This document shows positions 1-64,000 of a stretch of DNA of 64,000 nucleotides, one piece after another (positions within the stretch are counted from its first letter, which is position 1; each line of letters begins with the position of its first letter). The position numbers were made by a program, and so were the translations under genes. Source of the stretch: Alphaproteobacteria bacterium. GTDB taxonomy: Bacteria; Pseudomonadota; Alphaproteobacteria; GCA-2731375. The notes under the pieces were generated by a model. It saw only the letters and a list, made by a program, of their open reading frames with translations. It did no database searches and was not told where the DNA came from. The DNA lies in assembly GCA_965232515.1 (NCBI GenBank), contig CBDDPY010000002.1, positions 3,424,001 through 3,488,000 on the forward strand, written 5' to 3'.

Positions 1-792
1 GGCGCGCCAGAGGCAGTGCTTGATCGGCGCCGGGCTGGGCTCGGCGAACAGCAGGCGGGCGAGATCGACGAGGTCGCGCCACAGGCGCAGCGCGCCCGGC
101 TGATCGCCGGCGATCAACGCGTCGCGGACGGCGGCGAAGGCCGCGGTCTCGATATGGGCCGAGGCGAGAATGCCACCGTCGGCGCCCTGGGTGAGCGCCG
201 TATAGAACAGGGCGTCCTCGCCGGTCAGCACGCTGAATCCGGGCGGCCGGTCGCGCAGCAGGTCGAAGGACTGCGCCGCGTTCACGCAGCAGTCCTTGAC
301 GCCGACGATATTCGGGAGCTCGGCCAGGCGCAGCAGTGTCTCGTTCGCGAGGTTGACGCCGGTGCGGTAGGGGATGTTGTAGAGCACGACCGGACGGTCG
401 GTGCGGCCGGCGAGCGTGGCGAAGTGGCGGTAGAGGCCTTCCTGCGGCGGCCGGCTGTAGTAGGGACAGGTGATGAGATAGCCGTCGACCGGCCAGGTCT
501 CGGCGCGGTCGAGCGCCGCGGTCAGCCGGCGGGTATCGCTGCCGGAGAGGCCGAGGAACACCGGCCGCCGGCCGTTCACCGTCTCCGTTGCGATGGCGGC
601 CAGGCGCTCGGTCTCGGCGTCGTCGATGGTGAGGCCCTCGCCCGTGGTCGCGGCCATGATGAAACCGTCGACCGGCTGGTCGAGGTAGTGCGCGATCAGG
701 CGCGTGAGCGAGGTTTCGTCAAGACGTCCGTCGTTGAACGGCGTGATCAGCGGCAGCCAGAGGCCCTGTATCGGTGTGGTTTGCTGTTGCAT
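1..792 (-). CDS. dapA: 4-hydroxy-tetrahydrodipicolinate synthase (DapA) family protein, 3' end runs off the window
   Basis: Not in the ORF track. Manual translation from ATG at 792 gives MQQQTTPIQGLWLPLITPF...AATTGE...CPYYSRP...LYNIPYRTG...IVGVKDC, containing the TT, Tyr, Tyr and Schiff-base Lys motifs of DapA. GGAG RBS upstream. May be a paralogue rather than the housekeeping copy. Confidence 0.85.
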   Translation of the reverse strand, partial: MQQQTTPIQGLWLPLITPFNDGRLDETSLTRLIAHYLDQPVDGFIMAATTGEGLTIDDAETERLAAIATETVNGRRPVFLGLSGSDTRRLTAALDRAETWPVDGYLITCPYYSRPPQEGLYRHFATLAGRTDRPVVLYNIPYRTGVNLANETLLRLAELPNIVGVKDCCVNAAQSFDLLRDRPPGFSVLTGEDALFYTALTQGADGGILASAHIETAAFAAVRDALIAGDQPGALRLWRDLVDLARLLFAEPSPAPIKHCLWRA

Positions 793-836
793 GTGTCTGC
801 TCCGGTTTGCGGCGCTGCCGGCGGAACGGACACTCG

Positions 837-871
837 AAAAAAGAAACGGCCCCGTCCGGTCCGGCGGGGCC
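837..871 (-). terminator. Intrinsic terminator in the dapA leader (attenuator terminator)
   Basis: Minus strand reads GGCCCCG-CCGGACCGGA-CGGGGCC-GTTTCTTTTTT, about 45 nt upstream of the dapA start codon. Confidence 0.8.
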
Positions 872-897
872 TGTCGATGGTCGATGCGCCTATCGGC

Positions 898-975
898 TTA
901 GCGCGCGCAGAAACCTTCCGTCCCCGGGATGAGGAACGTTTTCAGTTTCAACGTCGTGGCGGGCCGATACCGCAT
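898..975 (-). CDS. Putative leader peptide MRYRPATTLKLKTFLIPGTEGFCAR (25 aa)
   Basis: ATG at 975 to TAA at 898-900. Contains ACG ACG TTG AAA CTG AAA ACG. Lies between a promoter-like motif and the terminator. Confidence 0.65.
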   Translation of the reverse strand: MRYRPATTLKLKTFLIPGTEGFCAR

Positions 976-981
976 GGCCGC

Positions 982-1009
982 ATTCTCGCGGCATGCCGTG
1001 GAAAGTCAA
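982..1009 (-). promoter_or_regulatory. Putative sigma70 promoter for the dapA leader
   Basis: TTGACT-N16-GAGAAT followed by 6 nt and then the leader ATG, which implies a leaderless start. Confidence 0.55.
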
Positions 1010-1013
1010 TCGA

Positions 1014-2120
1014 CTAGACGGTGGCGCCGTAATCCGCCGGCAGGGCGACGTGCAGCAGCTCCAGATCGCCGCTGTCGCTGTTGAGCGCGTAAGTCATGTC
1101 GGCGGGAATCACAAAGGCGTCGCCGGGCGCCAACGCCTGCGGGTCGTCGCCGTCAGCGCTGAGCGTCGCGGCGCCGGTCAACACGAAGCCGAACAGGAAT
1201 TCAGCCGCGTGGCGGTGCGGCGGCAAGCCGCCGCCGGACGGGAAGCGGACCACACGCACATCGGCGAGGCCGTCGGTCGCGGCCGAGATGCCGATGTCGC
1301 GGGTTTCCGTGCCGTCGAAGCGCCAGGGACGCCACGTGGCGGTCGCGGCCTGGTGGCGGACGAAGCGCTGTCCGCCGAAGTCGCGGTCGGGCTTGACCAA
1401 AGATGTCGGCAGTTCGAGCGCGTGGTCGGCGCAGGTCAGGTGCTCGGCCGGGCAGCCGATCTCGACCACTTCCAGGCCGGGGGAGCATTCGACGACGCGG
1501 TGGCGGATCTCGGGCGGCTGCAGCACGCAGTCGCCGGCGAACATGCGGAACAGCGGCCCCTGATCCTCGTAGAGCAGATCGACCCAGCCCTTGTAGCAGT
1601 AGATCATCTGAAAGCGGATCTTGTGGAAGTGCACCATGTCGGGCACCGGGCCGCCGTCGGGGATGCGGATATGCGAGGCGATGAAGCGCCCGCCCTGACG
1701 GTCGGGAATGAGATCGCGGTACTGCATGCCGGCGCGACCGACGCCCCAGGCATCGGCGCCGTCGGTCATGCGGGTGACCACAAGGGATGGCGCCGGCGGC
1801 GGCAGGTCGAGCGGCGGGTCGGCGGCGACCAGCTCGATGCGCGTGCCGTTCGGCGCGGTCAGCGTCGGCGCGCCGTCAGCGAGATCGGACGGATTACCGC
1901 AATGCAGGCGGATCACGCCCGGCGCGCATTCGGCATCGCGGTCGAGACGCAGGCGCAAACCGTGGCCGGACAGCACGGCGACAGCCGGATCGTCGGCCGG
2001 AAAGACCACGTCGAGACGGAAGCCGAGACGCTCGCGGAAAAAGGCCAGCGTCTCGTCAAGGACGACGCACGGCAGCACGACTTCGGCCGCCGCGATTCCT
2101 CGGTCATCGGTTTCCGTCAC
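1014..2120 (-). CDS. VOC/glyoxalase-like N-terminal domain fused to two cupin domains
   Basis: N-terminal LDETLAFFRERLGF; cupin motifs VHFH...FQMIYCYKGWV...GDCVLQPPEIRH and PHRH...FGFVLTGAA...GDAFVIPADM. AGGAG RBS, GTG start. Confidence 0.75.
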   Translation of the reverse strand: MTETDDRGIAAAEVVLPCVVLDETLAFFRERLGFRLDVVFPADDPAVAVLSGHGLRLRLDRDAECAPGVIRLHCGNPSDLADGAPTLTAPNGTRIELVAADPPLDLPPPAPSLVVTRMTDGADAWGVGRAGMQYRDLIPDRQGGRFIASHIRIPDGGPVPDMVHFHKIRFQMIYCYKGWVDLLYEDQGPLFRMFAGDCVLQPPEIRHRVVECSPGLEVVEIGCPAEHLTCADHALELPTSLVKPDRDFGGQRFVRHQAATATWRPWRFDGTETRDIGISAATDGLADVRVVRFPSGGGLPPHRHAAEFLFGFVLTGAATLSADGDDPQALAPGDAFVIPADMTYALNSDSGDLELLHVALPADYGATV

Positions 2121-2148
2121 GTCAGTCCGGTCTCCTGCGCCGTTTCAA

Positions 2149-2589
2149 CTAACAGGTAACAACACTGTCCGCCGGCGTCACGCCGGCCGCCGCCCGGCGC
2201 ATGATACCGGAAATCGTGCCGTAGGCCGCGGTCCAAGCGGCTTCCGTTTCCGACGTCCAGGAGTCGCCCAGCCCGCGCTTCAGCGTCCAGAGCAGCGCGG
2301 CGCCGACCGTGTCGTAGTGCGCGCCGGTCACGCCGTAGCCGACATGGCGGCGGCCCAGATCCTCGATGGTCGGCACCAGGATCTCAAGATAGTCCAGGTT
2401 CTGCACGACGTGGGCGAGCGTCGCCACCAGCTTGTCGCGCTGCGCCGCCATGTCGGTCTCGCGGAACAGATCGCGGAGATCCGGATCGATCTCGAACAGC
2501 CGGTCGTAAAACAGCATGGCCGCGGTATCGGCGATGGGGGTCACCTGGTCCCAGGTCTCGCGTACGAGGCGTTTCTGATCGGGGGTCAT
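2149..2589 (-). CDS. Single-domain globin (flavohaemoglobin-type globin fold, Bjgb/Vgb-like), copy 1
   Basis: LFYDRLFEIDP (B10 Tyr), RDLF (CD1 Phe), AAQRDKL (E7 Gln), LGRRHVGYGV (F8 His), VGAALLWTL, AWTAAY. GAGGAGG RBS. Confidence 0.92.
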   Translation of the reverse strand: MTPDQKRLVRETWDQVTPIADTAAMLFYDRLFEIDPDLRDLFRETDMAAQRDKLVATLAHVVQNLDYLEILVPTIEDLGRRHVGYGVTGAHYDTVGAALLWTLKRGLGDSWTSETEAAWTAAYGTISGIMRRAAAGVTPADSVVTC

Positions 2590-2617
2590 GTCGAAGCCCT
2601 CCTCTTATCGGCTGATG

Positions 2618-2836
2618 TCAGCGTTCGGCCTGCGCCTGAGCCGGCGCGTCGAGCCAGAAAAACTGCTTCACGGCGCGTTTGAGCCGGCGGAACAGACCGC
2701 CAAACAGGTCGTGCGCGGCGCGCGAGCGTTCGACGCGGGCCCGGCGATCGCCGTCGCGCAACAGCGCATCCCATTGCGCCGGGTTAAGCGATCGGACGTC
2801 GATCTTCCCGAGATCGAACTCATCATCGGCTTGCAT
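2618..2836 (-). CDS. Small Arg-rich hypothetical protein (72 aa), first gene of the globin operon
   Basis: Strong AGGAGG RBS. Ends 28 nt before the globin start. Amphipathic RRARVERSRAAHDLFGGLFRRL segment. Confidence 0.65.
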   Translation of the reverse strand: MQADDEFDLGKIDVRSLNPAQWDALLRDGDRRARVERSRAAHDLFGGLFRRLKRAVKQFFWLDAPAQAQAER

Positions 2837-2905
2837 CCCAGATCCTCCTTCTTGGGTTGTCCGTGGCCTCGCCAGCGGATGGGGAGGATTTAGCGGTTGC
2901 CGAAC

Positions 2906-2920
2906 TTCATGAAAAATGAA
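2906..2920. promoter_or_regulatory. LysR-type binding box
   Basis: TTCA-TGAAAAA-TGAA dyad with a T-N11-A core, in the AT-rich divergent region between the globin operon and the LysR gene. Confidence 0.6.
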
Positions 2921-2954
2921 TAATTAAGATGATTTCGTTCTCTTGGAGAGATTT

Positions 2955-3848
2955 ATGGACCTGTCGGATCTGCGCATCTTCCGCGCCGTCGTCGAGGCCG
3001 GCGGCATCACCGCCGCCGCGCGCCAGCTGCATCGCGTGCAGTCGAACGTCACGACGCGGGTGCGACAGCTGGAAGAGAACCTGGGCGTCGAGCTGTTCAT
3101 CCGCGAGGGCAAGAAGCTGCATTTGTCACCGGCGGGTCAGGTGCTGCTCGATTATGCCGACCGGCTGCTGACGCTGGCCGAGGAGGCCCGCAACGCGGTG
3201 CAGGACCCGAGCCCGCGCGGCCTGTTTCGGCTGGGCGGCATGGAGAGCACGGCCGCGGTGCGGCTGCCGGGGCCGCTCAGCACCTATCACCAGCGCTATC
3301 CGGAGGTGGAGCTGGAATTCCGCGACAGCAACCCGGTGCAGCTCGCAACCTGGGTTTTGGCGGGCGAACTCGATGCCGCATTCGTGGCGGAGCCCGTCCC
3401 CGATGCACCGTTCGAGAAGGCGCATGCGTTCGATGAGGAACTGGTGATCGTCGCATCGGCGCAGCAACAGCCAATCGACGTGGCCGATGACACGCCGCAG
3501 ACGATCGTCGCCTTCGAAAACGGTTGTCCCTATCGCAAGCGGTTGGAGACCTGGTACGAGGGACGCGGCGATATGCCGGTGCGCACCATCGAGATCTCGT
3601 CCTATCACGTGATGCTCGGCTGCGTCGCCGCCGGCATGGGCATGTCGATGTTGCCGCGCAGCGTGCTGAGCGCCTTTCCCGGACGAGACCGTCTCAGCGT
3701 CCACGCGCTGCCGTCGGGGCAGGAACGCGCGGAAATCGTGCTGATCTGGCGCAAGGGCGCCAATTCGCCGAAGATCGCCGCCCTGCTCGATATCCTGAAA
3801 GAGAACCAGGGCGACGATAAATCCAGCCTGGCCGTGACGGCCGCGTGA
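2955..3848 (+). CDS. LysR-family transcriptional regulator (YneJ/PtrR-like)
   Basis: MDLSDLRIFRAVVEAGGITAAARQLHRVQSNVTTRVRQLEE HTH, GMESTAAVRLP, GCPYRKRLE. GGAG before ATG 2955. Confidence 0.93.
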   Translation: MDLSDLRIFRAVVEAGGITAAARQLHRVQSNVTTRVRQLEENLGVELFIREGKKLHLSPAGQVLLDYADRLLTLAEEARNAVQDPSPRGLFRLGGMESTAAVRLPGPLSTYHQRYPEVELEFRDSNPVQLATWVLAGELDAAFVAEPVPDAPFEKAHAFDEELVIVASAQQQPIDVADDTPQTIVAFENGCPYRKRLETWYEGRGDMPVRTIEISSYHVMLGCVAAGMGMSMLPRSVLSAFPGRDRLSVHALPSGQERAEIVLIWRKGANSPKIAALLDILKENQGDDKSSLAVTAA

Positions 3849-3849
3849 C

Positions 3850-4296
3850 TTAAGGCCGGTTGTCGTTCGACGTTTCGTAGACGGGTTCGGCCGACGCCGC
3901 GTCGCGCATGATGTCGGCAACCGTCGTGTAGGCGTCCGTCCAGGCCAATTCCGCTTCCGGTGTCCAGGCCGCGCCCAAGCCCTGCGCCAAGGTCCAAAGC
4001 AGCGCCTGGCCAACGGTGTCGTACTGCGCATCGGTGACGCCGTAGCCCACATGTCGGCGACCAAGGTCCTCGATCGCCGGCACCATCGACTCGAGGTCGT
4101 CCAGATTGTCGACGACGGCGCTGAGCGTCGCCATCAGCTTTTCGCGCTGCGCCGCCATGTCCGTGTCTTTGAACAGCGGCCGTGCGCTGGGATCGACTTC
4201 GAACAAGCGGTCATAAAACAGCCGGGCCGCCGTATCGGCGATCGGCGTCACCAGCGCCCAGGTCTCGCGCAGAATGCGTTTCTGCTCTGGCGTCAT
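3850..4296 (-). CDS. Single-domain globin, copy 2
   Basis: Same motifs as copy 1 (LFYDRLFEVDP, TDMAAQREKL, IEDLGRRHVGYGVT, VGQALLWTL). GGAG RBS. Confidence 0.92.
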   Translation of the reverse strand: MTPEQKRILRETWALVTPIADTAARLFYDRLFEVDPSARPLFKDTDMAAQREKLMATLSAVVDNLDDLESMVPAIEDLGRRHVGYGVTDAQYDTVGQALLWTLAQGLGAAWTPEAELAWTDAYTTVADIMRDAASAEPVYETSNDNRP

Positions 4297-4459
4297 GTCG
4301 GATCACTCCATGTCTTGTGCGGTGCGTCCGCACAGGGAACGCGATCAGACGTGCACGGGTCGTGCACCAACGATGGGACGCTTCGATGGCAACCGCCCAG
4401 CACATCGACAACGCATGTTCGAGACTAAGCTTCGGCGCTCGGACGGCTTGTGAACGGCG

Positions 4460-5056
4460 TCACGCCGCCCGCGTGCAGAAATAACGGCCGTTCGACCGGT
4501 CGGCCGCGGTGGTTGTCGTGGCCTCGGCGAAGCCCGCGGCCAGAGCCTGCGCCTCGATCTCGGCCGGCCGGTAATGGCGTGCGCCGTCGGGTGGGGTTTC
4601 GTTGTAGCACAGCACCAAGCGGCCGCCGGCGGCCAGCACTCGACGGCATTCGCGCAACACGGCCGGCGTGTCGGGCCAAAAGTAGATGACGTTGACGGCA
4701 CAGACATGACTGAAGGCGCCATCCGCGAAGGGCATGACGGCGGCGTCACCCCGGTGCAGTTCCACGGCGCCGGCGTCGATGGCGCGGCGAAACCGCCGGC
4801 GGCCCGCGACGACGGCGGTGGCCGAATGTTCCAGGCCGACGATGCGCGGCGGCGCGGCCTGCGCCAGCAGGCGCTTGATCAGATCGCCGCCGCCGAAGCC
4901 GATCTCGAGTACGCGGTCGTCTGGCCTGGCCTGCAGAGTCTGCAGCGCCAGCCGGTTCATGCCGGCGTTGGACCAGTTCAGCATGTGCAGCAACAACCGG
5001 CCGCCGAAGCCGCTGGGATGGCCGAGCTGCCGGACGATACCCCGGCCCTGACTCAT
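4460..5056 (-). CDS. Class I SAM-dependent methyltransferase
   Basis: VLEIGFGGG motif I, GDAAVMPFADGAF, AVNVIYFW, RVLAAGGRL. Confidence 0.88.
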   Translation of the reverse strand: MSQGRGIVRQLGHPSGFGGRLLLHMLNWSNAGMNRLALQTLQARPDDRVLEIGFGGGDLIKRLLAQAAPPRIVGLEHSATAVVAGRRRFRRAIDAGAVELHRGDAAVMPFADGAFSHVCAVNVIYFWPDTPAVLRECRRVLAAGGRLVLCYNETPPDGARHYRPAEIEAQALAAGFAEATTTTAADRSNGRYFCTRAA

Positions 5057-5084
5057 GCCGCGAAATGGACTGAATGCGAGGCGA

Positions 5085-6053
5085 TCAGTCCAGGTGCCGC
5101 AGGTATTGCTGCACGAAGTCGACGCCGACGCGGGCGATGAAGGCGTCGGTCAGGCGCCTGGTGACGGGGCCGGGCACGCCACCGCTGTCCATCGCGACGC
5201 CGGAGACGCTGCGCACCGGGCAGATGCAGAAGCTGGTGGACGTGATGAAAGCCTCGTCGGCGTTGTAGGCATCGTAGGGCGCGATGTCGGCCTGCTCGTA
5301 CGGAATGCCGAGATCGTCGGCCAGCTCGAACACCGTGTCGCGGGTGACGCCGGCGAGCACGTAGTCGTCGCGTGGCGTGACCAGCGCGCCGTCGATCACG
5401 AAGAAGATGTTCGAGCCCATGCCTTCGGCGAAATGGCCGTTCTCGTCGAGCAGGATGGCCCAGGGATGGCGGCCGTCGCCGGCTTGGTGCTGGCGGCGGA
5501 TCTCCTCGTCGCCGAGGATCAGGTTCAGATAGTTGTGGGTCTTGGCGCGCGGCGAGAAGGCCTCGGGGCTGGCCCGGCGCACGGACGGCACCATCACGTC
5601 GATACCGTCGCGGAACAGCGGCGCACGTGGTTTGAACGGCAGCGGCGTGCATTCGACGATGACGGTCGGCCCGGTCGATTCATGGATGTCGCCGGCCGGG
5701 ATGTCGGTCCCGCGGGAGATGCGCTGCGAGACCCAGTAATCCTCGTGATCGTCGATCAGGTGCAGATTGCGCTCCAGCACGTCCAGCGTGATGTCGCGGA
5801 ACGCGTCCTTGCTCATGGGCGGCGGGATCTGCAGGTAGCGCAGGGTGCGGTAGAAACGGTCGAGATGCTCGTCGAGCTTGAACAGCTTGTGCGCGAAGGT
5901 GCGGCTGGTGTCGAAGGCGCCGTCGCCGAACTTGAAGCTGCGGTCGCGAAACGACACCACGGCGCGGCTCTCGGGCACGATCTCGCCGTTGAAGTAAGCG
6001 ACACGTTCGTTCGCGCGGCTCTCGGATGCAGTGTTCGTCGACGCGGCCATCAC
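5085..6053 (-). CDS. Class IV PLP-dependent aminotransferase (branched-chain/D-amino acid type)
   Basis: DRSFKFGDGAFD, EHLDRF, AKTHNYL (catalytic Lys), EGMGSNIF, LAGVTR, ADEAFITST. Confidence 0.9.
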   Translation of the reverse strand: MMAASTNTASESRANERVAYFNGEIVPESRAVVSFRDRSFKFGDGAFDTSRTFAHKLFKLDEHLDRFYRTLRYLQIPPPMSKDAFRDITLDVLERNLHLIDDHEDYWVSQRISRGTDIPAGDIHESTGPTVIVECTPLPFKPRAPLFRDGIDVMVPSVRRASPEAFSPRAKTHNYLNLILGDEEIRRQHQAGDGRHPWAILLDENGHFAEGMGSNIFFVIDGALVTPRDDYVLAGVTRDTVFELADDLGIPYEQADIAPYDAYNADEAFITSTSFCICPVRSVSGVAMDSGGVPGPVTRRLTDAFIARVGVDFVQQYLRHLD

Positions 6054-6184
6054 CAGTCCTTTCCCGTTGTCGTGTCAGCCTGACACGACGCGTGAAACCG
6101 CCGCAAGGGCACAACGCCAACGGGAACGAAACAATTGTTGGCGGTGGCCGGCCGGCACCTCTAAACCAGACGGCATGACTGTTC

Positions 6185-7072
6185 ATGCCGGCAGTATTGA
6201 GCGCGATGAGTGACGCCGCGTGGCTGTTGGCGCTCGGGTCTGCCGGGTTTTTCGGGCTGGCCCTGGTGCTGACGCAGTTCGGATTGCGCCATCTGCCGCC
6301 GCTCGCCGGCACCATGGTCAGCATTCCGACGTCGGCATTGCTGTTCTGGGCCGCGGCGCCGTGGCTGTTGGATACGGCCGGCTGGCGGGTCGATGCCGCC
6401 GCCGTTTTCGCGGCCGTCGGACTGCTGTTCCCGGCGGCGGTGACGCTGCTGACCTTCGAGGCCAACCGGCGCATGGGCCCGAACGTCGCCGGCGCGCTCG
6501 GCAACCTGGCGCCCTTGTTCGCCGTGCTGTTCGCGGTGATCGCGCTCGGCGAACGGCCGGGACCGCTGCAGCTCGCCGGCATCGCCGCCATCGTCCTGGC
6601 CGTCACCGCGCTGTCGGCCGACCGGACCTGGCTGGCGGCGCGCTGGCCGATCTGGGCGGTCGCCCTGCCGCTCGCCGCCGCCGGCATCCGCGGCGCCATC
6701 CAGCCGACGGTCAAGCTCGGCCTGGCGCTGTGGCCATGCGCGTTTGCCGCCACGCTGATCGGCTACACCATCTCGGCCATGGTCATCGCCGGCGCGGTGA
6801 CGTTGCGCGCCAACGGCCGAACGCCGCAACTGGGCCGCGCCGGCGCCGCCTGGTTCGCCGCCGTGGGTCTGAGTAATGGCCTTGCCGTGCTGACCATGTA
6901 TGCCGCGCTGTCCCGCGGCTCCGTGACGCTGGTCTCGCCGCTGGTCGCGACCTACCCGCTCGTGACGCTGGCGCTGAGCGCCCTGCTCCTGCACGCGGCC
7001 CGCTTCAATCTGCAACTTTGCCTCGGCGTCGCCGTCACGGTCGCCGGTGTCGCGCTCCTGCTCGCCGGCTGA
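6185..7072 (+). CDS. DMT/EamA-family transporter
   Basis: About 10 hydrophobic helices in two repeats, GSVTLVSPLVATYPL. Start could be ATG 6206. Confidence 0.85.
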   Translation: MPAVLSAMSDAAWLLALGSAGFFGLALVLTQFGLRHLPPLAGTMVSIPTSALLFWAAAPWLLDTAGWRVDAAAVFAAVGLLFPAAVTLLTFEANRRMGPNVAGALGNLAPLFAVLFAVIALGERPGPLQLAGIAAIVLAVTALSADRTWLAARWPIWAVALPLAAAGIRGAIQPTVKLGLALWPCAFAATLIGYTISAMVIAGAVTLRANGRTPQLGRAGAAWFAAVGLSNGLAVLTMYAALSRGSVTLVSPLVATYPLVTLALSALLLHAARFNLQLCLGVAVTVAGVALLLAG

Positions 7073-7177
7073 GCTTGAGGTTGGCGTGCATCGGCGTTGC
7101 GCCGATCCGTTGCTTGTGCTGAAAACCCGGTGCGTAATCTGCAATCCCGAAGCCAGGGCGTTTGTCGCGCATTGCCG

Positions 7178-7801
7178 ATGGTCGAGTTGCGAACCTTTCA
7201 GGACCGGGACCTGGACAGTCTCTATGCCATATCGCTCGCCACCGGCCATATCGGCGGAGACGCCAGCGCGCTCTACGCGGACGGCCGAATGATGGGGCAC
7301 ATCTACTCGGCACCCTACGCGAAGCTGCGCCCGCACACCTGTTTCGTGGCCGAGGACGCGGCCGGCGTCGCCGGATTCATCGTCGGCGCCGTTGACACGC
7401 GGGCGTTCGAAGCCGAGCTGGAACGCGCTTGGTGGCCGCATCTGCGCGCCATCTATCCGGATCCGAGCGGCACGCCGCCATCGATCCGGACCGCCGACGA
7501 GCGCCGCTTTTTCATGATCCATCACCCGCGACGCACGCCCGATGAGATCACGGCGGCGTTCCCCGCGCATCTGCACATGAACCTGCTGCCGCGATTGCAG
7601 GGCCAGGGCGTCGGCCCGTCATTGCTCGAATTGTGGTTCGCAGAGGCGCGGGAACTCGGCGCGACCGGCGTGCATGTCGGATCGAACGCGCACAACCACG
7701 GTGCGGTGCGGTTCTGGCAGAAATGTGGCTTCGAACGCCTGCCGTCGCTGGCCTCGGATGGCAGGACGGCATGGCTCGGGCGACACCTCGATCAAGCCTG
7801 A
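7178..7801 (+). CDS. GNAT-family acetyltransferase
   Basis: CFVAEDAAGVAGFIVG, PAHLHMNLLPRLQGQGVG (AcCoA motif A), NHGAVRFWQKCGF. Confidence 0.85.
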   Translation: MVELRTFQDRDLDSLYAISLATGHIGGDASALYADGRMMGHIYSAPYAKLRPHTCFVAEDAAGVAGFIVGAVDTRAFEAELERAWWPHLRAIYPDPSGTPPSIRTADERRFFMIHHPRRTPDEITAAFPAHLHMNLLPRLQGQGVGPSLLELWFAEARELGATGVHVGSNAHNHGAVRFWQKCGFERLPSLASDGRTAWLGRHLDQA

Positions 7802-7942
7802 ACGGTTAACCGAACGATCCGCTGACGTTTTGCAGGTCTGTCGCGTCGGCATGATCGTGATCGTCGCCCTGTAACTGACAAACTGGCAGACTGTTGGTTT
7901 GGAAATACATGCCTGCCAGCAGGGATCGTGGGGAGATCAGCG

Positions 7943-8791
7943 ATGTTCGAGGTCAATGCGGAGAAGAAATCGTTCACCACTTCGGACGGCGCGCGGCTCA
8001 GCTACCTGGAGGCGGGGTCGGGACAGCCTTTCGTCATGATCCCGGGCTGGTCGCAGACAGCCGAACAGTGGCATCACCAGGTCAATCACTTCTCGAACAC
8101 GCACCGGGTGCTGGCGCTGGACATGCGCGGGCATGGCGACAGCGACAAGCCCGACCACGGCTATCGCGTCTACCGGCTGGCGAAGGATGTGCGCGACGTC
8201 ATCGAGGGCCTTGACCTACACGATGTGGTGCTGATGGGGCATTCGATGGGCTGCTCGGTGATCTGGGCGCTCTACGACCTCTATGGCGCCGACCGGATCG
8301 CCAAGATCGTCTTCGTCGACGAGCCGCCCTCGCTCTCGGACAACCCGACGCTCGACGACCAGACGCGGCCGCAGGCGGGCGCCATCTTCACGCCCGAGGC
8401 CACGTTCGAGACCGCGATCGCGCTCGCGAACGATGCAAACGGCGAGGTCACGACCGGGTTCGTCACCGGCATGTTCACGCCGGACTGCCCGAAAGACATC
8501 GTCGAGGGCAGCATCGCGCTGAACCTGAAATTCCCGCGCGACAAGGCGGCGGCGCTGGTGGTCGACCATGTCCACAACGACTGGCGCGACGTGATGGGCC
8601 GGATCGCGGTGCCGGCGCTCTGCATCGGCGGCCGGATCAGCCTGGTGCCCTGGACGTCCGTGGTCTGGCAGGCCGAACAGATGCCTCACGGCGAGGTCGA
8701 GATCTTCGAAGCCGACGAAGGCGGCGCGCACTTCATGTTCATGGAGAACCCGGAAAAATTTGATGCCCGCGTCGCCGAATTTCTGGGCTGA
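7943..8791 (+). CDS. Alpha/beta hydrolase (non-haem haloperoxidase/esterase-like)
   Basis: IPGWSQ oxyanion loop, DMRGHGDS, GHSMG nucleophile elbow, GAHFMFMENPEKF. Confidence 0.9.
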   Translation: MFEVNAEKKSFTTSDGARLSYLEAGSGQPFVMIPGWSQTAEQWHHQVNHFSNTHRVLALDMRGHGDSDKPDHGYRVYRLAKDVRDVIEGLDLHDVVLMGHSMGCSVIWALYDLYGADRIAKIVFVDEPPSLSDNPTLDDQTRPQAGAIFTPEATFETAIALANDANGEVTTGFVTGMFTPDCPKDIVEGSIALNLKFPRDKAAALVVDHVHNDWRDVMGRIAVPALCIGGRISLVPWTSVVWQAEQMPHGEVEIFEADEGGAHFMFMENPEKFDARVAEFLG

Positions 8792-8951
8792 CGGCCACAG
8801 ATTTGTTGGCCAGCAAGCGGCCAGGCGCCCCTTGCCGGCCACGGCCTGAACCGATCTCAACCCGAATTAACGCATTTGGGCGCACATCCAATGCGATAAA
8901 TGCTCTAGACTGTTGCCATTGAGGGCTCAGCGATTGGCCAGGAGTCGGGCT

Positions 8952-9503
8952 ATGTTCGGGCTTGCGAACTACATAATGATCGCCCTCTTCGTCCTCGTCG
9001 CGGTTGGTCTGCCGACCCCTCCGGCTTGGGCGCAAGACGCCAAGCAATCCAAGCCATTGTTCAGCGTGGACGGATTTGACTACCAGTTCATCCCTCGCGG
9101 GCGAATACACATGAATGTCTGCCAGCAAACGAGCTGTGTTCCCGGGTCCCGGGTCAGCTACACGCTCTATGCGCCGGAACCCAATCCCAGCTTCGAGCAG
9201 TACAAACTTTCACAGGACCGAGTTGCAACACAACTCAGGGCCCGCGCGCCGCAGGGTACGAAGTTTGTATTTGGTACGCCGGAGCAAACGCGGGACGACG
9301 TCTTCACGACCTTCACCAACACAAGGGAGATTCACAATCCCAACGGCACCAAGATGTTCACGAAGTCAACATTGCTGCATGCCGAGGCAGCGACGATCTC
9401 TCTCGTGAGTTCGTCGGAAGATAAAGAAGCGGTCGAAACAAACCGCGCGCTGTTCATGCTCCAACTCATGATCTTGACCGAGCTTGCAAACAAGCAGAAT
9501 TAG
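8952..9503 (+). CDS. Hypothetical exported protein with atypical (lower-GC) composition
   Basis: AGGAG RBS, signal peptide ending AWA-QD, Cys pair VCQQTSC. No family recognised. Confidence 0.65.
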   Translation: MFGLANYIMIALFVLVAVGLPTPPAWAQDAKQSKPLFSVDGFDYQFIPRGRIHMNVCQQTSCVPGSRVSYTLYAPEPNPSFEQYKLSQDRVATQLRARAPQGTKFVFGTPEQTRDDVFTTFTNTREIHNPNGTKMFTKSTLLHAEAATISLVSSSEDKEAVETNRALFMLQLMILTELANKQN

Positions 9504-9527
9504 CGCTGGCACCGTCATGCCAGTTGC

Positions 9528-10313
9528 TCAATCCCTGTCCATGCCGCCGGACGCGTTGAGGCGTTCGGCGGTGATGTAGTCGGGGGCGTCGAGGGCGAGC
9601 CAGCAGACGGCGTCAGCCATCTCGTCCGGCGTCATGCGACGGCCGAGGGGGATGCGGGCAGTGCGCTCGGCCTTGAAGGCGTCGAGGTCGTCGCGGCCCT
9701 CGAGTTCGGCCATCAGGCGTTCGGTACGGTCCTGCAATTCGGTGTCCATCATGCCAGGGCCGATGCTGTTGACCTGGATGTTGTGTGGCGCGAGCGCGAC
9801 GGCGGCCGTGCGGGTGAGCGAATCCACCGCGGCCTTGCTGGCGGCATAGGCCGCGTAGGTCGGGAGCGCCATGCGCGAGGCCGCCGAGGTGACGTTGACG
9901 ATGCGGCCCCTGCCCTGCGCCCGCATCTGCGCGCCGGCCGCGGCGATCGCCAGCGCCACGCCCCGCACGTTGACGAGCAGGCTGCGCTCCCAGGCGGCCG
10001 GCGTCATCTCGAGAAACGCCTCGATCGTGGCGTAAGCCGCTGCGTTGACCAGCACGTCGAGCCGGCCAAATTGCGCCACGGTCGCCGTGACCATGGCCGC
10101 CGGTCCATCGGCGGAACCGAGATCGTAGGTCAGCGCCTGTGCGTCCGTGGCGGCCGAGCGGCAGCGCGCGGCGACCGACTGGGCGCCATCCGAATCCACG
10201 TCCGCGATGGCGATGTTCAGCCCGCGCGCCGCCAGCGCGACGGCGACCGCCGCGCCGAAGCCGTTGGCGCCGCCCGTGACGAGCGCCGTTTGTTTTGTCG
10301 CCTGATCGGTCAT
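9528..10313 (-). CDS. SDR-family oxidoreductase
   Basis: TGGANGFG, LVNAA, YAASK, VNSIGPG. GGAGG RBS before ATG 10313. Confidence 0.9.
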   Translation of the reverse strand: MTDQATKQTALVTGGANGFGAAVAVALAARGLNIAIADVDSDGAQSVAARCRSAATDAQALTYDLGSADGPAAMVTATVAQFGRLDVLVNAAAYATIEAFLEMTPAAWERSLLVNVRGVALAIAAAGAQMRAQGRGRIVNVTSAASRMALPTYAAYAASKAAVDSLTRTAAVALAPHNIQVNSIGPGMMDTELQDRTERLMAELEGRDDLDAFKAERTARIPLGRRMTPDEMADAVCWLALDAPDYITAERLNASGGMDRD

Positions 10314-10446
10314 GGCTTCCTCCGCTGCCGACTGCTGTCGCACAAGAGGATGTTACTTGGTCGACGGCGTTCGCGCCGCCTAGGCTGACAGACGTCAAGT
10401 CCAGTGGCGTTTATCGGAAAACAAGAAGACAGCGGAGGACGTCATC

Positions 10447-11211
10447 ATGACCGCACCTGTACGCCTTTTGCACCACCCGACATCACAGCCCTGTCGGGCC
10501 GTGCATCAGTTCCTGCTGGAGGTTGGCATTCCGTTCGAGCAGGAGGTCGTCAACATCCTGGACGGCAGCAACGAGGCGCAAGACTTCAAGGACAACTACA
10601 ACCCGACGGGGCAGATCCCGATCCTCTGCGACGGCGACTTCGTCGTCTGGGAGAGCGCGGCGATCGCCTTCTACCTGAACGAAAAATACGACGCGCCGGC
10701 GCATTGGTTCGGCGCCACGATGCAACAGCGCGCCCTGATCCAGCAGTATCTGCACTGGCATTCGACGTCGCTCCGCCGCGGCGCCGGGGCGTTTTTCTAT
10801 TCGCACTTCGCGGAATGCATCTGGGGCAAGCACGACTATTCCCGGGAGATCGAGAAAGGCCGGCACGTACTCTACGAGTCGATGGGAATCCTGGACCGCT
10901 GGCTTGGCCACAGCAACTACGTCTGCGGCGACGAGATCAGCTTCGCCGACCTGCAAGGCTATCATGAGTTCGTGTCGCACGCGGCCGGCGAAATCATTCC
11001 CGAGGCGGAATGGCGCAAGCATCCCAACATCAAACGCTGGTTCGACGCCATCTCCGAACGCCCGCATTCGGCTGTTGTTAGCGAGATGATCATGGAGGTC
11101 GGCCGGATGCGGCTTGCGGGCGAGCTCATTCCCATGACGCGCAAGACGTCTCTCGCGAAGGGGACGGAGATTGCCGGCAGCGGGACGACCGGAATCCCGT
11201 ATCTGAACTAG
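10447..11211 (+). CDS. Theta-class glutathione S-transferase, dichloromethane dehalogenase (DcmA)-like
   Basis: HPTSQPCR (catalytic Ser), YNPTGQIPIL, VWESAAIA, YVCGDEISFADL, HEFVSH.AG.IIP, RKT...KGTE, C-terminal GIPYLN. These match the DcmA sequence as I recall it. GGAGG RBS. Confidence 0.85.
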   Translation: MTAPVRLLHHPTSQPCRAVHQFLLEVGIPFEQEVVNILDGSNEAQDFKDNYNPTGQIPILCDGDFVVWESAAIAFYLNEKYDAPAHWFGATMQQRALIQQYLHWHSTSLRRGAGAFFYSHFAECIWGKHDYSREIEKGRHVLYESMGILDRWLGHSNYVCGDEISFADLQGYHEFVSHAAGEIIPEAEWRKHPNIKRWFDAISERPHSAVVSEMIMEVGRMRLAGELIPMTRKTSLAKGTEIAGSGTTGIPYLN

Positions 11212-11319
11212 CGTCTGCCCGAACATTTGCGTTTGTCGCGCCGGCATCGATTTGCCGGACGTCGCGCCATGCGGGATTATAGGCAGGCGATAAAGCAGCC
11301 AAACGGGGGCAAAGCGGCG

Positions 11320-12297
11320 ATGAAACGCAAACACGCGAGCGGCAACGCCGGCAGGCGATCGAAATCGGACCAGCAAATCGCCATTGCGGCCTACGAACAT
11401 CGCCGTGGCGAGGGCAAAGGCGACCAACGGTTTCCGTCGGATCGGGAGATCTCGCTGGATGCCTATGAGCAGCGGCACAGCGAGGCGTCGCGGCCGAAGC
11501 CGGCGCGGCTGAAGGGTAAGATCTATAAGCGCGAACTGACGCGTCTGCAGATCGAGCTGGTGAAGCTGCAGGAATGGATCAAAGACCAGGGTCTGAAGGT
11601 GGTCGTGGTCTTCGAGGGCCGCGACGCGGCCGGCAAGGGCGGCACGATCAAGCGCATCCTGCAGAGCCTGAACCCGCGCATCTGCGACGTGGTGGCCCTG
11701 GGCACGCCGACCGACCGCGAAAAGACGCAATGGTACTTCCAGCGCTATGTGGCGCATCTGCCGGCGGCGGGCCAGATGGTGCTGTTCGACCGCTCCTGGT
11801 ACAACCGCGCCGGCGTCGAGCGCGTCATGGGTTTCTGCACCGAGGAGGAGTATCGCGACTTCCTGCGCTCGGCGCCGGAGTTCGAGCGCATGCTGGTGCG
11901 CTCGGGCATTGTCCTGATCAAATACTGGTTCTCGGTCAGCGACGAAGAGCAGGAACGCCGCTTCAGCGACCGCATCAAAACGCCGACCAAACGCTGGAAG
12001 CTGAGCCCCATGGACCTGGAGTCGCGCAAACGCTGGGTCGAGTATTCGAAGGCCAAGGACGAGATGTTCCAGCACACCGATATCAAGCAGGCGCCCTGGT
12101 ATGTGGTCGAATCCGACGACAAACGGCGGGCGCGGCTGAACTGTATCCGTCACCTGTTGAGCGTCATTCCCTATAAGGATCTGACGCCGGAGCCGGTCAA
12201 GCTGCCGCGGCGGCAACGGGCCGGCGGCTACGTGCGGCCGCCGATGAGCGAGCAGACCATCATCCCCGACCACTATCCGGCGGACGGCGGCCGATGA
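11320..12297 (+). CDS. ppk2: Polyphosphate kinase 2 (class I)
   Basis: FEGRDAAGKGG Walker A, QWYFQRY, FDRSWYNRAGVERVMGF, KRWKLSPMD. Exact start uncertain. Confidence 0.95.
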   Translation: MKRKHASGNAGRRSKSDQQIAIAAYEHRRGEGKGDQRFPSDREISLDAYEQRHSEASRPKPARLKGKIYKRELTRLQIELVKLQEWIKDQGLKVVVVFEGRDAAGKGGTIKRILQSLNPRICDVVALGTPTDREKTQWYFQRYVAHLPAAGQMVLFDRSWYNRAGVERVMGFCTEEEYRDFLRSAPEFERMLVRSGIVLIKYWFSVSDEEQERRFSDRIKTPTKRWKLSPMDLESRKRWVEYSKAKDEMFQHTDIKQAPWYVVESDDKRRARLNCIRHLLSVIPYKDLTPEPVKLPRRQRAGGYVRPPMSEQTIIPDHYPADGGR

Positions 12298-12698
12298 GCC
12301 GGATCGGGGTAAGGGCGCTGGCCGACGCGGCGGCGGCCGAGATCGAGACCTGGACGCTGGACGAAGCGCTGGCCCGGCATGGCGACGACGACATTGTGTT
12401 CGTCGATGTGCGCGACATCCGCGAGGTCTGGCGCGACGGCACCATTGCCGGGGCCTATCATGCGCCGCGCGACATGCTGGAGTTCTGGGTCGACCCCGAC
12501 AGCCCGTACGCCAAGGAGATCTTCCAGAGCGGCAAACGCTTCGCCTTCTTCTGCGCCTCGGGCGACGGCATGCGCTCGGCGCTGTCGGCCAAGGCCGTGC
12601 AGGACATGGGCCTGAAACCTGTCTGCCGCATTCATGGCGGCTTTGCCGGCTGGCGCGGCGCCGGCGGTCCGGTCGAACAGCGCAAGCCGAAAAGCTGA
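12294..12698 (+). CDS. Rhodanese-like domain protein
   Basis: FVDVRDIRE, GTIAGAYHAPR.MLEFWVDP.SPY, FFCASG..RSAL, GGFAGW. ATGA overlap with ppk2. Confidence 0.88.
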   Translation: MSRIGVRALADAAAAEIETWTLDEALARHGDDDIVFVDVRDIREVWRDGTIAGAYHAPRDMLEFWVDPDSPYAKEIFQSGKRFAFFCASGDGMRSALSAKAVQDMGLKPVCRIHGGFAGWRGAGGPVEQRKPKS

Positions 12699-12789
12699 AT
12701 TCCGATAGCGCGCATCGGCCGCGCTTAATGCTAATATTCCGGACAAGTGTTTGGGGCGTGGGGCACGCAAGACCAACCGGGAGACGACA

Positions 12790-14031
12790 ATGCGTAAGAC
12801 GACTAGTTCCCTGACCAACCTTTGGATCACGACGGCGGTCGGCGCCGCCGTGCTGGCGCTGGCGGCGGCCGGACCCGCGGCGGCGCAGGACGTGAAGATC
12901 GGCACGCTGAACGGCATGACCGGCGGCCTCGCCGCCTATGCGCCGCCGATCATCGACGGCCAGAAGCTGGCCGTGACGCATGTGAACGAGCAGGGCGGGA
13001 TCCTGGGCGGCCGCAAGCTGGTGCTGGTGACCGGCGACACCCAGAGCAATCCGACCGGCGCCGTCGACGCGGCGCAGAAGCTGGTTTCCGTCGACGGCGT
13101 GGCCGGCATCGTCGGCGCGCTGGCCAGCAGCGCCACCATCTCGTCGGCGACCAGCGTCACCGTGCCGGCCGGCATTCCGCAGATCTCGCCGGCCTCGACC
13201 TCGCCGGCGATCACGACGCTGGACGACAAGGACCTGCTCTACCGCACCACCGTCAGCGACGCCTATCAGGGCGTGGTGCTGGCCCGCGTCGTGCACAAGC
13301 GCGGCATCAAGCGGGTGGCGATGACGTATATCAACAACGATTACGGCAAGGGGTTGGCCGAGGCTTTCCGCGAGGCCTACACCAAGCTCGGCGGCACCAT
13401 CACCGGCGATCAGCCGCACGAGGAGAACAAGGCCTCCTACCGGGCCGAGCTGGCGACGCTGGCGTCGGGCGATCCCGAGGGGCTGGTGACCATCGCCTAC
13501 CCCGACAGCGGCGGCAAGATCATCATGCGGCAGTCGCTGGAGAACGGCTTCTTCGATCAGTTCATCATGACCGACGGCATGCGCCAGACCGAAGTGGTCG
13601 AAGAGATCGGCGCCGACAACCTGAAGGGCTCGTTCGGCACCGGCGCCGAGGCGCCGGGCGACACGTCTGCCTCGATGGCGTTCGAGAAGGCCTATTCGGC
13701 GGCCTTCGAGACCACCAAGGAGAAGTTCTATATCCGCGAAGCCTATGACGCGGCGTTCATGATGGCGCTCGCCATCGAGAAGGCCGGCTCCACCGACGGC
13801 ATGAAGATCCGCGACGCCCTGCGGCAGGTCTGCTGCGCGCCGGGCGAAAAGGTCGAGCCGGGCCAGTGGGAGAAGGCCCGCAAGCTGATCGCCGACGGCA
13901 AGGACATCGACTATGTCGGCGCCGCCGGCGACCAGGAGTTCGACGGCTCAGGCGACGTCGCCGGCACCATCGGCCACTGGGAAGTCCAGGCCAACGGCGA
14001 CCTGAAGGTGCTGGAGATTTATTCGGACTGA
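12790..14031 (+). CDS. Branched-chain amino acid-type ABC substrate-binding protein (LivK-like)
   Basis: Signal peptide, IVGALASSATI, QISPASTSPAIT, RTTVSDAYQG, NNDYGKGL, YDAAF. Confidence 0.92.
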   Translation: MRKTTSSLTNLWITTAVGAAVLALAAAGPAAAQDVKIGTLNGMTGGLAAYAPPIIDGQKLAVTHVNEQGGILGGRKLVLVTGDTQSNPTGAVDAAQKLVSVDGVAGIVGALASSATISSATSVTVPAGIPQISPASTSPAITTLDDKDLLYRTTVSDAYQGVVLARVVHKRGIKRVAMTYINNDYGKGLAEAFREAYTKLGGTITGDQPHEENKASYRAELATLASGDPEGLVTIAYPDSGGKIIMRQSLENGFFDQFIMTDGMRQTEVVEEIGADNLKGSFGTGAEAPGDTSASMAFEKAYSAAFETTKEKFYIREAYDAAFMMALAIEKAGSTDGMKIRDALRQVCCAPGEKVEPGQWEKARKLIADGKDIDYVGAAGDQEFDGSGDVAGTIGHWEVQANGDLKVLEIYSD

Positions 14032-14070
14032 CCCCATGTAACGACCCTCTCCCTGTTTGTTCGTAGGGTC

Positions 14071-15291
14071 ATGCGTATGTGTTCTTTGTTCAGGGAGGGG
14101 GTCGTCTATCTCGCCGTTGTTCTCTTGCTCGTCGCGACCCAGATAGGGGTGGTGAGCGAGTCGGCGGCGGACGAACCCCCAATCAGCGAAAGCGCGGCGG
14201 TCGAGCGTCTGCTGACCGCCGAGAGCATCGATCCGGACTGGTTCGATCCGGCGTTTCTGGCGCAGATACCGCTGGCGCAGATCGAGGCGATCATTGCCTC
14301 GCTGAATCAACAATATGGCGCCTTCGTTTCAATTGGCATGGAGCGGGGCGGCGGCACGCTGCGGCTGGCCGGCGCGGAGATGCCGGTGCGCGCAGCGTTG
14401 AACGCGCAAGGCCAGTTCATCGGGTTGTTCTTCGGCGTACCGTCGTTGACGGATGCCGGCCCCTCTGAGCTGATCGCGCAGTTCGTCGAGCTCGCCGACG
14501 ACGTATCGGCCTTTGTCCGGCGCGGCGACACGGTGCTGGGCGAACGTGAGCCCGACCGGCCGCTCGCCGTCGGCTCCGCCTTCAAGCTGGCGATCCTGAA
14601 GGCCTATGAGGACCGGGTCGCGGCCGGCGACCTCGCGCGCGATCGCGTTGTCGCCCTGCGGCACACCTGGCGCTCGATCCCGTCGGGCATGCTGCAGGAC
14701 TGGCCCGCGGGCGCGCCAGTGACGCTGGAAACGCTCGCCGGTCTGATGATCGCGATCAGCGACAACACCGCCACCGACGCGATGATCGGCATCCTCGGGC
14801 GCGATGCCGTCGAGGCGGTGTCGCCGCGCAACCGGCCGTTCCTGACCACGCGGGAAGCCGCCCTGATCAAGACCGACGCCCTGCCCGACCTGCGGCGACG
14901 CTACCAAGACGCAGACATGGACGGGCGCCGGCGCCTGCTGGCCGAACTCGCCGCGCGCGATCTCGGCGAGACCAAGGATTTCGGCGCGACGCCGACCGTC
15001 GGGATCGAATGGTTCTTCACGGCGCGCGAGCTCTGCGGCCTGATCGACAATCTGTTCGCGGCGCCGGCCGTGACGATCAATCCCGGGCCGATCGACGCCG
15101 CCGACTGGGTCCGCGTCGCCTACAAGGGCGGCTCGGAGCTCGGCGTGCTCAACTTCACCGCCGCCGCCGAAGGCGCCGACGGCGAGCGCGTCTGCGCCGC
15201 GGTCACGCTCAACACCGACCGCGCCATCGACGAACGGCGCGCCACGGTCCTTTTCGCCAGCCTGTTCGAGGCGCTGCGGTCCGCGGATTAA
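14071..15291 (+). CDS. Exported serine hydrolase of the class A beta-lactamase-like/LpqF type
   Basis: Signal peptide, SxxK (GSAFKL), SDN (ISDNTATD), YKGGSELGV. Confidence 0.8.
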   Translation: MRMCSLFREGVVYLAVVLLLVATQIGVVSESAADEPPISESAAVERLLTAESIDPDWFDPAFLAQIPLAQIEAIIASLNQQYGAFVSIGMERGGGTLRLAGAEMPVRAALNAQGQFIGLFFGVPSLTDAGPSELIAQFVELADDVSAFVRRGDTVLGEREPDRPLAVGSAFKLAILKAYEDRVAAGDLARDRVVALRHTWRSIPSGMLQDWPAGAPVTLETLAGLMIAISDNTATDAMIGILGRDAVEAVSPRNRPFLTTREAALIKTDALPDLRRRYQDADMDGRRRLLAELAARDLGETKDFGATPTVGIEWFFTARELCGLIDNLFAAPAVTINPGPIDAADWVRVAYKGGSELGVLNFTAAAEGADGERVCAAVTLNTDRAIDERRATVLFASLFEALRSAD

Positions 15292-15360
15292 TTCCGGTGA
15301 CAGTAACTGTAACTCACGAGCGAATTAAGGTTACTGTCACCGGAACTTCACCGGAACTTA
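15292..15360. repeat. REP/REPIN-like inverted repeat, copy 1
   Basis: TTCCGGTGACAGTAAC (15292-15307) and GTTACTGTCACCGGAA (15330-15345), plus a partial extra unit, between convergent genes. Confidence 0.8.
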
Positions 15361-16332
15361 GCGATCTGCCGAAGGCCGATCGCCGTCATCCAGGGGGATC
15401 GGTTCGGGCGGGCGCTCGGCGAGGATGCCGCGGCTGAAGCGTTGCAGGATGATCTGCAGAGCGAGGCCGATCAGAAAGACACGGATATAGGCCGAGCGCA
15501 GGGCCCAGTCGCTGGGAAGCTGGCGGGTGACGAGCTCGGTCAGCGACCAGATCGCCCAGATCAGCATCGGCCCGAGGATGGCGCCGCGGTTGTTGCCGCT
15601 GCCGCCGGCGATCAGCATGACCCAGACCAGGAAGGTGACCAGCAGCGGCTCGGTCGATTCCGGTCCGATGAAGCGAATCGAATGCGCCATCAGCGCGCCG
15701 CCGAGGCCCATGATCATGGAGCCGAGCACGAACGCCTCGAGCCGGCGGGCCATGATGTTCTTGCCGGCCGCGCGGGCCGACAGCTCGTTCTCGCGGATCG
15801 CCCGCATGACCCGACCCCAGGGCGAGTTCAGGCCGCGCTGCATGGCGACGTAAATGACGGCGACGATGGCCAGCACCATGAGCAGGAAGGCGAGGTTGTT
15901 CTGGAAGGGCGGCAGGCTCTCGAACGGGCGCGGAATGCCGGGAATGCCGCGCGGGCCGTTGGTCAGCCAGTCCTCGTTCTTGACGATCAGCCGCAGGATT
16001 TCGGCGATGCCGATGGTGGCGATCGCCAGATAGTCGCTGCGCAGCGTCAGGGTCAGCCAGCCGATGAAGGCGGCGACCACGCCCGCGGTCAGCATCGCCG
16101 CGACCAGGCCGACCGGCACCGGCAGCGCGAAGCCGCCGAGATAGTCGGCATGCGCCGGCGTGGTCAGGATCGCGGATGTATAGGCGCCGACGGCGAAGAA
16201 GCCGGCGATGCCGGCGTTGAACAGGCCGGTAAAGCCCCATTGCACGTTGAGGCCGAGACACATCACCGCGTAGATGCCGCCGATGGTCAGCAGGCTGACG
16301 GGATAGGCGAGAAAGGTCGCGAGATCGGCCAT
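15358..16332 (-). CDS. livM: Branched-chain amino acid ABC permease (LivM-like)
   Basis: LGLNVQWGFTGLFNAG, LRSDYLAIATIG, SPWGRVMRAIRENE, GGSGNNRGAILG. Real start MADLA at 16332 (TGATG overlap with livH). Confidence 0.9.
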   Translation of the reverse strand: MADLATFLAYPVSLLTIGGIYAVMCLGLNVQWGFTGLFNAGIAGFFAVGAYTSAILTTPAHADYLGGFALPVPVGLVAAMLTAGVVAAFIGWLTLTLRSDYLAIATIGIAEILRLIVKNEDWLTNGPRGIPGIPRPFESLPPFQNNLAFLLMVLAIVAVIYVAMQRGLNSPWGRVMRAIRENELSARAAGKNIMARRLEAFVLGSMIMGLGGALMAHSIRFIGPESTEPLLVTFLVWVMLIAGGSGNNRGAILGPMLIWAIWSLTELVTRQLPSDWALRSAYIRVFLIGLALQIILQRFSRGILAERPPEPIPLDDGDRPSADR

Positions 16333-17219
16333 CAATAAACCCTTCCCTTGAACAGGCCGCTCGGCCGCCAGAGCAGCATCGCCACCATGATGGCAAACGC
16401 GACGGCCGACTTGTAGGTCGGATCCAAGAGCGGCGTGGTGCCGACCCAGGGATAGGCCGACAGCTCCTCGGCGATGCCGATGACGAGGCCGCCGGCGATG
16501 GCGCCATAAGGCTTGCCGATGCCGCCCAGGATCGCCGCCGCGAACACCGGCAGCAGCATGTTCCAGCCGATCAGCGTGGTGATCTGGGTGTCCATGCCGA
16601 GGAAGACGCCGGCCGCGCCCGCGAGGCAGCCGCCCAGCACCCAAGTCCAGGCGACGATGCGCTCGGTGTTGATGCCGGTGATGCGGGCGAGATCGGGATC
16701 GTCGCTGAGCGCGCGCATGGCCTTGCCGGTCTTGGTCCGGGTCAGGAAGAGATGCAAGGCGACAACGAGCGCGATCGACAGCAGCACGATCCAGATATGC
16801 CGCTCGGCGATGCGCAGGCCATCGAACACGATTGGCTTGCGAAAGCCCTTTTCGTAGACATGGCTGTGCGGGCCCCAGACGAACTGAATGAACGCGCGCA
16901 GCATGAGCGCAACGCCGAAGGACGCGACCAGCACGATGATCGTCGGCCGGTCGCGGAGCGGCCTGTAGAACAGCCGGTCGATCAGGATCGCCATCAGCAC
17001 GACGCCCGCCATGGCGACCGGCAGCGCGGCGTAGACGGTGAAGCCGAGGCCGACGACCAGCGGCAGCGCGACGTAGGCGCCCAGCGTCATCATGTCGCCG
17101 TGGGCGAAATGGGCGAAGCGCAGGATGCCGAAGATCAGCGACACGCCGATGGCGCCCAGCGCATAGATGCTGCCGAGGACGATGCCGGGGATCAGGTAGA
17201 AGTTGATGAATTCGAGCAA
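16332..17219 (-). CDS. livH: Branched-chain amino acid ABC permease (LivH-like)
   Basis: GSIYALGAIGVSL, FAHGD, TKTGKAMRA, AAAILGGIG, RPSGLF. Confidence 0.92.
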   Translation of the reverse strand: MLEFINFYLIPGIVLGSIYALGAIGVSLIFGILRFAHFAHGDMMTLGAYVALPLVVGLGFTVYAALPVAMAGVVLMAILIDRLFYRPLRDRPTIIVLVASFGVALMLRAFIQFVWGPHSHVYEKGFRKPIVFDGLRIAERHIWIVLLSIALVVALHLFLTRTKTGKAMRALSDDPDLARITGINTERIVAWTWVLGGCLAGAAGVFLGMDTQITTLIGWNMLLPVFAAAILGGIGKPYGAIAGGLVIGIAEELSAYPWVGTTPLLDPTYKSAVAFAIMVAMLLWRPSGLFKGRVY

Positions 17220-17270
17220 GGGGGTGGATCCTTATCCTGCTCGAGGTGTTTGCGATAGCGACGTCAGATA

Positions 17271-17396
17271 GCCCTCACCCCAACCCTCTCCCGCAAGCGG
17301 GAGAGGGGGCCGCTGCCGCTGCTGTTTGTTTCCCCTCTCCCGCCTGCGGGAGAGGGAGGGACCCGCGCGACGGTAGTCGCGTGGGAGGGTGAGGGC
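17271..17396. repeat. Alphaproteobacterial palindromic intergenic element (CIR/RIME/BRU-RS-like)
   Basis: Terminal IR GCCCTCACCC...GGGTGAGGGC enclosing two CCCTCTCCCGC-x-GCGGGAGAGGG hairpins. Confidence 0.8.
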
Positions 17397-17416
17397 TGGT
17401 ATTTGTGCTCGCACCA

Positions 17417-18127
17417 TCATCCCCCCAAAAACGCTTCCGCGACCTCGCGGTTGGCGAGGAGGTTGGGGCCGGTGTCGGTGAAGCTGTTCTGGCCGTTGAC
17501 GAGGACGTAGCCGCGGTCGGCGAGCTCAAGCGCGTGGCGGGCATTCTGCTCGACCATGAGGATGGCGATGCCGGCGCGGTTGATCTCGACGATGCGCTCG
17601 AAGATCTGCTCGACGAAGGCCGGCGCCAGCCCGGCCGTCGGCTCGTCGAGCAGCAGGAGGCGCGGGTCGAGCATCATGGCGCGGCCCATGGCGACCATCT
17701 GCCGCTGGCCGCCGGAGAGCAGGCCCGCCGCCTGGCGGCGCTTGTCGCGGAGCGGCGGGAACACCTCGTAGACACGGGCGAGCTGTTCGGAAATGTCGCC
17801 CGCGCGGATATAGGCGCCCATCTCCAGGTTCTCGTGCACGGTCAGGTTGGGAAAGACATTGCGCTCCTGCGGCACGTAGGCGAGGCCGAGGCGGGCGACG
17901 CGGTCCGGCGACAGGTTGGTGATGTCCTGGCCGTCCCAGGTGACGGCGCCCTCGCGGATCTGCACCAGGCCGAAGACGGCCTTCATGGCCGTCGACTTGC
18001 CGGCGCCGTTGGGGCCAATGATGACGACGATCTCGTCCGGGTTCACGGCGAGGTCGATGCCATTCAGGATGTCGGCGCCGCCATAGCCGCCGTAGACGTC
18101 GCTCGCCTGCAACAGCGCCGCCGTCAT
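17417..18127 (-). CDS. livF: Branched-chain amino acid ABC ATPase (LivF-like)
   Basis: GPNGAGKST, LSGGQRQM, LLLDEPTAGLAP, VEQNA. Start MTAALL at 18127. Confidence 0.93.
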   Translation of the reverse strand: MTAALLQASDVYGGYGGADILNGIDLAVNPDEIVVIIGPNGAGKSTAMKAVFGLVQIREGAVTWDGQDITNLSPDRVARLGLAYVPQERNVFPNLTVHENLEMGAYIRAGDISEQLARVYEVFPPLRDKRRQAAGLLSGGQRQMVAMGRAMMLDPRLLLLDEPTAGLAPAFVEQIFERIVEINRAGIAILMVEQNARHALELADRGYVLVNGQNSFTDTGPNLLANREVAEAFLGG

Positions 18128-18909
18128 GCGCTGGCCCGCCGGTCGGCCGCGCCGCCGAAATAGGCCTCGATCACGGCGGGGTCCTTGCGGATGTCGGCCA
18201 TATGGCCCTGGGTCAGCACGCTGCCGTGCGCCATCACCACGACGGGATCGCACAACTCGGCAATCAGGTCCATGTCGTGCTCGATGATGCAGAAGGTATA
18301 GCCGTGCTCGCGGTTGAGGCGCTGGATGTCGGCGCAGAGCTTGGCCAGGAGGGTTCGATTGACGCCGGCGCCGGGCTCGTCCAGCAGAACCGTGCTGGCG
18401 CCGGACATCATGGCGCGGCCGAGCTCGAGCAGCTTCTTCTGGCCGCCCGAGAGCTCGCCGGCGAGCGCATCGCGGACATGCGAGAGATTGAGGAAATCGA
18501 GCACGTCCTCGGCCCGCCGGCGCACGTCCGCCTCCTCGCGCCTGATGCGGCCCCAGGCGAACCAGGACTGGACCAGGCTCTCGCCGGTCTGGCCGCCGGG
18601 CACGACGAGCAGGTTCTCCAGCACGGTCATGGCCGAGAACTCGTGCGGAATCTGGAAGGTGCGCACCAGGCCCAGGTCGAACAGGCGCTCCGGCGCCATG
18701 CCGGTGATGTCGCGGTCATCGAGCCGGATGCGCCCGGCTTCGGGCCGGAAAACGCCGGCGATGGTGTTGAACAATGTGGTCTTGCCGGCGCCGTTTGGGC
18801 CGATCAGGCCGGTGATACTGCCCTTCTCGACCCGGAACGAGCAGTCGTTAACGGCCTGGATGCCGCCGAAGCTTTTCGAGACATGCTCGATGGCGATCGA
18901 CGCGCCCAT
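18124..18909 (-). CDS. livG: Branched-chain amino acid ABC ATPase (LivG-like)
   Basis: GLIGPNGAGKTT, RTFQ, LSGGQKKLLE, LLDEPGAGVN, IEHDM, VIEAYFG. Confidence 0.93.
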   Translation of the reverse strand: MGASIAIEHVSKSFGGIQAVNDCSFRVEKGSITGLIGPNGAGKTTLFNTIAGVFRPEAGRIRLDDRDITGMAPERLFDLGLVRTFQIPHEFSAMTVLENLLVVPGGQTGESLVQSWFAWGRIRREEADVRRRAEDVLDFLNLSHVRDALAGELSGGQKKLLELGRAMMSGASTVLLDEPGAGVNRTLLAKLCADIQRLNREHGYTFCIIEHDMDLIAELCDPVVVMAHGSVLTQGHMADIRKDPAVIEAYFGGAADRRASA

Positions 18910-18910
18910 T

Positions 18911-20011
18911 TCAGACCAAGAACCCGGTCAGCGCCGCGATTACCGCGTCGTTGTCAGCCGGCAAGCCGATGGTGATGCGAAGGTAATCCTCGAGGCCGTA
19001 ATCGTCGACGCCCCGAACGCGTATGCCGTTGTCGGCGAGATGCGCCTTGGCGGCACCGGCGCGGTGGTTGCCGGTCTGCGGGAAGCGGACCATAACGAAG
19101 TTGGTGACGCTGGGCACGGTCTCGAGACCGAGGCCGGCGAGCGCGGCACAGAGCCTATCACGCTCGACCGCGGTGTCGGCGGCGACGCGCTTGACGAAGT
19201 CAGGATCCGCCAGCGCGGCGACCGCGGCGGCCTGGGCCAGCGCGTTGATGTTGCCGATGGCGCGCATGCGGTTGATGGTGGCCGCCATGGACGGCGCGCA
19301 ATGTCCCCAGCCAACCCGGAGCGCGGCCAGGCCCCAGGCCTTGGAGAAGGTGCGGGTGACGATGACGTTCTCATGGCCGGCGACGAACTCGTGACCGGCG
19401 GTATAGTCCGGCAGGTCGACGAAGTCGGCATAGGCCGAGTCGATTACCAACACCACGTCGGCCGGCAGGCCGTCGCGCAGGCGCTCGACCTCGGCGGCGG
19501 GCACGTATCGGCCACACGGATTATTGGGGTTGTCGAGGAAGACGATTTTCGTGCGCGGCGTGACGCGGGCGAGCAACGCGTCGACATCGACCCTGAGATC
19601 GCGCATGGGCGCGGTGACGGGCGTGGCGCCGACCCGCTTGGCGACGATGGGGAATTGCAGAAAGCCGTAATCGGCGAACAGGATCTCGTCGCCAGGCCGG
19701 GCGTAGAGGCGGCCGACGAGATCGAGGATCTCCTCGGAGCCGTTGCCGCAGACGAGCGTGTCGGGGTCGAGATCGAAGGCGCGGCCGATGGCGGCGCGCA
19801 GGTCGGTGCTGGCGGGATCGGGATAGCGGTGCAGGCGCTCGGCCCGGGTCTGCGCCGCGGCGACGGCCAGTGGGCTGACGCCGAAGGCGGATTCGTTCAG
19901 CGACAGGTCGATGACCGGCGGCGCGCCGGTGGCGGCGCCGACGACGGTGAGGCCCGAGTCGGGGATGTAAGGCTGCGGACGCGTTTGTTCGCGGCGGGCT
20001 TTCAGCGGCAT
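18911..20011 (-). CDS. Histidinol-phosphate aminotransferase-like class I/II aminotransferase
   Basis: LSLNES, RYPD, GNGSEE, DNPNNPCG, DSAYADF, RTFSKAWGLAALRVG. Confidence 0.88.
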   Translation of the reverse strand: MPLKARREQTRPQPYIPDSGLTVVGAATGAPPVIDLSLNESAFGVSPLAVAAAQTRAERLHRYPDPASTDLRAAIGRAFDLDPDTLVCGNGSEEILDLVGRLYARPGDEILFADYGFLQFPIVAKRVGATPVTAPMRDLRVDVDALLARVTPRTKIVFLDNPNNPCGRYVPAAEVERLRDGLPADVVLVIDSAYADFVDLPDYTAGHEFVAGHENVIVTRTFSKAWGLAALRVGWGHCAPSMAATINRMRAIGNINALAQAAAVAALADPDFVKRVAADTAVERDRLCAALAGLGLETVPSVTNFVMVRFPQTGNHRAGAAKAHLADNGIRVRGVDDYGLEDYLRITIGLPADNDAVIAALTGFLV

Positions 20012-20029
20012 CGTTCGGACATCGTTACC

Positions 20030-21535
20030 TTACGCGGCGGACGTACCGGGCGGCGCGTTCCAATCGAGGGGATAGATCGGGCGACGCAGGTTCTTGAACG
20101 GGAACAGGCTGTAGTCGGAGCTGCAGACGCCGGGGCCGGCGATCAGCACGATGTGCTTGGCGATCGGTTCGAAGCCGGCGCGAAAATGCTGCCGCGACTT
20201 GATCAACACGTATTTCTTTTTTGCTGGATCGATGCCGGCGTGGGTGAAGCAGCCCGTGTCGAACGGCTCGAAGCGGTCTTCCGAGACGACGATCTGGACC
20301 GGGCCTGTGTCGAGAACGGCGGTGCGGCCCATGTTGATCATGGTGCCGGTGGCCATGGGACCGGTGATGCGGAAACGGCCGTCGGTGATGCAGCGCACCC
20401 GGCCGGTCACGTCCAGCGGCCGACCCTGCAGTTCCAGCGCCGGCATATCGGTCTTGCCGCCGAGCTGCAGCGTCACCTCGGCGCCGACGCCGGCCTCGAT
20501 CATTTGCGCCACCGACGCCGGGTCCCAGATCGGGCCGGCGGCGACGTCCTCGAGACCCTGGCGCATGACCTCTTCCAGCACCTCCATGACGTCCTGGTTA
20601 CCGCCGGCGCCGCAATTGTCGCCGTGGTCGACGAGGATCACCGGGCCGTCGTCCAGCGCCTTCGCCTTGGCGATGGAGTCGGCCATGGGCTCGATCTCGA
20701 AGATGAAGTCTTCGCGGCGCTGCCAGGCGAGCTCCATCATGCGGTCGATCAGATGCTCGGCCGAATCGCCGGCGCCGTCGGCGACGACCACGGCGCTGAC
20801 GCCCACGTGCGGAATGTCGGCGAGCGGGAAACCGCCGAAGACGGATGCGTTCAATACCTGACGACCGGCTTCCGCCGCCATGGCCATGTCCATGATGTCC
20901 TTCATGGGCTGGCTCGCCGGGGTCTGGCGCAGCATGTGCGTCAGCATCGGCCGCGAGCGCCAGAGCGTGACCGGCTTGATCTCGCCCTTGAGCATCCGCA
21001 TCAACGTGCGGCCGGCGCGCTTGCCGGTCTCGTACATGTCGACATGCGGATAGGTGCAATAGCCCGTGATCACGTCGGCATTGTCGACCATGGTCTGGGT
21101 CAGATTGGTGTGGAAATCGAGCGCCACGGCGACCGGCAGGCCGGGCGCGATCTCGCGGATGCGGCGCAGCAGCTCGCCCTCGCCGTCGTCATATTCCTCG
21201 GCCACCATGGCGCCGTGCAGATCAAGCAGCACAGCGTCGCAGCCGGCGGCCACGGCCTCGCAGATCGCCGTCGCCATGGTCTCGAAGGCCTCGGATGTCA
21301 CCGGGCCGCTGGGCGAGGCGTTCGCCGCCATGGGCAGCACGATCTCGGCATTTTCCGCTTCGGCGATGTCGATGAAGGCGGCGATCGGGTTGTTGGTGCC
21401 GCGATAGGCCGCGATGGCGCGGTCGCCGCTGACCGGTCCGCCGCCGGGTCCGCCGCGGCCGAACGACGTCAACGGCGTGGGCAGCGGCGAAAACGTGTTG
21501 GTTTCGTGCCGCATCATGGCAATGACGAAACGCAT
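20030..21535 (-). CDS. M81-family metallopeptidase (MlrC-like)
   Basis: HETNTFS, LDLHGAMV, DGEGELL, LDFHTN, YPHVD, DHGDNCGAG, KSRQHFRAGF, RPIYPLD. Confidence 0.92.
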   Translation of the reverse strand: MRFVIAMMRHETNTFSPLPTPLTSFGRGGPGGGPVSGDRAIAAYRGTNNPIAAFIDIAEAENAEIVLPMAANASPSGPVTSEAFETMATAICEAVAAGCDAVLLDLHGAMVAEEYDDGEGELLRRIREIAPGLPVAVALDFHTNLTQTMVDNADVITGYCTYPHVDMYETGKRAGRTLMRMLKGEIKPVTLWRSRPMLTHMLRQTPASQPMKDIMDMAMAAEAGRQVLNASVFGGFPLADIPHVGVSAVVVADGAGDSAEHLIDRMMELAWQRREDFIFEIEPMADSIAKAKALDDGPVILVDHGDNCGAGGNQDVMEVLEEVMRQGLEDVAAGPIWDPASVAQMIEAGVGAEVTLQLGGKTDMPALELQGRPLDVTGRVRCITDGRFRITGPMATGTMINMGRTAVLDTGPVQIVVSEDRFEPFDTGCFTHAGIDPAKKKYVLIKSRQHFRAGFEPIAKHIVLIAGPGVCSSDYSLFPFKNLRRPIYPLDWNAPPGTSAA

Positions 21536-21572
21536 TCGGAAGCAATCCCCTGTCGTTGGCGTTCTTGTTCGT

Positions 21573-22598
21573 TTACTCGGCCGCGGCCATGCGCTGGTGC
21601 GGTGCGACGCCATCATCGCCGACCAGATGGCAGGCGACCGTATGGCCAGTGTCGATTTCGCGCAAGGGTGGCGTTTGGGCGAGACACTGGGCCTCCGCGA
21701 ACGGGCACCGCGAGGCGAAGCGGCAGCCCTCGGGTGGATCGATGGGGCTGGGCGGATCGCCCGTCAACCGGATACGGTCTTCCCGAGCTTCGCTGGAGAT
21801 TCGCGCCGACGGCACGGCCGAGAGCAACGCCCAGGTATAGGGATGCAGCGGCCGCTTGAAGAGCGAGATCCGGTCCGCGCGCTCGACGATGCGGCCGAGA
21901 TACATCACCGCGACCTCGTCGCACATGTACTGCACGACGCCGAGATCGTGCGAGATGAACAGATACGTCAAGCCGAACTCGCCTTGCAGGCGACGCAGCA
22001 GGTTCAGGATCTGGGCCTGGATCGCCACGTCGAGCGCCGAGACCGGTTCGTCGCAGACGATCAGCTCGGGCTGGCTGGCGAGCGCACGGGCAATGCCGAT
22101 GCGCTGGCGTTGACCGCCGGAGAACTGGTGCGGGAACAGCGCCCGCTGCTCGGGCCTGAGTCCGACGTGCCGGAACAGTTCGGCCACCCGGTCGTCGCGC
22201 TCGGCCGGCTTGCCGACGCGCATCAGGTCGAGCGGCGCGCGGACGATGGCACCGGCCCGCTCGCGCGGGTTCAGCGACGAGTACGGGTCCTGGAAGATGA
22301 TCTGCATGCGTCGGCGCAACAGGCGCAGCGTTTCGCCCTCGGCCGCCGTCACGTCGTCGTCGCCGAGCGCGATGTCGCCCTCGGTGACCGGCACCAGGCG
22401 CATGACGGCGAGCGCCGTCGTGGTCTTGCCGGAGCCGCTCTCGCCAACAAGGCCGAAGGTGGTGCCGCGCCGGACGTCGAAGCTGACGCCATCGACGGCG
22501 TGCACCCGGGGCTGCGCGGCGAGCGGATGCGGGCGGCGCTGGCTGAAATGCACCTTGAGGTCGCGCACTTGCAGCAGCGCGCCGTCCGTCGTTGTCAT
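21573..22598 (-). CDS. Oligopeptide/dipeptide ABC ATPase (DppF/OppF-like)
   Basis: [50 protein letters not shown]. Confidence 0.93.
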
Positions 22599-23602
22599 GC
22601 CGGCACCGCCTGGTCCTGGTGCAGCAGCCAGCAGGCCGCGTGATGGCCGGCGGCCACGGTGGCTTGCCCCGGCATCGCCTCGCCGCAGCGCGGTATGGCA
22701 TGGGCGCAACGCGGGGCGAACGGACAGCCGGCGCCGAGCTGGGTCATGGCCGGCACGACGCCGGGGATCTCCATCAGCGGCGGGCGCTCGATGGGGGGGT
22801 CGGCCATGAGATGCGGCACGCAGGCAATCAGGCCTTGCGTATAGGGATGGCCGGGGTTGGAGAGAATTTCGGCGACGGGGCCGTCCTCGACCTTCCGTCC
22901 GGCATACATGACGACGACCCGGTCGGCCATCTCGGCGATCGCGCCCATGTCGTGGGTGATCAGGATGATCGCCGTGCCGGTCCGTTCCTGCAGCGCGCGC
23001 AGGAGATCGAAGATCTGCGCCTGCACGGTGACGTCAAGCGCCGTCGTCGGCTCGTCGGCGATCAGCAGCTTGGGCCGGCAGGCGAGCGCCATGGCGATCA
23101 TCACCCGCTGACGCATGCCGCCCGAAAGCTGGTGCGGGTATTCGCGCACGCGGGTCTCCGGCGCCGGGATGGAGACGGCGCGCAGCATCTCGACCGCCCG
23201 CGCCTCGGCCTCGCGGCGGCCCAGGCCCTCGTGCAGGCGCACGGTTTCGGCGATCTGCTCGCCGACGGTGAAGACCGGGTTCAGCGAGGTCATCGGCTCC
23301 TGAAAGATCATCGAGATGTCGTTGCCGCGGATCTCGCGCATGCGGACGATGTCGGCCGCGGTCAGGTCCTCGCCATCGAGCGCCACCCGGCCGCCGGCGA
23401 TGCGGCCCGGCGGCTCGGGCACCAGGCGCATGATGGCGAGCGCCGTCATGCTCTTGCCGCAGCCGGATTCGCCGACGATGCCCAGCGTCTCGCCGGCCTT
23501 GATGTCGAAGGCGAGGTCGTCGATCACGCGGGCGATGCCATCGCGGGTGTCGAACTCGACCCGCAGGTCGGAGACCGAGAGCAACGGCGCGCCGGTGCTC
23601 AT
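22595..23602 (-). CDS. Oligopeptide/dipeptide ABC ATPase (DppD/OppD-like)
   Basis: [43 protein letters not shown]. Confidence 0.93.
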
Positions 23603-24507
23603 CGCTGCCTCAGCTTGGGGTTCAGCGCGTCGTTCAGGCCGTCGCCGATCAGGCTGACCGACAGCACGGTGAAGAAGATCGCCACGCCCGGCCAGGTGAC
23701 GGCCCACCAGGCGTCGAGGATGAACGGTCGGTTCGAGCCGATGAGATAGCCCCAGCTCATGACATTGGGGTCGCTGAGGCCGAGAAAGCTCAAGCCCGCC
23801 TCGAACAGGATGGCGACGCCGACCGACAGCGCCGCCGTGACGATCAGCGGCGGCGCGGCGTTCGGCAGGATCACCAGCCAGATGATGCGGCTGTGCCGGG
23901 CGCCGATGGCGCGGGCCGACTTGACGTATTCCAGCTCGCGGATGCGCAGGAACTCGGCCCGGGCGAGGCGCGCAACGCCGGTCCAGGAGACGACGCCGAT
24001 GGCGATGGCGATGGTCGTTAGCGACGGCGAGAACAGCATCACCAGCACCATCGCCAGCAGCAGCGGCGGCAGCACCTGGAAGAATTCGGTGATGCGCATC
24101 AGCACGCTCTCGACCCAGCCGCGGTAGTAGCCGGCAAGCGCGCCGATGGTGAGGCCGATGACCAGCGTGATCAGCGCCGCCGCGGCGCCGACGGCAAGCG
24201 TCGCCCGGCCGCCATAGATGATGCCGGCGACGAGATCGCGCCCGAGATAGTCGGTACCGAGCAGGAAGCCCTCGGTGCCCGGCGGCGACAGCGGCGCCCA
24301 GACGATGTCGAAGGGGTCGACCTGGTAAATCAACGGACCGAGTAGGCTGGTGGCGACGACCAGGCCGAGGATCACCAGGCCGACGATGGCGGCGCCGTTC
24401 TTGATGAACATGCGCCAGGCCTCGCGGGCCGGGCTTTCGACCTTGAGGCTGAAATCGAGGCCGTCGTCCGTGGTCACGCCGCCGTCGCTGAGCGCCTTGT
24501 CCGTCAT
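23599..24507 (-). CDS. Peptide ABC permease (DppC-like)
   Basis: [23 protein letters not shown] loop, EAGLSFLGL. Confidence 0.92.
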
Positions 24508-25490
24508 CCCTGCGCCCCCGTCTTGATGCGCGGATCGATCAGCCGGTAGGAGAGATCGGTCAGGATGTTGGCGACGATCACGATCAGCGCCGAGAAGAAC
24601 AGAATGCCCAGCAGCGTCGGCGAATCCCGGCGCAGGATGGAATCGAAGGCAAGGCTGCCAAGGCCTGGCCAGTTGAACACGGTTTCGACCAGCACCGCGC
24701 CGGAGAAGAGCTGGCTGAACTGCAGGCCCGCGAAGGTCACGACCGGCAGCACGGCGTTTCGCAGCGCGTGCTTGTAGACGACCAGGAACTCGCTCAGGCC
24801 CTTGGCGCGGGCGGTGCGGATATAGTCGCTGCCGAGCACGTCGAGCATGCTCGCCCGCGCGAGCCGGCTGTAGATCGCCAGGTAAATCGTCGACAGCGTC
24901 ACCACCGGCAGCACCAGATGGTGCAGCACGTCGAGGAAATAGGCCCAGCCGCCACGGCCCAGACTGCTGACGTCATACATGCCGGAGACCGGGAAGAGCG
25001 GAATCCAGGACGCGAACAGGATCAGCAGCATGATGCCGGTCCAGAACACCGGCGCGGCATAGCCGAACAACGCCAGCACCGTGACGATGTGGCTGAGCAG
25101 GCCGTTCGGCTTGCGCGCGGCGATGACGCCCAAAAGCGTGCCGACCAGCACCGCCAGCAGCAGCGAGGTCGCGACCAGGATGATGGTCGGCATGATGCGG
25201 CCGACGATCAGCTCGGTCACCGGCCGGTCGAAGAAGAAGGAGTAGCCGAGGTCGCCCTGCACGACGCGGCCGAGATAGACCAGGAGCTGCTCGTGGAACG
25301 GCTTGTCCAACCCGTAGGTGGCCCGGATCGAGGCCATCATCTCCTCGGTGGCGCCGCCCATCTCGCCGGCGATGACCTCGGCCGGATCGCCGGGCGCCAT
25401 GTGGATCAGGCTGAAATTCAGCACGATCACGGCGAGCAGCAGGATCACGCCCCACATGATCCGCTGGCCGACGCCGCTCAGCGTCTGCAT
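24504..25490 (-). CDS. Peptide ABC permease (DppB-like)
   Basis: [40 protein letters not shown]. Confidence 0.92.
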
Positions 25491-25508
25491 GACGTCCTGC
25501 CGCTAGCG

Positions 25509-25540
25509 CCTTCTCCCCCCAACGCGTTGGAGGGAGAAGG
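25509..25540. repeat. Short palindrome CCTTCTCCC...GGGAGAAGG (CIR-like half element or mRNA-stabilising hairpin)
   Basis: Hairpin between the dppA-like and dppB-like genes. Resembles the hairpins of the element at 17271. Confidence 0.5.
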
Positions 25541-25588
25541 ATAAGTGAACTGGCGGCCCACCCGCGCCCGCATCGCCGGCGGCCGGCG

Positions 25589-27184
25589 TCAGTTCGGCTG
25601 CTTCTTCCAGTAGACCTCGTCGAGCGGCGACATGGCGCCCCAGATCGTCGTCGGCGCGTTGCCGATGTCCTGGCTGTAGACCGTGCGGTAGGGCAGCGTG
25701 TTGAGCCAGTAGATCGGCAGGTCCTCGGCCACCTGTTTCTGGAAAGCGACGTAGTGCGCCCGGCGGGTGTCGAGATCGCTCTCGAGCCCGGCCTTTTCGA
25801 GCAGCGCGTCGATATCCGGATTGCTGTAGCTCTGGGTGTTCGACCAGATCACGCCCTTGCGGATGTTGCTGCTGAGATAGGTGCGGTGCACGCCGATCAC
25901 CGGATCGCCCCAGTTGAAGACGATGTCCATGGTCATGTCGAACTCGTGACTGGAGACGCGCTTGGCCCAGGTCGGGAAGTCCGGCGAGTTGCGCACCTGC
26001 ACGTCGATGCCGACCTTCTTGAGCTGCGGCTTCAAATACTCGGCAATCGCCTTCTGCTGCTCGGGCACGGCCGGGATGTGATCGACCTCGAGCGTGAAGC
26101 GGATACCGTCCGAATTGGCCGGATGGCCGGCCTCGTCCAAGAGCGCCTTCGCTTTGTCGAGGTCGACGTCGTAGCGCGCGACCTCGTCGGTATAGAACGG
26201 GCTGCCCGGCGCGATCGGACCGGTCGCCGCCTTCGACATGCCGCGGTGCAGGGCGTTGATGATGAAGTTGCGGTCGACGGCATAGGCGATGGCCTGGCGC
26301 ACGCGCACGTCGTCGAGCGGCGGCTTTTGCGTGTTGAAGGCGAGCCAGGTGATGGCGCCGACGGCGGCGTAGCCATCTTCCTCGACGACCAGGTCCTTGG
26401 CCTTCTCGAAGCGCAGGATGTCGCGCGAGTCGATGACGAAGGGATACATGTGGCCCTCGCCCTGCTCCATCGCGATCACGCGGCTGCTGGCGTCCTTGAC
26501 GATCTTGATGATGATGCGGTCGAGATAGGGCCGGTCTTTGATGAAGTAGTCGTCGTTGCGCTCGAGGATGATGTATTCGCCCTGCTTGTACTCGACGAAC
26601 TTGAAGGCGCCCGAGCCGACCACGTCCTGGCCGTTGCGGGGATGCGACTTCGGGTCCTGGCCGTCACCGTAAACATGCTTCGGAATGATCGGCAGCAGCG
26701 CCGACGACATCGCCAGCAGCGCGGCGGGATGCGGCTGCGTGAAATGCAGCACGGCGGTGTGCGGATCCGGCGTATCGACGCGGTCGATGCTGCCGTACAT
26801 GGACTTGAAGGGATGGTTCGCCTTCACGGTCTCGACGGAAAACGCGACGTCTTCCGAGGTCACCGGCTTGCCGTCGTGGAAGCGCGCATCCTCGACCAGA
26901 TTGAGGGTAATGGAGAGGCCATCGTCGGCGACCGACCAGCTCTTGGCGAGATAGGGCTGCGGCTTCCAGTCGGCATCGAACCGCAATGGCGTCGCGAAGA
27001 TCTGGGTGCCCGGAATGGCCGTCGCGGTGCCCGACTGCACGGCCGGATTGAAGTGCCGCGGCACCTGGCTGGAAATGATCACCATGGTACCGCCGGGCTT
27101 GCCCGGCTCCGCCGCCGAAACGGCACCCGCCGCGACGGAAACGAACGTTAATGCCCCCAACAATGCCGTCGTGAAAGTTTTCAT
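25589..27184 (-). CDS. Peptide/nickel-family ABC substrate-binding protein (DppA-like)
   Basis: Signal peptide, PYLAKSW, FHDGKPVTSEDVAFS, VGSGAFKF, VRQAIAYAVDR. Confidence 0.93.
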   Translation of the reverse strand: MKTFTTALLGALTFVSVAAGAVSAAEPGKPGGTMVIISSQVPRHFNPAVQSGTATAIPGTQIFATPLRFDADWKPQPYLAKSWSVADDGLSITLNLVEDARFHDGKPVTSEDVAFSVETVKANHPFKSMYGSIDRVDTPDPHTAVLHFTQPHPAALLAMSSALLPIIPKHVYGDGQDPKSHPRNGQDVVGSGAFKFVEYKQGEYIILERNDDYFIKDRPYLDRIIIKIVKDASSRVIAMEQGEGHMYPFVIDSRDILRFEKAKDLVVEEDGYAAVGAITWLAFNTQKPPLDDVRVRQAIAYAVDRNFIINALHRGMSKAATGPIAPGSPFYTDEVARYDVDLDKAKALLDEAGHPANSDGIRFTLEVDHIPAVPEQQKAIAEYLKPQLKKVGIDVQVRNSPDFPTWAKRVSSHEFDMTMDIVFNWGDPVIGVHRTYLSSNIRKGVIWSNTQSYSNPDIDALLEKAGLESDLDTRRAHYVAFQKQVAEDLPIYWLNTLPYRTVYSQDIGNAPTTIWGAMSPLDEVYWKKQPN

Positions 27185-27325
27185 GAGCCTCTCCCCTGTC
27201 TGCCGGCGTCACGACCGATTTGATTTTGATTTGAATGGCTTCGGTACGGCCGACACGGGAAGTCTAGACCAGCCCCGACAACGGCGTCACGCTAAAGCGG
27301 TCCTTGGCGAATTGGGGAGAATGGG

Positions 27326-27556
27326 ATGGCGAAGCGGTATCCGTTGCCGAAACGGTTCAATGCGGCGTTGAGCGAAACGGCCTATGCCCGGCTCAGGGAC
27401 TTGAACGCGAAGTGGCATCTCGGCAACAACTACCTGCTGGTCGTGCTGTTGGAAAACCTCGACAGATATGCCGACGCGGACGCATTGGACCGGGCGTTCG
27501 AAGAATTTATCGCCGAATACGGCGCCCCATCCGGTCCGGCGAAACCCGAGGCGTAA
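27326..27556 (+). CDS. Small hypothetical protein (76 aa)
   Basis: GGGGAG RBS, protein-like composition, fills the intergenic space divergent from dppA. Confidence 0.65.
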   Translation: MAKRYPLPKRFNAALSETAYARLRDLNAKWHLGNNYLLVVLLENLDRYADADALDRAFEEFIAEYGAPSGPAKPEA

Positions 27557-27689
27557 CATCGGCGGCTCGAACGGCATCAAAGCAGCGATGTGTCGGCGCA
27601 TTTGCCGCACGGCGAATTTGCTCACAGAATAAGCGCACTAGATTCCTGGTATTCGAAAATGAGTCTGTCGTGGATGGGGGCGTCGGACG

Positions 27690-29981
27690 ATGACGATGGA
27701 TCGTTTCAAGGCCGTTTCCACCCGGATTTCGGCAACATTTCTCGCCCTGTGCACGCTGTTCAGCGTTGTCGAGGTGGGCGCGCAAAGCTTAAGGGCAACA
27801 GACGCCGCCGAGCTGGAACGCCTGATCGGCGAGGCGCGCGATCAGGGCGCGAAGGTCGTCGTCATCGAGACGCCGGCCGGCACAGGCGACGCCCAAGGCG
27901 ACGCGGCCGAGCCGAACAAGTCGGCCGTGATCGAGGATCAGGCGCTGCAAGTCCGCTCGCGGTTTCGCGAGATCCTGGCCGGCGCCAGCCAGTTCGCCGA
28001 CCGGGCCGGCGAGACCGTGCGGCAATACGATCCGGGCGGGTCGATGTACTGGCCGCTGCCGGCGGCGCTGATGGCCGTTCTGTTCCTGGTGGTCGGCTAC
28101 GGCGCGGAAACGCTGCTCAACCGGTGGGGCCGGTCGCATTTCCAGCACCTGTTCAACCCGACGCCCGAAAGCGAGGTCGAAAAGATCTCCTACCTGCTGC
28201 TGCGGGGTTTGATGCAGATCGTCGCCATCGCACTCGGTCTCGCCCTCGCGCTGCTGGTTGGCCTCGCCTTCGATCAGGGCGAGACGCATGTCCGCAACAC
28301 GCAGCTGATCGTCATCTTTGGCGTGACCATCGTGCGCGCCATGTCGGTGTTCTTCCAAAACCTGTTCGCCTACGACACGCCCAGCCACCGCCTGCTGCAC
28401 CTGTCCGACGCGGACGCCGTACGCATGCATCGCGGCCTGATGGGCATCCTGATCATCGGCGCGATATCGATCGGCACGTGCTTGTGGATGGAGGCCCTGG
28501 CGCTCAACCGGGACGCCCATGTCCTGGCATTGATGGTGACGACTCTGCTGGCGACGGTGCTGCTGTCGGGTTTCGCCATCGTCGAGCGGCGCACGGTGGC
28601 CGGTATGATCCTGGGCGCCGGCGCGGCCGATGCGAAGCCCGGATTAATGCGGCTCGTCGCGGCCGTCTGGCACATTCTGGCGGTGCTCTACTTCGTCGTC
28701 GCCTGGATGGTGAGCAGCGTGCGCCTGGTCCTCGACCTGCCGAACGCGCTGGGTCTTGTGGGGGATCCGGTACTGATCATCCTGTTCGCCATCGCCGGTT
28801 ACGGCGCGGCGCTGCTGCTGATCGAGTGGCTCTTTACGCGTCGCGCGGCGCAACGCGGGCAGGCGACCGCCGACGACGATACCGACACGGAGGTCGCGGA
28901 CGAGACGGCGAGCGAGGACGCATTGACGGAAGCGCCGGTTCGCGGCTTCAAGGAGCTGGCGGAGCATGCCGCCGCGGTGATGACCGTCGCGATCTCGATC
29001 TGGCTGATCTTCGACCTCTGGGGCGTCAACCTGACCGAGGACGGCGGCATCCTGCACTCGTTGTGGGAAATCCTGCTGATCGGCTTCCTGGCCTATCTCG
29101 CCTTCGCCGGCGTGCGGATCGCCATCGACCGCCGGATCGCCGAGGAAGGCGGCTTCGACGAGGAGCCGGAGCCGGGCGAGGAAGGCGGCGCGCAAGGCAC
29201 CTCGCGGCTGGCGACGCTGTTGCCGCTGTTCCGCAACTTCCTGTTCATCGTCATTGCCGTGATCGGCGGCATGATCGCCCTGTCGGAGCTGGGCGTCGAC
29301 ATCGCGCCGCTGTTCGCCGGCGCCGGCGTCGTCGGTCTCGCCATCGGCTTCGGTGCGCAGGCGCTGATCCGCGACATTTTTTCCGGCGCCTTCTTCCTGA
29401 TGGACGACGCCTTCCGCAAGGGCGAGTACATCGACCTCGGCGACGTCAAAGGCACGGTCGAGAAGATCTCGATCCGGTCGATGCAGCTACGCCATCACAT
29501 GGGACCGCTGCACACGATTCCGTTCGGCGAGGTCCGACACCTGACGAACTATTCGCGCGACTGGGTGATGATGAAGCTGCCGCTGCGGCTGACCTACGAC
29601 ACCGACGTTGAGAAGGTGCGCAAGCTGATCAAAAAACTGGGCCAGGAGCTGCTGGAGCATCCTGAGCTGGGCGAAAAGTTCATGCAGCCGCTGAAGTCGC
29701 AGGGCGTCTATCAGATGGAAGACTCGGCGATGATCATCCGGGTCAAGTTCATGACCAGGCCGGGCGACCAGTTCCAGGTGCGGAAAGAGGTCTATGCCCG
29801 CATCCGCGCGCTGTTCGAGAGCGAGGGCATTCGTTTCGCCCACCGCGAGGTGACGGTGCGCGTCGCCGAAACGCCGAACGGCGAGCCGCTGACGCACGCG
29901 CAGAAGGAAGCCGTCGCCGGCGCTGTCCGTCCGTCGATCGAGGCCGACCAGCCTCCAAAGACCGGTAGCGACGACCGCTAG
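27690..29981 (+). CDS. Large MscS-family mechanosensitive channel
   Basis: Many TM helices, then LFAGAGVVGLAIGFGAQALIRD, GTVEKISIRS, IPFGEV..LTNYSRDW. Confidence 0.92.
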   Translation: MTMDRFKAVSTRISATFLALCTLFSVVEVGAQSLRATDAAELERLIGEARDQGAKVVVIETPAGTGDAQGDAAEPNKSAVIEDQALQVRSRFREILAGASQFADRAGETVRQYDPGGSMYWPLPAALMAVLFLVVGYGAETLLNRWGRSHFQHLFNPTPESEVEKISYLLLRGLMQIVAIALGLALALLVGLAFDQGETHVRNTQLIVIFGVTIVRAMSVFFQNLFAYDTPSHRLLHLSDADAVRMHRGLMGILIIGAISIGTCLWMEALALNRDAHVLALMVTTLLATVLLSGFAIVERRTVAGMILGAGAADAKPGLMRLVAAVWHILAVLYFVVAWMVSSVRLVLDLPNALGLVGDPVLIILFAIAGYGAALLLIEWLFTRRAAQRGQATADDDTDTEVADETASEDALTEAPVRGFKELAEHAAAVMTVAISIWLIFDLWGVNLTEDGGILHSLWEILLIGFLAYLAFAGVRIAIDRRIAEEGGFDEEPEPGEEGGAQGTSRLATLLPLFRNFLFIVIAVIGGMIALSELGVDIAPLFAGAGVVGLAIGFGAQALIRDIFSGAFFLMDDAFRKGEYIDLGDVKGTVEKISIRSMQLRHHMGPLHTIPFGEVRHLTNYSRDWVMMKLPLRLTYDTDVEKVRKLIKKLGQELLEHPELGEKFMQPLKSQGVYQMEDSAMIIRVKFMTRPGDQFQVRKEVYARIRALFESEGIRFAHREVTVRVAETPNGEPLTHAQKEAVAGAVRPSIEADQPPKTGSDDR

Positions 29982-30131
29982 TTTTTGCGCTCACGGCAGT
30001 GGACCTGAAGGTGGGCGCCTGCGCGGGCGGGCCGGATAAGCCGGCGGGCCGTAGTCGCGGCCCGTTGGCGCCGCCTTTCGCAAACTTGTGGCGCCCGGTA
30101 AGGTCGAGGCGTCACATCGAACCGGTTCCCC

Positions 30132-31601
30132 ATGCTCGACAGCGCCGTGGCGGCCAGCCCGATCCTGCTGGCGGTCGTCCTTATTCTTGGTTTCCGCCAA
30201 CCGGCCGGACCGGCGGCGCTGGGCTGCGCCACCTATGCGGCATTGCTGGCGTTGTTCTGGCCAGCCTTCGCCGGGCCGCTGGATGCCGTGCTGGCCAGCG
30301 TCGCCAAGGGCAGCCTGACCAGCCTGACGCTGGCTTACGTGTTGCTGGGCGGCATCGCCCTGCACCAGGTGCTGACGGTGACGGGCGCGCTGGACGTGCT
30401 GGCCGACGCGCTGCGGCAATTGCTGCCGGCGGCGGGCGACCGGCTGCTGGTGATGCTGTTCGGCGTCTCGGTGTTCTTCGAGTCCGCCACCGGCTTCGGC
30501 GTCGGCATCATCGTCACGGCGCCGCTGCTGGAGCGCTTCGGTCAGCCGCCGCTGCGCGCCGCCTTTCTGGCGCTTCTGGGGCAATGCGCGGTGCCCTGGG
30601 GCGCGCTCGGCGTCGGCACCTATCTGGGCGCCGAGCTGTCGGGGCTACCGACGGACGAGATCGCCGCGATGTCGGCGCTGCTGAGTTGGCCGTTCGTCCT
30701 GCTCTGCGGCGGCATCGCCGCCCATGTCGGCGGCCTGCCGCGTAACGCTGCGACCGTCGTCCGGGTGATCGTCTGGTCGACCGTGCTGACGGCGGCGTTG
30801 GCCGGCCTGTCGCTGCTGCTCGGCACCGAGCTCGGCGGCTGCCTCGCCGGTCTCGCGGTGGTGCTGCTGGGCATCGCGCGCGGTCGCCGCGACGGGCCGC
30901 TGCCGGCGGGTCTGTCGAAGGCGCTGGCGCCGCTCGCCGCACTGCTGGCGGCGCTGTTGCTGACGCGGCTGGTGCCTGATATCGGCGCCTGGACGACATC
31001 GTTGCTGCGCTGGGAGCTGCCGGCGCTCGGCTATGTGCTGTCGCCGGTGCATCATCCCGGCTTCTGGATGCTGACGGCCGCGGCGGCCGGCATCGCCCTG
31101 CACGGCCTGCCGGCCGGCCAGGCCGGCGTCATGATGCGCACCGGGGCCAGTCGGTGGGTGCTGGCGAACCTGCCCGTGCTCGGCTTTCTCGCCATGGCGC
31201 AGGTGATGCTGAACGCCGGCATGATCGAGACGATCGCCGGCGCCATGTCGCGGGGATTGGGCCCGTTCGCGGTGCTGTCGGTCACGATGCTGGGGGCGCT
31301 CGGCGGCTTCCTCACCGCCAGCAACGTCGGCTCGAACGCGATTTTCATGCCCCTGCAGATGGCGCTCGCCGAGCAGCTGGGGCTCGACCGGTTGAGCACG
31401 GCGGCGGCGCAGAACTCGGCCGGCTCGAACCTGAGCTTCGCCTCGCCGGCCCGCGTGGTGCTGGCCGCGGCGATCTGCGGCGCGCCGGAACAGCAACACC
31501 TGCTGATGCGCCAGGCGCTGGCCGCCGGCCTTGCCGGCACGGCCGTGCTGACGCTCGCTTACCTCGTTTCGATCCGCCTCGAAGCATTCGCGCTGCCCTG
31601 A
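30132..31601 (+). CDS. L-lactate/glycolate permease (LctP) family transporter
   Basis: FFESATGFGVG, VPWGALG, LGGFLTASNVGSNAIFMPLQ, AAAQNSAG...ASP. Confidence 0.82.
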   Translation: MLDSAVAASPILLAVVLILGFRQPAGPAALGCATYAALLALFWPAFAGPLDAVLASVAKGSLTSLTLAYVLLGGIALHQVLTVTGALDVLADALRQLLPAAGDRLLVMLFGVSVFFESATGFGVGIIVTAPLLERFGQPPLRAAFLALLGQCAVPWGALGVGTYLGAELSGLPTDEIAAMSALLSWPFVLLCGGIAAHVGGLPRNAATVVRVIVWSTVLTAALAGLSLLLGTELGGCLAGLAVVLLGIARGRRDGPLPAGLSKALAPLAALLAALLLTRLVPDIGAWTTSLLRWELPALGYVLSPVHHPGFWMLTAAAAGIALHGLPAGQAGVMMRTGASRWVLANLPVLGFLAMAQVMLNAGMIETIAGAMSRGLGPFAVLSVTMLGALGGFLTASNVGSNAIFMPLQMALAEQLGLDRLSTAAAQNSAGSNLSFASPARVVLAAAICGAPEQQHLLMRQALAAGLAGTAVLTLAYLVSIRLEAFALP

Positions 31602-31648
31602 GCGTTAGCCTTGCCGCCGTTCGCCATGAACGGGCCGAGGGGACGCGG

Positions 31649-32581
31649 ATGATCGCCAGACACGATATCGCCGGACGGGACCTGCCCGATCTGTCATTCC
31701 CCGTTTCCAACATTGCGCTTTGGGAGCGGCGGCCAGTCATCGCGGACGCCCCGCCCGTTCTCTACGTGCATGGCGCCACGTTTCCGACCGAGCTCGCCTT
31801 TACCTTCGCCTTCGACGGCGTGTCCTGGGCCGATCATCTGGCAGGCCAGGGCTTCTGGCCATGGGGCCTCGACTTCACCGGCTTCGGCGCATCGGCGATC
31901 GATTGGGATGCGGTCGTTGCGGAGGCAGGACCCATCGGCAAGGCTGCGGATGCGGCACAACAGATCGCGGCGGCCTGCGCGCTCGTGCACGGCCGCACCG
32001 GCGCTGCCCGCATCGACCTGATCGCGCATTCCTGGGGCACGATCCCGGCGCGCCTGTTCGCAGCGCAACGGCCCGACCTGGTGCGCCGGCTGGCGCTGTT
32101 CGGGCCGATCGTATGTCGGGACGGGCCTGCCAAGCCAAGGATCACGGCGCCCTGGCGTCTGGTGACGGCGGACGATCAACGCAGGCGTTTCCTGGGCTAC
32201 GTGCCGAGCGGTCACGCGCCGCTGCTGGCCGACCGGCACTTCGCGCGCTGGGCCGCGGCCTATCTCGATTCCGATCCGTACGCCCGCAACCGGACGCCGG
32301 CGGCGGTGAAAATCCCCACCGGTCCCGCCGCCGATATCCAGGATACCTGGTCCGGCGAACGGCTCTACCCGTCCGCTTCGATAACCGCCGAGACCGCCAT
32401 CCTACGCGGCGAATGGGACAGCCTCTGCACGGACGCGGACGCCGCGAACCTGACCGCCGAGCTGACGGCGGCGCGGGCGGTGCATGACATCAAGCTGCCG
32501 GCCGGCACCCATGTCATGCACCTCGAGACCGGCCGGATGCGGCTGTGGGACGCCGCCGCCCGCTTCCTGCACGCCGGCTAA
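31649..32581 (+). CDS. Alpha/beta hydrolase
   Basis: LYVHGATFP, LDFTGFGAS, IAHSWG, RGEWD, GTHVMHLE. Start ATG 31649 after GAGGGG. Confidence 0.85.
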   Translation: MIARHDIAGRDLPDLSFPVSNIALWERRPVIADAPPVLYVHGATFPTELAFTFAFDGVSWADHLAGQGFWPWGLDFTGFGASAIDWDAVVAEAGPIGKAADAAQQIAAACALVHGRTGAARIDLIAHSWGTIPARLFAAQRPDLVRRLALFGPIVCRDGPAKPRITAPWRLVTADDQRRRFLGYVPSGHAPLLADRHFARWAAAYLDSDPYARNRTPAAVKIPTGPAADIQDTWSGERLYPSASITAETAILRGEWDSLCTDADAANLTAELTAARAVHDIKLPAGTHVMHLETGRMRLWDAAARFLHAG

Positions 32582-32587
32582 TTCAAG

Positions 32588-32651
32588 TTCCGGTGACAGT
32601 AACCGTAACTCTGGAAGCGAAGCACGCGAATTACGGTTACTGTCACCGGAA
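32588..32651. repeat. REP/REPIN-like inverted repeat, copy 2
   Basis: Perfect 21-bp IR TTCCGGTGACAGTAACCGTAA / TTACGGTTACTGTCACCGGAA with the same core as 15292-15345. Confidence 0.85.
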
Positions 32652-32746
32652 TTAAGTTCCTGCGGGTGTGGTCGGAAGGAGTCGCTGGGTCGGGTAGGCG
32701 GTGGTATCGTTTTTGGTCGGGGACGTCGCTTGTCGGGGGAGCGGAG

Positions 32747-33844
32747 ATGGCGGTCGAAAGTCTGACGCTGCGGAACATTCGTGCGCGGCCGGTGCTGTTG
32801 GCGCTGGCGCGGCCGGTGGTGGCGCGGATCGCCACCATTACCGAGTGGCCGTTGATCCTGATCGATCTGGAGACCGAAGAAGGCATCACCGGGCGGGCCT
32901 ACCTCGAACCCTATGTGCCGAAGGCCATGCGCTATCTGGTGCCGGCGTTGCACGATCTGGGCGAGATGCTGAAGGGCAAGAGGGTGGCGCCGGTCGAGTT
33001 CTACGATGCCGGCCGCAAGTCATTGCATTTCGTCGGCTACGAGGGGCTGTCGATGATCGCCGTCGCCGGGCTCGACATGGCCGCCTGGGACGCGCTGGCG
33101 CGGGCCGCCGACGTGCCGCTCTGCGTGCTGCTGGGCGGCAGCACCGGTCCGGTGCCGGCCTATAACAGCAACGGGCTGTGGCTGAAGGAACCGGCTGAAA
33201 TCGGGGCCGAGGCCGTCGAGCTGCGCGACGAAGGCGGCTTCAAGGGCCTGAAGCTGCGCATGGGGCGCGAGCGGGTGGCCGACGACCTGGCGGCGCTCGA
33301 CGCGGTCCGCGAGGCCGTCGGCGACGACATGGCCGTTATGGTCGACTTCAATCAGGGCCTGCATCTGGGCGAGGCGTTGCAGCGCTGCCACGCGATCGAC
33401 AATTACGGCCTCGCCTGGATCGAGGAGCCGGTCGTTTACGACAATTTCGAAGGCTATGCGCAGCTCGCGGCCGAGCTGAAGACGCCACTGCAGATCGGCG
33501 AGAATTTCTATGGGCCCCGCGATCTCTACAAGGCCGTGCGCATGCATGCCTGCGATCTGGTGATGCCCGACTTCATGCGCATCGGCGGCGTCACCGGCTG
33601 GCTGCAGGCCGCCGGCATCGCGGCCGCCGCCGGCCTGCCGATGTCGACGCATCTCTATCCGGAAGTCGGCGCGCATGTGATGCGGGTGACGGAGACGGCG
33701 CATTGGCTGGAATGGCAGAGCTGGGCCGACCCGATCCTGCAGCAGCCCTATGACATCAGCGGCGGCGACGTCCACATACCGGACAAGCCGGGCCTGGGCC
33801 TGGACTGGGACGAGGATGCCGTCGCCGCCCACCTCGTCGAATAG
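32747..33844 (+). CDS. Mandelate racemase-like enolase-superfamily enzyme
   Basis: GLDMAAWDA, MVDFNQ / WIEEP / GENF metal ligands, MPDFMRIGGVTGW, MSTHLYPE, AHWLE. KLR at the KxK position. Confidence 0.85.
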   Translation: MAVESLTLRNIRARPVLLALARPVVARIATITEWPLILIDLETEEGITGRAYLEPYVPKAMRYLVPALHDLGEMLKGKRVAPVEFYDAGRKSLHFVGYEGLSMIAVAGLDMAAWDALARAADVPLCVLLGGSTGPVPAYNSNGLWLKEPAEIGAEAVELRDEGGFKGLKLRMGRERVADDLAALDAVREAVGDDMAVMVDFNQGLHLGEALQRCHAIDNYGLAWIEEPVVYDNFEGYAQLAAELKTPLQIGENFYGPRDLYKAVRMHACDLVMPDFMRIGGVTGWLQAAGIAAAAGLPMSTHLYPEVGAHVMRVTETAHWLEWQSWADPILQQPYDISGGDVHIPDKPGLGLDWDEDAVAAHLVE

Positions 33845-33877
33845 CCGCAACGTTCACGCGAAAGGGAGATCCGACCG

Positions 33878-34897
33878 ATGCCCGCCAAACACCCCGCTTT
33901 CAAGGTCGCCGCCGTGCAGGCGGCGCCGGTGTTTCTCGATCTCGAGGCCACGGTCGACAAGGCCGTCGGGCTGATCGAGGAAGCCGGCGGCAACGGCGCC
34001 AAGCTGATCGCCTTTCCCGAGACCTGGATTCCCGGCTATCCCTGGTGGATCTGGCTGGGCGCACCGGCCTGGGGCATGCAGTTCGTGCAGCGCTATCACG
34101 ACAACGCGCTGGTCCTGGGCAGCGCGGAGGACCTGCGCATTCGCGAGGCGGCGCGGAAGGCCGGCCTGCATGTGGTGCTGGGCTACAGCGAGAAGGACGG
34201 CGGCAGCCTCTATATGGGCCAGTCCCTGATCGATGCCGACGGCGAGGTGATCGCCACGCGCCGCAAGCTGAAGCCGACGCATGTCGAGCGCACGGTGTTC
34301 GGCGAGGGCGACGGCAGCGACCTCGCGGTCTACGAGACCGGCATCGGCCGGCTGGGCGCGCTCTGCTGTTGGGAGCATCTGCAGCCGCTGACGAAATACG
34401 CCATGTTCTCCATGCACGAGCAGGTGCACGTGGCGTCCTGGCCGAGCTTCAGCCTCTATCGCGGCATGGCCTATGCGCTGGGCCCCGAGCTGAACAACGC
34501 GGCGAGCCAGATGTATGCCGCCGAGGGCCAATGCTTCGTGCTGGCGCCGTGCGCCACGGTGTCGCCGGAGATGATCGAGATGCTGGCCGACACCGACGAC
34601 AAGAAGGCCATGCTGAAGCCCGGCGGCGGATTCGCCATGATCTACGGTCCCGACGGCAGCCCGCTGAACGAACGCCTGCCGGAAGACCAGGAAGGCCTGA
34701 TCTATGCCGATATCGATTTGGGCATGATCTCGCTGGCGAAATCGGCGGCCGATCCGGTGGGGCATTATTCGCGGCCCGACGTGACCCGCCTGATGCTGAA
34801 CACGACGCCGGCCTCGCGAGTCGAGCGCATGGCGACGCCGATCCAGGACGTCGAGCCCAGCCACGCGGATGCCGAGCCGGCCGCCAGCGAGAGCTGA
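33878..34897 (+). CDS. Nitrilase (branch 1, arylacetonitrilase/aliphatic type)
   Basis: Catalytic triad motifs [27 protein letters not shown]; [11 protein letters not shown]. Confidence 0.93.
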
Positions 34898-34909
34898 CCG
34901 GAGGTTGCC

Positions 34910-35362
34910 TTGGCGCTTCCGTTGAGACGGGCAACGGACGACGACGCGCCAGCGGTCCGGGCTGTCGTGCGCGCGGCCTACGCCAAGTACGTTCCGCGCA
35001 TGGACCGTGAGCCGATGCCGATGACGGCCGACTATGCGCAGGCCGTGCGAGACAATCAGGTCTGGCTGGCCGGCGAATCGCCCGATATCGACGCCATACT
35101 GGAGCTGGTGCCGGAGGCGGATCATCTGCTGGTCGCGAACATCGCCGTGCACCCGGATCGCCAGGGCGCCGGCCTGGGCCGGCAATTGCTGGCGTTCGCC
35201 GAGACGGAGGCGAAACGGCAGGGCTTCGACGAACTCAGGCTCTACACGCATATCACCATGACCGAGAATGTGACGATGTACGAACATCTCGGCTGGGAAG
35301 AGACCCACCGCGGCGGCCAGGACGGCTTCGAACGCGTGTTCATGCGGAAGTTTTTGCGCTAG
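34910..35362 (+). CDS. GNAT-family acetyltransferase
   Basis: NIAVHPDRQGAGLGRQLL, LYTHITMTENVTMYEHLGW. GGAGG RBS, TTG start. Confidence 0.87.
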   Translation: MALPLRRATDDDAPAVRAVVRAAYAKYVPRMDREPMPMTADYAQAVRDNQVWLAGESPDIDAILELVPEADHLLVANIAVHPDRQGAGLGRQLLAFAETEAKRQGFDELRLYTHITMTENVTMYEHLGWEETHRGGQDGFERVFMRKFLR

Positions 35363-35406
35363 CCGGCCGTCTCCCACCCAGGCGCTGTCGCGAAAGCGCC
35401 TCGCAA

Positions 35407-35435
35407 GCTTCATTGCGCTGTCACAAATCCGTCAG
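35407..35435 (+). promoter_or_regulatory. Pho box (PhoB site) upstream of phnC
   Basis: GCTTCAT-tgcg-CTGTCAC-aaat-CCGTCAG: three 11-bp-phased half-sites matching CTGTCAT-N4. Confidence 0.8.
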
Positions 35436-35529
35436 CCTCCCCTCGTAGCCTGCCGGCCAGATTGGTGACGCGTGTAATTCGTTCGCGGTCCGGGCGGCGG
35501 CGATGGCGCGGTCGGCATGGAGACCTGCG

Positions 35530-36348
35530 ATGCTGAGCTTGACGTCGACCTCGAAGCACTATGGCGCCGTGATCGCGGTCGACGACGTGACGTTGCGCAT
35601 ACCCAACGGTCAGATGGTCGGCGTGATCGGCCGCTCCGGCGCCGGAAAATCGACCTTGCTGCGGCTGATCAACCGGCTGATCGATCCGACCACCGGCGCG
35701 ATCAGCTATGACGGCGCCGAGGTATCGCGCCTGCGCGGGCGGGGCTTGCGCGACTGGCGGGCGAACTGCGCGATGATCTTTCAGCAGTTCAATCTGGTGA
35801 ACCGGCTGGACGTGATCACCAACGTGCTGGTCGGCCGCATCGGCTACAAGGCGACGCTGCCGACACTCGCCAAGCATTTCAGCGCCGAGGAACGGGCCGT
35901 CGCGGTACGTGCGCTCGACCGCCTGGACCTGCTGCCACAGGCCCTGCAGCGGGCCGACACGCTGTCCGGCGGTCAGCAGCAACGGGTCGCCATCGCCCGC
36001 GCGCTGGTGCAGGAACCGTCGATCATCCTGGCCGACGAGCCGATCGCCTCGCTCGATCCGGCGAACGCGACACGGGTGATGGAAGCGCTGTCGTCGATCA
36101 ACCGCGACGACGGCCTGACGGTGATCTGCAACCTGCACCACCTGGACACGGCCAAGCACTATTGCGACCGCATCATCGGCATGGCCCACGGCCGCATCGT
36201 CTTCGACGGCGCGCCGGCCGCGCTGACGCAAGCGGACGCGCGCGAGATCTATGGCGTCGACGGTACGGTCGACGAATGGGGCGGCGAGATGCGTCCCGTC
36301 GCGGTGCCGGGCGCGGCCGAGATGGAACCGGCCGCCGCCACCGCCTGA
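35530..36348 (+). CDS. phnC: Phosphonate ABC ATPase
   Basis: [54 protein letters not shown]. Confidence 0.92.
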
Positions 36349-36392
36349 TCCCCATCACTGTTGCAGCAACCCCCTGGCAAAGGAGAGCCGAC

Positions 36393-37307
36393 ATGCAACT
36401 GACCCGACGATTCCTGATCACGGCCACGGCGGCCGCGGTCTGCATGGGCGCCGGCGCCGCGACGGCCGGCGACTGGCGGACGAAGTATCCCGAGCTGACG
36501 CTGGGTGTGATCACCTCGGAGAACGAGGCCGACCGCATCGCGCGCTACAAGCCGGTGCGCGAATACCTGGAGCGCGAGCTGGGCGTCGCCATCAAATGGC
36601 GCACGGCGACCGACTATGCCGGCATCATCGAGGGCGTGAAGGCCGGCAAGATCGAGATCGCCCGCTTCGGTCCGGCGTCCTATGCCAAGGCCTGGATGGT
36701 GACCGGCGGCAAGGTCGTGCCGATGGTCGGCGAGCTCGATAAGAACGGCAATTTCGGCTACCACGCGGTGGTCGTGGTGCGCGCCGACAGCCCCTATCAG
36801 AACATCGACGACCTGAAGGGCAAGAAGCTGGCCTTCGCCGACCCGAACTCGACCTCGGGCCACCAGGCCCCACGTTTCTTCATGACCGAGGCCGGCTACG
36901 ATCCGGACGCGTTTTTCGGCGAGACCGGCTTTTCCGGCAGCCACGAGAACAGCGTCATGGCGGTGCTGAACGGCACCTACGATGCCGCCGCCACCTGGTG
37001 GCGCGACGAGACCCGCTCGAACCCGAAGCGGATGGAAGACAAGGGCATGATCGAGCCCGGCCAGTGGCGGGTGATCTGGAAATCGCCGAAGCTGCCGGCG
37101 AGCCCCTGGGCGATGTCGACCAACCTGCCCGACCAGATGCGGGCCGACGTGCAGAACGTCCTCTACAACATGAAGGACAAGGACCCGAACGCCTGGCAGT
37201 CGCTGACCGACGGCAAGGCCAGCGGCTACCGCAAGGTGACGCACGAGGACTATGAAGGCATCGTGCGCATGATCAAGGCCAACCAGGCGAAGCGCCGCAC
37301 AGGTTGA
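36393..37307 (+). CDS. phnD: Phosphonate ABC substrate-binding protein
   Basis: Signal peptide, ATDYAGIIE, FADPNSTSG, GSHE, AATWW. AGGAG RBS before ATG 36393. Confidence 0.9.
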   Translation: MQLTRRFLITATAAAVCMGAGAATAGDWRTKYPELTLGVITSENEADRIARYKPVREYLERELGVAIKWRTATDYAGIIEGVKAGKIEIARFGPASYAKAWMVTGGKVVPMVGELDKNGNFGYHAVVVVRADSPYQNIDDLKGKKLAFADPNSTSGHQAPRFFMTEAGYDPDAFFGETGFSGSHENSVMAVLNGTYDAAATWWRDETRSNPKRMEDKGMIEPGQWRVIWKSPKLPASPWAMSTNLPDQMRADVQNVLYNMKDKDPNAWQSLTDGKASGYRKVTHEDYEGIVRMIKANQAKRRTG

Positions 37308-37386
37308 TGACAAGCGTAAGCCGGGATCGGCCGTCGGCATCCGTGACGACGGCCGATCCCGGACCTGCTCCGGCCATCAAACCTTC

Positions 37387-38274
37387 ATGACAAACACGAT
37401 TCAGGCGACCGGCGGCGGCGATCCGGTTGCGGCGTTCGAGGCGGCGCGGGATGCCGCGCGGCGCGCCAAACGATTGCAGACGGCTGCCGGCACCGCCCTC
37501 TTCGGGCTTGCGATCGCGGCGTCGGTCTATATCGGCGAGGTCCGGATCGACACCTTCGTCGAGGGCCTGCCGGGTTTCGCCAATTACCTGAACGACATCG
37601 CGCCGGTGCTGCGGCCGGGGCACCTGGCCGAGGACGTGGCGGAGTGGTACTGGGCGTTTCCCCGCTGGCTCGGTCTGCTCTGGGACACGGTGCTGATCGC
37701 TTTCGCCGGTACGCTGCTGGGCGGCATCGGCGCGCTCGTGTTCTGCTTCCCGGCCTCGCGCAACCTGATGCCGCACTATCCGGTCTATTTCGTCGCCCGC
37801 CGCCTGGCCGAGATCGCCCGCGCCGTACCGGAGCTAGTCTACGCGCTGATCTTCGTCTTCGCCTTCGGTCTGGGACCGCTGGCGGGCGTGCTGGCCATCG
37901 CCGTGCATACGGCCGGCGCGCTCGGCAAGCTGTTCGCCGAGGTCAATGAGAACGTCGACGCCAAACCGATCGAGGGCGTGATCGCGGCCGGCGGCAACTG
38001 GTTCCAGATGATCCGTTTCGCGGTGATCCCGCAGGTGCTGCCGAACTATACGAGCTACGGCCTGCTGCGCTTCGAGATCAACGTGCGTGGCGCGGCGGTG
38101 ATCGGTTTCGTCGGCGCCGGCGGCATCGGCCAGGAGCTGATGTTCGTGATCCGCGAGTTCATCTACACCGATGTCAGCGCGCTGGTGCTGATGATCGTCG
38201 CCGCCGTGGTCTGCATCGACATCTCCTGCGAGAAGCTGCGCCACTATCTGATCGGAGAGGAGGGCCTGTCGTGA
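37387..38274 (+). CDS. phnE: Phosphonate ABC permease
   Basis: RAVPELVYALIF, GLGPLAGVLAI, GKLFAEVNEN, RFEINVR, VGAGGIG. Confidence 0.92.
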   Translation: MTNTIQATGGGDPVAAFEAARDAARRAKRLQTAAGTALFGLAIAASVYIGEVRIDTFVEGLPGFANYLNDIAPVLRPGHLAEDVAEWYWAFPRWLGLLWDTVLIAFAGTLLGGIGALVFCFPASRNLMPHYPVYFVARRLAEIARAVPELVYALIFVFAFGLGPLAGVLAIAVHTAGALGKLFAEVNENVDAKPIEGVIAAGGNWFQMIRFAVIPQVLPNYTSYGLLRFEINVRGAAVIGFVGAGGIGQELMFVIREFIYTDVSALVLMIVAAVVCIDISCEKLRHYLIGEEGLS

Positions 38275-39131
38275 CGCCGTCCGCGAACGGCCCGTCCTCG
38301 ACTGCGGCCTTGCGTCAACGCCACCCGCAACTGTTCGGCAAGACGCCGGCCGAAAAGCTGCGCGACCGGCTGATCATCGCCGCCGTCGTCGCGTTCAGCA
38401 TTTACGCCCTCGGCGCGACGGGCTTCTTCGATCTGGACAAGATCTTCGGCGGCCTCGGCAAGCTTGGGCACGTGCTCGGCTTCATGCTGCCACCGGCGCA
38501 TAACGGCTATTTCTGGGATTTCATGGGCGGCATCTTCGAGACGCTCGCCATGGCCTTCCTGGGTACGCTGCTGGCGGCGATCATGGGCGTGCCGCTGGGG
38601 TTCCTGGGCGCCAAGAACGTGGTGCCGCAATGGGTATTCCATTTCGGCCTGCGCCGGTTTTTCGACGGCATCCGCGGAATCGACCAGCTGATCTGGGCGC
38701 TGATCTTCATCAACGTCGTCGGTCTGGGGCCGTTCGCCGGTATCCTGGCGATCGCCGTCGGCGATACCGGCACCTTCGGCAAGCTGTTCGCCGAGGCGAT
38801 CGAGAATATCGACAAGCGTCAGGTCGAAGGCGTACGCGCCGCCGGCGGCAACAAGATCCAGGTCATCCGCTTCGGCATGCTGCCGCAGGTGTTTCCGGTG
38901 ATCCTGAGTCAGGTGCTCTATTACTTTGAATCAAATACCCGTTCGGCGACCATTCTGGGCATCGTCGGCGCCGGCGGCATCGGCCTGCAGCTCTCCGACC
39001 GCATCCGCGTCTACAACTGGGACGAGGCCGCCTTCATCATCCTGATGATCCTGGTGACCGTCGCGATTATCGACGTCATCTCGCGGCACGTGCGCGAGCG
39101 TTTCATCGGTAAGACCGAATACCGGCCATAG
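38271..39131 (+). CDS. phnE: Phosphonate ABC permease, second copy
   Basis: GLGPFAGILAI, GKLFAEAIEN, YFESNTRSATILGIVGAGGIG. Confidence 0.92.
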   Translation: MTPSANGPSSTAALRQRHPQLFGKTPAEKLRDRLIIAAVVAFSIYALGATGFFDLDKIFGGLGKLGHVLGFMLPPAHNGYFWDFMGGIFETLAMAFLGTLLAAIMGVPLGFLGAKNVVPQWVFHFGLRRFFDGIRGIDQLIWALIFINVVGLGPFAGILAIAVGDTGTFGKLFAEAIENIDKRQVEGVRAAGGNKIQVIRFGMLPQVFPVILSQVLYYFESNTRSATILGIVGAGGIGLQLSDRIRVYNWDEAAFIILMILVTVAIIDVISRHVRERFIGKTEYRP

Positions 39132-39143
39132 GGCGGGGCGACG

Positions 39144-39440
39144 TTATGGCCCGCCGGGGCGCGAATCGATGATGTGCCGCTGGATATACTGATAGGTCCG
39201 GCGTTTCTGCTCCGCGGCGAACTGCTGGCGCATGCATTCGGAGAACGCCGGGGTTTCCGGCTCCAGGCCCCGTTCCCGACAGCTTTCCTCGAACCGTTCC
39301 TGAAGCGGGCGCGGCTCGGCGCAGCCCGCGATCAAGGCGACGGCGGCCAGCGCCACGATTCCCGCCGGGATCCGCCGAAATCGGCGTCCGGCCGGACCGA
39401 TCCAGGCGCGCGAACAACGATTTTGCATCGAGAGGCTCAT
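39144..39440 (-). CDS. Small putative lipoprotein
   Basis: Arg-rich then hydrophobic leader ending in lipobox IAGC. Mature part has CRERGLEPETPAFSEC. Start uncertain. Confidence 0.6.
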   Translation of the reverse strand: MSLSMQNRCSRAWIGPAGRRFRRIPAGIVALAAVALIAGCAEPRPLQERFEESCRERGLEPETPAFSECMRQQFAAEQKRRTYQYIQRHIIDSRPGGP

Positions 39441-39601
39441 TTCGGCGGCTAGCTGGTATATGGCGACGACGATCCGGCATTCCCAGGCCCGCCGCGTTGA
39501 CCGGTATCAAACGCCGCCGTCAAAGCCTATGTCCGGCCGTTTAGCTGACATAGAATTGGCCTGGGTTAACTCTCGCGGGACACGACGCCAGGACGGCCGC
39601 C

Positions 39602-42600
39602 TTGAACCTGATCTGCGAAGCCTGCGCCTACGCCAATCCGCCGAACCACCGTTTCTGCGGCCAATGCGGCGCCGCCTTGACGGCGGCGCCCGAGCATCGG
39701 CGCGCATCGCCGGTCGATGGCGAGGCCGACACGACGCCATCGGACTTGCGTCGCGCGCTGGGCGGCGAGCGGAAACAGTTGACCGTCATGTTCGTCGAGA
39801 TCGTCGATAACGCCACACAGGGCGGCGACATCGATCCCGAACAGACGGCACGCCGTGTCGAGCAGGCCATCGGCCTGATGAAAACCGCCGCGCACCGCTA
39901 TGACGGCACGGTCAACCGGGTGCATGGCGAGGGCATGATGGCGCTGTTCGGCGCGCCGGTCGCACACGAGGATCACGCCGCGCGCGCCTGTTTCGCGGCG
40001 CTCGACATGCAGGAGGCGCTTGGCGGCAACGCGCTGCGCATTGGCCTCAATTCCGGCCCGGTAATGGTGCGGACGCTGGATACCGGGCTGTCGGCCAGCT
40101 ACGACGCCATGGGCCCGGCCGTGCATCTGGCCGCCCGCATGGGACAGCTGGCGCAGCCCGGCACGGTCTGCGCGACGCAGAGCACGGTGCTGCTGGCGCA
40201 GGGATTTATCGACGCCCGCCCGATCGGTCCGGTCAAGGTCAAGGGTCTGAGCGGCACCGTCGACGCCTTCGAGGTGACGGGCGGGGCCCGCATGCGCACG
40301 CCATGGCAGGCCCGGGCCCGGCATGGCCTGGCGAATTTCGTCAACCGCACGGCGGAGCTCGACGCGCTCGACGGCGCGCTCGACAGCGCGCTGTCGCGCC
40401 GCGGTCGCGTCGTCACGCTGATCGGCGAGCCGGGCATCGGCAAGTCGCGGCTGGTGCACGAGTTCACCCGCTCGGCGGCCGCGCGACACTGGACCGTGCA
40501 TGTCTGCGGCGGCACGCCGCACAGCAAGACGAGCGCGCATCTGCCGATCGGCGCCCTGCTCCGCTCCTGGTTCAGCCTGGAAGACGGCGACAGCGGCGAC
40601 GACGCCGCGCTGAAGGTGCGCGCCAAGATAAGCGCCCTCGACCGCCGGCTGCGGCCGCAACTGCCGGCGATCTATGCCGTTCTGGGCCTGCCCGCGACGG
40701 ACTCGACGTTCCTGTCGCTGGGGCCGGAGCAACGGCGCGACCGGATCGTCAATGCGGTCAGCGACATTTTCCTGCGCGAGGCCGAGCTGCATCCGCTGAT
40801 CCTGGTGTTCGAGGACCTGCACTGGATGGATTCGCTGACCCGGCTGGTCATCGACCGGCTGACGGCGCAACTGGCGATGGCGCGCATCCTGCTGCTGGCG
40901 ACGAGCCGGCCCGAGTTCGACGACACCTGGGCCGGCGCGGCGCATTATCAACGCCTGCAGCTCGATCCGCTGGACGACGACGCGGCGGCGGCGCTGCTCG
41001 ACGGACTGATCGGCCGGGACGCCGATCTGGAGCCGCTGAAGACGTTCCTGTCGCTGCGCGGCGAAGGCCTGCCGCTTTACCTGGAGGAAGCCATCCTGGC
41101 CCTGGTGGAGACCGGCGCGCTGGCCGGCAGCCATGGCGACTACCGCCTGGTATCCGAGTTCAAGACCACCGACGTGCCGGCCCGGCTGCACGCCATCCTG
41201 GCGGCCCGTATCGATCGCCTGTCGTTCGAGCACAAGCAGCTGCTGCAAACCGCCTCGGTGATCGGCAATAGCGTACCGCTGGACCTGCTGGCGCCGATGA
41301 GCGGTCTGTCCGACGGTCGTTTGAAGCAGGTCCTGGCCGACCTGCAGGCGGGCGATTTCATCCACGCCGACGCCGCCGCGCCGGAGCGCGCTTGCGCCTT
41401 CAAGCACGCGCTGATCCGCGACGTCGCCTATGACAGCGTGCTGCTGGACAAGCGCCGCGACCTGCATGCCGAGCTGGTGGACGTGATCGAAGTGGCGCAC
41501 GCAGACGCGCTCGACGCCCAGGTCGAGCTGCTGGCATTTCACGCCGAGCGCGGCGAGAAATGGCGCAAGGCCGTGACCTATCTGGACCGGGCGGCGAGCA
41601 AGGCCTTCGAGCGCACGGCGCTGGGCGAATCCGCGCAGCTGGCGCAGCAGGCGATCGAGATCCTGGACCGCCTGCCCGACGATTCCTGGAAGGCCGAACA
41701 GGCGATCGATCTGCGCCTCAAGGCGCGGACGGCGTTGAGCCCGACCGGGCGGCTGGACCTCGCCAATCATTACCTGGCCGAAGCCGAGACGCTGGCCGAG
41801 GCCGCCGCCGACGCCCGACGGCTGGCGCTGATCAATATCTCGAAAACGCAAGTGTTGAACTACGAGGGCAACGTGGAGGAGGCGATCGCGGCCGGTCATC
41901 GCGCCTGCGCCGCCGCCGGCCGCGTCGGCGACGAGAATATCCGCGTCGTCGCCGAGTTCTTCCTGTCGCAGGCGCATTTCTTCCACGGCGACTACCGGCG
42001 CACGATCGAGATCCTGACGCCCAATGCCGATCTGTTGTTGCGCGCCAAGTTCGCGCCACGGCTCGGCACCACGGGCACCGGCGCCGTGCTGTGTCTGATG
42101 ACACTGGCCCGCGCGCACGCCTTTATCGGCGAATTCGAGAACGCCTTCGCGCATGCCCGTTCGGCCTGGCGGGCGGCCGAGGAGGTCGACCGTCCGTTCG
42201 ATCAGGGGCTGGCCTGCCACGGCTGGGGCGTGGCGGCGCTGACCGCCGGGCAGTTGTCCGAGGCGGCCGAGGTCCTGAATCGCGGCCTGGAAATCTGTCA
42301 GACGCACGGCTTCCGCTCGCAATATCCCCTGCTGGCCGGGCCGCTGGGCTACACATTCGCGCTGCAGGGCGCGCACGCGGCGGCATTGCCGCTGTTGGAG
42401 AGCTCGGTCGCCGAATCGACGCAGGCCAACCTGATCTTCTTCGAAGCCTGGAGCACCGGCCTGCTGGCCGCCGCGCATCGGCTTGCCGGCGACGACGACC
42501 GGGCGTTGACCCGGGGGCGGCGGGCGCTGTCGCTGGCCGAAGAGCGCCGGTACGAATGGCTGAAGGTCTGGCTCTACCGCATGCTTGGCCGGCTGACGAC

Positions 42601-42841
42601 GACACGGGCGCGGATGCCCGACGACGCGCTAAACCATCTGACCACGGCCCGCGACCTGGCGAACCGGCTGGAGATGCTGCCCGATCTGGCGCACTGCCAT
42701 CTCGCGCTGGCCGAGCACTTCACCGCGGCCGGACAGCATGCCGATGCGCAACGCGAGCTGGCCATGGCGCGCCGGCTCTACGACCGGCTGGGCATGACCC
42801 ACTGGTCGCCGCAGCTCAGCCGGATCGCAGGCGCAGACTAA
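39602..42841 (+). CDS. Zinc-ribbon + class III nucleotide cyclase-like + AAA/STAND ATPase + TPR-like protein
   Basis: CEAC...CGQC, ERKQLTVMF...ALFGAPVAHEDHA...RIGLNSG...VHLAARM, Walker A GEPGIGKS, Walker B LVFEDLHW, FKHALIRDVAY, helical repeats. Confidence 0.9.
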   Translation: MNLICEACAYANPPNHRFCGQCGAALTAAPEHRRASPVDGEADTTPSDLRRALGGERKQLTVMFVEIVDNATQGGDIDPEQTARRVEQAIGLMKTAAHRYDGTVNRVHGEGMMALFGAPVAHEDHAARACFAALDMQEALGGNALRIGLNSGPVMVRTLDTGLSASYDAMGPAVHLAARMGQLAQPGTVCATQSTVLLAQGFIDARPIGPVKVKGLSGTVDAFEVTGGARMRTPWQARARHGLANFVNRTAELDALDGALDSALSRRGRVVTLIGEPGIGKSRLVHEFTRSAAARHWTVHVCGGTPHSKTSAHLPIGALLRSWFSLEDGDSGDDAALKVRAKISALDRRLRPQLPAIYAVLGLPATDSTFLSLGPEQRRDRIVNAVSDIFLREAELHPLILVFEDLHWMDSLTRLVIDRLTAQLAMARILLLATSRPEFDDTWAGAAHYQRLQLDPLDDDAAAALLDGLIGRDADLEPLKTFLSLRGEGLPLYLEEAILALVETGALAGSHGDYRLVSEFKTTDVPARLHAILAARIDRLSFEHKQLLQTASVIGNSVPLDLLAPMSGLSDGRLKQVLADLQAGDFIHADAAAPERACAFKHALIRDVAYDSVLLDKRRDLHAELVDVIEVAHADALDAQVELLAFHAERGEKWRKAVTYLDRAASKAFERTALGESAQLAQQAIEILDRLPDDSWKAEQAIDLRLKARTALSPTGRLDLANHYLAEAETLAEAAADARRLALINISKTQVLNYEGNVEEAIAAGHRACAAAGRVGDENIRVVAEFFLSQAHFFHGDYRRTIEILTPNADLLLRAKFAPRLGTTGTGAVLCLMTLARAHAFIGEFENAFAHARSAWRAAEEVDRPFDQGLACHGWGVAALTAGQLSEAAEVLNRGLEICQTHGFRSQYPLLAGPLGYTFALQGAHAAALPLLESSVAESTQANLIFFEAWSTGLLAAAHRLAGDDDRALTRGRRALSLAEERRYEWLKVWLYRMLGRLTTTRARMPDDALNHLTTARDLANRLEMLPDLAHCHLALAEHFTAAGQHADAQRELAMARRLYDRLGMTHWSPQLSRIAGAD

Positions 42842-42878
42842 CCCGCTCAGAGACCCCGGGCGGTCCGTCAGGTTCTGA

Positions 42879-43490
42879 CTAGACGGATTGACCGGCCATG
42901 GCGCGGCCGAACGCGCCGCCGCCCGGCGGACGTTCGTTGGTGTTCCACTGGCACGGCGCGGCCATGTCGCAAGCCACCGGGATGCCCCAGATGAACGGCG
43001 CCGGCGGTCCGTAGGCGTCGCCCAACCGCGCCTTGGTCTGGAAGAACAGCTCGCCGGAATACTTCGCCCGGCCGGCCGAGCGCGAATCCTCGGGCTCGTG
43101 GTGCAGGAAGAAGCCGATCTTGTCGCTGAACGCCTGGTAATCCCGCGTGCGCAGGATGAACTGATGCCAGGCCATGTCGACCTTTGCCGCCGGCACATAG
43201 ACGTTGTATTCCCGAGTCGCCGCGATCTCCTTGTTCGCTTTCGGCGGAAACAGGATCGGCAGCGACAAAAAGCGCTTCAGCTCGCGAACAATGGTGCCGC
43301 ATTCTTCCGGCAGGATAAGTCCCATGCCGTCGGCGACCAGCGTATTCTCGACATAGGAAAGGTCATGCTCCTCGATGACCTTTAATTTCGCCGTCATGTC
43401 GTTGAAACGGCGCTTATCACCCCGCTTCGAATAGTAGCGCGATTCGAAGTCCTTCAGTAATCCGAGTGGCCCGAGTCCGAAATCCGACAT
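42879..43490 (-). CDS. Hypothetical protein with a glycine-rich-domain-protein (GRDP/DUF1399-like) core
   Basis: ELKRFL...VP..KVDMAWHQFILRTRDY..F..KIGFFLHHEP...FFQT...YG..P..W. AGGGG RBS. Lower-GC composition. Confidence 0.65.
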   Translation of the reverse strand: MSDFGLGPLGLLKDFESRYYSKRGDKRRFNDMTAKLKVIEEHDLSYVENTLVADGMGLILPEECGTIVRELKRFLSLPILFPPKANKEIAATREYNVYVPAAKVDMAWHQFILRTRDYQAFSDKIGFFLHHEPEDSRSAGRAKYSGELFFQTKARLGDAYGPPAPFIWGIPVACDMAAPCQWNTNERPPGGGAFGRAMAGQSV

Positions 43491-43586
43491 TCATATCCCC
43501 CTGATGACGTCGTAAAGGGGGTCAGTATATTCGCGCGCGTTAACCATGAATAGTACAACTCGCACGATTTGAGAAAAAACTACGCT

Positions 43587-45125
43587 TTAGGCCCGAATTC
43601 GCAACCCCTCGGGACTTGAGGCATAGCCGGTAAGCGTGCGTTCAGCGTAGGTCTGGCGCCAGGACAGCATCTTCTGAGCGTATTCCAGTACTTTCGGCGC
43701 CATGCTCGGATCGTTCGCCAGGTTGCGGAACTGGTTCGGATCGGTCGAGAGATCGAAGAACAGCGGCGGCAGCGATGCGAAGTGCACGTATTTGTACTTC
43801 TCGTCCTGAATGACGGCGAGCGCGCACTGGTCCATGTGCAGGCCGAGCGCCGATTCGGGCTTGCTGTAGAAGATATCCCGGTAGTCGAACTCGTAATGAA
43901 CTTCCGCGCGCCAGTCGGCCGGCGGCGCATCGTGGCAGAACGGCAGCAGCGAACGGCCGTCGCACTGGCGCGGGATCTCGGCGCCAAGCCAGGACAGGAT
44001 CGTCGGCATGGTGTCGATGGTTTCGGTGAAGCGGTCGACGATGGTGCCGCGCGTGCCGTCGGCCGCCTGCGCGGGATCGCGAATGATCATGGGGATGCGA
44101 TAGGACTGATCGAAATAGCCGAGCTTGCCCAGCAGATAGTGGTCGCCAAGCTGCTCGCCGTGATCGCAGGTGAAGACGATCAGGGTGTCGTCCCACTGCC
44201 CGGTCTCCTTCAGATGCGTGAAGATCCGGCCGAGCTGATCGTCGATCTCGCACATCAGGCCATAGTACGTGGCCCGCATCTGCCGCACGTCGGCCTCCGA
44301 CATGTCGCGGGCAAGGCCGACGCCGTCGCGGAAGAAACCGCTCTGCGCCACGTCGTTGAGATAGAACGACAGCAACGGATGCTGCTCGGCCTCGCCCTGC
44401 CAGTCGTCACCGCGCACCGGCGGCGGCATGTCGGCAGCGTCGTACATGGCATGGTACGGCGCCGGCGCGATGAATGGCGGATGCGGCCGGTAATAGCCGA
44501 GATGCAGCAGCCAGGGATTATCGCCGCGGGCCTTCAAATAAGTCAGCCCGCGTTCGGTGAACCAGGCCGTGTCGGACAGCTCGGCCGGAATGCGCGAATG
44601 CCGGGCGGTGGCGCCGCGCTGATCCGTCGCCTCGCCCGCCGGCAGCCAGATATCGGCGCGGTCGTCCGGCAACGCGAAACCCTTGCTGGCGACCCAGCCG
44701 AAATAGCCCTCCATGTAGGGCTCGAACGTGCCGACGGGCCGCCAGCCGTCCATCAGGTCACCGAGGACCTTGAAGCGCGGATCGTCGGCCGCAGTAATGC
44801 GCGGATCGGGCGTGGTCGTGGTGTAGCCGACCAGCGCCGCGTCGTAGCCGGCCTTGCGGGCCTCCAGCGCCAGGTTGGTATGCCGGGAATCCAGCGGGAT
44901 CGTGTTCTGCACCGCCCGGTGATTCATCATGTACATGCCGGTCAGCAGCGAGGCCCGGCCGGGGCCGCAGGGCACGGCCTGGGTGAAGTGGTTGCGAAAG
45001 GTCACCCCCTCGGCGCAGAGCATGTCGAGGTTCGGTGTTCGCAGTAGCGGGTCGCCGAGCTTCGACAGGATATCGCCGCGCCATTGGTCGACGACGATTA
45101 GCAGAACGTTCTTCCGGGCCGTCAT
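43587..45125 (-). CDS. pehA: Phosphonate monoester hydrolase/phosphodiesterase (alkaline phosphatase-sulfatase superfamily, PehA-like)
   Basis: RKNVLLIVVDQWR, PCGPGRASLLTG (Cys to formylglycine motif), NHRAVQN, GYTTTTPDPR, YRPHPPF, CDHGEQLGDHYLLGK. GGAG RBS before ATG 45125. Confidence 0.88.
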   Translation of the reverse strand: MTARKNVLLIVVDQWRGDILSKLGDPLLRTPNLDMLCAEGVTFRNHFTQAVPCGPGRASLLTGMYMMNHRAVQNTIPLDSRHTNLALEARKAGYDAALVGYTTTTPDPRITAADDPRFKVLGDLMDGWRPVGTFEPYMEGYFGWVASKGFALPDDRADIWLPAGEATDQRGATARHSRIPAELSDTAWFTERGLTYLKARGDNPWLLHLGYYRPHPPFIAPAPYHAMYDAADMPPPVRGDDWQGEAEQHPLLSFYLNDVAQSGFFRDGVGLARDMSEADVRQMRATYYGLMCEIDDQLGRIFTHLKETGQWDDTLIVFTCDHGEQLGDHYLLGKLGYFDQSYRIPMIIRDPAQAADGTRGTIVDRFTETIDTMPTILSWLGAEIPRQCDGRSLLPFCHDAPPADWRAEVHYEFDYRDIFYSKPESALGLHMDQCALAVIQDEKYKYVHFASLPPLFFDLSTDPNQFRNLANDPSMAPKVLEYAQKMLSWRQTYAERTLTGYASSPEGLRIRA

Positions 45126-45150
45126 AGGGGTACTCCTCCAGACATCGGCG

Positions 45151-46239
45151 TCAGTTGATCCGTGTGCCGTGCTCGGCATCGAACAAGTGTATGCACGCGC
45201 GGTCAATGCGCAGCGGCAGTTGCTCGCCCGCCTGCACCCGGACGATGCCGGGCAGGCGGACCGTCAGGTCGTGGCCGGCGGCGGCGCCGTCATGCGCCAG
45301 CGCGCCGTGCACCAGCGTATCGGCGCCGAGCGGCTCGACCATGGTGGCGGTGACGTGCAGGTCGGCCTCGCCGCCGCCGCAGAGCGCGATATGCTCGGGC
45401 CGGATGCCGGCCGTGGCCGCGCCGCCGCCGGCCGCGGCGCCGTTGCCATTCAGCATCAGCTCGCCCGAGCCGTTCAGGCGCACGACGCGGCCGTCGCCGG
45501 TGACCTCGCAGGCGAGGAAGTTCATGGCCGGCGAACCGATAAAGCCGGCGACATAGGCCGAGGCCGGATATTCGTAGATGTCGAGCGGCGCGCCGACCTG
45601 CTCAGCGACGCCGGAATTCATCACGATCAGCTTGTCGGCCATGGTCATGGCTTCGACCTGATCGTGCGTGACATAGACGCTGGTCGCCTTGAGCTCGTGG
45701 TGCAGCTTCTTGATCTCGAGCCGCATCTGCACGCGCAGCTTGGCGTCGAGGTTGGAGAGCGGTTCATCGAACAGGAACACGGCCGGATCGCGCACGATGG
45801 CCCGGCCCATGGCGACGCGCTGACGCTGTCCGCCGGACAATTGCCGCGGCTTGCGGTCCATCAGGTCGCTGAGCTGCAGGATCTCGGCCGCGCGTTGCAG
45901 CCGTTCGGCGACATCGCGTTTCGACAGCCGGCGCAGGCGCAAGCCGAACGACATGTTCTGCGCCACGGTCATGTGCGGATAGAGCGCGTAGTTCTGAAAC
46001 ACCATGGCGATGTCGCGGTCCTTCGGCTCGACCTCGTTGACGATGCGGCCGTCGATGGCGATGTCGCCCGACGTGATCGCCTCGAGCCCGGCGATCATCC
46101 GCAGCAGCGTCGACTTGCCACAGCCGGACGGGCCGACGATGACCACGAACTCGCCGTCGCGGATGAAGACGCTGACGCCGTGAATGACCTCCGTATTGCC
46201 ATAGGACTTATGAACGGCGCGGATCTCGACATCGGCCAT
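45151..46239 (-). CDS. ugpC: sn-glycerol-3-phosphate-type ABC ATPase
   Basis: [55 protein letters not shown]. Real start MADVEI at 46239. Confidence 0.92.
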
Positions 46240-46253
46240 GGGCCATTCCTTTC

Positions 46254-47171
46254 CTATTTCTCGGCGTCGACCAATCCCTTGACGAACCAGCGCTGCAGCA
46301 ACAGCACGACGGCAACCGGCGGCAGCGTCGCCAGGATCGCCGTCGCCATGGTCAGGTTCCATTGCGCGTCGGCGTCCTCGGTCGGCAGCGTTCGGGCGAC
46401 GCCGATCACCACGGTGGTCATGTCGGGATCGGTCGTGATCAGAAGCGGCCAGAGGTATTGGTTCCAGCCGAAGATGAAGAGGATCACCGCCAGCGCCGCC
46501 ATGCTGGTGGTCGACATCGGCAGCAGGATGCGGAAGAAGAACCGCATCGGTCCGGCGCCGTCGATCTTGGCCGCCTCGCACAGCTCTTCCGGTACGGTCA
46601 GAAAGAACTGACGGAACAGGAAGGTCGCGGTGGCGGACGCGATCAGCGGCAGGATCAGGCCGGTATAGGAATCGAGCAGGCTCCATTCCAGATTGATGTC
46701 GATCGTGTGCCCGGCGAACCAGCCGGCGATCTGTTGGACCGCCAGCAACTCGAGGATCGCCTGGAACGGCGCGAGCGCGTTGGCCGCGACCTCGAAGGTC
46801 GGCACGATGCGCACCTCGACCGGCAGCATCAGCGTGATGAAGATCAGCCAGAACGCCGTCATCCGGAACCGGAAGCGGAAATAGGTGATGGCGAAGGCCG
46901 AGAGCAGCGAGATCGCGATCTTGCCGACGGTGACGCCGACCGCCATGACGCCGGAATTGAACAGCTGCCGGCCCAGCCCTTCCTTGTTCCAGGCGTTGGC
47001 CAGGTTCTCGAACAGATGCCCGCCGGGCAGCAGGTAGACGGCGTCGCTTTCGCTGCCGTCGGGCATGGAGGCGACGATCACGGCGTAGTAGATCGGCATG
47101 CAGACGATGATCGCGCCGGCGATCAGCGCGCCGTAGGTCAGCCGGTCGAACCAGTGCGCGCGTTCGATCAT
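46254..47171 (-). CDS. ugpE: Glycerol-3-phosphate-type ABC permease
   Basis: [69 protein letters not shown]. Confidence 0.92.
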
Positions 47172-47186
47172 GACCGGTAGCCCGCG

Positions 47187-48071
47187 TCAGGCATAGCTGA
47201 CCCGACGCTCGATGTAGCGGAACTGCAGGACGGTGAGCGCGATGACGATGAACATCAGGATCACCGACTGGGCCGACGAGGCGCCGAGGTCCTGGTTCTC
47301 GAACCCGTCGGTGTAAACCTTGAACACCAGCGTGTTGGTGGCGCCGGCGGGACCGCCGCCCGTGACGGCGTGGATGATGCCGAAGGTGTCGAAGAAGGCG
47401 TAGACGATGTTGATGACGATCAGGAAGAACGTGGTCGGCGACAACAGCGGGATCACCACGTACCAGAGCCGCTTGCCCGGCCCGGCGCCGTCGATGGCGG
47501 CGGCCTCGATCAGGCTTTTCGGGATCGCCTGCAGGCCGGCCAGAAAGAACACGAAGTTGTAGCTGATCTGCTTCCAGGCGGCGGCGACGACGACCAGCGT
47601 CATGGCATGCGCGCCGTTCAGCAGCGGATCCCAATCAACACCCATCGCGATCAGCATGCCCGCGACCGAGCCGAAGGTCGGGTGGAACAGGAAGATCCAC
47701 AGCGCGCCGGCGACGGCGGGCGCGACGGCATAGGGCCAGATCAGCGCCGACTTGAAGGCCAGCACGCCACGGATGGCCCGGTCGGCGAACACCGCCATGA
47801 CGAAACCGGAGAGCAGCGCCGCCGCCGTGGTGAGCCCGCTGAACACCAGCGTCACCAGAATCGAGTCGTAGTATTCCGGGCTGACCAGCAGGGTCTGGAA
47901 GTTCTCGAGGCCGACGAAAATCTGCGTCGCGCCGAACGGATCGCTCAGAAAGAAGCTCTGATAGACCGCCTGCCCGGCCGGCCAGAAAAAGAACACGGCG
48001 AGGATCAGCAGCTGCGGCGTCAGCAGCAGGTAGGGCAGCGACTTGTTCGAAAAAGTGACGCGCTTGATCAC
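47187..48071 (-). CDS. ugpA: Glycerol-3-phosphate-type ABC permease
   Basis: [57 protein letters not shown]. Confidence 0.92.
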
Positions 48072-48159
48072 GTCTCGATCCCCAAGACGTCGATGGCCGG
48101 CGGAACGCCGACGGCTCCGGCGGCGACCGCCGCCGGAGCCTCAATGCGATAGCCTCGCG

Positions 48160-49473
48160 TCAATTGCCGGCGGTGCGCTCGAACCGGCGCAGATTGGCGT
48201 TGGCCCGTTTGACCGCGTCGTTCAACGCCTGCTCGACGGGCTTCTTGCCGGCCCAGATGTTCTCGAGCTCCTCGTTCAGGATCTCGGTGTTCTGCACGCC
48301 GAAACCGAGGCGCATGCCGCGCGTGTTCACCGTCGGCACCGAACGCGACAAGGACAGGATGGCGATTTCCTGATGCGGGAACTCGTCGTAATAGCCTTCC
48401 TTCTGCGCCAGGTCGTAGGCGTCGAGCGAAATCGGTACGTAGCCCGTGTTCTTGTGCCAGTCGAGCTGCTGCTCGGGGCTGGCCAGGAAGGCGAAGAAGG
48501 CGGCCGTGCCCTTGTAAACGTCCTCGTCGTGGCCCTTCATGACCCAAAGCGCGGCGCCGCCGAGGAAGCTGTTTCTCGGATAGAAGTTATCGGCCTCGAC
48601 CGGCAGGAAGCTGGCGGCGAAGCGGAACTTGGCATTGCGCGAGATACCGCCATAGCCGGCCGAGCTCTCGAGGAAGATGGGGCATTTCTCGGCGTAGAAG
48701 GCCTCGTGCCCGCCCTGCCAGGTGCGGCCGGTATAGGTGTAGATGCCCTCGTCGACCCAGCCACGCACGCGCTTGATGTGATCGACGAAGCGGGTCTGAT
48801 TGTAGACGAACTCGGCATCGAAGCCGTCCATGCCGTTGCCGTGCGTGGCGATCGGCTGGTTCTGGATGAAGCTGTAGTTGTCGCGATGGACCCAGATCTG
48901 CCAGGCCGACGTAATGCCGCATTCGTAGCCAGCCTTGACCAGCTTGCGGCCGGCCTCGCCGAGCTCGTCCCAGGTGCGCGGCACGTTGGTGACGCCGGCC
49001 TTCTCGAAGGCGTCGACGTTGTACCAGAGGATCGGCGTCGAGGTGTTGAACGGCATCGCCGCCGGGCCGTTGGCGTCGCTGAACGCGGACAGCACCGGCC
49101 CGATGAAGCGCGACCAGTCGATGTCGTAGCCGCCGTCCTTCATCAATTGATGCACGGGATAGACGGCGCCCGAATTCATCATCGTCGCGGCGCCGCGGCC
49201 GACGACCTGCACGATCACCGGATGCTTCTTGGCCCGATAGGCCGCGACAGCGGCGTTGAGCGTTTCGTAATAGCTGCCTTTATGGACCGGGACGATCCTG
49301 TAATCGGCCTGCGAGGCGTTGAATTCCTCGGTATAGCGCACCAACGTCTGGCCCAACTTGCCGTCGGGCGAGAACGCGTGCCACCACTGAATTTCGGTCT
49401 GAGCCTGCGCCACGCCGGCACTGCCGGCCAGCACGACGGCGGCGCCAGCGGCGCCAAGAATCCATTGCCGCAT
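48160..49473 (-). CDS. ugpB: Glycerol-3-phosphate-type ABC substrate-binding protein
   Basis: Signal peptide, EIQWWHA, KGSYYETL, MPFNTSTPILWYN, GGAALWVMKG, WHKNTGYVPI. Confidence 0.88.
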   Translation of the reverse strand: MRQWILGAAGAAVVLAGSAGVAQAQTEIQWWHAFSPDGKLGQTLVRYTEEFNASQADYRIVPVHKGSYYETLNAAVAAYRAKKHPVIVQVVGRGAATMMNSGAVYPVHQLMKDGGYDIDWSRFIGPVLSAFSDANGPAAMPFNTSTPILWYNVDAFEKAGVTNVPRTWDELGEAGRKLVKAGYECGITSAWQIWVHRDNYSFIQNQPIATHGNGMDGFDAEFVYNQTRFVDHIKRVRGWVDEGIYTYTGRTWQGGHEAFYAEKCPIFLESSAGYGGISRNAKFRFAASFLPVEADNFYPRNSFLGGAALWVMKGHDEDVYKGTAAFFAFLASPEQQLDWHKNTGYVPISLDAYDLAQKEGYYDEFPHQEIAILSLSRSVPTVNTRGMRLGFGVQNTEILNEELENIWAGKKPVEQALNDAVKRANANLRRFERTAGN

Positions 49474-49543
49474 CTCGTTCGAGACTCCCTTAGCGAATTC
49501 GATTTCTGGAGCGGGGAGTTTCGAGCGGCGGCGTTACCGTGTG

Positions 49544-49594
49544 TTGACCGACACGTGACAGTTCAGCGCGCGCCGCATGACAACCGCGTGACGC
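49544..49594 (-). promoter_or_regulatory. Two Pho boxes upstream of ugpB
   Basis: Minus strand GCGTCAC-gcgg-TTGTCAT ... CTGTCAC-gtgt-CGGTCAA. TGAC cores at 49545, 49556, 49578 and 49589, all in 11-bp phase. Confidence 0.75.
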
Positions 49595-49725
49595 TCGCCG
49601 CGACGTAAGACATCGCTAATTTGCGATGGACGCCAAATCCCGTCACCATTGAAAAACAAACGAGCGTTTGTGCGCGGCCATGTCGGCCGTGTCGCGTAAC
49701 AGCAAAATCATTCAGGAGGGTCGTC

Positions 49726-50829
49726 ATGGAGTACGGTTTGTTCACGATGCCGTCGCATCCGCCGGAGCGGCCGTTGTACGACGGGCATCAGTTCGATCTG
49801 CAGACGTTGCGCTGGGCCGACGAGCTCGGCTTCTCGGAGGGCTGGATCGGCGAGCACCACACGGCGCCGTGGGAGCCGCACCCCTCGCCCGACCTGCTGG
49901 TGGCGCAGGCCCTGATGCAGACCAAGAACATTCGCTTAGGCCCGGGCGGGTTCCTGTTGCCGTACCATCATCCGGCCGAGCTGGCGAACCGGGTGGCGAT
50001 CCTCGATCATATCTCGCAAGGACGGCTGAACTTCGGCGTCGCGGCAAGCGGCCTGCCGAGCGACTGGGCCATGTTCAACGTCGACGGCATGTCCGGCCAG
50101 AACCGCGATATGACGCGGGAAGCGCTGGAGATCATCCTGCGCCTGTGGACAGAGGACGAGCCGTTCGATCACAAGGGTCAGTATTGGCACGTGACCAAGA
50201 CCGACGTGATGTTCGATTCACTCAAGCCGCATCTGAAGCCGTTGCAGAGCCCACATCCGCCGATCGGCGTCGCCGGCCTGAGCAAGAGCTCGGACACGCT
50301 GAAGATCGCCGGAGAGCACGGCTACATCCCGATGAGCCTGAACCTGAACCCGGCCTATGTCGGCAGCCACTGGGAAGCCGTCGAGGAAGGCGCGCGGCGC
50401 AGCGGACGCACCCCGTTTCGCGGCGACTGGCGCATGGTGCGCGAGGTCTTCGTGGCCGAGACCGACGAAGAGGCCTGGAAGCTGTCGGTCGACAGCATGA
50501 TGGGCCGGATGATGGAGGAATACTTCCTGCCGCTGTTGGCGTCGTTCGGCTTCACCGAGTTCCTGAAGCATCATCCCGACGTGCCGGATTCCGACGTGAC
50601 GCCGGCCTATTGCGCCGAGAAGAACTGGCTGATCGGCTCGCCCGATACGGTGGCCGAGAAGATCGAGAAGGTCTATCACGAGGTCGGCGGCTTCGGCATG
50701 CTGCTGGTGTTCTGCTTCGACTATGCCGACCAGCCGGAAGCCTGGCACAACTCCATGCGGCTGCTGGCCGAGGAGGTCATGCCCAAGGTCGCGCATCTGA
50801 AACCGCAGCCCGGCGCCGCCGTGGCCTGA
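49726..50829 (+). CDS. Luciferase-like (LLM) flavin-dependent monooxygenase
   Basis: ADELGFSEGWIGEHH, TKNIRLG, LPYHHPAELA, LDHISQGRLNFG, IGSPDTVAEKI, MRLLAEEVMP. AGGAGG RBS. Confidence 0.92.
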   Translation: MEYGLFTMPSHPPERPLYDGHQFDLQTLRWADELGFSEGWIGEHHTAPWEPHPSPDLLVAQALMQTKNIRLGPGGFLLPYHHPAELANRVAILDHISQGRLNFGVAASGLPSDWAMFNVDGMSGQNRDMTREALEIILRLWTEDEPFDHKGQYWHVTKTDVMFDSLKPHLKPLQSPHPPIGVAGLSKSSDTLKIAGEHGYIPMSLNLNPAYVGSHWEAVEEGARRSGRTPFRGDWRMVREVFVAETDEEAWKLSVDSMMGRMMEEYFLPLLASFGFTEFLKHHPDVPDSDVTPAYCAEKNWLIGSPDTVAEKIEKVYHEVGGFGMLLVFCFDYADQPEAWHNSMRLLAEEVMPKVAHLKPQPGAAVA

Positions 50830-50898
50830 GGCCGCGCCGCCCCGCCGGCCGGTCGGACAACCAGGTCCGGCCGGCCTGCGCCGGGATCAGCCCAGCCG

Positions 50899-50911
50899 TG
50901 CAAAAAACGCA
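50899..50911. promoter_or_regulatory. Possible LysR-type box upstream of the DUF1127 gene
   Basis: TGC-AAAAAAC-GCA, a T-N11-A dyad about 100 nt before the start codon. Confidence 0.4.
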
Positions 50912-51009
50912 ATGGCGACCGGGCACCGGTCGTCATAGATGACGGTTGACGGACGGCGACGAAATCGCGCCGTCCGGCACCGACAAATTGGATGTGAGGC
51001 AGGTGTGAC

Positions 51010-51165
51010 ATGCTGATCGCGACCATGGCGGCGCGCCTGCGCCGGTGGCAGGCTTATCGGCGCGTTTACAAAGAGCTGGCGGCGCTGGATGCGCGCGAGC
51101 TGGACGATCTGGGCATTGCGCCCCGTCATCTCCGCCGCATCGCACGCGAAAGCGTCGCCGTCTGA
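51010..51165 (+). CDS. DUF1127 (YjiS-like) small protein, 51 aa
   Basis: Below the ORF-track cut-off. MLIATMAARLRRWQAYRRVYKELAALDARELDDLGIAPRHLRRIARESVAV shows the EL..L..REL.DLGI signature. Confidence 0.88.
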   Translation: MLIATMAARLRRWQAYRRVYKELAALDARELDDLGIAPRHLRRIARESVAV

Positions 51166-51336
51166 TCGCCAGACAACCGACTAGATCAATGCGGACGGCG
51201 GCGCGACGCCATCCATTGCGCGTTTACATATCGCCATAAGGCGGGCCCCAAGACCGTCGGCACTCGCGCCAACGGCGAAAAGCCCGCCGGCCGCCGCGCT
51301 TGGCAGCGGCGGACGTGACGCGACGTGGAGGACGCC

Positions 51337-52140
51337 ATGATCTATCGAACCGCGCTGCTCGCGCTGCTGCTGGTCATCAGCGCCCCGGTCCAGGCCTTCG
51401 ATCAGCGAGACGTTGACCGGTTAACCGCGGACGGCCGCTGTCCCGGCTGCGATTTGCGGGACGCCGACCTGCGCGGATTGTCGTTGACCGGCGCCAACCT
51501 GGCGCGGGCCAATCTGCGGGACGCCGAGCTCAAGGGCGGCAACCTCAGCAACGCCAACCTGCGGGCGGCGGACCTGCGGCGCGTCGATCTGGAACAGGCC
51601 GATTTGAGCAACGCCGTCTTGAGTGGCGCCAAGCTGCAGGACGCGGACTTCGAGAAGGCCGTCCTGCGTGGGGCCGATCTCAGCGGCAGCGATCTGCGCG
51701 AGGCCGACCTCGAGAAGGCCGACCTGAGCAAAGCCAACTTACGCGACAGCGACATGCGCGAGGCCGATCTGAAGCGGGCGACGCTGGCCGGCGCCAACCT
51801 GGCGAACGCCGATCTGCGCCGGAGCAACCTGGAGCGGGCCGTTCTGGAGACCGCCGACCTGCGCGAGGCTCGCCTGGCCGACACCGACCTGCATCGGGCC
51901 GTGCTGGCTGGCGCGGTGCTGGACGACGCCGATCTGACGCGGGCCGATCTAGAACGCGCCAATCTCGACGGCGCCAGCCTGCAGCGGACCGATCTGGGCG
52001 ACGCCAAGCTGCGTAAGGCCACTTTGCGCGCCGCCGACCTGTCGCAAGCCCGCGGCCTGACCCAGCGGCAACTGGACGCGGCCTGCGGAGACGCGACGAC
52101 CCGGCTGCCGGAGGGGTTGTCCGTTGAGCCTTGCGGATAG
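51337..52140 (+). CDS. Exported pentapeptide-repeat protein
   Basis: GGAGG RBS, signal peptide, CPGCDL, long A(D/N)Lxx array, C-terminal ACGDATTRLP..L...PC. Confidence 0.92.
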   Translation: MIYRTALLALLLVISAPVQAFDQRDVDRLTADGRCPGCDLRDADLRGLSLTGANLARANLRDAELKGGNLSNANLRAADLRRVDLEQADLSNAVLSGAKLQDADFEKAVLRGADLSGSDLREADLEKADLSKANLRDSDMREADLKRATLAGANLANADLRRSNLERAVLETADLREARLADTDLHRAVLAGAVLDDADLTRADLERANLDGASLQRTDLGDAKLRKATLRAADLSQARGLTQRQLDAACGDATTRLPEGLSVEPCG

Positions 52141-52222
52141 ATCGCTTTCTGCCCACGGTAGGAGCTCGCATCCGCCCCCCGCCCAATCCTTTCGCGCCGT
52201 TCAATTCGTTCACCCCCGATCC

Positions 52223-52265
52223 AAAGAAAAAGGGCCGGCCCGGCGTTTGACTGCCGAACCGGCCC
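52223..52265 (-). terminator. Intrinsic terminator downstream of the OmpA-Sel1 gene
   Basis: Minus strand GGGCCGGTTCGGC-agtcaaac-GCCGGGCCGGCCC-TTTTTCTTT. Confidence 0.8.
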
Positions 52266-52307
52266 GAGAAGCGTCGCGAGGAGACGACGACAACTCTTCA
52301 GCGACTT

Positions 52308-53753
52308 TTATGAGCGCGGCTCCGTGTTCGCGTTCCATTGAATGCTGGCCAGCCAGCCGCGGGTGGCCTCCCGCGCTCGAGCCACCTCGTCGGCCCGCAT
52401 GGTGCCAATCAGCGCATCGCGGTTCGCCCGCACCTGCTCATAGAACCGGCGCACGCCGATCGCCGCGTCGGATGGCAGGTCCGTCGGCACCAGCCGGTCG
52501 CCGCCGCTCATGGGCGCGGCGATCTCGAACCACATCAGAGCCTCGACCTTGTCCGGCGCGGTGCCCAGGCCCATGCTGAACATGACGCCCAGGTTGTTCT
52601 GCGCGATGGCGTCCCCGCGCTCGGCCGCCTGGCGATACCAGGACATGGCACGACCGTAGTTCTGTTCGACGCCATGGCCGAAGAAGTACATGTTGCCGAG
52701 ATTGGTCTGGGCGGGGCTGAAGCCGGACCGGGCGGCGGTTTCGTACCAGCGCACCGCCTGTTTCAGATCGCTCAGCGCCTGGCGCAGGTCGCGGCGCAAG
52801 CCATCACCGCTTTCCAGCATGACGCCCAGGTTGAACTGGGCGGCGACATAGCCTTGGGCCTCGGCGCGGTGGAACAGATCGACCGCGATTTGATGGTCCT
52901 GCGGCACGCCACGGCCGGTGGCGTAGAGCACGCCGAGCCGGTTCAGCGCCGTCACCTGGTTCTTGGCGGCGGCCATGGCGTACCAGCGGGCGGCCTGAAT
53001 ATCGTCACGCGGCATGCCCTGTCCGGTCTCGTAGAGAAAGCCGAGATAGGTCTGTGCATGCACCTCGCCGCGCTCGGCAAGCGGCCGCCAGAAAGCGGCG
53101 GCGGTGCCGTAGTCGCGTCTGGTGAAGGCCTGCCAACCGGCCTCGAGATCGGCCCAGGCGGGCGTATGGCTGAACGAGACCTGAATGTTGGTGCGGCGGT
53201 TCGCCGACTGGCGCACGCCGTCCGGCGTCGGCACGGCGGGGTCGAACTCGCCGCGGGCGATGACCGAGACGTCGCGCGAACGGATGCCGAGGCGGACCAG
53301 CTCGGCGCGCGCCGCGTCGGCGCGGCGTGCCGAGAGCGCCAGATTGTAATCGTCGGGACCCGAACGGTCGGTATGGCCGATGGCCAGGATACGCACCGGG
53401 CCGCCCAGCGCCCGGATCTGCTCCGCTGCGGCGGCGATTTCAGACCGCGCCAGATCCGTCAGCTCGGCCGTGTCCCAGGGGAAGGTGACCAGAAAGGCCG
53501 GCGGATCGGGCGGCGGCTCGGCCGGCCGCGGTCCCGGCTGCAGCGCCGGCACCGGGTCGCCGGGCACCAGATTGAAGCCTAGCGCGCTCGGATAGGCCGG
53601 ATGGCCGGGATCGACGATCGTTTGACCGTCATTGCCTTGCGACATCGTGCTCGCGGTCAGTGCGGCCGATGACCGATCGTCGCTTTGCGCCAGCGCGCCG
53701 ACCGGGCACAAGGCCAGTCCGGCCGACAGCAGCAACGCGTGTCTCCTCAACAT
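52308..53753 (-). CDS. Exported protein with an OmpA-like peptidoglycan-binding domain followed by Sel1-like repeats
   Basis: Signal peptide, IGHTDRSG.DDYNLALSARRA...ANRR, repeated AQ.NLG..Y..G.GV..D...A..WY..AA. GGGAGG RBS before ATG 53753. Confidence 0.88.
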   Translation of the reverse strand: MLRRHALLLSAGLALCPVGALAQSDDRSSAALTASTMSQGNDGQTIVDPGHPAYPSALGFNLVPGDPVPALQPGPRPAEPPPDPPAFLVTFPWDTAELTDLARSEIAAAAEQIRALGGPVRILAIGHTDRSGPDDYNLALSARRADAARAELVRLGIRSRDVSVIARGEFDPAVPTPDGVRQSANRRTNIQVSFSHTPAWADLEAGWQAFTRRDYGTAAAFWRPLAERGEVHAQTYLGFLYETGQGMPRDDIQAARWYAMAAAKNQVTALNRLGVLYATGRGVPQDHQIAVDLFHRAEAQGYVAAQFNLGVMLESGDGLRRDLRQALSDLKQAVRWYETAARSGFSPAQTNLGNMYFFGHGVEQNYGRAMSWYRQAAERGDAIAQNNLGVMFSMGLGTAPDKVEALMWFEIAAPMSGGDRLVPTDLPSDAAIGVRRFYEQVRANRDALIGTMRADEVARAREATRGWLASIQWNANTEPRS

Positions 53754-54035
53754 GAGCACCCCTCCCAATTTTCGGGTTTCGCTCCTCCTGTTGAAGAGAA
53801 GATGGCAGAGCTTTCTTATAATTACGTAATTGAATACAGTCGATTTAGATAAAATTTTAGGAAAAATCTTTCTCTGCAAAGAAAATAGACATGAGTATTT
53901 AGTGTTTATCTTGAAAAATGAAATAAAAAAGAAACGTCAGGCGTTCCTTTATCGACCCCGCTTTGCCGATCGGCAAACTATTTCAAACGATCAGGTAATC
54001 GCGGCGGCCGGATCGGTCCCGGCCGCCGCGCGCTA

Positions 54036-54581
54036 TCAATCGCTGGCCGTGGCGCTTTCGATGACGACAGCCTGGCCGGCGTCCATGTCGTAACGCAGCC
54101 GGGGCACGTGATCGAGGTCTGCGCCGGTGACGCGCACGAAGCGGGCCCCGGCGGGATAGTCGATGGCGTGAATCTCGGCACCGTCGTAGAGGCCGGCCAT
54201 GCCGGGATCGAGGCGGTAGTGTTTGATCTGTTCCAGCTTGGCCGCCCCGGCGCCGGCGCCGCCGTCGAGCCGGTCGAACTCGGTCATGTCGGTATAGTCG
54301 GTCGCCTGGCCGTAGATCGCCCAGGACGTGCCGTGATCGTGCGGCGGCGACTTGTGGCCCTCGTCGGTGACGTAGGCCAGCACGACGAAGCCCATGTCCG
54401 GATCTTCGTAGAGCGTGCGCCGGCCGACCGCCTGGTCGGGCCCGAGCTCGGCGGCCAGGAAATCGGGATCGGTCAACAGCCGTTCCAGATTGCGGCGGAC
54501 CTTGTCCCGGCCATCGCGGCCAGGTTCGGCGGCGAGCGCCGCACGGCTGTCTTGGCAGAACTGATCGAGATCGTAGCTCAT
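54036..54581 (-). CDS. Cupin-fold protein of the cysteine/thiol dioxygenase-like family
   Basis: SPPHDHGTSWAIYG and EIHAI (three-His arrangement). AGGAGG RBS before MSYDL. Confidence 0.75.
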   Translation of the reverse strand: MSYDLDQFCQDSRAALAAEPGRDGRDKVRRNLERLLTDPDFLAAELGPDQAVGRRTLYEDPDMGFVVLAYVTDEGHKSPPHDHGTSWAIYGQATDYTDMTEFDRLDGGAGAGAAKLEQIKHYRLDPGMAGLYDGAEIHAIDYPAGARFVRVTGADLDHVPRLRYDMDAGQAVVIESATASD

Positions 54582-54620
54582 TACCCCTCCTCTTGCTCGA
54601 CTGGCAGACTGTGGCGACAC

Positions 54621-55379
54621 TCAACCGCGGCCGACGAACGGCATCTTGGTGGCCATCACGGTCATGAACTGGACGTTCGCGTCCAATGACAAGCTCGCCA
54701 TATGCACCACCGCGCGCGCCACGTTGTTGACATCCATCAAGGGCTCGACCTCGATCTTGCCGTTGGCCTGCGGCACGCCTTCCGCCATGCGGGCGGCCAT
54801 CTCGGTCTCGGCGTTGCCGATGTCGATCTGGCCGCAGGCGATGTCGTATTTGCGGCCGTCGAGGGCGGTCGACTTGGTGAGCCCGGTAACGGCGTGCTTG
54901 GTGGCCGTATAGGGCGCCGAGTTCGGCCGCGGCGCGTGCGCCGAGATCGAGCCGTTGTTGATGATCCTGCCGCCGCGCGGAGACTGGTCCTTCATCACCC
55001 GGAAGGCGGCCTGGGTGCAGTAGAACATGCCCGACAAATTGACATCGACGACGCTGCGCCATTGCTCGACACTGAGCTCTTCCAACGGGATGCCGGGCGC
55101 GTTCTGGCCGGCATTGTTGAACAGCACGTCGAGCCGGCCGAAGCCTTCGACTGACTTGTCGAAAAGCGCGTTCACGGAATCCGGATCGGCGACGTCCGTC
55201 GGCACGGCGAGTGCCCGCGATCCGGCCTCGCCTGCCTTGGCGATGGTCTCGGCGAGCGCCTCGGCCCGGCGTCCGGCCAGCGCCACCTGATAGCCCTCGT
55301 GCAGCAGCGCCACGGCGGCGGCCCGGCCGATGCCCGATCCCGCGCCCGTAACGATGGCGACCTTGCCCGCTCCCCTCAT
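54621..55379 (-). CDS. SDR-family oxidoreductase
   Basis: [50 protein letters not shown]. Confidence 0.92.
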
Positions 55380-55655
55380 GTCTCGATCCTCCGCTTTCCG
55401 CTATTTCCCACGCCCAGACCAGAAATTAGGCCGGTTCCATATGCGTGAGCAATGCGGAACCGTCATGTCCTGCCGCGTCGCCCGGTCGCCGGCAAACGCC
55501 TCAACCCTCCCTCAACGCGTATTTTGATGAATATATTCCCCAAATGACAGCAATGACCGACGAATACCAATCTAAGAGCGCCCCGAACCACGGTCTTTCG
55601 ACAATTCGTTTACGAAAATCGTCGAGAATCCGCATCGGCGCGAAATCGGTACCCC

Positions 55656-57404
55656 ATGTCCAGGCACTTCAGCATCGACATCTGCGGCGAGCTCGCCCGC
55701 CTCCGGGCGAGAGTCCGGGAACTCGAGGCCACGCTCGCGGAACGCGATCCGGCAGCGGACACGCCGGACGACACCGACCGTCGGCTGGAGGACTTCGCGG
55801 CCGTCGGCAACGGCTGGTTCTGGGAGACCGACGCCGACCTGCGCTTCACCTACATGTCGGACAGCGTCTTCGACATCACCGGCGTGCGGCCGGAATGGCA
55901 CTATGGCAAGACCCGGGCCGAAATCGGCGGCCCGGCCTCGGTGAGCGCGGAGGCGTGGAGCGCCCACCTGGCGCGGCTGGAGCGGCGCGAGCCGTTCAGC
56001 GATTTCGTGTTCCAGCGCGAAGGCCCGGACGGCATGAAATGGCTGCGCACCAGCGGCCGGCCGGTCTACGACGCCGAGGGCAATTTCGCCGGCTATCGCG
56101 GCTCGGCGAACGACGTCACCGCCGAGATCCTGGCGCAAAGCCACAGCCGGCAGCTGATGGCGGCGATCGAACGGCTGGATGAGCTGTTCGTGCTGTGGGA
56201 CGCGGACGACCGGCTGGTGGTCTGCAACCGCCGCTTTCGCGAGATCAATGGCGAGGTCGTCGAGACGACCGAGCCCGGCACCACGTTCGAAGCGCATATC
56301 CGCGCGGCCATCTCGGCCGGCCTCTACCCCGACGCAGACGCCGATCCCGAAGGCTGGTACGCCGACCGCATGGAACGGCATCGCAATCCGGGCGAGCCCT
56401 TCGAGCAGCAGCGGCAGGACGGCCGCTGGCTGTTGATTTCGGAGCAGCGTCTGTCGAACGGTTCGACGGCGACGATCTCGGCCGACATCACGGGCCGTAA
56501 GCAGACGGAACAGGATCTGCAGCATCAGCACGACGTCCTGGCGACGGCGCTGAACACCATTCCCGACGGCGTTCAGGTGCTGGACAGGGACCTAAAGCTG
56601 GTGGCCTGGAACGACCGCCTGTTCGAGGTTCTGAAGCTCGATGGCGAGACGATCCTGGCGGCCGAGAACCCGGGCAAGGCATTCCGCTACGCGCTCGCCG
56701 GCCGCGGCGAATACGGCCCGGGCGACGTCGACGAGCTGGTCGCGAGCCGCGAGGAGATCGCCCGCTCGCCGGTGCCGGTGCAGTACGAGCGCCAGATGGT
56801 GACCGGGAACTGGATCGAATGCCGGGGCAATCCGCTGGAGGGCGGCGGCTATCTGGCGATCTATCGCGACATCGACGACGCCAAGAAGATGTACGAACGG
56901 CTGGAGTTCCTGGCCTCAATCGATCCGCTGACCGAGTTGTCGAACCGGCGCAGCTTCCTCGAGGCGGCGAAATCGGAATTCCTGCGGGCCCAGCGCCACG
57001 AAAGGGAGCTGTCGTTCCTGATCCTGGACATCGACCACTTCAAGTCGATCAACGACCGGTTCGGCCACGCGGCGGGCGACGAGGCGCTGCGTCAGGTCGC
57101 CAAATGCTGCCGCGAAACCTTGCGGCGGTCGGACCATATCGGCCGCATCGGCGGCGAGGAATTCGCCGTAATGCTGCCCGAGACCGGACCCGAACTCGGC
57201 TACGAGGCCGCCGAGCGGCTGCGCCTCGCGCTGTCAAAGCTGGAGATTCCGACCGAGGACGAGGTGCTGTGGCTGACCGTCAGCATCGGCGGCATGACGG
57301 CGACGCCGGCGCACGACTCGGCCGAGCAGGTCATGGCCGAGGCCGACGCCGCCCTTTACGACGCCAAGCACGGCGGCCGCAACCGCGTGGTGTTTCGGCG
57401 CTAG
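55656..57404 (+). CDS. Multi-PAS diguanylate cyclase
   Basis: WFWETD PAS start, two further PAS-like domains, DPLTELSNRR, DIDHFKSINDRFGHAAGD, RxxD I-site (RRSD), GGEEF. Confidence 0.93.
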   Translation: MSRHFSIDICGELARLRARVRELEATLAERDPAADTPDDTDRRLEDFAAVGNGWFWETDADLRFTYMSDSVFDITGVRPEWHYGKTRAEIGGPASVSAEAWSAHLARLERREPFSDFVFQREGPDGMKWLRTSGRPVYDAEGNFAGYRGSANDVTAEILAQSHSRQLMAAIERLDELFVLWDADDRLVVCNRRFREINGEVVETTEPGTTFEAHIRAAISAGLYPDADADPEGWYADRMERHRNPGEPFEQQRQDGRWLLISEQRLSNGSTATISADITGRKQTEQDLQHQHDVLATALNTIPDGVQVLDRDLKLVAWNDRLFEVLKLDGETILAAENPGKAFRYALAGRGEYGPGDVDELVASREEIARSPVPVQYERQMVTGNWIECRGNPLEGGGYLAIYRDIDDAKKMYERLEFLASIDPLTELSNRRSFLEAAKSEFLRAQRHERELSFLILDIDHFKSINDRFGHAAGDEALRQVAKCCRETLRRSDHIGRIGGEEFAVMLPETGPELGYEAAERLRLALSKLEIPTEDEVLWLTVSIGGMTATPAHDSAEQVMAEADAALYDAKHGGRNRVVFRR

Positions 57405-58354
57405 CGCCGTTTTGCCGTCCGGTATCTCGACCATTGCTGGTCGATGAGCACGCCGACCAGGATCACCGTGCCCATGACCGCGAAGTTCAGCGAGCTGGGA
57501 ATGCCGAGAAGGTTCACCAGGTTTTGCAGGACCTGCAACAGGATGACGCCCAGCACCACGCCGACGATGGATCCCTCGCCGCCACGCAACGAGAACCCGC
57601 CGAGCACCGCCGCGGCGATGCCGTAGAGCTCGTAGAAGGAGCCGTGCGAGGCCGGCGAGATGGACCGCGTGTACATGGCGAAGAACACCGCCGAGACCGC
57701 CGTCAGGACGGCGCAGATGATATAGGCCGCGATGATGACGCGCTCGGTCCGGATGCCGGAATGGCGGGCGGCCTCGACGTTCTTGCCCACCGCGTAGAGA
57801 TGCCGGCCGAAGACCGTGCGGTGCAGCACCACCCACATGACGACGGCGATCACGGCGAAGGCGAAGAAGCTGTGCGGTATGCCGAGAAAGCGGCCGGTCG
57901 TCAGCCACTCGAGCGTGGGAAAGCTGTCGCCGAAGCCGAAGCCGGCCGTCGCGTCCTCGGTATAGAAGCGGGCGGCGCCCCGATAGATCAGCAGGCCGCA
58001 CAGCGTGACCACGAAGGGCTGCATGCCCATCTTCGTGACCAGAACCCCGTGAAACACGCCGATGACCAGGCCGAGCACCATCACGATGACAAGGGCGTAG
58101 CCCCATGGCACGCCGTGCGTGACGACGAGGTCGACAAAGATCACGCCGAGCAGGGCGATGATCGAACCGACCGAGAGCTCGATCCCGCCGGTGATGATGA
58201 CGAAGGCCTCGGCCAGCGAGAACATGCCAAACAGACCGACGAGGTTCGCCGTGTTGGCGATGTTGATGGGCGACAGGAAACGCGGGTTGATGAGCGCGAC
58301 GACGCCGCCGACCACGAAGATCAGCACCAGGAGGCCGAGATCCTTTTTCAGCAT
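57401..58354 (-). CDS. Monosaccharide ABC permease (RbsC-like)
   Basis: GGIELSVGS, PFVVTL, FGRHLYAVGKN, YELYGIAAAVLGG.SL.GG.G. Confidence 0.92.
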   Translation of the reverse strand: MLKKDLGLLVLIFVVGGVVALINPRFLSPINIANTANLVGLFGMFSLAEAFVIITGGIELSVGSIIALLGVIFVDLVVTHGVPWGYALVIVMVLGLVIGVFHGVLVTKMGMQPFVVTLCGLLIYRGAARFYTEDATAGFGFGDSFPTLEWLTTGRFLGIPHSFFAFAVIAVVMWVVLHRTVFGRHLYAVGKNVEAARHSGIRTERVIIAAYIICAVLTAVSAVFFAMYTRSISPASHGSFYELYGIAAAVLGGFSLRGGEGSIVGVVLGVILLQVLQNLVNLLGIPSSLNFAVMGTVILVGVLIDQQWSRYRTAKRR

Positions 58355-59880
58355 GGCGCGGTCACGGGCCCGATCGACGTGCCGACGGCAAGCGTCAGCA
58401 CGTTCGATTCGCTGAATTCCGCGCGGTCGAGGAAACCCGCGATCGTCCCTTCGTGGACAACCGCGATGCGGTCGCTCACGCCGATCACCTCTTCCATGTC
58501 GCTGGAGATCATCAGGACGGCGACGCCGGCATCGGCCAGTTCCCGCAGCAGCCGGTAGATCTCGTTCTTGGCGCCCACATCAATGCCGCGGGTCGGTTCG
58601 TCGAACAGAATGACCCTCGGCCGCATGGCGAGCCATTTCGCCAGCACCACTTTCTGCTGGTTGCCGCCCGACAACGCGTTGGCGGCGACCTCGACGCCCG
58701 GCACCCGGATCGCCAGCCGTTGTCGCTGCGCCTCGGCGCAATCGGTTTCGGACGCGCGGTCGACGAGATGGCCCCGCGCATGACGCCTGAGATCCGGCAG
58801 CGTGATGTTCTCGCGAATGGACATGTCGAGGAACAACCCCTCCTGCTTGCGGTCTTCCGGCGCCAGATAGATGCCGCGGTCGATGGCGTCCTTCGGCGAT
58901 GCGATGTCGACGGGCGCGCCGTCGAGGCGGATTTCGCCGGCCAGCATGCGATCGATGCCGAAGATCGCGCGGACCAGCTCGGTGCGGCCCGAGCCCATCA
59001 GGCCGGCGAGACCCAGGATCTCGCCACGGCGAAGCTCGAGCATGACCGCGCTCTCGGGAAAGGCCGCCGTTCTGACGCCGCGGACAGCCAGCGCCACGTC
59101 ACCCGGCGGGCGCGCGGGCGGCGCGTAGAGCGATTGCAGGTCGCGGCCGATCATCAGCCGGATCATGCGGTCATGTTCGATCTGACCCCGGTCGAGCGTG
59201 CCCGCGAGCGCGCCGTCGCGCAGCACCACGACGCGGTCGGCGCAGCGCGCGACCTCGCTCAGCCGATGCGAGATGTAGATGATGGCGATGCCGTCGGCTT
59301 TCAGTTCGTCGACGATCCGCAGCAGCCGGTCCGTTTCGGCGATCGTCAGGCTGGACGTGGGTTCGTCCATGATGATGAGGCGGGCGTCATGGGTAAGCGC
59401 GCGGGCGATCTCGAGCAGCTGCCGCTGCGCGATCGAAAGCTCGGCGACCGGCGTGCGGGCGCCGTAGTCGACCCCCAGCTTGTCGAGGCTCGGCTGCACC
59501 AGCGCGCGGATCCGTGCGTTGTCGACGAAGCGGAACGGCCCACCCACTGACGGCTCGCGGCCGACCATGATGTTGGCGCCGACGTCCAGATTGTCGAACA
59601 GGTTCAGTTCCTGATGCACGAAGGCGATACCGGCGGCGAGCGACTGTGCGACCGAGAGCCGGGCATGCGCGGCGCCGTCGATGCGAATGACGCCGTCGTC
59701 GGGTCCGACAACGCCGCCGAGGACCTTCATCAGCGTGGATTTCCCGGCGCCGTTTTCACCGATCAGGCCGACGACCTCGCCGGCGCGGATGGTGAGCGAA
59801 ACGCCGGCCAGCGCCGTGACGCCGGGATAGGTCTTATGGATGTCGATAAGCTCGACGAGCGCCGGCGGGTGCTTGCGCAT
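58348..59880 (-). CDS. Monosaccharide ABC ATPase (RbsA-like, two NBDs)
   Basis: GENGAGKSTLMK, MDEPTSSL, PEDRK, LSGGNQQKV, DEPTRGIDVGAK. Start could be GTG 59904. Confidence 0.93.
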   Translation of the reverse strand: MRKHPPALVELIDIHKTYPGVTALAGVSLTIRAGEVVGLIGENGAGKSTLMKVLGGVVGPDDGVIRIDGAAHARLSVAQSLAAGIAFVHQELNLFDNLDVGANIMVGREPSVGGPFRFVDNARIRALVQPSLDKLGVDYGARTPVAELSIAQRQLLEIARALTHDARLIIMDEPTSSLTIAETDRLLRIVDELKADGIAIIYISHRLSEVARCADRVVVLRDGALAGTLDRGQIEHDRMIRLMIGRDLQSLYAPPARPPGDVALAVRGVRTAAFPESAVMLELRRGEILGLAGLMGSGRTELVRAIFGIDRMLAGEIRLDGAPVDIASPKDAIDRGIYLAPEDRKQEGLFLDMSIRENITLPDLRRHARGHLVDRASETDCAEAQRQRLAIRVPGVEVAANALSGGNQQKVVLAKWLAMRPRVILFDEPTRGIDVGAKNEIYRLLRELADAGVAVLMISSDMEEVIGVSDRIAVVHEGTIAGFLDRAEFSESNVLTLAVGTSIGPVTAPC

Positions 59881-59975
59881 GGACGATCCGACAGCATTCT
59901 TCACATGGAAAGCGCTGGCGATGCCCGAACCGCGCCGAAACCGTCAGCGGGTTTCGGCGCGGTTCGGGGCGGCGT

Positions 59976-60926
59976 CTACTTGCCGAGCCGCGACTTGAGC
60001 TCGGTCTCGAACGCGTCGACGTTGGCCTTGGTGATGACCTTGGTCGGCACGATGATCAGGCCGTCGGCGGGGATCATTGACTTGTCGCCCTCGCGGTAGG
60101 CGGCCATCAGCTTCATGCCGCGATAGCCCCATTCGAAGGGATCCTGCACGACGGTGCCGGCGAACAGGCCCTGGCGCACGGCGCCCAGCGTGACCGGATC
60201 CTCGTCGAAGGCGATGACCGTGACCTCGCCCAGCTTTCCGGCGGCGCGCAGGGCGTCGTAGATCTTGGGCGGATTGTACGAGTAGAAGCCGACCATGCAG
60301 TCGATTTCCGGGTTGGCGACCAGCACGTCGTCCACGTTGGCGCGCGCCCGGGCGAAGTCGACGTCGTCGGCGCGGGTATCGACCAGCTCGATTCCTTTGC
60401 CGGCGACCGCCTGCTTAAAGCCGTCGATCCGCTCGCGCGCGTTGTCGGCGCCCAGAAAGCCGACGAAGCCCATGCACTTGCCGCCGTTCGGCATCGCCTT
60501 GACCGCGATCTCGCCGGCCTGAACGCCGGCCGCCGTGTTCGACGAGCCGAGATAGGCGATGCGGTCGCTGTCGGGCGCGTCGCTGTCGGTCGTGAACAGG
60601 GGCACCTGGACGGCGATGCGGTTGAAAGCGTCGATCGACGTCTTCGGGTCCACCGAGGAGATCATGATCGCGTCGATCCCACCGGCGACCAGATCGTCCA
60701 TCAAGGCGTTTTGCAGGGCGGCCGTGCCCTGGGCGGGATAACGGAACTGCAGATCGTAGCCAGGCAGCTCGCCCTGGGCCTTCTTGACCCCGGCTTCCGC
60801 GAGCTTCCAGAAATCGGACGCCGCGTTCACCACGAACGCGAACGACGGTTTGTCCTCGGCCCGCGCGTTCGCGCCGACCGCCAGGGCCGCCGTCAACGAC
60901 AGCCCCAAGAGAAGCGTTTTCCTCAC
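59976..60926 (-). CDS. Monosaccharide ABC substrate-binding protein
   Basis: Signal peptide from GTG 60926 (GGGAG RBS), NAASDFW, TDSDAP, NARERIDGF, AFDED, VVQDPFEWGY. Confidence 0.9.
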   Translation of the reverse strand: MRKTLLLGLSLTAALAVGANARAEDKPSFAFVVNAASDFWKLAEAGVKKAQGELPGYDLQFRYPAQGTAALQNALMDDLVAGGIDAIMISSVDPKTSIDAFNRIAVQVPLFTTDSDAPDSDRIAYLGSSNTAAGVQAGEIAVKAMPNGGKCMGFVGFLGADNARERIDGFKQAVAGKGIELVDTRADDVDFARARANVDDVLVANPEIDCMVGFYSYNPPKIYDALRAAGKLGEVTVIAFDEDPVTLGAVRQGLFAGTVVQDPFEWGYRGMKLMAAYREGDKSMIPADGLIIVPTKVITKANVDAFETELKSRLGK

Positions 60927-61004
60927 CGTATGTTCTCCCTGTTGTTGGCACGGCGCGCCGTCGTCCGATGCGCCCGCCATTGTCGAGCGGATCGCATTAT
61001 CGAT

Positions 61005-61020
61005 CTATTACTAGTATTAG
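61005..61020. promoter_or_regulatory. Candidate operator (dyad CTATTACTAGTATTAG)
   Basis: Near-perfect palindrome centred on TACTAGTA. A similar 12-mer recurs at 63610-63621. Confidence 0.55.
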
Positions 61021-61319
61021 TCAATTTCGATGCGAACTGTCGCAGTACGCTTCTCTCACGCATGCCGACCAGCCGCCAAACCGACGTATCGGATAGCGCA
61101 TGTGACACAAATTGGCCTCAAATACGTTCAAAAACTGAGAGAAATGACCAATCGAACGGCTCAAGCACATTGCCTTGTCAGCAACCATCTTTACCGATAT
61201 TTTCGTTTATCTATTAGTTTCAGTGTCGTAGCCCGTCCGGTACGCAGGCCAGACGGACGGGAATCCCCGCGGCATAAACGGCATGGCTTGCGGATCTGAC
61301 AGAACCGGATACAGACATC

Positions 61320-62084
61320 ATGCAGCCATACACGCAGTACACGAGCCTCAAAGACACGACGGTATTCGTCACGGGCGGCGCCTCGGGCATCGGCAAGGAA
61401 ATCGTTCACGCCTTCGCGGCGCAGGGATCGCGGATCGGCTTCGTCGATCTGGACGAACCCGGCGGCCGGGGGTTGCGGGCGCAGCTTCGCGACGACGGCG
61501 TCGACTGTGTGTTCGAACCCTGCGACCTGCGGGATATCGCCGCCCTGCGGCGCGCGTTCGTCGCGCTTGAAGACGCGTTGGGGCCGGCGGCGGTCCTGGT
61601 GAACAACGCCGCGCGCGACGACCGGCACGCCTGGGAGACGGTGGAGCCGGACTATTACGACGAGCGGATCGCCACCAATCTCCGGCACATGTTCTTCGCC
61701 ATTCAGGCGGTCGCGCCCGGCATGATCGCCCGCCGGCGCGGATCGATCATCAATTTCGGCTCGAATTCCTGGCTGGAAGCCACCGGCGGGATGCCCGTCT
61801 ACACCACCGCGAAGGCCGCCGTGCACGGCATGACCCGGTCATTCGCGCGGGACCTGGGCCAGCATCACATCAGGGTCAATACGGTGGTGCCGGGCTGGGT
61901 CATGACCGAGCGCCAGCGCGAACTATGGGCAACGGAAGAAGCGCTGGAGGCGCATCGGCGGCGCCAGTGCCTGCCGGAGTTGCTGCGACCGGAGCACCTT
62001 GCCAGGATGGTGCTGTTCCTGGCCTCGGACGATTCAGCGATGTGCACCGCGAACAACTTCCTCGTTGAAGCCGGATCTGTGTAG
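61320..62084 (+). CDS. SDR sugar dehydrogenase, D-xylose dehydrogenase (Caulobacter XylB)-like
   Basis: Y.SLK...FVTGGASGIG, LVNNAARDDRH, DERIATNLRHMFF, YTTAK, VVPGWVMTERQ. Confidence 0.82.
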   Translation: MQPYTQYTSLKDTTVFVTGGASGIGKEIVHAFAAQGSRIGFVDLDEPGGRGLRAQLRDDGVDCVFEPCDLRDIAALRRAFVALEDALGPAAVLVNNAARDDRHAWETVEPDYYDERIATNLRHMFFAIQAVAPGMIARRRGSIINFGSNSWLEATGGMPVYTTAKAAVHGMTRSFARDLGQHHIRVNTVVPGWVMTERQRELWATEEALEAHRRRQCLPELLRPEHLARMVLFLASDDSAMCTANNFLVEAGSV

Positions 62085-62112
62085 CCTACAACGCAAGCGC
62101 CCCCGGGCGGCG

Positions 62113-63171
62113 TCAGGCCCGCGGCGGCGCGACCGAGTCGCGCTCCACCAGCACGCATTCCATCTTCAGCAGGATGTTCCGCTCCTGCTCGGAGACGATG
62201 TCGCTGGTGACGTATTCGGACGCCCAGGTGCCCATTTCACGGTGCGGCAGGATCAGCGTCGTCAGTTGCGGCGCCAGATGCCGGGCGACTTCTTCGTCGT
62301 CGTAGCCGACGACGCTGATGTCGTCGGGAATCCGCAAGCCCCGTTCCTTCAGGGCCTGGTAGCAGCCGACGGCCATGCGGTCGTTCGAGCAGAAGATACC
62401 CGTCGGCGGCGACGGCAGATCGAGCAGCGCATGCGTGTTCTCATAGCCCGCGCTGGTCTGCCAGTTGCCGTCCCGGACCAGCTCGGGATCGAACGGAATG
62501 TCGGCGGTGGCGAGCGCCCGGCGGTAGCCCTGGAGGCGGGCCTTGGACGCATCCATCCACATCTCGCCGGTGATGATGGCGATCCGACGGTGCCCGGCCT
62601 TGATCAACACGTCGGTCGCCCGATGGCCCCCGGCTGCCTCGCCCGGCACGACGGTCGGAAACACCCGTTCCTGGGCATAGCAATTCAGCAGTACGACGGG
62701 CACGTTCGCCAGGCGCAGGGCTTCCGGCAGGCGGACCTCGCGCGTCATGATCCTGGCGTAGAGGATCGCGCCGACATCCTGCGCCAGGACATGGCTGATG
62801 GTTCGCGCCTCCAGCTCTTCGTCATCCAGCGTCTGATAGACCGTCACCATATAGCCCGCGGCCCAGGCAGTCTGACAAACGCCGTCGATCGAGACGGCGG
62901 CTTCCGGACTGGTGCCGATGCGGTCGAAGATAATGGCGATATGCGGCGTCTGCTCGCGATCGGACCGCGGCCGCCGCGTGTCGCGCCACTTGTAGCCAAG
63001 CTCGCGCGCGCTTTGCAGGACCCGGTTCTTGGTCTCTTCGGAAATCCGGATGTTCGGCGACTGGTTCAGCACGACGGAGACGGTGGACTGCGAACATCCG
63101 GCGCGTCGCGCGACGTCTGTCATCGTGACCTTGGGCGCGGGCGTTTTTCGATGCTCGGTTTTCTTGTTCAT
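62113..63171 (-). CDS. LacI-family transcriptional regulator
   Basis: TMTDVARRAGCSQSTVSVVLN HTH, GHRRIA.I.G, PTGIFCSNDRMA.G, RIPDDISVVGYDD, PQLTT. Start uncertain. Confidence 0.92.
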   Translation of the reverse strand: MNKKTEHRKTPAPKVTMTDVARRAGCSQSTVSVVLNQSPNIRISEETKNRVLQSARELGYKWRDTRRPRSDREQTPHIAIIFDRIGTSPEAAVSIDGVCQTAWAAGYMVTVYQTLDDEELEARTISHVLAQDVGAILYARIMTREVRLPEALRLANVPVVLLNCYAQERVFPTVVPGEAAGGHRATDVLIKAGHRRIAIITGEMWMDASKARLQGYRRALATADIPFDPELVRDGNWQTSAGYENTHALLDLPSPPTGIFCSNDRMAVGCYQALKERGLRIPDDISVVGYDDEEVARHLAPQLTTLILPHREMGTWASEYVTSDIVSEQERNILLKMECVLVERDSVAPPRA

Positions 63172-63609
63172 GTGGACCACGATCGCATGCGCCCTAGTGG
63201 ACGCCAGAGCCGTTCGGGCGCCATGACCGTAGCGTCCGAGCTTTGGTCCAGTCGCCATCGGAATGGCCGACGCGCCCCGCCCTCAGATACACGTTGCGCC
63301 GCCGACGTTCAAACGCGACCGCGTTTCCACCGGCGCCGGCCCGGCGCGGACGCCGCCCCAAGCCGGCTCGAGCGGGCATGGCGACGTGGCGTTTCCGTTC
63401 GATCAAATGTACGTCCGCCCAACTTTCAATGAAGAAAAAATTAGCAATATTATCCAGAAGGCGTCAATTCGAATTCCGCTTCGATCGCGTCGCAACGGCG
63501 TCAAGATCCTTGAATTCTTGCGATATCCCGGCAAACAAAGGGCCTTGAGCCCAACCGGCAACCCCAATGCGCTCGACGGATTCGCGCATTGACCGATAGG
63601 ATAAATTAG

Positions 63610-63621
63610 TATTATTAGTAT
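63610..63621. promoter_or_regulatory. Candidate operator, second copy (TATTATTAGTAT)
   Basis: One mismatch to TATTACTAGTAT at 61006-61017. Directly upstream of the GGGAGG RBS of the last gene. Confidence 0.5.
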
Positions 63622-63636
63622 ATCGGGAGGCAGGTC

Positions 63637-64000
63637 ATGAAGATCCTGGTGACCGGAGCGACCGGCAAGGTTGGCGGCGAGGTCATGCGGCGACTGTTCG
63701 ACGAGAACGTGGCGCCGGACGCGTCCGTCGTGGCGCTCTGTCATAACCGCACCTTGCCGGCCCGTGACCGGCTGACGATCGTGCGCGGATCGATCGACGA
63801 CCGAAACGTCGTTTCGTGGGCCATGTCCGGCGTCAGCCACGTCATCCACACGGCGACCTGCAAGGAAACCCCCGACCAGATCATGGATGTGGCGGTCAAG
63901 GGGCTGTTCTGGCTGCTCGAGGAATTCCGCCAGTCGCCGACGGCTAAGCAATTCATCCTGATCGGCGGGGATGCCGGCATCGGGCATTTCTTCCATGACC
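63637..64000 (+). CDS. NAD(P)-dependent epimerase/dehydratase-family oxidoreductase, truncated by the window end
   Basis: Not in the ORF track. Manual translation MKILVTGATGKVGG...VSHVIHTATCKE...FILIGGDAG. GGGAGG RBS. Confidence 0.85.
   Translation, partial: MKILVTGATGKVGGEVMRRLFDENVAPDASVVALCHNRTLPARDRLTIVRGSIDDRNVVSWAMSGVSHVIHTATCKETPDQIMDVAVKGLFWLLEEFRQSPTAKQFILIGGDAGIGHFFHD

Follow-up and report, generated by a model that had tools for sequence, protein, structure and literature searches.

A candidate lysine-sensing, ribosome-dependent attenuator upstream of a second dapA copy in an alphaproteobacterium

Introduction

Attenuators with leader peptides are known for Trp, His, Thr, Leu, Ile/Val, and Phe. 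Lysine synthesis, in which DapA catalyses the committed step, is the textbook example of a pathway regulated by a riboswitch (the L-box) or by proteins. In the translational attenuation of ermC and cat, a ribosome stalled on the leader rearranges the hairpins of the transcript, so that the Shine-Dalgarno sequence of the following gene becomes accessible. A search of the literature for a leader attenuator that reads Lys codons only found no description of one. The closest published case is a small ORF of Sinorhizobium with Thr and Lys codons, for which a leader-peptide role was suggested in 2023 (Hadjeras et al. 2023, PMC10117765). This ORF, SEP5 from Sinorhizobium meliloti, has six Thr and three Lys codons and is located in the 5'-UTR of a gene of the aspartate pathway; Ribo-seq and Western blot showed that it is translated, and the authors suggested that it is a leader peptide (PMC10117765).

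Here, we analysed a 64,000-nucleotide stretch from the assembly GCA_965232515.1 of an Alphaproteobacteria bacterium (contig CBDDPY010000002.1, positions 3,424,001 to 3,488,000; hereafter the window, to which all coordinates refer), where a leader on the minus strand precedes a gene of the dapA family. This leader is like those of the enterobacterial trpL, hisL, thrL, leuL, pheL, and ilv systems in having end-product codons just 5' of a hairpin 1:2, as well as an intrinsic terminator before the structural gene and predicted pairings 1:2, 2:3, and 3:4 that would be mutually exclusive. In contrast to them, it would sense lysine, with one to four sensor codons and from a leaderless mRNA; its ORF lies inside a long hairpin (P1-P2-P3) in which the start codon is buried, its antiterminator has 5 bp, and a hairpin that sequesters the Shine-Dalgarno sequence (SD hairpin) would provide a second output. 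The enterobacterial attenuators showed no sequence or Rfam match to it.

The lysine riboswitch (RF00168) is comparable in its RNA-level control through premature termination or occlusion of the ribosome-binding site, but it binds lysine itself with a large five-helix aptamer, whereas here a ribosome reading Lys codons is proposed. No RF00168 match was found between positions 600 and 1300 of the window with E values of up to 10, nor genome-wide, where none of 123 candidates passed. In ermC and cat the stall results from an antibiotic and the nascent peptide, whereas a shortage of charged tRNA is proposed here, and the terminator is part of the switch in most members of the group described below. 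Within the same class of bacteria, SEP5 resembles, by description alone, the Thr-plus-Lys asd leaders reported below, and differs in its mixed Thr/Lys content, in the gene that it precedes, and in a leader role that is only suggested (PMC10117765). The trpL leader of S. meliloti (peTrpL/rnTrpL), as described in two papers (PMC10117765, PMC6614838), likewise has its ORF at the 5' end of a leaderless transcript, but it senses Trp, precedes another gene, and has a known trans-acting role.

Results

Anatomy of the leader

The features detected on the minus strand are collected in Table 1. A preliminary description of this DNA, made from the sequence alone, had listed a TTGACT-N16-GAGAAT promoter, an ATG 6 nt further on, a 25-codon ORF, a terminator with its T-run, and the dapA ribosome-binding site, all of which were present between positions 793 and 1009. 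The promoter-like match was the only one on the minus strand within 3 kb (two in total, against 0.3 expected). The predicted transcription start falls on or beside the first base of the leader ATG (975), and the mRNA would thus be leaderless.

Table 1. Features of the leader and of the gene downstream (window coordinates)
Feature	Position	Strand	Basis and remarks
-35 box TTGACT	1004..1009	(-)	hexamer scan
-10 box GAGAAT	982..987	(-)	hexamer scan; spacer of 16 nt to TTGACT
Leader ORF, 25 codons and TAA stop	898..975	(-)	ATG at 975, 6 nt 3' of the -10 box
Candidate sensor codons AAA (948-946), CTG, AAA (942-940)	940..948	(-)	codons 10 and 12 are AAA
P1, 5' strand, takes in UG of the start codon	963..974	(-)	fold; partner 897-885
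P1, 3' strand, immediately 3' of the stop codon	885..897	(-)	fold
P2, 5' strand, irregular, contains the first Lys codon	944..960	(-)	fold; partner 915-901
P2, 3' strand	901..915	(-)	fold
P3 hairpin (regions 1 and 2)	919..938	(-)	fold
Hairpin 3:4, G+C-rich, with bulged/mismatched A	848..871	(-)	fold
T-run TTTCTTTTTT	837..846	(-)	sequence; with it, hairpin 3:4 is an intrinsic terminator in the genome analysed
CCGGC, complement of GCCGG in the 5' arm of hairpin 3:4	817..821	(-)	complement search
SD-sequestering hairpin of the dapA paralogue	793..833	(-)	fold; GGAG at 803-800
dapA-family gene	1..792	(-)	ATG at 792; ORF continues beyond the window start

The leader was more stable than most of its shuffled versions (z = -2.5; 3 of 200 shuffles were as stable), with a predicted energy of -85.5 kcal/mol for 206 nt. 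In the predicted fold, GCCGATA (897-891) is the partner of TATCGGC near the 5' end, a complementarity already pointed out from the sequence. P3 consists of a 5' strand (938-932), a loop (931-926), and a 3' strand (925-919) that includes an invariant GGGG run (925-922). Hairpin 3:4 carries CCCCGCCGG in its 5' arm (869-861) and GGACGGGG in its 3' arm (857-850); because of the bulged A in its stem, it was absent from a simple terminator scan and was seen in the fold.

Conservation across orthologous loci

The whole layout recurs in 52 of 57 orthologous loci from other Alphaproteobacteria, although these counts overstate independence, as the sequences are related. In these 52 loci, the leader ORF has 19 to 29 codons, at least one in-frame Lys codon stands immediately 5' of the covarying hairpin P3, and the stop codon is followed, 22 to 32 nt further on, by a near-invariant hairpin, the last part of the layout being a hairpin over the ribosome-binding site of dapA. 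Thus, the combination of a Lys-containing short ORF, hairpin 1:2, stop, and downstream hairpin that the preliminary description expected to be conserved is indeed shared among the orthologous leaders. A -35 box of the TTGAC type was located 35-36 nt 5' of the start codon (ATG or GTG) in 49 of the 52 cases and 37-39 nt in the other three, a spacing of 35-39 nt that argues for a leaderless mRNA.

In all 54 sequences, the first stop codon of the leader frame lay in the interval from the GGGG run to the downstream hairpin, whereas this was so for 5 and 14 of the 54 in the other two frames; the leader-frame count is partly built in because the ORFs had been chosen for a stop after 15 to 35 codons. 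In addition, the distance from the ATG to the Lys codon differs by whole codons, with gaps of 3 and 6 in the 5' part of the alignment.

The genes around the element are variable. Upstream neighbours differ among the orthologous loci and, as an example, the element appears behind an unrelated gene of 451 aa in a genome from a different family within the class. A conserved operon partner 3' of the dapA paralogue was sought among the orthologous loci and none was found, the ORFs downstream corresponding to a CoA-transferase, urocanase, GNAT, DUF459, OMP decarboxylase, others, or to no family. From our reading of the alignment, the T-run is missing in 10 of the 54 orthologues, where hairpin 3:4 is retained; therefore, termination would not be the universal output. 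Metatranscriptome contigs from two sets contained a relative at 90-97% similarity, covering flanking coding regions only (557-784 and 1071-1295), and a search for the locus in two raw-read RNA runs found nothing.

Lysine codons

All 54 leaders contained in-frame Lys codons, from one to four per leader and a single one in 17 of them; the last Lys codon of a leader ends 10-15 nt 5' of the GGGG run. The two Lys codons of the window leader are both AAA, and it had been remarked that neighbouring genes prefer AAG. This difference holds across the orthologues, with 83 AAA and 24 AAG codons in the 54 leaders (78% AAA) against 32 AAA and 214 AAG in 52 downstream genes (13% AAA). The genome encodes one tRNA-Lys(UUU) and one tRNA-Lys(CUU).

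Lys is also the sole conserved leader residue unexplained by RNA pairing; the others are fixed by RNA stems, as is the case of Gly from GGG and Arg from GCGCGC. In the three Neoroseomonas leaders, AAG AAG is found where others have AAA AAA, and we take this replacement, together with the AAA bias, as support for a constraint on Lys that would operate at the coding level. The sensing of Thr, which the preliminary description had kept as an alternative, found no support, since Thr makes up 5.8% of the leader residues and is not conserved, Lys being the only one that is. In many leaders, the Lys codon or codons are followed by Pro or Arg codons.

Predicted pairings and their covariation

When MAFFT and RNAalifold were applied to the whole leader, only hairpin 3:4 was recovered, as that alignment put P3 and P1 out of register; P1 and P3 were therefore analysed sequence by sequence. 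P1 was predicted with at least five pairs in 38 of 54 minimum-energy folds, from widely different sequences, and P3 formed a local hairpin in 50 of 54. P1 and P3 both show covariation, which in P3 concerns the outer pairs, pair 5 being GC in 18 sequences, CG in 10, UA in 10, and AU in one. The inner pairs of hairpin 3:4 were invariant in 52 of 52 distinct rows, and its two outer pairs covary (AU 17, GC 17, GU 9 in one; AU 28, GC 11, GU 7 in the other). Conserved bases were also found in the loops of P1-P2-P3 (AAA, a GGAG-like sequence, and GCGCGCG). The A-rich stretch of the leader also falls, within this conserved structure, on an internal loop or a strand of P2, so selection at the RNA level could explain part of its conservation.

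Pairing 2:3 corresponds to the complementarity between CGGGG (926-922) and CCCCG (869-865) that had been noticed at the outset; it comprises only 5 bp and is beyond covariation testing because its bases never vary. In folds with a ribosome masked at the Lys codons and the 3' arm of the terminator still unmade, the CCCC of the terminator paired with GGGG in 44 of 54 sequences, in agreement with the earlier proposal that a stalled ribosome would free CGGGG to form an antiterminator. As a counterpoint, these 5 bp face a terminator stem of about 10 pairs. P1 can also form behind the stalled ribosome, crossing pairing 2:3, an arrangement outside the reach of the fold programs.

Regarding the SD hairpin, at least three of the four Shine-Dalgarno bases were paired in 45 of 53 orthologues, and the alignment showed 65.5% of its cells paired and five pairs changed on both sides. 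Of 53 sequences, 38 had a 5-nt complement between the GCCGG of the 5' arm and CCGGC, and the longest match averaged 4.5 nt, against 1.6 nt after shuffling. A different pairing, between the 3' arm of hairpin 3:4 and a CCGTC upstream of the anti-Shine-Dalgarno strand, was dropped in favour of the former, as its complement (4.3 nt) barely exceeded that of the shuffles (3.4 nt).

The gene downstream

The full ORF of the dapA paralogue encodes 296 aa and narrowly passes the TIGR00674 model (228.6 bits, cut-off 206.15). It is the second-best of eight family members in the genome, the best match (324.7 bits) being at another site, and in five other genomes the paralogue was always the second copy as well. 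Among the PDB matches listed (60 of 93), all 60 were named dihydrodipicolinate (4-hydroxy-tetrahydrodipicolinate) synthase. The regulated gene is a second DHDPS-like copy, the enzyme being predicted. This status did not figure in the preliminary description, nor did the SD hairpin or the loss of the T-run in 10 of the 54 orthologues.

A hairpin module shared with other leaders

The elements of the window leader were considered as a module, a grouping defined in this analysis. Its members have a -35 box located 35-39 nt 5' of the start codon, an ORF of around 19-30 codons, a stop that precedes the invariant hairpin (CCCCGCCGG-N-GACGGGG) by 22-33 nt, and, further downstream, an anti-SD/SD hairpin. 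The window leader contains all of these, and the same layout was found in 28 of 51 examined pattern matches from 401 Alphaproteobacteria genomes. In this sample of the class, leaders with both Thr and Lys codons precede asd (11 loci) and Thr-rich leaders, with runs of Thr, precede thrS-like genes (8 loci), while the leaders of the dapA paralogue contain Lys and no Thr run; the Lys and Thr content of each leader class was counted by hand. As Thr leaders are found at thrS and Thr-plus-Lys leaders at asd, the codon content tracks the pathway of the controlled gene. The antiterminators of other members of the module have 8-9 bp.

The genome analysed here has a second module site, a leader with nine Thr and no Lys codons that precedes a truncated thrS. 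No matching leader was found before asd in this genome, where the gene directly 5' is presumably leuB-like, judging from its translated end.

Discussion

Proposed mechanism

We consider it likely, from sequence comparison, that the element is a ribosome-dependent, Lys-tRNA-sensing attenuator, which would probably act on both transcription termination and translation initiation. The comparison itself showed the anatomy and its conservation, the reading frame, the bias in Lys codons, the covariation, and the agreement of the leader codons with the pathway of the controlled gene. The same reading had been put forward in the preliminary description as a system with no characterised counterpart, and it is now supported by the orthologues and by the asd and thrS leaders with matching codons. 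From these data, we infer the translation of the ORF, the transcription start site, the direction of the switch, and a pairing 3:5 (GCCGG with CCGGC). Translation has indirect support in the conserved frame and stop, in the fixed distance from promoter to ATG, and in the analogous small ORF that is translated in S. meliloti (PMC10117765).

In the model that we propose, transcription would begin at or beside the A of the leader ATG, so that a ribosome would load on the 5' end as it emerges. When Lys-tRNA is ample, this ribosome would traverse the 25 codons up to the stop, about 28 nt before the downstream hairpin; region 2 (GGGG, 925-922) would then pair again with region 1 (938-932), and hairpin 3:4 together with the T-run would terminate transcription. 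In this OFF state, the ribosome-binding site of dapA would also stay shut in its own hairpin. The same state is expected if no ribosome is loaded, because the leader would fold into the long P1-P2-P3 hairpin.

Under a shortage of Lys-tRNA, the ribosome would stall on the AAA codons, AAA being the rare Lys codon and one that would be read by tRNA-Lys(UUU) alone. The stalled ribosome would cover region 1, and therefore region 2 would be free to pair with the CCCC(G) of region 3, blocking the terminator and allowing transcription to go on. In addition, the freed GCCGG half of region 3 may pair with the CCGGC located beside the anti-Shine-Dalgarno strand, which would open the ribosome-binding site. 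The gene expressed in this way would encode a second DHDPS-like enzyme, acting at the committed step of the lysine pathway.

Alternative explanations

One alternative is that there is no attenuator at all, the hairpin simply ending transcription of the upstream cupin gene, with promoter-like hexamers and an ORF that are there by chance. The hairpin indeed lies 143 nt after the stop codon (1016-1014) of this same-strand gene, and intergenic intrinsic terminators are common. However, in other families the whole element still accompanies the dapA paralogue where the genes upstream are unrelated, and only 44 nt, where no second promoter-like site was seen, separate the T-run from the dapA ATG. These comparisons already contradict such an explanation, to which we give almost no credit. 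A riboswitch or protein-binding RNA that works independently of translation, with P1-P2-P3 and its purine-rich internal loop as aptamer or protein site, hairpin 3:4 as expression platform, and the ORF as an incidental feature, would account for the closed three-tier hairpin with its covarying stems and conserved loop bases, in a genome that has no lysine riboswitch. Hairpin 3:4 with its bulged A, invariant in sequence even where the T-run is lacking, also resembles a recognition site. We find this explanation very improbable, as it is at odds with the fixed distance from promoter to start codon, the length changes in whole codons, and the in-frame stop of all 54 sequences. Moreover, a pure RNA motif does not predict the replacement of AAA by AAG, and the ORFs with Thr runs or with Thr plus Lys on the same platform (thrS, asd) are explained only by codon reading. 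The search of Rfam between 600 and 1300 with E values of up to 10 gave only chance-level matches, the best of them, COG3860 on the other strand, having an E of 0.13, far below the gathering score; over the leader, Streptomyces-metH scored 16.9 bits against a gathering score of 50.

A translated leader could also respond to something other than lysine, either as a general sensor of translation-transcription coupling or through a nascent-peptide arrest (e.g., at Lys-Lys-X-Pro) that answers another signal. The Lys codons followed by Pro or Arg codons in many leaders would fit such an arrest, the 17 of 54 leaders with one Lys codon have few for a starvation sensor, and helix 2:3 is so weak that any slowing of the ribosome might suffice. 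Against this, residues beyond Lys are not conserved except where RNA stems fix them, across the family the codons of a leader agree with the pathway to which the regulated gene belongs, and the preference for AAA, the rare codon, is consistent with tRNA sensing, so we regard a signal other than lysine as unlikely. Finally, the terminated leader RNA of about 140 nt, or the peptide, could act in trans, an added role that is compatible with the attenuator. The terminated RNA is expected to be stable and highly structured, judging from the energy predicted for the 206 nt, and rnTrpL and peTrpL are described as precedents from the same class (PMC6614838, PMC7968998). The peptide, on the contrary, is not conserved beyond Lys and the residues fixed by the structure, and we think a role in trans quite unlikely.

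Implications of a lysine-sensing leader

Returning to the Lys-tRNA-sensing attenuator, if this reading is correct, lysine would join the amino acids that are sensed directly by the ribosome. It would also explain how the committed step is tuned in many Alphaproteobacteria that lack an L-box, through a second DHDPS induced by starvation, whose feedback properties would be of interest. In addition, it would offer a compact ribosome-based lysine sensor for engineering in Alphaproteobacteria.

We also lean, with less assurance, towards considering the element as the lysine arm of a modular family of leaderless attenuators spread through Alphaproteobacteria, in which a near-invariant output module would be combined with swappable sensor codons and the stalled ribosome would set both termination and initiation. 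The output module would join hairpin 3:4 (with the bulged A) to the SD hairpin through GCCGG:CCGGC, the T-run being optional; as sensors, the leader of the second DapA would use Lys alone, that of asd both Thr and Lys, and that of a truncated second ThrRS only Thr. This would be the first attenuator to sense lysyl-tRNA, some lineages doing so with a single rare AAA codon. Were this so, the reuse of one output module with other sensor codons (asd, thrS, dapA) would make the evolution and design of attenuators testable. Within the genome analysed, a relaxed hairpin pattern gave 71 matches, mostly ordinary terminators, and a strict scan for a promoter, a leaderless short ORF, and a terminator gave four matches, two of which were the Lys and the Thr leaders.

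Organization of the leader locus

The minus-strand sequence at positions 793-1009 of the window was found to contain all the elements that the preliminary description had assigned to it, namely a promoter, a 25-codon ORF, a terminator with a T-run and a dapA ribosome-binding site, and both leader Lys codons are AAA, as had been stated. The two pairings named there, CGGGG:CCCCG and TATCGGC:GCCGATA, are also present in the sequence, the latter also in the predicted fold. TTGACT-N16-GAGAAT was the sole promoter-like match on the minus strand in the 3 kb scanned, and the leader of 206 nt folds with -85.5 kcal/mol (z = -2.5 against shuffles).

Coordinates of the leader locus in the window and of related leaders in other loci
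Feature	Position	Strand	Remark
Cupin-domain gene (Pfam Cupin_2)	2120-1014, stop 1016-1014	minus	directly upstream of leader
-35 box TTGACT	1009-1004	minus	16-nt spacer to -10 box
-10 box GAGAAT	987-982	minus	
Leader ORF, 25 codons	ATG at 975, TAA 900-898	minus	
Lys codons AAA, AAA	948-946, 942-940	minus	
Hairpin, G+C-rich	871-848	minus	T-run next, 846-837
GGAG (Shine-Dalgarno)	803-800	minus	ahead of DHDPS-family ATG at 792
Second-site attenuator	L099:1341-1570 = G000:C2 about 5455555-5455784	plus	outside window
asd leaders, Thr + Lys	L101-L104, L106, L121-L123, L132, L135, L141		same-class genomes

Farther upstream, the window also holds two paralogous minus-strand ORFs of 146 and 148 aa (2149-2589 and 3850-4296), 1.3 kb apart and very similar in their N-termini, with a 301-aa ORF on the opposite strand between them, guessed to be a LysR-type regulator.

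Conservation across orthologous loci

When 61 genomes (60 of relatives, and that of the window) were searched at the DNA level, the leader was detected in a same-genus genome (88% identity) and in one from another family (70% identity), where the match begins precisely at the ATG and stops where the hairpin ends. In both genomes it precedes the orthologous gene, with a different gene upstream. A protein-guided scan using one genome per species yielded 60 loci, three of which were set aside (one without upstream DNA and two distant Actinoplanes matches). The comparison of orthologues that the preliminary description had proposed turned out in its favour, as promoter, short Lys ORF and hairpin were kept in 52 of the 57 remaining loci. 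All 52 showed a TTGAC-type -35 box followed by ATG (48) or GTG (4) at a distance of 35-36 nt (49 loci) or 37-39 nt (3 loci), and an ORF of 19-29 codons with its stop 22-32 nt 5' of the hairpin. Since the distance from promoter to ATG is fixed, transcription is expected to begin with the first base of the ATG, from which we infer a leaderless mRNA.

One further locus carried the element without an in-frame stop, the dapA frame being also broken in its contig, and the element was absent from four of the 57 (two from Telmatospirillum, one from Chloroflexota and a match of 50% identity). The Telmatospirillum loci (L040, L060) contain orthologous dapA paralogues lacking the Lys leader; in one of them, the hairpin present is of another kind, again with a T-run, and the ribosome-binding site adjoins a CTCCGGC motif. 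Here the sensor may have been exchanged and the output module kept.

Codon content of the leader

The leader peptides of the 54 sequences compared (window, second-family genome and 52 loci) are strongly divergent, and every one includes between one and four in-frame Lys codons, the last of which always abuts the 5' side of hairpin P3. Spacing between ATG and Lys shifts by whole codons, the alignment showing gaps of 3 and 6 on the 5' side. In the leader frame, 54/54 leaders have their first stop in the interval from the GGGG run to the downstream hairpin, versus 5/54 and 14/54 in the other frames; the first of these figures is due in part to the selection of ORFs of 15-35 codons. Three Neoroseomonas leaders have AAG AAG in place of AAA AAA, so that Lys is kept and the A-run is broken. 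Overall, Lys codons in the leaders are 83 AAA and 24 AAG, against 32 AAA and 214 AAG in 52 downstream genes, and the genome encodes one tRNA-Lys(UUU) and one tRNA-Lys(CUU); thus, the sensor would use the rare Lys codon, for which there is a single tRNA. Sensing of Thr, the alternative that had been offered for this leader, finds no such conservation, Thr making up 5.8% of leader residues.

Regulated gene

The 296-aa product of the leader-bearing gene passed the dapA equivalog model narrowly (228.6 bits; cut-off, 206.15), and all 60 PDB sequences among the matches listed for it are named dihydrodipicolinate synthase. The genome encodes eight members of the DHDPS family, the best dapA match (324.7 bits) lying elsewhere, and five other element-carrying genomes repeat this arrangement, with a canonical dapA (316-342 bits) and the leader-bearing gene as a second copy (207-225 bits). 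The element therefore appears to control a DHDPS-like paralogue, and its target, going beyond the preliminary description, is by sequence a second DapA with a presumed enzyme activity. No conserved gene was found 3' of the dapA paralogue among the downstream ORFs compared across orthologous loci.

RNA structure and proposed switch

In the absence of a ribosome, the leader is predicted to fold into a single long irregular hairpin. Stem P1 joins the 5' end, start codon included, to the stretch just 3' of the stop (at least five pairs in 38/54 minimum-energy folds, the sequences being unrelated), and P2 joins the first Lys codon and the codons preceding it to the region ahead of the stop. In P3 (hairpin 1:2), a loop separates a Y-rich strand from GGGG; the local hairpin forms in 50/54 folds, and its pairs 5-7 counted from the loop covary (e.g., GC 18, CG 10, UA 10, AU 1). 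The terminator hairpin 3:4 shows hardly any variation in sequence, even in its bulged or mismatched A, and covariation is limited to the two outer pairs, as would be expected if region 3 has at least two partners to pair with.

The distance from the end of the last Lys codon to GGGG is 10-15 nt. When a stalled ribosome was simulated by masking the RNA to 12 nt past the last Lys codon and leaving the 3' arm unsynthesised, CCCC of the terminator arm paired with GGGG of P3 in 44/54 folds. This CGGGG:CCCCG antiterminator is limited to 5 bp and is invariant among the 54 leaders, so covariation is uninformative on it. In addition, behind the stalled ribosome P1 could form, and it would cross this pairing, an arrangement beyond the reach of fold programs. 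The mechanism is weakest in the short invariant antiterminator and in this possible crossing.

The Shine-Dalgarno of the dapA paralogue is paired in the predicted folds of 45/53 orthologues, and 65.5% of the cells of its helix are paired in the alignment; jointly with hairpin 3:4 the value is 77%, versus 38-53% in slid controls. Beside the anti-Shine-Dalgarno strand, 38/53 sequences have a CCGGC complementary to GCCGG of the hairpin 3:4 5' arm (mean longest match of 4.5 nt, versus 1.6 nt in shuffles). The alignment, read by eye, revealed 10/54 orthologues in which the hairpin is kept and the T-run is absent, so the hairpin must do more than terminate. Very likely, the output includes the opening of the ribosome-binding site, which the preliminary description had not considered.

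Comparative evidence thus supports the attenuator originally proposed. The element would work like a classical attenuator, with translation of the ORF and a response to charged tRNA-Lys as its predicted defining features. No Lys-only leader peptide or attenuator before dapA was found in the literature searched, subscription papers on attenuation being outside its scope; Vitreschak and colleagues in 2004, and later the Lyubetsky group, reportedly dealt with attenuation in proteobacteria, which may bear on novelty. Seliverstov et al. 2005 (PMC1262725) name the L-box as the element that controls lysine genes at the RNA level. Hadjeras et al. 2023 (PMC10117765) showed translation of a small ORF of Sinorhizobium that lies in the 5'-UTR of an aspartate-pathway gene and contains six Thr and three Lys codons; the authors suggested that it is a leader peptide.

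A family of leaders sharing the hairpin module

The hairpin pattern occurs twice in the genome of the window. The second site (L099) presents a TTGACA box, a predicted leaderless ATG, a 30-codon ORF with nine Thr and no Lys codons, an 8-bp antiterminator that is the full complement of the terminator 5' arm, and the same hairpin and Shine-Dalgarno hairpin, followed by a 399-aa truncated threonyl-tRNA synthetase without the N-terminal part (TIGR00418, 450.9 bits; model positions 167-562 of 565).

Across 401 genomes of the class, the pattern gave 56 matches in 47 genomes, versus about 29 (hand count) for a reversed-pattern control, so many of the matches are due to chance. Among 51 matches inspected, 28 showed the layout of promoter, leader ORF and hairpin, and 23 lacked it. 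Downstream genes were typed by NCBIfam or by N-terminal likeness, and leader residues were counted by hand from the peptides. Eleven of the 28 precede asd, all with at least two Thr and at least two Lys codons (ten with at least three Thr), and look like multivalent attenuators of a shared aspartate-pathway step. Eight precede truncated thrS-like genes (2-9 Thr, 0-1 Lys), and six precede a dapA paralogue, with Lys and no Thr run of three or more except in the L062/L107 leader. The remaining three precede other genes. The gene for the shared enzyme, asd, thus has leaders with both kinds of sensor codon, and the leaders of the branch-specific genes have one of the two. This match of codon to pathway is the strongest argument that a lysine signal is read through the Lys codons. 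From these comparisons, the element is, beyond what had been described, apparently one member of a modular family.

Some asd leaders also contain Met codons, and several have no T-run after the hairpin. Two thrS-like leaders (L114, L115) are rich in Ile, Val and Thr without a pure Thr run. The three loci with other genes (L142, L144, L116) combine the same module with other leader peptides; their genes include a small protein guessed to be acetyltransferase-like from its sequence, a 365-aa ORF and an ORF with a methyltransferase-like start, the latter overlapped by another ORF that matched no NCBIfam family. Finally, a strict scan of the genome of the window for the combination of -35 box, short leaderless ORF and terminator also matched two minus-strand sites outside the window (C2:2877290 and C2:967150). 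Neither of the two peptides (19 and 29 residues) shows an obvious codon run, and these matches may be due to chance or correspond to other small genes.

Follow-up and report, generated by a model that had tools for sequence, protein, structure and literature searches.

A DcmA-like theta-type glutathione S-transferase from an alphaproteobacterial chromosome belongs to a conserved subfamily beside dichloromethane dehalogenase

Introduction

How is a glutathione S-transferase (GST) gene that carries sequence blocks of dichloromethane dehalogenase (DcmA), in a chromosomal setting with no dcm genes around it, related to the authentic enzyme, and what might its product do? This question is raised by positions 10447–11211 of the window, which is the whole 64-kb stretch of DNA analysed here. 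Passages of a 2020 paper (PMC7760279) present DcmA as the only dichloromethane (DCM)-degrading system characterised at the sequence level and its family as less uniform than formerly believed, and the DcmA reaction is stated in part of PMC5585157. Sections of three papers (PMC7760279, PMC5585157, PMC8262859) describe the enzyme as conserved, tied to dcmRABC and usually flanked by transposases, and one Binatota genome with dcmA is reported among them. A preliminary description of the locus proposed that it holds a chromosomally resident sister lineage of DcmA.

Results

The gene (10447..11211, + strand) encodes a 254-aa DcmA-like theta-type GST, assigned by its open reading frame, Pfam domains and identity to DcmA to a group designated clade B. 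A Shine-Dalgarno sequence, GGAGGA (10434..10439, +), was read off the sequence 7 nt 5' of the ATG, and the N-terminus agrees with those of homologues (alignments A1 and A2). Pfam GST_N (44 bits) and GST_C (35.5 bits) domains both scored above their cut-offs, and every motif block listed in the preliminary description was present in the translation. The host-like codon usage reported there was also borne out, with a GC3 of 0.83 against a range of 0.72–0.93 across the 53 open reading frames (ORFs) called in the window. A promoter scan found no sigma-70-like promoter for the gene, and its three terminator-like matches were near the expectation from shuffled sequence. An ESM Atlas search with the protein returned only generic GST and theta-type clusters.

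As had been described, the gene lies between a divergent, upstream SDR-family oxidoreductase (9528..10343, −; Pfam adh_short_C2, E 6e-52) and a polyphosphate kinase 2 (PPK2) gene 16 bp downstream (11227..12297, +; Pfam PPK2, E 1.7e-108), after which a rhodanese and a periplasmic binding protein follow on the same strand. The reported lack of dcmR and insertion sequences also held, as none of the 53 ORFs encoded a MEDS/DcmR, DcmB-like, transposase or integrase domain, nor were class III alcohol dehydrogenase or esterase D found among them. When the 64 kb were searched by tblastn, the DcmR, DcmB and DcmC of strain GJ21 gave no match at E<=1e-3, and the AdhC and MEDS regulator of locus L012, the FghA of L010 and the AhpD-related protein of L022 (loci of relatives, described below) likewise gave none, while a DcmA control matched the GST gene alone. 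The search for dcmR and formaldehyde-oxidation genes that had been proposed for the genome thus returned, by domains and tblastn within the window, no dcmR, adhC or fghA, and the usual company of DcmA (dcmR, dcmB, dcmC and transposases) is missing there. The window GST gene stands alone on the chromosome: it has a ribosome-binding site of its own, and no dedicated regulator lies close by.

Several other genes of the window were recorded. Two globin-domain genes (2149–2589, −, and 3850–4296, −) flank a LysR-type regulator (2943–3848, +). Two genes upstream of the GST lies an alpha/beta hydrolase (7928–8791, +) with sub-threshold NCBIfam matches to haloalkane dehalogenase (68.6 bits versus a cut-off of 241) and 3-oxoadipate enol-lactonase (77.7 versus 256); it is probably a generic hydrolase, not conserved beside clade B genes. 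A carbon-nitrogen hydrolase of the nitrilase family (33878–34897, +) is located 23 kb from the GST. Genes of this family likewise occur near some DcmA-like loci (e.g., L010, L062 and L065), and one near dcmRABC is noted in passages of PMC7760279; given its distance, the presence of the window gene is probably a coincidence.

In BLASTP comparisons, the window protein was 52% identical to the DcmA of Methylorubrum extorquens DM4 (P0355, UniRef P21161; 134/258 identities, E 5e-96) in an alignment running end to end (residues 5–254 against 14–270), and 48% identical over its full length to the DcmA of Methylophilus leisingeri DM11 (P43387), the two authentic enzymes being 59% identical to each other. 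The DcmA blocks named in the preliminary description, including KGTE and GIPYLN, were indeed common to the window protein and DM4 DcmA. Both DM4 and DM11 DcmA resemble it in HHPxSQPCR, YNPTGQ-PIL, HEFVSH-AG and R-x-T-x-x-x-KG-x-E ... GIPY. The differences were also as described there: GAFFY stands in place of GAFHW, within a segment that reads HWHSTxLRRGAGAFFY in clade B and QWYAYTLRLGGGAFHW in DcmA, and the window protein ends directly after GIPYLN, with no tail, whereas DM4 DcmA continues for 18 residues.

An exhaustive search against representatives of 50%-identity clusters returned only 18 at E<1e-30, a level at which chance is excluded. The best full-length representative (P0121, 268 aa) was 54% identical to the window protein and agrees with DcmA peptides of Hyphomicrobium MC8b published in Table 1 of PMC7760279, the part of that paper used for the comparison. 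Beyond the family members and their fragments, full-length matches continued with theta-type GSTs such as an amoeba protein and hare GSTT1, so that identity falls from 54% to at most 41% outside the DcmA-like group. No DcmA was among the names of the top representatives; the authentic DcmAs were recovered by a second search seeded with P0121. This search yielded the DM11 enzyme (P0340) and a single cluster holding the DcmAs of M. extorquens DM4 (P0355), H. denitrificans ATCC 51888 (P0357), Hyphomicrobium MC8b (P0362) and Ancylobacter dichloromethanicus (P0356).

A maximum-likelihood tree (IQ-TREE, LG+C20) was built from 79 rows hand-picked from ~390 proteins, with fragments and most near-duplicates excluded, comprising 29 clade B sequences, 27 unnamed sequences from the DcmA side, 5 authentic DcmAs and 18 theta-like outgroups. 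The DcmA-like proteins were monophyletic relative to the 18 outgroups (support 100/100). Within them, all five authentic DcmAs and 24 unnamed rows formed clade A (100/100); the window protein fell outside it, beyond the clade of DM4-type and DM11-type enzymes, and in clade B (28 rows, 99/95). Four intermediates (P0071, P0343, P0344 and P0345) grouped weakly with clade B (82/45), and the root of the 79-row tree is insecure, with long outgroup branches. The window protein is a member of the DcmA-like GST group, which unites the DcmA clade and clade B, by this monophyly, by its end-to-end alignment with DcmA and by its C-terminal motif. The proposed sister lineage of DcmA therefore stands in that the protein does not group with generic GSTs and lies outside the DcmA clade, as a sister or a basal paraphyletic lineage; since the non-DcmA side is weakly supported as monophyletic (82/45), 'sister' could mean 'ancestral grade'. 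Taken together, these comparisons place clade B as a distinct and highly conserved subfamily that is, by sequence, the nearest relative of DcmA.

Residues separating the two clades were identified from 118 clade B and 50 clade A sequences, for which mean identity was 71% among clade B sequences, 68% among those of clade A and 51% from one clade to the other. Fourteen positions differed in near-fixed fashion (48, 105, 111, 113, 117, 118, 126, 131, 166, 215, 230, 235, 236 and 237), six of them on helix 4, where the W104–W126 codons (10756..10824, +) form the segment most divergent from DcmA. At positions 105, 111, 113, 117, 118 and 126, clade B carries H, R, A, F, Y and W (at least 97% fixed), the states also found in the window protein, and clade A carries Y, L, G, H, W and Y (at least 98% fixed). 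Since H105, R/K111, A113, F117 and Y118 are common to clade B, the four intermediates and some theta-like outgroups, this distribution suggests that the Y, L, G, H, W set of DcmA is derived.

These residues, together with the tree, bear on whether the gene could be a true DcmA orthologue that enables its host to grow on DCM. The 52% full-length identity to DM4 DcmA is in keeping with such an orthologue, as is the name 'dichloromethane dehalogenase' given to the clade B member P0073, although this name is an unreviewed annotation of a metagenome-assembled genome (MAG). However, the window protein lies outside the fully supported clade of all authentic DcmAs and lacks both their fixed helix 4 residues and their C-terminal tail, and dcmR, dcmB and dcmC are absent from the window, which makes orthology very improbable.

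Among the best 60 of 167 PDB matches, the closest solved structures by sequence were human GSTT2 (E 1e-27) and GSTT1 (E 2.5e-24), and an AlphaFold model computed from alignment A2 (pLDDT 91, pTM 0.88) had the same two proteins as its nearest folds (TM 0.80 and 0.75, respectively), with 26–29% identity over the structural alignments. With GST_N and GST_C domains, theta structures ranking first by both sequence and fold, and an aligned serine, the protein has the fold of a theta-class (serine-type) GST. No DcmA structure was present among these best 60 of 167 sequence matches or among the top fold matches.

The presumed catalytic residue, Ser13, lies in the HHPTSQPCR motif (H9–R17; codons 10471..10497, +), in which H10, P11, S13, Q14, P15, C16 and R17 were invariant across 33 sequences from both clades (alignment A2). 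It aligns with Ser11 of human GSTT2 (1ljr numbering), and R110, which is kept in both clades, aligns with Arg107 of that enzyme; Ser11 and Arg107 have catalytic roles in human GSTT2. Ser13 also aligns with the residue numbered Ser12 in DM11 DcmA, reportedly required in that enzyme, to go by the title of a 1996 paper by Vuilleumier and Leisinger, so that the catalytic serine of DcmA has an invariant counterpart in the window protein (n=33). Altogether, 54 positions reached at least 97% conservation in each of the two clades, among them the HHPxSQPCR motif with S13 and Q14, P58, E69, R110 and the C-terminal motif.

This C-terminal motif, common to DcmA and the window protein, is RKTSLAKGTE (R232–E241; codons 11140..11169, + strand). 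In the form R-x-T-x-x-x-K-G-x-E, its residues R232, T234, K238, G239 and E241 showed no variation in alignment A2 and were conserved to at least 97% in either clade, and theta-like outgroups either stop short of the motif or fail to align with it. Model confidence decreases towards this end, with a mean pLDDT per 10-residue block of 94 (221–230), 76 (231–240) and 50 (241–250). Mammalian theta GSTs (human GSTT2-2, 1LJR/4MPG, and GSTT1-1, 2C3N) thus align with the window protein at the serine and the helix 4 arginine, and have several helix 4 residues in common with clade B, but lack its KGTE...GIPY motif.

Conservation of the active site also speaks to the idea of a non-catalytic GST-fold protein, for instance an FzlA-like FtsZ-binding or regulatory one. 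The best match in NCBIfam, a collection without any DcmA model, was to FzlA, an FtsZ-binding GST-like protein (NF050814). This match is in line with a non-catalytic role, but at 62.7 bits it falls far below the curated cut-off of 300, and FzlA identity was rejected. With the catalytic serine and glutathione-site residues invariant as well, a non-catalytic protein is the least credible of the explanations considered here.

A first database search with the window protein gave 220 matches, of which the best 120 of 220 were 66–80% identical and 246–275 aa long and, save for the MAG entry P0073, carried generic names. Clustering at 90% identity divides clade B into at least 120 groups, its uncharacterised 'glutathione S-transferase family protein' entries being 63–80% identical to the window protein and mostly 248–256 aa long. 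A scan of one genome per species across 185,579 species, with YNPTGQVP and HHP[ATS]SQPCR as peptide patterns, found 85 relatives, of which 80 were kept: 32 loci of clade B type (63–80% identical to the query, the nearest two at 80% and 79%) and 48 of clade A type (47–57%). The genome from which the window derives was not among these matches. DcmA had been called narrowly distributed, a view that is not upheld, given that its own clade accounts for 48 of the 80 loci. These clade A loci (L032–L077, L079 and L080) come mostly from MAGs of Binatia, Rhodospirillales, Hyphomicrobiales and others, far beyond the few cultured DCM degraders.

According to genome records, hosts of clade B genes include Alpha- and Gammaproteobacteria, Myxococcota (Sandaracinaceae), Verrucomicrobiae, Planctomycetota, SAR324 and the cyanobacterium Vacuolonema iberomarrocanum. 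Only a few of the hosts are in culture (Roseovarius nitratireducens, R. ramblicola, Albidovulum sediminis and Vacuolonema). Horizontal spread of clade B is suggested by its high identity in different phyla, and the GST gene is no oddity of its genome but a member of a large, conserved and generically annotated family. Two clade B genes (L022:7184–7948 and L031:1059–1823) contain one in-frame stop each at an otherwise invariant position (Ser177 and Tyr51, respectively). The L022 gene is the second copy in its MAG, besides that of L007, and also strays from the HHP/C16 motif. Both stop-bearing genes are pseudogenes or assembly errors.

Neighbouring genes were counted by tblastn (E<=1e-20, at least 50% coverage) at the 32 clade B and 48 clade A loci, with flanks of at least 3 kb on both sides in 21 of the 32 clade B loci. 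In the authentic arrangement, seen at L068 and L070, a divergent dcmR (MEDS+HTH) is found with dcmA, dcmB (354 aa, NCBIfam CmcJ/NvfI family) and dcmC. DcmB-like neighbours were found at 21 clade A loci and DcmR-like ones at 18, pointing to dcm-type clusters in many uncultured bacteria; DcmC-like proteins occurred at 4. Clade B gave a different picture, with no DcmB-like or DcmC-like neighbour at any of its 32 loci and DcmR-like ones, of MEDS+HTH architecture, at 3 (in addition to an ORF fragment at L011). Conversely, S-(hydroxymethyl)glutathione dehydrogenase (AdhC) adjoined the GST at four clade B loci (L010, L011, L012 and L015) and the esterase FghA at one (L010), versus none of the 48 clade A loci in either case. 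The four AdhC proteins scored 567–639 bits against the TIGR02818 cut-off of 544, and the L010 FghA scored 408 bits against 282 for TIGR02821. Gene order was adhC, fghA, GST on one strand at L010, MEDS regulator, adhC, GST at L015, and MEDS regulator, GST, adhC at L011 and L012, and the GSTs of these adhC/MEDS-linked loci were 62–85% identical to one another. At the remaining 27 of the 32 clade B loci, the available flanks held neither adhC nor a DcmR-type gene, and the neighbours were unrelated. The window copy, too, adjoins none of the adhC, fghA, DcmR-type or AhpD-related selenoprotein genes seen beside some of its relatives.

The two genes that adjoin the window GST were also considered as conserved partners and rejected. 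PPK2 was absent from the 112 nearest neighbours of the 32 clade B loci, and SDR genes came from only seven clade B sources including the window, at varying positions and in a generic cluster.

The AhpD-related 'CFYUT' (seleno)protein (NCBIfam NF041238) directly adjoins DcmA-like GSTs of both clades, at 4 of the 32 clade B loci (L022, at 7990–9081, +; L005; L026; L031) and 9 of the 48 clade A loci (L032, L033, L038, L044, L048, L051, L054, L057 and L073). At L022, the frame of this (seleno)protein continues through an in-frame TGA at residue 241, within the CFYUT motif. It is possible that this protein is a conserved redox partner of the DcmA-like GST group. Separately, dcmB (L068:8931–9992; clade A cluster 5, e.g., L052:8827–9921) matches the NCBIfam CmcJ/NvfI family oxidoreductase model, the L052 homologue with 222 bits versus a cut-off of 80; the function of DcmB is given as unknown in part of PMC5585157.

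Discussion

We propose that the window gene probably encodes a cytosolic, serine-type, theta-fold GST of clade B that acts on dihalomethane-like electrophiles. The homology to DcmA, the clade placement, the fold and the conserved Ser13 and glutathione-site motifs are observed features of the protein; the dihalomethane chemistry is suggested by its relatives and their neighbourhoods. Dihalomethanes are converted by both DcmA and mammalian GSTT1, and so relatives on both sides of clade B perform such chemistry. AdhC and FghA, which adjoin some clade B relatives, are consumers of exactly S-(hydroxymethyl)glutathione, and DcmR-type regulators adjoin others. In the proposed mechanism, Ser13 would stabilise the glutathione thiolate, which would attack a small one-carbon electrophile, most probably a dihalomethane, and displace a halide. 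Hydrolysis of the S-halomethylglutathione so formed would give S-(hydroxymethyl)glutathione, from which formaldehyde may be released, or which may be oxidised via the glutathione-dependent formaldehyde pathway. Counting against a dihalomethane role, the window is without adhC, fghA, MEDS/DcmR, dcmB and dcmC, and 27 of the 32 clade B loci are without adhC or DcmR-type neighbours. The near-fixed changes relative to DcmA at fourteen positions, six on helix 4, could also reflect a different substrate. A literature search covering few subscription journals found neither a description of clade B nor an assayed clade B enzyme, and the cited sections of PMC7760279, PMC5585157 and PMC8262859 make no mention of the clade.

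The same neighbourhoods can be read in a second way, in which clade B enzymes work in the formaldehyde direction, making or handling S-(hydroxymethyl)glutathione or another glutathione C1 adduct in a Gfa-like manner, with no dehalogenation. Such an activity would fit the adhC genes beside 4 of the 32 clade B loci and the pairing of adhC with fghA at L010. The nearest characterised relatives are dehalogenating transferases, however, and DcmR-type regulators co-occur as well, so we consider this improbable; formaldehyde activation by a protein of GST fold has no precedent known to us.

A third reading deserves more weight, though we regard it as rather unlikely: the protein would be a theta-like GST that detoxifies a broad range of electrophiles, such as alkyl halides, epoxides or peroxides, without any particular tie to one-carbon halides, and its similarity to DcmA would reflect ancestry only. 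It would account for helix 4 residues that match those of theta-like outgroups at several of the 14 discriminating positions, for neighbourhoods that differ from one clade B locus to another (n=32), and for a window context (SDR, PPK2, rhodanese) that is uninformative. By contrast, a mean identity of ~71% (n=118) across many phyla argues for a specific and strongly constrained function, and the recurrent adhC, fghA and DcmR-type neighbours argue for a reaction that yields formaldehyde.

Under the favoured assignment to dihalomethane-like electrophiles, the theta-like pocket residues and the fact that dcmB is never linked to clade B genes point to a detoxifying or natural-substrate enzyme. The protein is thus expected, from these sequence features, to be a general or natural-dihalomethane detoxifier rather than a high-flux, growth-supporting DCM dehalogenase. 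A wider proposal can be put forward tentatively. Clade B may be the natural family of dihalomethane dehalogenases, of ancestral type, which gene transfer would have carried into many phyla and mostly into uncultured bacteria. Its members would convert biogenic CH2Br2, CH2I2, CH2ClI and CH2Cl2 to S-(hydroxymethyl)glutathione, to be passed directly to AdhC and FghA. On this view, DcmA would have branched off recently as a specialist, having acquired a few changes on helix 4, DcmB and a C-terminal tail that suit it to high-flux growth on industrial DCM.

Since the window gene is an ordinary chromosomal resident, its interest lies in the family rather than in the locus. Clade B is a sister family of DcmA, conserved at ~71% over several phyla and without an assigned function, and the window GST may show what the pollutant-degrading enzyme evolved from. 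Comparison of clade B with DcmA provides a concrete list of substitutions that may have made an efficient DCM dehalogenase, and the linkage to glutathione-dependent formaldehyde oxidation in some relatives offers a testable physiological role. If the proposal of an ancestral dihalomethane dehalogenase family is true, natural dihalomethanes would have a microbial sink that has gone unrecognised, and each residue change on the evolutionary way to DCM degradation could be named and tested.
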